From contig JBFESZ010000060.1 of NCBI GenBank assembly GCA_041548245.1, forward strand, positions 1 to 12,567: 12,567 nt of DNA. The letters are read 5' to 3'. The DNA comes from Sulfurimonadaceae bacterium. Its GTDB lineage: Bacteria; Campylobacterota; Campylobacteria; Campylobacterales; Sulfurimonadaceae. The notes beneath the pieces are model-generated. The model was not told the DNA's origin. It saw nothing but the letters and a program-made list of their open reading frames with translations, and made no database searches. Of this stretch, positions 1-12,567 are shown in pieces. Each line of letters starts with the position of its first letter. The stretch's first letter is position 1. The translations under genes were made by a program, and so were the position numbers.

Positions 1-4
1 TACC

Positions 5-10
5 TATAAT
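5..10 (+). promoter_or_regulatory. sigma70 -10 box (TATAAT) for the tRNA
   Basis: Perfect TATAAT at 5-10, 17 nt upstream of the mature tRNA 5' end; any upstream element lies outside the window. Confidence 0.6.
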
Positions 11-27
11 TTCGACCTCTTAAACAT

Positions 28-102
28 TCCGGATTAGCTCAGCGGTAGAGTAGGTGACTGTTAATCACTTGGTCACTGGTTCGAATCCAGTATCCGGAGC
101 CA
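28..102 (+). tRNA. tRNA-Asn (anticodon GTT)
   Basis: Full cloverleaf: acceptor TCCGGAT/ATCCGGA, D-arm GCTC-AGCGGTA-GAGT, anticodon arm GGTGA-CTGTTAA-TCACT (GTT at 60-62), T-arm ACTGG-TTCGAAT-CCAGT, discriminator G and encoded CCA (100-102). Confidence 0.98.
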
Positions 103-291
103 CTTTGATTTAACCTCTTAACAATATACATTTCAAAACATTAGACTTTTACGGTAGCTATGTAGTAGCTGTTTTTACATTATCTTCCGTCCAATGGAAA
201 TTTTCTCACCTCTTTGTCACCTTACTTTAAAAAATATCAACCCTTGTAAAAATGAACTTTTTTGCTATAAATGCCAACTTCTAGCAAAATA

Positions 292-300
292 TGCTACTAT
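292..300 (+). promoter_or_regulatory. Putative extended -10 promoter (TGcTACTAT) for the GAF hybrid kinase
   Basis: TGn-TAnnnT element 43 nt upstream of ATG 344, and AGGA RBS at 333-336. A second, weaker TGcTATAAA lies at 263-271. Confidence 0.4.
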
Positions 301-343
301 ACAAACAGATGATTCAATGGGACTCAGATAATAGGACTTTGCT

Positions 344-2062
344 ATGGACTATACAAACCTTTATGACATTGGTATAAATAAACCTTCCATACCCAAACGA
401 ATATATGACAATTGGCAAACGATTGTTGATTCACTGGCAACTATTGCCGATGTCCCCTCCGCACTGATTATGCATGTCCTACCAACGTCTATAGAGGTCG
501 CCAGCAGTTCTAAAACACAACCTGAAAACAACCCCTACAGAGTTGCAGCATCAGAAGAATTGGGTTGTGGTCTTTATTGTGAAACTGTGATCAGAGAGAA
601 ACATGAACTCTATGTGCCCAATGCACTTAAAGATAAACATTGGAAAGACAACCCAGATATCAAGCTTAATATGATCAGCTATTATGGCCAACCTTTGCTT
701 TGGCCTGATGGCAAGATATACGGGACAATCTGTATACTAGATTCCAAAGACCTGCCCCTTTCCGACACTGTCAAAACCCTATTGGGAATCTTTCGCAAGA
801 GCATCGAGAACGATCTTGAATTATTGGAGTACACCCTTCATAAAGAGGTCGCTCTCAAAACTGAGATAGAGCAGAAAAACCAGGCCCTTTATGCCGCTGC
901 ACAAATCAGTATTGAGCTTGAAGAGTCTCAGGCTGAAGCACACAGAGCGAACTCCGCTAAATCAACTTTTTTAGCCAATATGAGTCATGAAATCAGAACC
1001 CCTCTGAACGCTATTATCGGGTTTGTCAACCTTTTGAAAAAAGAGAGTGAAGGAAGAAAAAAATCCCTTGAGTATATAAATATCATAGAGAACTCCAGCC
1101 ATACACTTTTGTATACGCTCGAGGAGATTTTAGACTTTTCAAAAATCGAAAGTGGTAAACTGACAATAGACCCTATCAATTTCAACCTAAAAGACCACCT
1201 TGGGGGTATTACCAATCTGTTTAATGCCAAATGTCTGGAAAAGAACATCAATCTTCTACTTACATTTGAGGACAACCTGCCAGAAGAGATCAACAGCGAC
1301 CCTCACCGAATCAAACAGGTCATATCAAATCTTCTAAGCAATGCCATAAAGTTTACCCCAGAAAACAAAAGCATAGAGGTCACAATAGGGTTTCAAGACA
1401 ACCAATTGAAAGTCAGTGTACAAGACCAGGGAAAAGGAATAGCACAAGACAAGCTCGCTCATATCTTTGAAGCTTTCTCTCAAGAAGACAATTCAACAAC
1501 ACGAGAATACGGCGGAACAGGCCTTGGACTGACGATTTGTAATGAGATCATACGGCTTTTAGGCGGTGAAACTATCATGGTCAAAAGTGAACTTGGCGTA
1601 GGAAGCAATTTTTCTTTTGAAATCCCTGTCAAAACAGTAAACTCAACTCCTATAAAACAAGAAAAAACCAATGCATTTGAGCTTTTTGACAAAAAGGTTC
1701 TTGTCGTTGAGGACAACCAGTCTAATCAACTTTTTATCAAAATTTTACTTGAAGATATGAATGTTGAATGCGACCTTGCCAATGACGGACTCGAAGCCAT
1801 CGAGATGTTCAAAACCGGGAGCTATGACGCCGTTTTCATGGATGAAAATATGCCTAATATGAGCGGTATTGAAGCCACCAGACATATTTTAGACTATGAA
1901 AAAGAGACAAACCTCCCACACACTCCTATCATTGCACTAACAGCTAACGCCCTTAAAGGTGATAGAGAAAGATTTTTAAGTGCAGGTATGGACGAATTCC
2001 TGAGCAAACCATTAGAGATACAAACATTGAATATGACACTATCAAAAATTTTTAAAAAATAA
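344..2062 (+). CDS. Cytoplasmic hybrid sensor histidine kinase (GAF-HisKA-HATPase_c-REC)
   Basis: 572 aa with no TM segment. N-terminal GAF (WQTIVD..A....VPSALIM, GLYCETV, VPNA, SYYGQPLLWPDG..YGTICILD). H-box [17 protein letters not shown]-box [11 protein letters not shown]1 DQGKGI, G2 GGTGLGL. Receiver VLVVEDN...FMDENMP...TANA...KP. Confidence 0.95.
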   Translation: MDYTNLYDIGINKPSIPKRIYDNWQTIVDSLATIADVPSALIMHVLPTSIEVASSSKTQPENNPYRVAASEELGCGLYCETVIREKHELYVPNALKDKHWKDNPDIKLNMISYYGQPLLWPDGKIYGTICILDSKDLPLSDTVKTLLGIFRKSIENDLELLEYTLHKEVALKTEIEQKNQALYAAAQISIELEESQAEAHRANSAKSTFLANMSHEIRTPLNAIIGFVNLLKKESEGRKKSLEYINIIENSSHTLLYTLEEILDFSKIESGKLTIDPINFNLKDHLGGITNLFNAKCLEKNINLLLTFEDNLPEEINSDPHRIKQVISNLLSNAIKFTPENKSIEVTIGFQDNQLKVSVQDQGKGIAQDKLAHIFEAFSQEDNSTTREYGGTGLGLTICNEIIRLLGGETIMVKSELGVGSNFSFEIPVKTVNSTPIKQEKTNAFELFDKKVLVVEDNQSNQLFIKILLEDMNVECDLANDGLEAIEMFKTGSYDAVFMDENMPNMSGIEATRHILDYEKETNLPHTPIIALTANALKGDRERFLSAGMDEFLSKPLEIQTLNMTLSKIFKK

Positions 2063-2155
2063 ACAATCATACATAGAATAGACACCATCTCTACCATGCA
2101 CTTTCGAAAGTACTTTTAATCCCTTTTACTTCATCTATCTTTTATAAAACTTAGT

Positions 2156-2161
2156 TAGAAT
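2156..2161 (+). promoter_or_regulatory. Putative -10 box (TAGAAT) for the DUF3050 gene
   Basis: TAGAAT preceded by phased T-tracts (about 2113-2143), the promoter style known from Campylobacterota; 26 nt before ATG 2188. Confidence 0.3.
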
Positions 2162-2178
2162 TCATACCAAAAAAAGAA

Positions 2179-2979
2179 GTGATCATCATGACGATTTTTC
2201 CCCTAGAAAATGTAAAAAAACTACGAAAAAAGCTTGCGACTCATCCTGTTTATGCAGCCATCTCGGATATACAGGACTTGACAATATTCATGCAACACCA
2301 TGTCTACTCGGTATGGGACTTCATGTCTTTGGTCAAATATCTTCAAAATCAGATTGCACCGGCTAAAACACCGTGGATTCCATACGGCGATGCACACGTT
2401 CAACGTTTTATTAATGATATCGTTCTCGAAGAGGAGTCAGATGAAGGCCTGCCACTCGAAGACGGTACACCCACATATACAAGTCATTTCAATCTTTATG
2501 CTCAGGCTATGGAAGAGGTAAAAGAAGGAAGCAGTAATCTTATTCATCAGTTTGTTGAAAAAGTAGCTACCCATTCTTTGGAGACAGCAATGAACACAAC
2601 ACCGATCCCTTCGGCTGCACAAGAATTCATGGAAACGACTTTTGATTTCATACACAGTGATAAACCACATGTGATTGCAGCGGCATTCGCCCTGGGGAGA
2701 GAACACATCATCCCTGAAATGTTCCGTGCATTGCTTGAAAAGATGCAGATATCACAAAATGAAGCCAAAGTCTTTCATTACTATCTGGATCGTCATATCC
2801 AACTTGACGGAGATCATCATGGACCGATGTCTTTGCGTATGTTAGAACTCTTATGTGAAGGGAACAAGCTTAAAATTTCTGAGGCTGAAGAAGCCGCTTT
2901 GCAGGCGATAAGGGCAAGAATAAAGTTTTGGGATGGTGTCCTGTTGGCAATAGAAAACAATAAAAAAATATCCGCCTAA
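2179..2979 (+). CDS. DUF3050-family protein, heme-oxygenase-like diiron oxidase (HDO) fold
   Basis: 266 aa from GTG 2179; ATG 2188 is an equally likely start. Family motifs HPVY..I....DL..FMQHHVYSVWDFMSL.K.LQ, PW.P, RFINDIVLEEESD, SHF..Y..AM, AAAFALGRE..IP.MF, YYLDRHIQLDGDHHGP, R..FWD. Confidence 0.85.
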   Translation: MIIMTIFPLENVKKLRKKLATHPVYAAISDIQDLTIFMQHHVYSVWDFMSLVKYLQNQIAPAKTPWIPYGDAHVQRFINDIVLEEESDEGLPLEDGTPTYTSHFNLYAQAMEEVKEGSSNLIHQFVEKVATHSLETAMNTTPIPSAAQEFMETTFDFIHSDKPHVIAAAFALGREHIIPEMFRALLEKMQISQNEAKVFHYYLDRHIQLDGDHHGPMSLRMLELLCEGNKLKISEAEEAALQAIRARIKFWDGVLLAIENNKKISA

Positions 2980-3003
2980 AAGCCTACACATCCATAACTT
3001 CTC

Positions 3004-3050
3004 GAGGAGCTGCTTTGAGCTACTATATAGCTTAAGCAGGTCTCTTTATT
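3004..3050 (+). terminator. Probable intrinsic terminator after the DUF3050 gene
   Basis: Hairpin CTGCTT(T)GAGCTA-ctata-TAGCTTAAGCAG (3010-3039) extended by GAGGA/TCTC and followed by TTTATT; starts about 25 nt after stop 2979. Confidence 0.55.
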
Positions 3051-3155
3051 GATAATCAAAGCATCACAAAAAAAATTTGACTACTATCTACACTTGTTCC
3101 TATCTTAATCAAAATATCTACTCATCACTCTCAAGTAAACATCCTGAATAGAATG

Positions 3156-3164
3156 TGATACAAT
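3156..3164 (+). promoter_or_regulatory. Extended -10 promoter (TGaTACAAT) for the kinase-HD-GYP-porin-PBP operon
   Basis: TGn + TACAAT about 105 nt upstream of ATG 3269 in an AT-rich intergenic region. Confidence 0.5.
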
Positions 3165-3268
3165 CGACAAAGAATATAAAGAGGTATTATAAGTTTACCT
3201 CTGGATTAGTCATGCCGTCTCAATAAAGATCAAAGGTTCATACCCTAATTTAACACTAAAGTCTAAAT

Positions 3269-6010
3269 ATGCAGCTACGTCAAGTCACCAACTTTTCCTC
3301 TTTTGTCGTCATATCCACTTCGGTATTCAGTCTTTTTCTGCTTTGGATGGTCTATAAGACCCATCAAGATGATAACGTCGCACAAACAAGTCGTCAGCAA
3401 TCGATTCAAATCGTCAATGATTTCCGTATCAATATGCTAGAGCTAAATCGCTTGGTCAAGAGCTATATCGCTACCGCCGATCCCAAATATCTCATCTACT
3501 ATTATGACCTCCTTGCTATTAATGACGGGACTAAAAAAGAACCCGAGCTCTATAACTCATCTGACTACTGGTTTGCTGTTATCGCAGGGAAAATAGAGCA
3601 CAAAATCTCTGCAGGAGATGGTGTCTCCATCGAACAAAAAATGAAAAATGAAGGCTTTTCACAAGACGAACTCAAAGAGTTGCACAAGGTCCTTCAAATC
3701 TCTGAAAAACTAAAAAAACTTGATCAGATAGCCTTTGCCGCTACGCAAGGACTTTATGACGCAAAAACAAAGAAGTTCATCGATGACGGAAATCCCGACC
3801 TTCAATACGCCTCACAGCTAATCTACAGCAAAGAATATATCGCTTTAAAAGCACAGCTTTACAATGCCATCGCCACCCTGATCGACATGACACAAACACG
3901 AACACGGACGATGATGGAACAAGCTGATGCCCAAGTAAAAAAATGGCTTATTATTTTTATCCTTTTTATGGGTTTTACCACATTCATCATCGTCAGCTCC
4001 TTTATCGCTATTCGAAAATTCATACTCAAGCCCCTTGAAGTCATCACCCAAGCAGTCCAAAGGATCACAAACGGAGACTACTCCTTTCACCTGAATGCAA
4101 CCCACTGGTTGCAGGAGCTTTCCCAGCTCGCTTCGACATTTAATACTATGGCCAGTGTTATCTCCACCGAGATTGAAAATAGAGAACGCAATAAATTGGA
4201 GCTTGAAAAAGCCAAAGAAACTGCCGAAGATGCCACTAGAACAAAATCCATCTTCCTTGCCAACATGTCGCATGAGATAAGAACCCCAATGAATGCTATT
4301 ATAGGAATGTCCTACCTGGCCTTGCAAACGGATCTCAATCCGAAACAAAAAGAGTTTATCGAACAGGTCAATATCGCTGCGAAATCCCTATTGGGTATCA
4401 TCAATGACATCCTCGACTTCTCTAAGATAGAAGCCGGTAAGATGGTAATTGAAAGCACCCCTTTTCAACTGAGACAGCTGCTTAACGAACTGATTGCCAT
4501 GCACAAGGTTCAAAGTAACAGTAAAAACATTGAGCTGATCTTTGATACCCATGATATTATCCTTAATGAAGATGCCCCCTACATCATAAGTGACAGATTA
4601 CGTCTTTCCCAGATCGTAAACAATCTGCTCTCCAACGCAATCAAATTTACCTCATCAGGGTCTGTAAAACTAGATGTGACATCTTCAAAACTTGCCAGCA
4701 ACCAGATAAATCTTTGCATCAATGTTCAAGACAGCGGTATTGGTATGAGCGAAGAGCAGCTGAAAAAGCTTTTTCAGGAATTCACGCAGATGGATGACTC
4801 TACCAGTAGGAAATATGGAGGAACAGGATTAGGGCTGGCCATCAGCAAAAATCTGGCCCGTCTTATGGGAGGCGATTTAACTGCGACAAGTATAGAGTCT
4901 CAGGGGAGCACCTTTACCCTGAAACTGTCATTACCTGTAACAACGGAAATAGAAAAAGAGCAACTAGAAACAGCCCAACCAAAAGCATCTGATCACAGTA
5001 TCCTCAATGGCATCCGTCTGCTTCTGGTCGAAGACAACCTGATGAACCAAAAGCTTGCCATCGAGCTCTTAAAAGACAAAGGCATCGACATCATCATTGC
5101 AAATAATGGGCAAGAGGCCGTTGATACCATCTTTAACAACCAAGCGGACTTTTTTGACATTATACTTATGGATATACAGATGCCCGTAATGAATGGTCAT
5201 GAAGCGACCATGAAAATAAGAGAGAATCCGAAGTATCAATCGCTGCCAATCATAGCAATGACCGCCAGCGTACTCAGTGAAGAGATCAATCAGTATATAC
5301 AAGAAGGCATGCAAGATCATATCGGTAAGCCTATAGAACCGGACGAACTCTTTGAAACTGTTGCTAAATATGCCAGACATAGGAGTCTTGAACAAACAAT
5401 TGAAATACAGCCTGAAAGTAAAAACGATATCACTATCAGCGGTTTGGACACAAACAAAGGCTTAAAATATGCAGCAAACAAAAAGGAGCTCTATATGCAG
5501 GTCCTACAGGAGTTTGTCCTTCAGTTCGAACACTTTGAAGAACAGATCAAAACACTGCTTCAGCGAGATGACATGGATACAGCACAAAGAGTCACACACA
5601 CCTTAAAGGGAATGCTAGGAAGTATAGGGGATACACATTTACATCCCAAAGCAGCGCAACTGGAAAGCTATTTTAAAGATAAAGATGTCCAGTCAGCCTT
5701 AAAAAGTTTGGATGAGTTTAAGAGTGCATTGGATATATTGATAGTTGAACTCAAAAGATTTTTGAATGACTTTAATCATAAGAAGGATGAAAAAGCTGTT
5801 CCGGCTGAAACAGATTTACGATGGCTGGATGATTGTCTAAAAGGGCTCAAAGAGAATAGTTTTAGTTCAATTGAGCTGTGGAACACAAACAAAGATTCAC
5901 TATGTTCAGTCATGACGGAACATGAGATTTCAACTATCTCAAAACTACTTTCAGATTTTGATTTTGAAAAAGCTCTGACAATTCTAGAAAAGGCAAAGCG
6001 TGATGTATAA
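3269..6010 (+). CDS. Membrane-bound unorthodox hybrid histidine kinase (TM-periplasmic sensor-TM-HAMP-HisKA-HATPase_c-REC-Hpt)
   Basis: 913 aa. TM1 about aa 10-29, about 195-aa periplasmic helical domain, TM2 [45 protein letters not shown]...[13 protein letters not shown]-box [57 protein letters not shown]. Hpt [12 protein letters not shown]. Confidence 0.95.
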
Positions 6011-7088
6011 CACAAAAGACAGTGTTTTAATCGTAGATGACACTCCGGCCAATGTTAAAGTTCTGGCAAACCTTTTAACAGACTCTTATGATGTAAAGAT
6101 TGCGAACAATGGCATCAAATGTCTGGAACTGGTGTCTAAATTCAGACCTGACATTATCCTTCTTGACGTCATGATGCCTGAACTAGACGGATGGGAAACC
6201 TGCAAAATCCTCAAGAGCGATCCAAAGAACAAAGATATTCCCATCATCTTTTTGACCGCTAAAAACAGTGTTGAAGATGAAGAACATGGCTTAGCCCTCG
6301 GTGCTGTTGACTTTATTAGCAAACCGATCAGTCCTCCCATAGTTAAAGCCCGGGTCAATACCCACCTGCAAAACAAAAAATATCAGGACTTTTTACGCGA
6401 TAAATCAGAATGGCTGGAGCAGGAGGTCGATCGTAAACTTTACCAGATCAACCAATTACAATATGCAACTATATCCGTTATGGTCTCTTTGGCAGAATTT
6501 AGAGATGAATGCACCGGTCTTCATATCAAAAGGACACAGACCTTTGTCGAAACCCTTGCCAAAGAGATGTCAGAACTACCTAAATATGCCGACTTTTTAA
6601 CCCCAGAGTATATCAATAAACTGGTCAAATCAACCCCCCTACATGATATAGGAAAGATCTCAATTCCCGATGAGATCCTATTAAAACCCGGAAAATTGAC
6701 GGATGATGAAATGCATATCATGAAAACACATGCCCAGAAGGGAGCCGATATACTTTTAGAGGCACAAAGATATCTCGAAGAGGACTCGGACTTTTTGCAG
6801 ATAGCTATTGAAATTGCGGGGTCCCATCATGAAAAATATAACGGGACTGGCTATCCGAAAGGACTTGCAGGGGACGCTATACCGCTTGCAGCGCGTTTAA
6901 TGGCTGTTGCTGATGTCTACGATGCCCTTACCACCGAGCGACCTTACAAAAAAGCTTTTTCTCATGAAAAAGCAATGGATATTATACTTCCAGACAGCGG
7001 TTCTCATTTTGACCCTGAGGTCATCGATGCTCTGTTAAAAAACCAGGACGAATTTCAATACATAGCCAGAAGGTTTAAAGATGCCTAA
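6003..7088 (+). CDS. Response regulator with HD-GYP domain (RpfG-like c-di-GMP phosphodiesterase)
   Basis: REC (VLIVDD, LLDVMMP, FLTA, KP) plus HD-GYP motifs [44 protein letters not shown] 6003 (GTG 6000 alternative) overlaps the kinase stop as ATGTATAA. Confidence 0.95.
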
Positions 7089-8133
7089 AAAACCAGCAAT
7101 CTATCAAATAAACAGACCCATAATTGCACTGCTATTGTTCTCAGCCAGTCTCTTTGCAATCGATACGAAGGTTTCAGGGTTTGCGACACTGGGGGCAACT
7201 ATCTCCAATAAAGATTACACCTATGAAAAATATGTTGATGACTCAGGAACGTTGCGAAGGGATACTCTGGCCGGTTTACAGTTGGATACCATCTTTAATG
7301 AGCAATTGGGTGCGACCATTCAGGGAAAAATCGCACAATCGCAAGAAAATGATGATCATTTCGAGCCTACTCTACCATGGGCTTTTTTATCGTACAGACC
7401 TGCCAATCACTGGTTGATTCGTGCAGGAAAAGTTCGTATCCCCTACTATCTGAACTCTCAAAACCAAGATGTCGGGGTTACCTATGATAATGCCACGCTT
7501 CCTAAAGAGGTCTATAATCTCAGCCCTTATGATAACGGTACCGGAGGGATTGTAACCAAAACGTTCAATGTGGAATCAGCCTCTGTTGATCTTGATCTTT
7601 TCTATATCCATCTGGATATCACGACAAGACAATATATCACGGGAATCGGACCGATATTTACGACATTCGATCTTGATGTCAAAGGGACTGCTCTTACCTG
7701 TGAAACAGATGAGAATAATGTTTTTAGAGGAGGGTATTATCATACATCTGTCTCTGGCCTAAATATCGATATCCTTACCTTGGGTATGGACTATAACTTT
7801 CAAGACAAATGGCGATTAATGAGTGAATACACCGGAGTCAAAATAGAAAAATTTGACAACTACCATGCCGGCTACGTATCAGTTTTAAAATCAATGGATA
7901 ATTGGACGCCCTATATTACCTATGCCTTTGCACAGCCTTGGGATACAGGCAGGGAAAGTATTGCCGTGGGGACTTCTTATAGTATAAACTATTTACAGAA
8001 GCTAAAAGCGGAGCTTAAATATACGAGACTGGGGAATAACCCCTATCAACTAATCGATATCGAACTGCCATCTAATAATTATGCCTATGAGACACCGACG
8101 CTTTTCTCATTTTCATATAATATAGCATTTTAA
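7081..8133 (+). CDS. Putative outer-membrane beta-barrel (porin-like) protein
   Basis: 350 aa. Signal peptide ending SLFA, first strand KVSGFATLG, many alternating amphipathic strands (GLQLD, WAFLSY, IRAGK.RIP, GYVSV, TPYITYA, VGTSY, LKAELKY). C-terminal BAM-type signal FSFSYNIAF. 8-bp overlap ATGCCTAA with the HD-GYP gene. Confidence 0.8.
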   Translation: MPKKPAIYQINRPIIALLLFSASLFAIDTKVSGFATLGATISNKDYTYEKYVDDSGTLRRDTLAGLQLDTIFNEQLGATIQGKIAQSQENDDHFEPTLPWAFLSYRPANHWLIRAGKVRIPYYLNSQNQDVGVTYDNATLPKEVYNLSPYDNGTGGIVTKTFNVESASVDLDLFYIHLDITTRQYITGIGPIFTTFDLDVKGTALTCETDENNVFRGGYYHTSVSGLNIDILTLGMDYNFQDKWRLMSEYTGVKIEKFDNYHAGYVSVLKSMDNWTPYITYAFAQPWDTGRESIAVGTSYSINYLQKLKAELKYTRLGNNPYQLIDIELPSNNYAYETPTLFSFSYNIAF

Positions 8134-8142
8134 GGAGCTTGT

Positions 8143-8547
8143 ATGAGATCACTACTGTTTTTCATCTTACTACAAGCCTTCTTGAACGCAGACGAGATCG
8201 TTATCATCACCCATACCAATGTCGCAAAACTCAATAAAGAGAATATCACCAAGGTCTATACAGGAAAACTTATTAAGATCAATAATGTCCCGATTATTCC
8301 GATTCATAGAAAAGAAAATAGTATAGAGAATGATTTTTTACAGCAATACCTTAATATGGACAGAGATAAATACATCGCATATTGGACGGTACGTCAATAT
8401 ATAGGAAAAGGGACGGCTCCAAAAGCACTTCGTTCGAGCAAAGAGGTTTTGAATTTTGTTAAGAACACCAAAGGTGCCGTTGCTTACATCACGAAAAAAG
8501 AGTTACGGGACAACCCTATTGAAGGGGTTCTTACCTTTGCCTATTGA
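8143..8547 (+). CDS. Small secreted periplasmic-binding-protein-like protein (often auto-annotated as phosphate ABC substrate-binding; function unknown)
   Basis: 134 aa with AGGAG RBS overlapping the porin stop and signal peptide MRSLLFFILLQAFLNA. Motifs IVII.H, L.K..I.K.Y.GK, Y..YW.....GKG.AP, V..FV..T.GAVAY, recognised by eye as the short PBP-like family found next to porins. Confidence 0.7.
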   Translation: MRSLLFFILLQAFLNADEIVIITHTNVAKLNKENITKVYTGKLIKINNVPIIPIHRKENSIENDFLQQYLNMDRDKYIAYWTVRQYIGKGTAPKALRSSKEVLNFVKNTKGAVAYITKKELRDNPIEGVLTFAY

Positions 8548-8556
8548 CAATTTAAT

Positions 8557-10269
8557 TTAAGACAGTTCGATTAAAAACGACACGCCACCGTTTTGATTAG
8601 TCGCTGTAATCTTTCCGGAAAGGTTATCCTCAATAATAATTTTTGACATGTACAATCCAAGTCCTGTTCCGTTCAATGAACCTTTGGTCGTATAATAGGG
8701 ATCAAATACCTTTTCGATAATTGCTTCATTAATCCCCCCTGCATTGTCATAGACTTCTATATAGAACCGATTGTCCTTCTTGTATGTCTTAATACCGATA
8801 CTCTTATCTTTGATCTGTTTATCATCAAAGGCTTCTTGGGCATTCTTCAACAAGTTGATAAGCACTTGCTTTAACTCATTAGGAAGACTTAGCAGGCTCT
8901 CATTACACTGATAGTCTCTCACTACAGCAATACCTGAGATCTTAAGTGTCGGTTCAAGAATACTCAACGAATCATCCGAAACAGCTTCCAGCGTCGTCTC
9001 CTGCATCGTCTTGTCCTCTTTGAAAAAGCTTCTGAAATCATCGATTGTCTTTGAGAGATGCTGTGTATACTCTGTTATTCTATTCAACTCTTTTTCCAAG
9101 AACTCGTCCGTAGTTTTACCCATTATCCGTTTCATCTGAAGCGTACCGACTGTGGCCGCGATGGAAGACAGAGGCTGTCTCCATTGATGTGCTATCATGG
9201 CTATCATCTCACCCATTTGTGCATGCCTTGCCTGCTTGAAAAGCTGTGTTTCCTGTGCTTTCTTCTCTCTTTCAAGCAGGGTCTGCTCCGTTATGTCATC
9301 ATAAACCCCCAGAATACCTATCACCTTATCATGGGTATCCACTAAAGGTACTTTCGATGTTCTTAAGTAAATGACACTGCCATCTTCTTTAGGCTGTTCC
9401 TCTTCATATTGAAGTTGAGGCACACCGCTATTTACGACCTTAGCATCATCTGCTCTGAATCTCTCGGCATCCTTTTTCCATGTCATATCGTAATCCGTCT
9501 TTCCTAGTATCTGTGATACCGAGCTTAGTTGTGCATCCTTCACAAATGCCTCATTGGCACCTAAATAGACACCATTCAGGTCTTTCCAAAAGATCCGTAC
9601 CGGTACAAGGTTGATAATATTTTGCAGAAACTTATGCTGGGTTTTGATAGAGTCTTTTGACGCTTTGAGCTCATATGTCTGTTTACGAGCGACGATTATG
9701 CTCCAGAAGAAAAAGGAAGCCGTCAACAATATAACGACGCTGATGATAAGAATCAATCTCTCAAACTGCTTTTTGGCTTCATCATCAAAACGATGAATTT
9801 CAGATTCCACAAACTGTTGAAAGACTTTAAACCCACGCATATATAACGCTTTGTATTCGTTATACTCTTCGCCAGACATTATCCTCTGTGCCCCTTGATA
9901 CTTCCCCTGTTTTACAAATTCAATTGCTTTTCGCTCCAAAGCGACCAATGCCTTATTACTCTTTTCGATATCATTCAGAGAAACAGTTGATTCAGGCATG
10001 ACTTCTTTAGCTTTTGCAATCGTTTTCGCCAGTTCTCTATCGGCTTTTTCATAACGTTCGATCCACTGAAGCGAATGCGACATTGCCGCCATGTTTGCTG
10101 ACATGCTCAAAACCTCGTCATAATATCGGATATCTTCCGCAAGGGTTATCAAAGCATCGGAATTTTTATGAAATTGGAATAAGCTGCCTTTTTGCTGGTT
10201 TAATAAAAGCAAAGAGCTCAGCAGTCCTAACATTACGACTATTCCAAGTATCAAAATTTTCTTTTTCAA
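8557..10269 (-). CDS. Membrane sensor histidine kinase (TM-periplasmic helical domain-TM-PAS-HisKA-HATPase_c), orphan
   Basis: 570 aa, TTG start with AAGG RBS, two TM segments. PAS (IFWKD..G.YLGAN..F, ILGKTDYD, SKVPL.D...VIGILGVYDDIT). H-box MGEMIAMIAHQWRQPL, NLLKNA, DNAGGI, FDPYYTTK, GTGLGL. Confidence 0.93.
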   Translation of the reverse strand: MKKKILILGIVVMLGLLSSLLLLNQQKGSLFQFHKNSDALITLAEDIRYYDEVLSMSANMAAMSHSLQWIERYEKADRELAKTIAKAKEVMPESTVSLNDIEKSNKALVALERKAIEFVKQGKYQGAQRIMSGEEYNEYKALYMRGFKVFQQFVESEIHRFDDEAKKQFERLILIISVVILLTASFFFWSIIVARKQTYELKASKDSIKTQHKFLQNIINLVPVRIFWKDLNGVYLGANEAFVKDAQLSSVSQILGKTDYDMTWKKDAERFRADDAKVVNSGVPQLQYEEEQPKEDGSVIYLRTSKVPLVDTHDKVIGILGVYDDITEQTLLEREKKAQETQLFKQARHAQMGEMIAMIAHQWRQPLSSIAATVGTLQMKRIMGKTTDEFLEKELNRITEYTQHLSKTIDDFRSFFKEDKTMQETTLEAVSDDSLSILEPTLKISGIAVVRDYQCNESLLSLPNELKQVLINLLKNAQEAFDDKQIKDKSIGIKTYKKDNRFYIEVYDNAGGINEAIIEKVFDPYYTTKGSLNGTGLGLYMSKIIIEDNLSGKITATNQNGGVSFLIELS

Positions 10270-10295
10270 AAAGCCAGCCTTACTCTATTTTTTTT

Positions 10296-10304
10296 ATTAT
10301 ATCA
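10296..10304 (-). promoter_or_regulatory. Extended -10 promoter (TGaTATAAT) for the orphan PAS kinase
   Basis: The reverse complement of ATTATATCA is TGATATAAT, a perfect extended -10, 26 nt upstream of the TTG start at 10269. Confidence 0.65.
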
Positions 10305-10355
10305 TTTTCCAAAAATGGCACGCTTGCAGTTAACCTTGTACCCTATCTGAAACAC

Positions 10356-11120
10356 TCAATCGGAGCCCTTCAGCATCGATGATGGACGACTCATAAATAC
10401 AATAGCGATCATGGTTGCCAGCGATCCTGTAAAGACAATGCTATACCCTGTCGGCAAGTCGAAAAGATAGGATATGACAATGGCACCCAGACTAAAGAAC
10501 CATCCGTAAACAAAGGCAAACCCCATCGGTTTAAAGCGCCTCTGAAGTGAGGCCAAGAGTGCCGGCGCGACCAAAAGAACAAAAACGACCAAGACTCCTG
10601 CCAATTGAACAGAAGAGGTTACTGTCACCGCGAGCATGCTAAAAAACACCAGCTCTTTGATGAAGCCCTCAAGCCGTGGGTAGACTTTCCATATCAATAT
10701 CCCTAAGAACAGATAAATGAGACTGCTATAGATGACATGCTCAATCGGTGTAAACAATATATCACTCGCAAGCAAAGCCTTGAAATGCTCCATCCCTTCG
10801 GCAGAATCGGCCAGTACCATCATGATACCACTGGCACCAAAGACATACAGGATTCCAATAAACGCCTCAAGGTTGATCGTTCGGCGTGTTGCAACCGAAA
10901 TAAACAGTGCACACAGCAGGGCAAAGCCCAAAGTTAAAAGATAGATATATTCGCTGTGAAAATAACCCAGACTGATAGCACTTCCTAATGCGGCAAACTG
11001 GGCAATAGCCAGATCAGTAAAGATAATGCCTCGCTCCAAAATTCCTTTTCCAAACCAAGCATGGATCATCACCAATACGATGACTAGAAGTGTCGAAGGT
11101 AAAAAGATATCAATCATCAT
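10356..11120 (-). CDS. Metal (Zn/Mn-type) ABC transporter permease, ZnuB/MntB-like
   Basis: Highly hydrophobic, about 254 aa. RGIIFTDLAIAQFAALG, EAFIGILY, L..DILF, VT.SVQLAGVLVVFVLLVAPA, SYLFDLPTGYSIV. Start moved to ATG 11120/11117, which overlaps the SBP stop, rather than the track start at 11144. Confidence 0.88.
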   Translation of the reverse strand: MMIDIFLPSTLLVIVLVMIHAWFGKGILERGIIFTDLAIAQFAALGSAISLGYFHSEYIYLLTLGFALLCALFISVATRRTINLEAFIGILYVFGASGIMMVLADSAEGMEHFKALLASDILFTPIEHVIYSSLIYLFLGILIWKVYPRLEGFIKELVFFSMLAVTVTSSVQLAGVLVVFVLLVAPALLASLQRRFKPMGFAFVYGWFFSLGAIVISYLFDLPTGYSIVFTGSLATMIAIVFMSRPSSMLKGSD

Positions 11121-11991
11121 GAACCGCTTGAGTAAGATAATCAAATAGCTCTACCAGCGAGTGGATTGAATCCAATGCACCGACATCATGAGGGATAATG
11201 ACAAGTTTCGCTCCTGTCTTTGCCGTGATGAACTCAGCAGTCTTTGTAGAGTGATAGACATCATGCAAAATACAGCGGACATGCTTTTTGTTCATCAGGT
11301 TTATCAACTCTAGCGTATGACGTGAGGAGGGCGGTATTCCCGGCAAAGGCTCAATGGTACCTACTGTCTTTAATCCGTAAGCCTGATTAAAATAGGCAAG
11401 AGAGTCATGAAACTGTACGACCTCCATGCCTTCTTTGTCTTGCATAATAGCCTTCCAGCGTTGCATGTGTGTACGCCATGTCCTATCGAACTGCTTGAAG
11501 TTTATCTCGTATTCTTGTGTATGCTCGGTATCAAGACGACCTAGAAACTTTGCGATACTTTGCGCCAAAAGAGGTATATTGTGGGGGTCCAGATGAAAAT
11601 GGGGGTTCCCTTCCGGATGGACATCTCCCATTGAACGGTCTACATTCTGCGGTTTTTGAATAAGGCTGACCTGATGGGAAAGGTTCAAAAAAGAGTCTGC
11701 ATTAGGCATAACTGCCCGATTGGATGCACGCCGTATCAAAGGAGGCAACCATCCTATCTCAAGTTGAGCACCGTTCATGATCAAAGCATCCGAACGCCTT
11801 AGTTTAGCGATTAAAGAAGGCCGAGGAACGACAAAATGTGGGTCCCAGTTTCCCTTGGCCAATACCGTCACCTCGACATGCTCTGCACCGATCTGTTCGA
11901 CAATAGCTCCTATGTAAGGATACGAGACAGCAACGTTAAGCTGTGCGAACAGTACCAGAGGCAAGATCAACAAGAAGAGAGACTTTTTCAT
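11110..11991 (-). CDS. Metal ABC transporter substrate-binding protein (TroA/ZnuA/AdcA cluster A-I family)
   Basis: 293 aa with signal peptide ending VLFA. His-ligand motifs DPHFV.P.PS, GDVHPEGNPHFHLDP, FHDSLAYF, plus EP.PGIPPS..H. AGGA RBS overlaps the upstream stop. Confidence 0.92.
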   Translation of the reverse strand: MKKSLFLLILPLVLFAQLNVAVSYPYIGAIVEQIGAEHVEVTVLAKGNWDPHFVVPRPSLIAKLRRSDALIMNGAQLEIGWLPPLIRRASNRAVMPNADSFLNLSHQVSLIQKPQNVDRSMGDVHPEGNPHFHLDPHNIPLLAQSIAKFLGRLDTEHTQEYEINFKQFDRTWRTHMQRWKAIMQDKEGMEVVQFHDSLAYFNQAYGLKTVGTIEPLPGIPPSSRHTLELINLMNKKHVRCILHDVYHSTKTAEFITAKTGAKLVIIPHDVGALDSIHSLVELFDYLTQAVHDD

Positions 11992-12000
11992 CTGCCAATC

Positions 12001-12567
12001 CTAAAAATCATGCGCGGCATGTGCACCGATAGCAAGGTTGAAAGAGAGTATCAATGACTGAACTGCCTCTTTTTCATAACCGGCAGCCGTTTCTGCATAC
12101 AAGGCAGCATTGTAGTTATATTGCAGGCGCAAACGGCTGAACTCGCTGAAATGGTACTCGAGCATGGCAGTATAGCGTTCATACGCTGTTGAAGGCAATA
12201 CTGTTTCAACAACTGCCATTTCATTCTTGTAGATGGCATCATAACGTGCTCCCATCCGCCAGTTCTGATCATGGGCATAGAGCAATTGTGTATAGATCCC
12301 TTCTTGAGCAACCTTCTGCTCTCCAGAATTAATCAGGACATTATTTTCATATTCATAATATGTACCTTTTTGCTCTTTGCGCATCCATTCGCTTTGCCAT
12401 GTCATAAAACTGTACGAATCAAAATCGTGCTTTACTGTCAGTTCCGCATTGTATATCCAACTGACTCCGCTAAACGCTTCTTCAACACCTTCATGCAAAT
12501 GATAACTTCTTGTCTCGCCATAGACATAGGCGAGACCCGGGATCACTGTTGTTTCACCAATATCAAA
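12001..12567 (-). CDS. C-terminal part of an outer-membrane beta-barrel protein with His-containing tail (metal-uptake associated); 5' end outside the window
   Basis: The frame is open to the window edge (FDIGETTVIPG...), so the track's GTG start at 12546 is internal. Amphipathic strands GIYTQLLY, WRMGARYD, SEFSRLRLQYNY. C-terminus IGAHAAHDF ends in Phe. Confidence 0.8.
   Translation of the reverse strand, partial: FDIGETTVIPGLAYVYGETRSYHLHEGVEEAFSGVSWIYNAELTVKHDFDSYSFMTWQSEWMRKEQKGTYYEYENNVLINSGEQKVAQEGIYTQLLYAHDQNWRMGARYDAIYKNEMAVVETVLPSTAYERYTAMLEYHFSEFSRLRLQYNYNAALYAETAAGYEKEAVQSLILSFNLAIGAHAAHDF

Follow-up and report, generated by a model that had tools for sequence, protein, structure and literature searches.

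In Vibrio, chitin is sensed through the chitoporin ChiP, the periplasmic protein CBP and the hybrid kinase ChiS, which follow one another across the envelope. CBP belongs to an ABC transporter as its full-size binding protein, and the chitin-sensing genes are not known to form one operon. In RpfC-RpfG, the input of RpfC is a multi-pass membrane sensor for DSF. As given in the review PMC8534201, LuxQ recognises AI-2 through LuxP, and TorS is listed as an all-alpha sensor with TorT/TMAO as its ligand. YfiBNR, as outlined in PMC4655355, consists of the outer-membrane YfiB, the periplasmic YfiR and the inner-membrane cyclase YfiN, and its output is the level of c-di-GMP. The SiaA/B/C partner switch of Pseudomonas aeruginosa is described as controlling a diguanylate cyclase (PMC7647112, PMC8457831).

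The window (the whole stretch of DNA analysed, 12,567 nt) carries a predicted operon that encodes a hybrid kinase, a REC-HD-GYP response regulator, a porin-type barrel and a small protein resembling one lobe of a periplasmic binding protein (mini-PBP). On balance, the operon is probably an envelope-spanning signalling module, the core of which would be the porin, the single-lobe periplasmic protein and the sensor-domain receptor. With the Vibrio chitin system it shares the combination of porin, periplasmic binding protein and hybrid kinase. With LuxP-LuxQ and TorT-TorS it shares a separate secreted PBP-type protein, a hybrid kinase with a periplasmic sensor, and a signalling arrangement without a transporter. 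However, LuxP and TorT have both lobes of a binding protein and close around their ligand, whereas the mini-PBP is modelled as one lobe of 118 mature residues, and a dedicated porin belongs to the unit here.

RpfC-RpfG has the same cytoplasmic architecture, HisKA-HATPase-REC-Hpt next to REC-HD-GYP, but the input here consists of a 200-aa periplasmic domain flanked by TM segments on both sides, together with the porin and the mini-PBP. YfiBNR, as far as PMC4655355 describes it, resembles the operon in having one component per compartment, a single PBP-type periplasmic sub-domain and a c-di-GMP output. In contrast, its outer-membrane part is an OmpA-like lipoprotein and not a 16-strand porin, YfiR is a DUF4154 protein while the mini-PBP is PstS-like (type II), and YfiN is a membrane cyclase while the receptor here is a kinase with a predicted phosphorelay to the HD-GYP protein.

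The four genes and their predicted products

All four genes lie on the + strand, in the order hybrid kinase (3269-6010, 913 aa), REC-HD-GYP (6003-7088, 361 aa counted from the ATG), barrel (7081-8133, 350 aa) and mini-PBP (8143-8547, 134 aa), as derived from the ORF list and Pfam. The title of the preliminary description named the components by compartment; it holds as a list of components but not as a gene order. The kinase stop and the HD-GYP start overlap by 8 nt (6003-6010, ATGTATAA), as do the HD-GYP stop and the barrel start (7081-7088, ATGCCTAA), both overlaps being of the ATGnnTAA type. Between the barrel TAA (8131-8133) and the mini-PBP ATG (8143) is a 9-nt gap with the ribosome-binding (Shine-Dalgarno) sequence AGGAG (8133-8137). 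The ORFs reproduce the strand, overlaps and gap of the preliminary description. Overlapping or near-abutting reading frames indicate co-expression, and we infer from them that the four genes are co-transcribed as one operon. Scans of 2900-8700 found 19 promoter-like sites (vs 15.1 in shuffled sequence) and 6 terminator-like sites (vs 5.1), no better than the shuffled sequence in either case, and speak neither for nor against co-transcription. The HD-GYP gene has an alternative GTG at 6000, one codon 5' of the ATG.

The kinase is predicted to have a first TM segment (residues ~9-29), a periplasmic domain and a second TM segment (~226-248), followed by the Pfam domains HAMP, HisKA, HATPase_c, REC and Hpt. 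The H-box SHEIRTP and the motifs ILMDIQMP (REC) and HTLKG (Hpt) are seen in the translation. The NCBIfam matches to BarA, TorS and LuxQ are far under the cut-offs and confined to the cytoplasmic part. The periplasmic sensor domain (residues 29-228, ~200 aa; 3353-3952, + strand), as delimited by alignment A4 and phmmer, has homologues in 50 loci (phmmer E 1e-26 to 1e-56). In alignment A4 (32 sequences) its mean column identity is 67%, which appears unusually high for a sensor, and AFAATQG, YxD and a W are invariant. No Pfam family was assigned among the 32 members tested, with CHASE3 matching four of them (best E 0.05), and a PDB sequence search, TorS and LuxQ structures included, detected no related sequence. 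In Atlas, unnamed clusters score 0.97 and a CHASE3 cluster ranks 11 (0.93). As judged from its sequence, the domain represents a very conserved family that has no name and may be distantly related to CHASE3.

The response regulator (6003-7088) contains REC (8e-27) and HD_5/HD (HD_5, 1.8e-34) domains in Pfam and is a predicted c-di-GMP phosphodiesterase; its translation shows the HDIGK (HD) and GYP motifs. Pfam supports the RpfC-RpfG-type layout proposed earlier, with the kinase-Hpt next to REC-HD-GYP.

The barrel protein (7081-8133) has a signal peptide and a C-terminal ...YNIAF, and is modelled with 16 strands (pLDDT 90.2). Pfam assigns it no family. Its Foldseek matches include VhChiP, OmpT/OmpU, Omp32 and OprP (E from 5e-12; TMq 0.41-0.65 among the matches listed), and the top match, the V. 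harveyi chitoporin, has 11% identity and is alike at the fold level only. The model supports a porin-type outer-membrane protein. The 75 homologues found are mostly unnamed and longer than 400 aa. Conservation peaks in a predicted periplasmic turn at 106-110 (0.89), strand 5 (0.80) and loop L3 (0.71), with a mean of 0.58.

The mini-PBP (8143-8547) is predicted to be secreted, with a signal peptide at ~1-16; it has no Cys and, therefore, is not a lipoprotein. Pfam PBP_like_2 scores 22.9 bits, under the cut-off of 27, over profile positions 92-187 of 267. The model (pLDDT 86.5) matches PstS proteins in Foldseek with TMq ~0.5-0.63, whereas TMt is 0.23-0.36, the match covering roughly half of each target; this supports a protein made of one PstS-type lobe. 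The invariant motif is KYxAYWTVRxYIGKG. The barrel and the secreted half-size PBP of the preliminary description are thus both recovered in the models. The mini-PBP family numbers 5110 representatives if E ≤ 1e-3 is allowed and 1254 if E ≤ 1e-10 is required; among the best 150 of the 5110, nearly all are 130-180 aa long. Several members of 244-292 aa contain two mini-PBP stretches each, which fits a two-copy working unit. A loop whose alignment to the anion-binding SGT loop of PstS is weak has G-x-x-x-R in most relatives. The protein encoded here has N..E instead, and classical PstS-type binding is therefore unlikely in it.

Gene neighbourhoods of mini-PBP relatives

The mini-PBP alignment was used to collect 77 genomic loci with relatives. 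The search patterns were derived from 7 sequences, so that the survey covers a close subfamily of at least 77 loci, the wider 5110-member family lying outside it. The carriers include Betaproteobacteria, Methylococcales, Desulfuromonadales/Geobacteraceae and a Campylobacterota MAG. Because many of the genomes are closely related (Thiobacillus, Nitrotoga, Rhodoferax, Duganella), there are fewer independent observations than the counts suggest.

A porin homologue is located immediately 5' of the mini-PBP on the same strand in 70 of the 77 loci; the other seven have at most 814 nt upstream and are contig ends, save for one real exception. Of the 64 pairs that could be resolved, 63 have a distance of -14 to +13 nt between the stop of the porin and the earliest start available to the mini-PBP; the crude start rule left 10 of 74 pairs unresolved. 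The sensor domain (kinase residues 29-228) has a homologue in 50 of the 77 loci, and where at least 4.5 kb of sequence precedes the porin (52 loci), a membrane protein with it is present in 48. What stays constant is therefore the trio of porin, mini-PBP and sensor domain. The preliminary description had anticipated an invariant porin and mini-PBP pair, which is found, and interchangeable HK, MCP or GGDEF partners, which are not supported in that form: with a homologous sensor domain in 48 of 52 loci, the receptor that accompanies the pair is nearly always the same.

Some loci depart from the common layout. The kinase is 3' of the pair in L012 and L019, the pair has no signalling gene nearby in L041 and L077, and other sensors lie on the opposite strand in L033. 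L062 has only a porin remnant of 128 aa, and in L025 the end of the kinase is followed directly by the mini-PBP, with no porin between them. L030, L049 and L064 have the pair in tandem copies. An MCP adjoins the mini-PBP in L024, the sole MCP case seen.

No ABC transporter adjoins the pair in the 77 loci, as had been expected, and the Pfam scans of the neighbours agree; ORFs with Walker A and LSGGQ number five across all 77 loci, the nearest 4.2 kb off. For the locus itself, the earlier statement that permease and ATPase are absent is correct for the operon but not for its surroundings. On the opposite strand, 1.8 kb 3' of the operon, Pfam identifies an ABC-3 permease (10356-11144) and a ZnuA-type binding protein (11110-11991), which are a separate metal-uptake unit.

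The linkage of the three genes would also be expected if the pair merely takes up a solute that the kinase senses alone. The porin and the mini-PBP would then pass or capture the solute, for instance with the porin as channel and the mini-PBP as its periplasmic cap or escort, and the kinase would sense this solute, or some other cue, directly by its own periplasmic domain, with the mini-PBP outside signalling. Such an uptake pair is possible but doubtful. The porin and mini-PBP do form the tightest linkage, they occur without the sensor in L041 and L077 and as tandem copies elsewhere, and the conservation of loop L3 above the mean is expected of a specific channel. However, an inner-membrane transporter to take the solute is absent, the sensor domain accompanies the pair in nearly all loci with context, and L025 has kinase and mini-PBP in the absence of the porin. 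Divergence over 30 loci weighs weakly on the same side: the mini-PBP correlates with the sensor domain at r 0.855 (partial 0.56 after kinase core) and with the porin at r 0.58 (partial 0.33), which is suggestive only of the mini-PBP following the sensor domain more closely.

A candidate signalling route

For the favoured signalling module, which we judge to be a case of accessory-protein-assisted kinase sensing, the following route may be proposed. The solute-specific porin in the outer membrane would let in a small solute, or would report the state of the outer membrane. The mini-PBP would act as a periplasmic co-sensor or adaptor that touches the periplasmic domain of the kinase, in the manner of LuxP-LuxQ, TorT-TorS and YfiR-YfiN; because it has one lobe only, its binding surface, if it binds a ligand, would probably be completed by a second copy or by the sensor domain. 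A His-Asp-His relay of the kinase (HisKA, REC, Hpt) may then pass the phosphoryl group to the REC domain of the HD-GYP protein encoded next to it, the phosphorylation of which would set c-di-GMP hydrolysis. The recurrence of porin, half-PBP and sensor kinase in many bacteria points to an undescribed mode of envelope sensing.

It is unlikely, if conceivable, that the operon is a YfiBNR-like stress relay with no small-molecule ligand, in which the mini-PBP inhibits or activates the kinase and, on perturbation of the envelope, is caught or freed by the outer-membrane protein, the state of the envelope being what is reported. YfiR is likewise, according to the account in PMC4655355, a single PBP-type sub-domain that is dimeric and sequestered by its outer-membrane partner. 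The most conserved porin element, the periplasmic turn at 106-110, could be a docking site, and the mini-PBP here is without the G..R loop residues of its relatives. In P0169 a mini-PBP domain is naturally fused to a DUF4154 domain of the YfiR/HmsC type, which is known to regulate a membrane cyclase from the periplasm; this fusion links the mini-PBP family to YfiBNR. Nevertheless, mini-PBP and DUF4154 have no detectable sequence relation (hhalign probability 0.9%), and in place of an OmpA-like lipoprotein the outer-membrane partner is a full porin, the constriction loop of which is conserved.

Outputs and inheritance of the block

The 50 sensor-bearing loci have REC-HD-GYP (18), REC-GGDEF (14) or REC-class III cyclase (13) as output; HD-GYP and cyclase occur together in one locus, and an output gene was not detected in six. 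The varying parts are the cytoplasmic transmitter and the output gene, while the periplasmic parts are constant. On the sensor-domain tree the GGDEF set forms one clade and the cyclase set another, which indicates that the blocks are inherited vertically. It is very improbable that the block is merely co-inherited within related lineages with no functional coupling, in spite of these single clades and the many closely related genomes among the 77 loci, because the three-way linkage extends across several phyla, outlasts changes of order (L012, L019) and of output (L040, L042), and includes frames whose overlap or near-abutment indicates co-expression.

The sensor domain is not always carried by a kinase: in L040 and L042 it is on a 588-aa ORF instead, and both count as SiaA-like phosphatase fusions. 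The L040 ORF, the only one of the two scanned with Pfam, is HAMP-SpoIIE, with SiaB-like (DUF6272) and SiaC genes 3' of it. Although not the arrangement of the operon in the window, this resembles SiaABCD as presented in the sources above, and L042 has the sensor domain on an ORF of like size.

Operon layout and the periplasm-facing parts

A porin, a single-lobe PBP-like protein (the mini-PBP) and a specific periplasmic sensor domain form a conserved gene triad; in the window, this triad feeds a His-Asp-His relay that is encoded beside a REC-HD-GYP enzyme. The genes of the operon lie on the forward strand in the order hybrid kinase (ORF 1, 3269-6010, 913 aa), HD-GYP regulator (ORF 2, 6003-7088, 361 aa), porin-type barrel (ORF 3, 7081-8133, 350 aa) and mini-PBP (ORF 4, 8143-8547, 134 aa). 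The tight junctions claimed in the preliminary description can be read directly in the sequence: the overlaps are ATGTATAA at 6003-6010 and ATGCCTAA at 7081-7088, and the third junction reads TAA-GGAG, the ATG at 8143 following after a gap of 9 nt. A scan for promoters and terminators gave a result no better than that obtained with shuffled sequence.

In Pfam, gene 1 has the architecture HAMP-HisKA-HATPase_c-REC-Hpt and gene 2 has REC and HD_5/HD, gene 3 matches no family, and no ABC permease or ATPase gene is found in the operon. The translations hold the catalytic and phospho-acceptor motifs of the kinase, including those of its REC and Hpt domains, and the REC, HD and GYP motifs of the regulator. 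NCBIfam provides no name for any of the four genes; its BarA, TorS and LuxQ models match the cytoplasmic part of the kinase only, far under their cut-offs.

Two hydrophobic segments of the kinase flank a soluble domain of 200 aa (residues 29-228). No Pfam family is matched among 32 members of this sensor domain. The score of the CHASE3 model (PF05227) is not reached, four of the 32 domains matching it with a best E of 0.05, and a CHASE3 cluster in the Atlas (rank 11, score 0.93, 137 shared features) is a weak lead only. A profile of the 32 domains finds no sequence relative in the PDB at E ≤ 5. Among themselves the 32 sequences are well conserved, with a mean column identity of 67% and invariant stretches such as AFAATQG.

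The barrel was modelled from an input alignment of 50 relatives with a pLDDT of 90.2 and 16 strands, and a 36-residue loop (residues 118-153), between strands 5 and 6, is turned inward as in porins. Read by eye, its N-terminus is a hydrophobic, signal-like stretch ending in ...SLFA, and its C-terminus, ...YNIAF, ends in an aromatic residue as in Gram-negative porins. The Foldseek matches listed from the PDB are porins only (E from 5e-12, TMq 0.41-0.65); they include the V. harveyi chitoporin, OmpT/OmpU, the anion-selective Omp32, OmpK36/OmpC and OprP/OprO, and the highest TMq among them is that of OprP (0.65). The match to Pfam OMP_b-brl (15.3 bits) falls under the cut-off of 28.7, and one relative, the homologous protein P0035, clears Porin_4 with 31 bits against a cut-off of 27. 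The 75 detectable homologues are mostly longer than 400 aa and have no functional name; those with an organism given come from Sulfurimonas, Campylobacterales or Desulfobulbus MAGs. Two insertions of 32 and 37 residues, present in at least half of the relatives, are missing from the barrel of the window. Conservation peaks at a predicted periplasmic turn (residues 106-110, 0.89), in strand 5 (0.80) and in loop L3 (0.71), compared with a mean of 0.58 over the mature protein. Because the constriction loop is conserved, the barrel may be a solute-specific channel.

The mini-PBP begins with a signal peptide of 16 residues and is free of cysteine, and its model has a pLDDT of 86.5. It matches positions 92-187 of the 267 in the PBP_like_2 profile (PF12849) with 22.9 bits, under the Pfam cut-off of 27, and scores 16.3 bits with the PstS model TIGR00975, for which the cut-off is 205. 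In Foldseek, it is similar to PstS-type phosphate-binding proteins with a TMq of about 0.5-0.63 and a TMt of 0.23-0.36. Only a part of each PstS target is matched, roughly a quarter to a third, and the protein is therefore one lobe; the two lobes and hinge with which PstS-like proteins enclose their ligand are absent from the 134 residues. A weak profile alignment (E 0.2) to PDB 4q8r places the 'SGTR' of PstS opposite a 'G-x-x-x-R' region of the mini-PBP family. The mini-PBP of the window has N and E at loop positions where most relatives have a nearly invariant G and R, which, at such weakly aligned positions of the SGT loop, would count against a PstS-like mode of ligand binding.

The fold matches to Omp32, OprP and OprO, together with the PstS-like lobe, prompted the idea of an oxyanion ligand. 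This is left as a guess, because the chitoporin and the general porins score equally and the window mini-PBP lacks the loop residues.

The mini-PBP belongs to a large family: a seven-sequence profile run in a full HMMER scan finds 5110 representatives at E ≤ 1e-3, of which 1254 remain at E ≤ 1e-10. Nearly all of the best 150 of the 5110 are stand-alone proteins of 130-180 aa; the 150 also include seven proteins of 244-292 aa in which the profile matches two stretches, and one of 477 aa. An invariant KYxAYWTVRxYIGKG motif is common to the close subfamily, and more distant members retain a W..R.F.G core and in many cases score at or above the PBP_like_2 threshold. In the Atlas, the window protein falls among unnamed clusters of about 140 aa that are commonest in Campylobacterota. 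In the homologous protein P0169 (270 aa), a mini-PBP domain is fused to a DUF4154 domain of the YfiR/HmsC-like type (E 1.4e-22). Three mini-PBPs of the survey described below (L012:10049-10528, L019:7199-7651 and L040:10034-10498) carry a C-terminal extension of about 45 residues, which in the L012 and L040 proteins repeats the end of the domain (GKG..P..L.S...I..Y...G..GYID...NVIA.R) and is thus a partial internal duplication.

The 477-aa homologue, P0208, consists of a mini-PBP domain, a QTEY-rich linker and about 300 barrel-looking residues ending in ...SLSAMF. It was dropped as an argument from gene fusion, because hhalign against the porin profile gives a probability of 0.5% and Pfam finds no match. 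A profile search among proteins of 374-2000 aa, which is weak evidence, found no fused form of the mini-PBP at E ≤ 1e-5.

Linkage of the triad across genomes

The neighbourhood survey was a single scan of a species-representative genome collection with the mini-PBP alignment A1. It yielded 77 loci (L001-L077), which exclude the window's own genome, the best identity being 49%; their ORFs were called by a simple script and searched with local profiles. The carriers include Thiobacillus, Sulfuriferula, Nitrotoga, Gallionellaceae, Sulfuricella, Rhodoferax and other Comamonadaceae, Duganella, Pseudoduganella, Methylococcales, Desulfuromonadales, Geobacteraceae, Desulfonema and one Campylobacterota-like MAG.

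A porin homologue lies directly upstream of the mini-PBP on the same strand in 70 of the 77 loci. Six of the remaining seven have 200 nt or less upstream of the mini-PBP, and the one real exception is L025, where the REC-Hpt end of a kinase is directly upstream. Of 74 pairs, the start rule resolved 64 and left 10 unresolved; in 63 of the 64, the earliest possible start of the mini-PBP lies between -14 and +13 nt from the porin stop, most often at 11 nt. Tandem arrays of the pair occur in L030 (three pairs), L049 (two to three) and L064 (two); they suggest that the pair was duplicated and diverged as a unit. Toxin-antitoxin genes (PhdYeFM, PIN, HigB) are found just downstream of or between pairs in L006, L010, L015, L022 and L049, and are probably incidental neighbours.

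The sensor domain is conserved along with the pair. A phmmer search with kinase residues 29-228 finds homologues in 50 of the 77 loci (E 1e-26 to 1e-56), and they are present in 48 of the 52 loci in which the sequence upstream of the porin extends for 4.5 kb or more. The exceptions are L033, in which Pfam identifies other sensors on the opposite strand (a REC-PAS-GGDEF-EAL protein and a dCache-PAS kinase); L041 and L077, in which no signalling genes were found beside the pair with Pfam; and L062, in which the porin is reduced to a 128-aa remnant. The closest genomic relative of the window sensor domain (44% identity) is in L008, from a sulfidic-cave MAG labelled Helicobacter cetorum, a label that looks doubtful for such a sample; this locus holds the kinase, porin and mini-PBP, and its surveyed stretch has no HD-GYP gene. 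One locus from a Desulfuromonadaceae MAG, L024, has a mini-PBP at the contig start (201-722). Next come an MCP of 816 aa (1428-3878), whose periplasmic region is large and which is the sole chemoreceptor partner seen among the surveyed loci, and a PBP_like_2 protein of full length, 256 aa (3912-4682).

To compare divergence, distance matrices were correlated over 30 loci, two of 32 (L040 and L064) being dropped. The divergence of the mini-PBP correlates with that of the sensor domain with r = 0.855 (partial 0.56) and with that of the porin with r = 0.58 (partial 0.33), the sequence pairs in both cases not being independent. The mini-PBP may track the sensor domain better than it tracks the porin, which is suggestive only.

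Output enzymes and transporter genes

For the 50 loci with the sensor domain, output genes were counted up to 6.5 kb from the pair and labelled by homology to Pfam-identified exemplars. A REC-HD-GYP output is found in 18 loci, a REC-GGDEF output in 14 and a REC-class III cyclase in 13, and no output gene is detected in six; the total is 51, as one locus has both the HD-GYP and the cyclase. In a quick maximum-likelihood tree of 50 sensor domains, a single clade of 14 with support 100 unites the GGDEF loci and another of 11 with support 99 the cyclase loci, the HD-GYP loci being spread over the remainder; the window and the Campylobacterota-like L008 group together on a long branch. The output swaps thus look like few events, and since many loci are also close kin, the raw counts overstate independence.

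The REC-GGDEF output is always accompanied by a CrtC/Lipocalin_9 protein, which is a fourth conserved partner in these loci (L001-L007, L010, L011, L015, L016, L021, L032 and L075, from Thiobacillus, Sulfuriferula and Nitrotoga). This protein of about 363 aa, with a CrtC N-terminal lipocalin and a Lipocalin_9 domain, is always encoded between the GGDEF gene and the porin, for example at L001:7447-8535.

The placement of the kinase also varies. It follows the pair in L012 and L019, and eight loci of the Duganella or Rhodoferax type have an additional REC-REC-kinase downstream. A separate ORF of 588 aa, and not a kinase, carries the sensor domain in L040 and L042 (L042:2191-3957); in L040 this ORF is, according to Pfam, a HAMP-SpoIIE protein, that is, a PP2C phosphatase. 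The L040 sensor-HAMP-SpoIIE gene (2041-3807) is followed by DUF6272 (3897-4454) and SiaC (4545-4982) genes, an arrangement that resembles the SiaABC partner switch, and these lie upstream of a cytoplasmic hybrid kinase, a REC-HD-GYP regulator, the porin and the mini-PBP.

According to the preliminary description, its proposal of a sensing module would fail if such pairs were mainly accompanied by ABC transporters. The survey does not show this: no ABC transporter was found next to the pair. ORFs with both Walker A and LSGGQ motifs number only five in all 77 loci, the nearest being 4.2 kb from a mini-PBP, and no ABC, TRAP or TonB component was found beside the porin, mini-PBP and sensor unit in the Pfam scans, which covered 126 ORFs of L001-L025, 28 ORFs of the exceptions and assorted other loci, and 35 of 43 unclassified co-directional neighbours in L026-L077. 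Unrelated neighbours include TctC-type receptors on the opposite strand, an SMR pump and SecDF.

Known systems, a possible mechanism and the flanking genes

RpfC has a multi-pass membrane input domain. The window resembles RpfC/RpfG in that a hybrid kinase with an Hpt domain stands beside a REC-HD-GYP regulator, as judged from Pfam and motifs, but the multi-pass input is not shared, the window kinase having two segments around its 200-aa soluble domain. LuxP-LuxQ and TorT-TorS are precedents for an accessory periplasmic protein that assists a membrane sensor (PMC8534201); the window sensor domain, however, has no detectable relation to TorS or LuxQ and matches no PDB chain at E ≤ 5. In the YfiB-YfiR-YfiN system, YfiR likewise amounts to one PBP-type sub-domain; it forms dimers and is sequestered at the outer membrane (PMC4655355). 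There the periplasmic part is a DUF4154 protein and the outer-membrane part an OmpA/Pal-like lipoprotein, whereas the window mini-PBP has no DUF4154 match and its outer-membrane counterpart is a porin barrel without a lipobox. Homology of the mini-PBP to YfiR/DUF4154 was not detected, the hhalign probability against the DUF4154 part of P0169 being 0.9%.

The logic of an accessory periplasmic protein helping a membrane sensor, with one component per compartment, is therefore precedented. The triad of porin, mini-PBP and sensor itself is not known to have a precedent. None of the three parts that face the periplasm has a family model, and a limited literature search found no description of such a module.

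In the proposed mechanism, the mini-PBP would serve the sensor domain as a co-sensor or adaptor, and the porin would supply a solute or serve as a docking partner. The P0169 fusion to DUF4154 and the tandem two-domain forms hint at a regulator that works as a pair. It is conceivable, if rather doubtful as a whole, that the triad represents a widespread and so far undescribed class of tripartite envelope sensors, in which a porin, a half-size binding protein and a new sensor domain make up one receptor. The single lobe, cleft-less alone, would enclose a ligand together with the sensor domain or another copy of itself, so that ligand capture would itself be receptor engagement; the porin would set which solute arrives; and the front end would be plugged into kinases or a SiaA-like phosphatase and paired with three second-messenger enzymes (HD-GYP, GGDEF and class III cyclase). 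If the single lobe does complete a binding site on the receptor, this would be more than a variant of the precedented logic.

To our knowledge, the inputs of most bacterial sensor kinases are unknown, and the passage of signals across the outer membrane to kinases is seldom addressed. Here, three unnamed families are found together in several phyla, alongside second-messenger outputs: a porin without a Pfam or NCBIfam model, a single-lobe PBP of about 135 aa with thousands of relatives, and a sensor domain of about 200 aa without a model or structure. The triad is thus a concrete, testable unit of outside-to-second-messenger signalling, and it suggests what a large family of half-size binding proteins, now called 'hypothetical' or mislabelled as phosphate-transport proteins, may do. 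Cultured carriers are among the loci (the Duganella and Pseudoduganella strains of L047, L048, L055 and L057), and genetics is therefore feasible.

On the reverse strand downstream of the operon, the ABC-3 permease (10356-11144, Pfam) and ZnuA-type metal-binding protein (11110-11991) genes, which overlap by 35 nt, are a metal-uptake unit separate from the operon; upstream of them on the same strand is an ORF of 181 aa (12001-12546) with no Pfam or NCBIfam match. A DUF3050 (haem-oxygenase-like) protein is encoded at 2179-2979 on the forward strand, between the operon and a GAF-HisKA-HATPase-REC hybrid kinase (344-2062, forward strand, Pfam). With this kinase upstream and a convergent PAS kinase downstream (8557-10269, reverse strand), the stop of which is 9 nt from that of the mini-PBP, the region is a cluster of signalling genes in which two further sensor kinases stand on either side of the operon.
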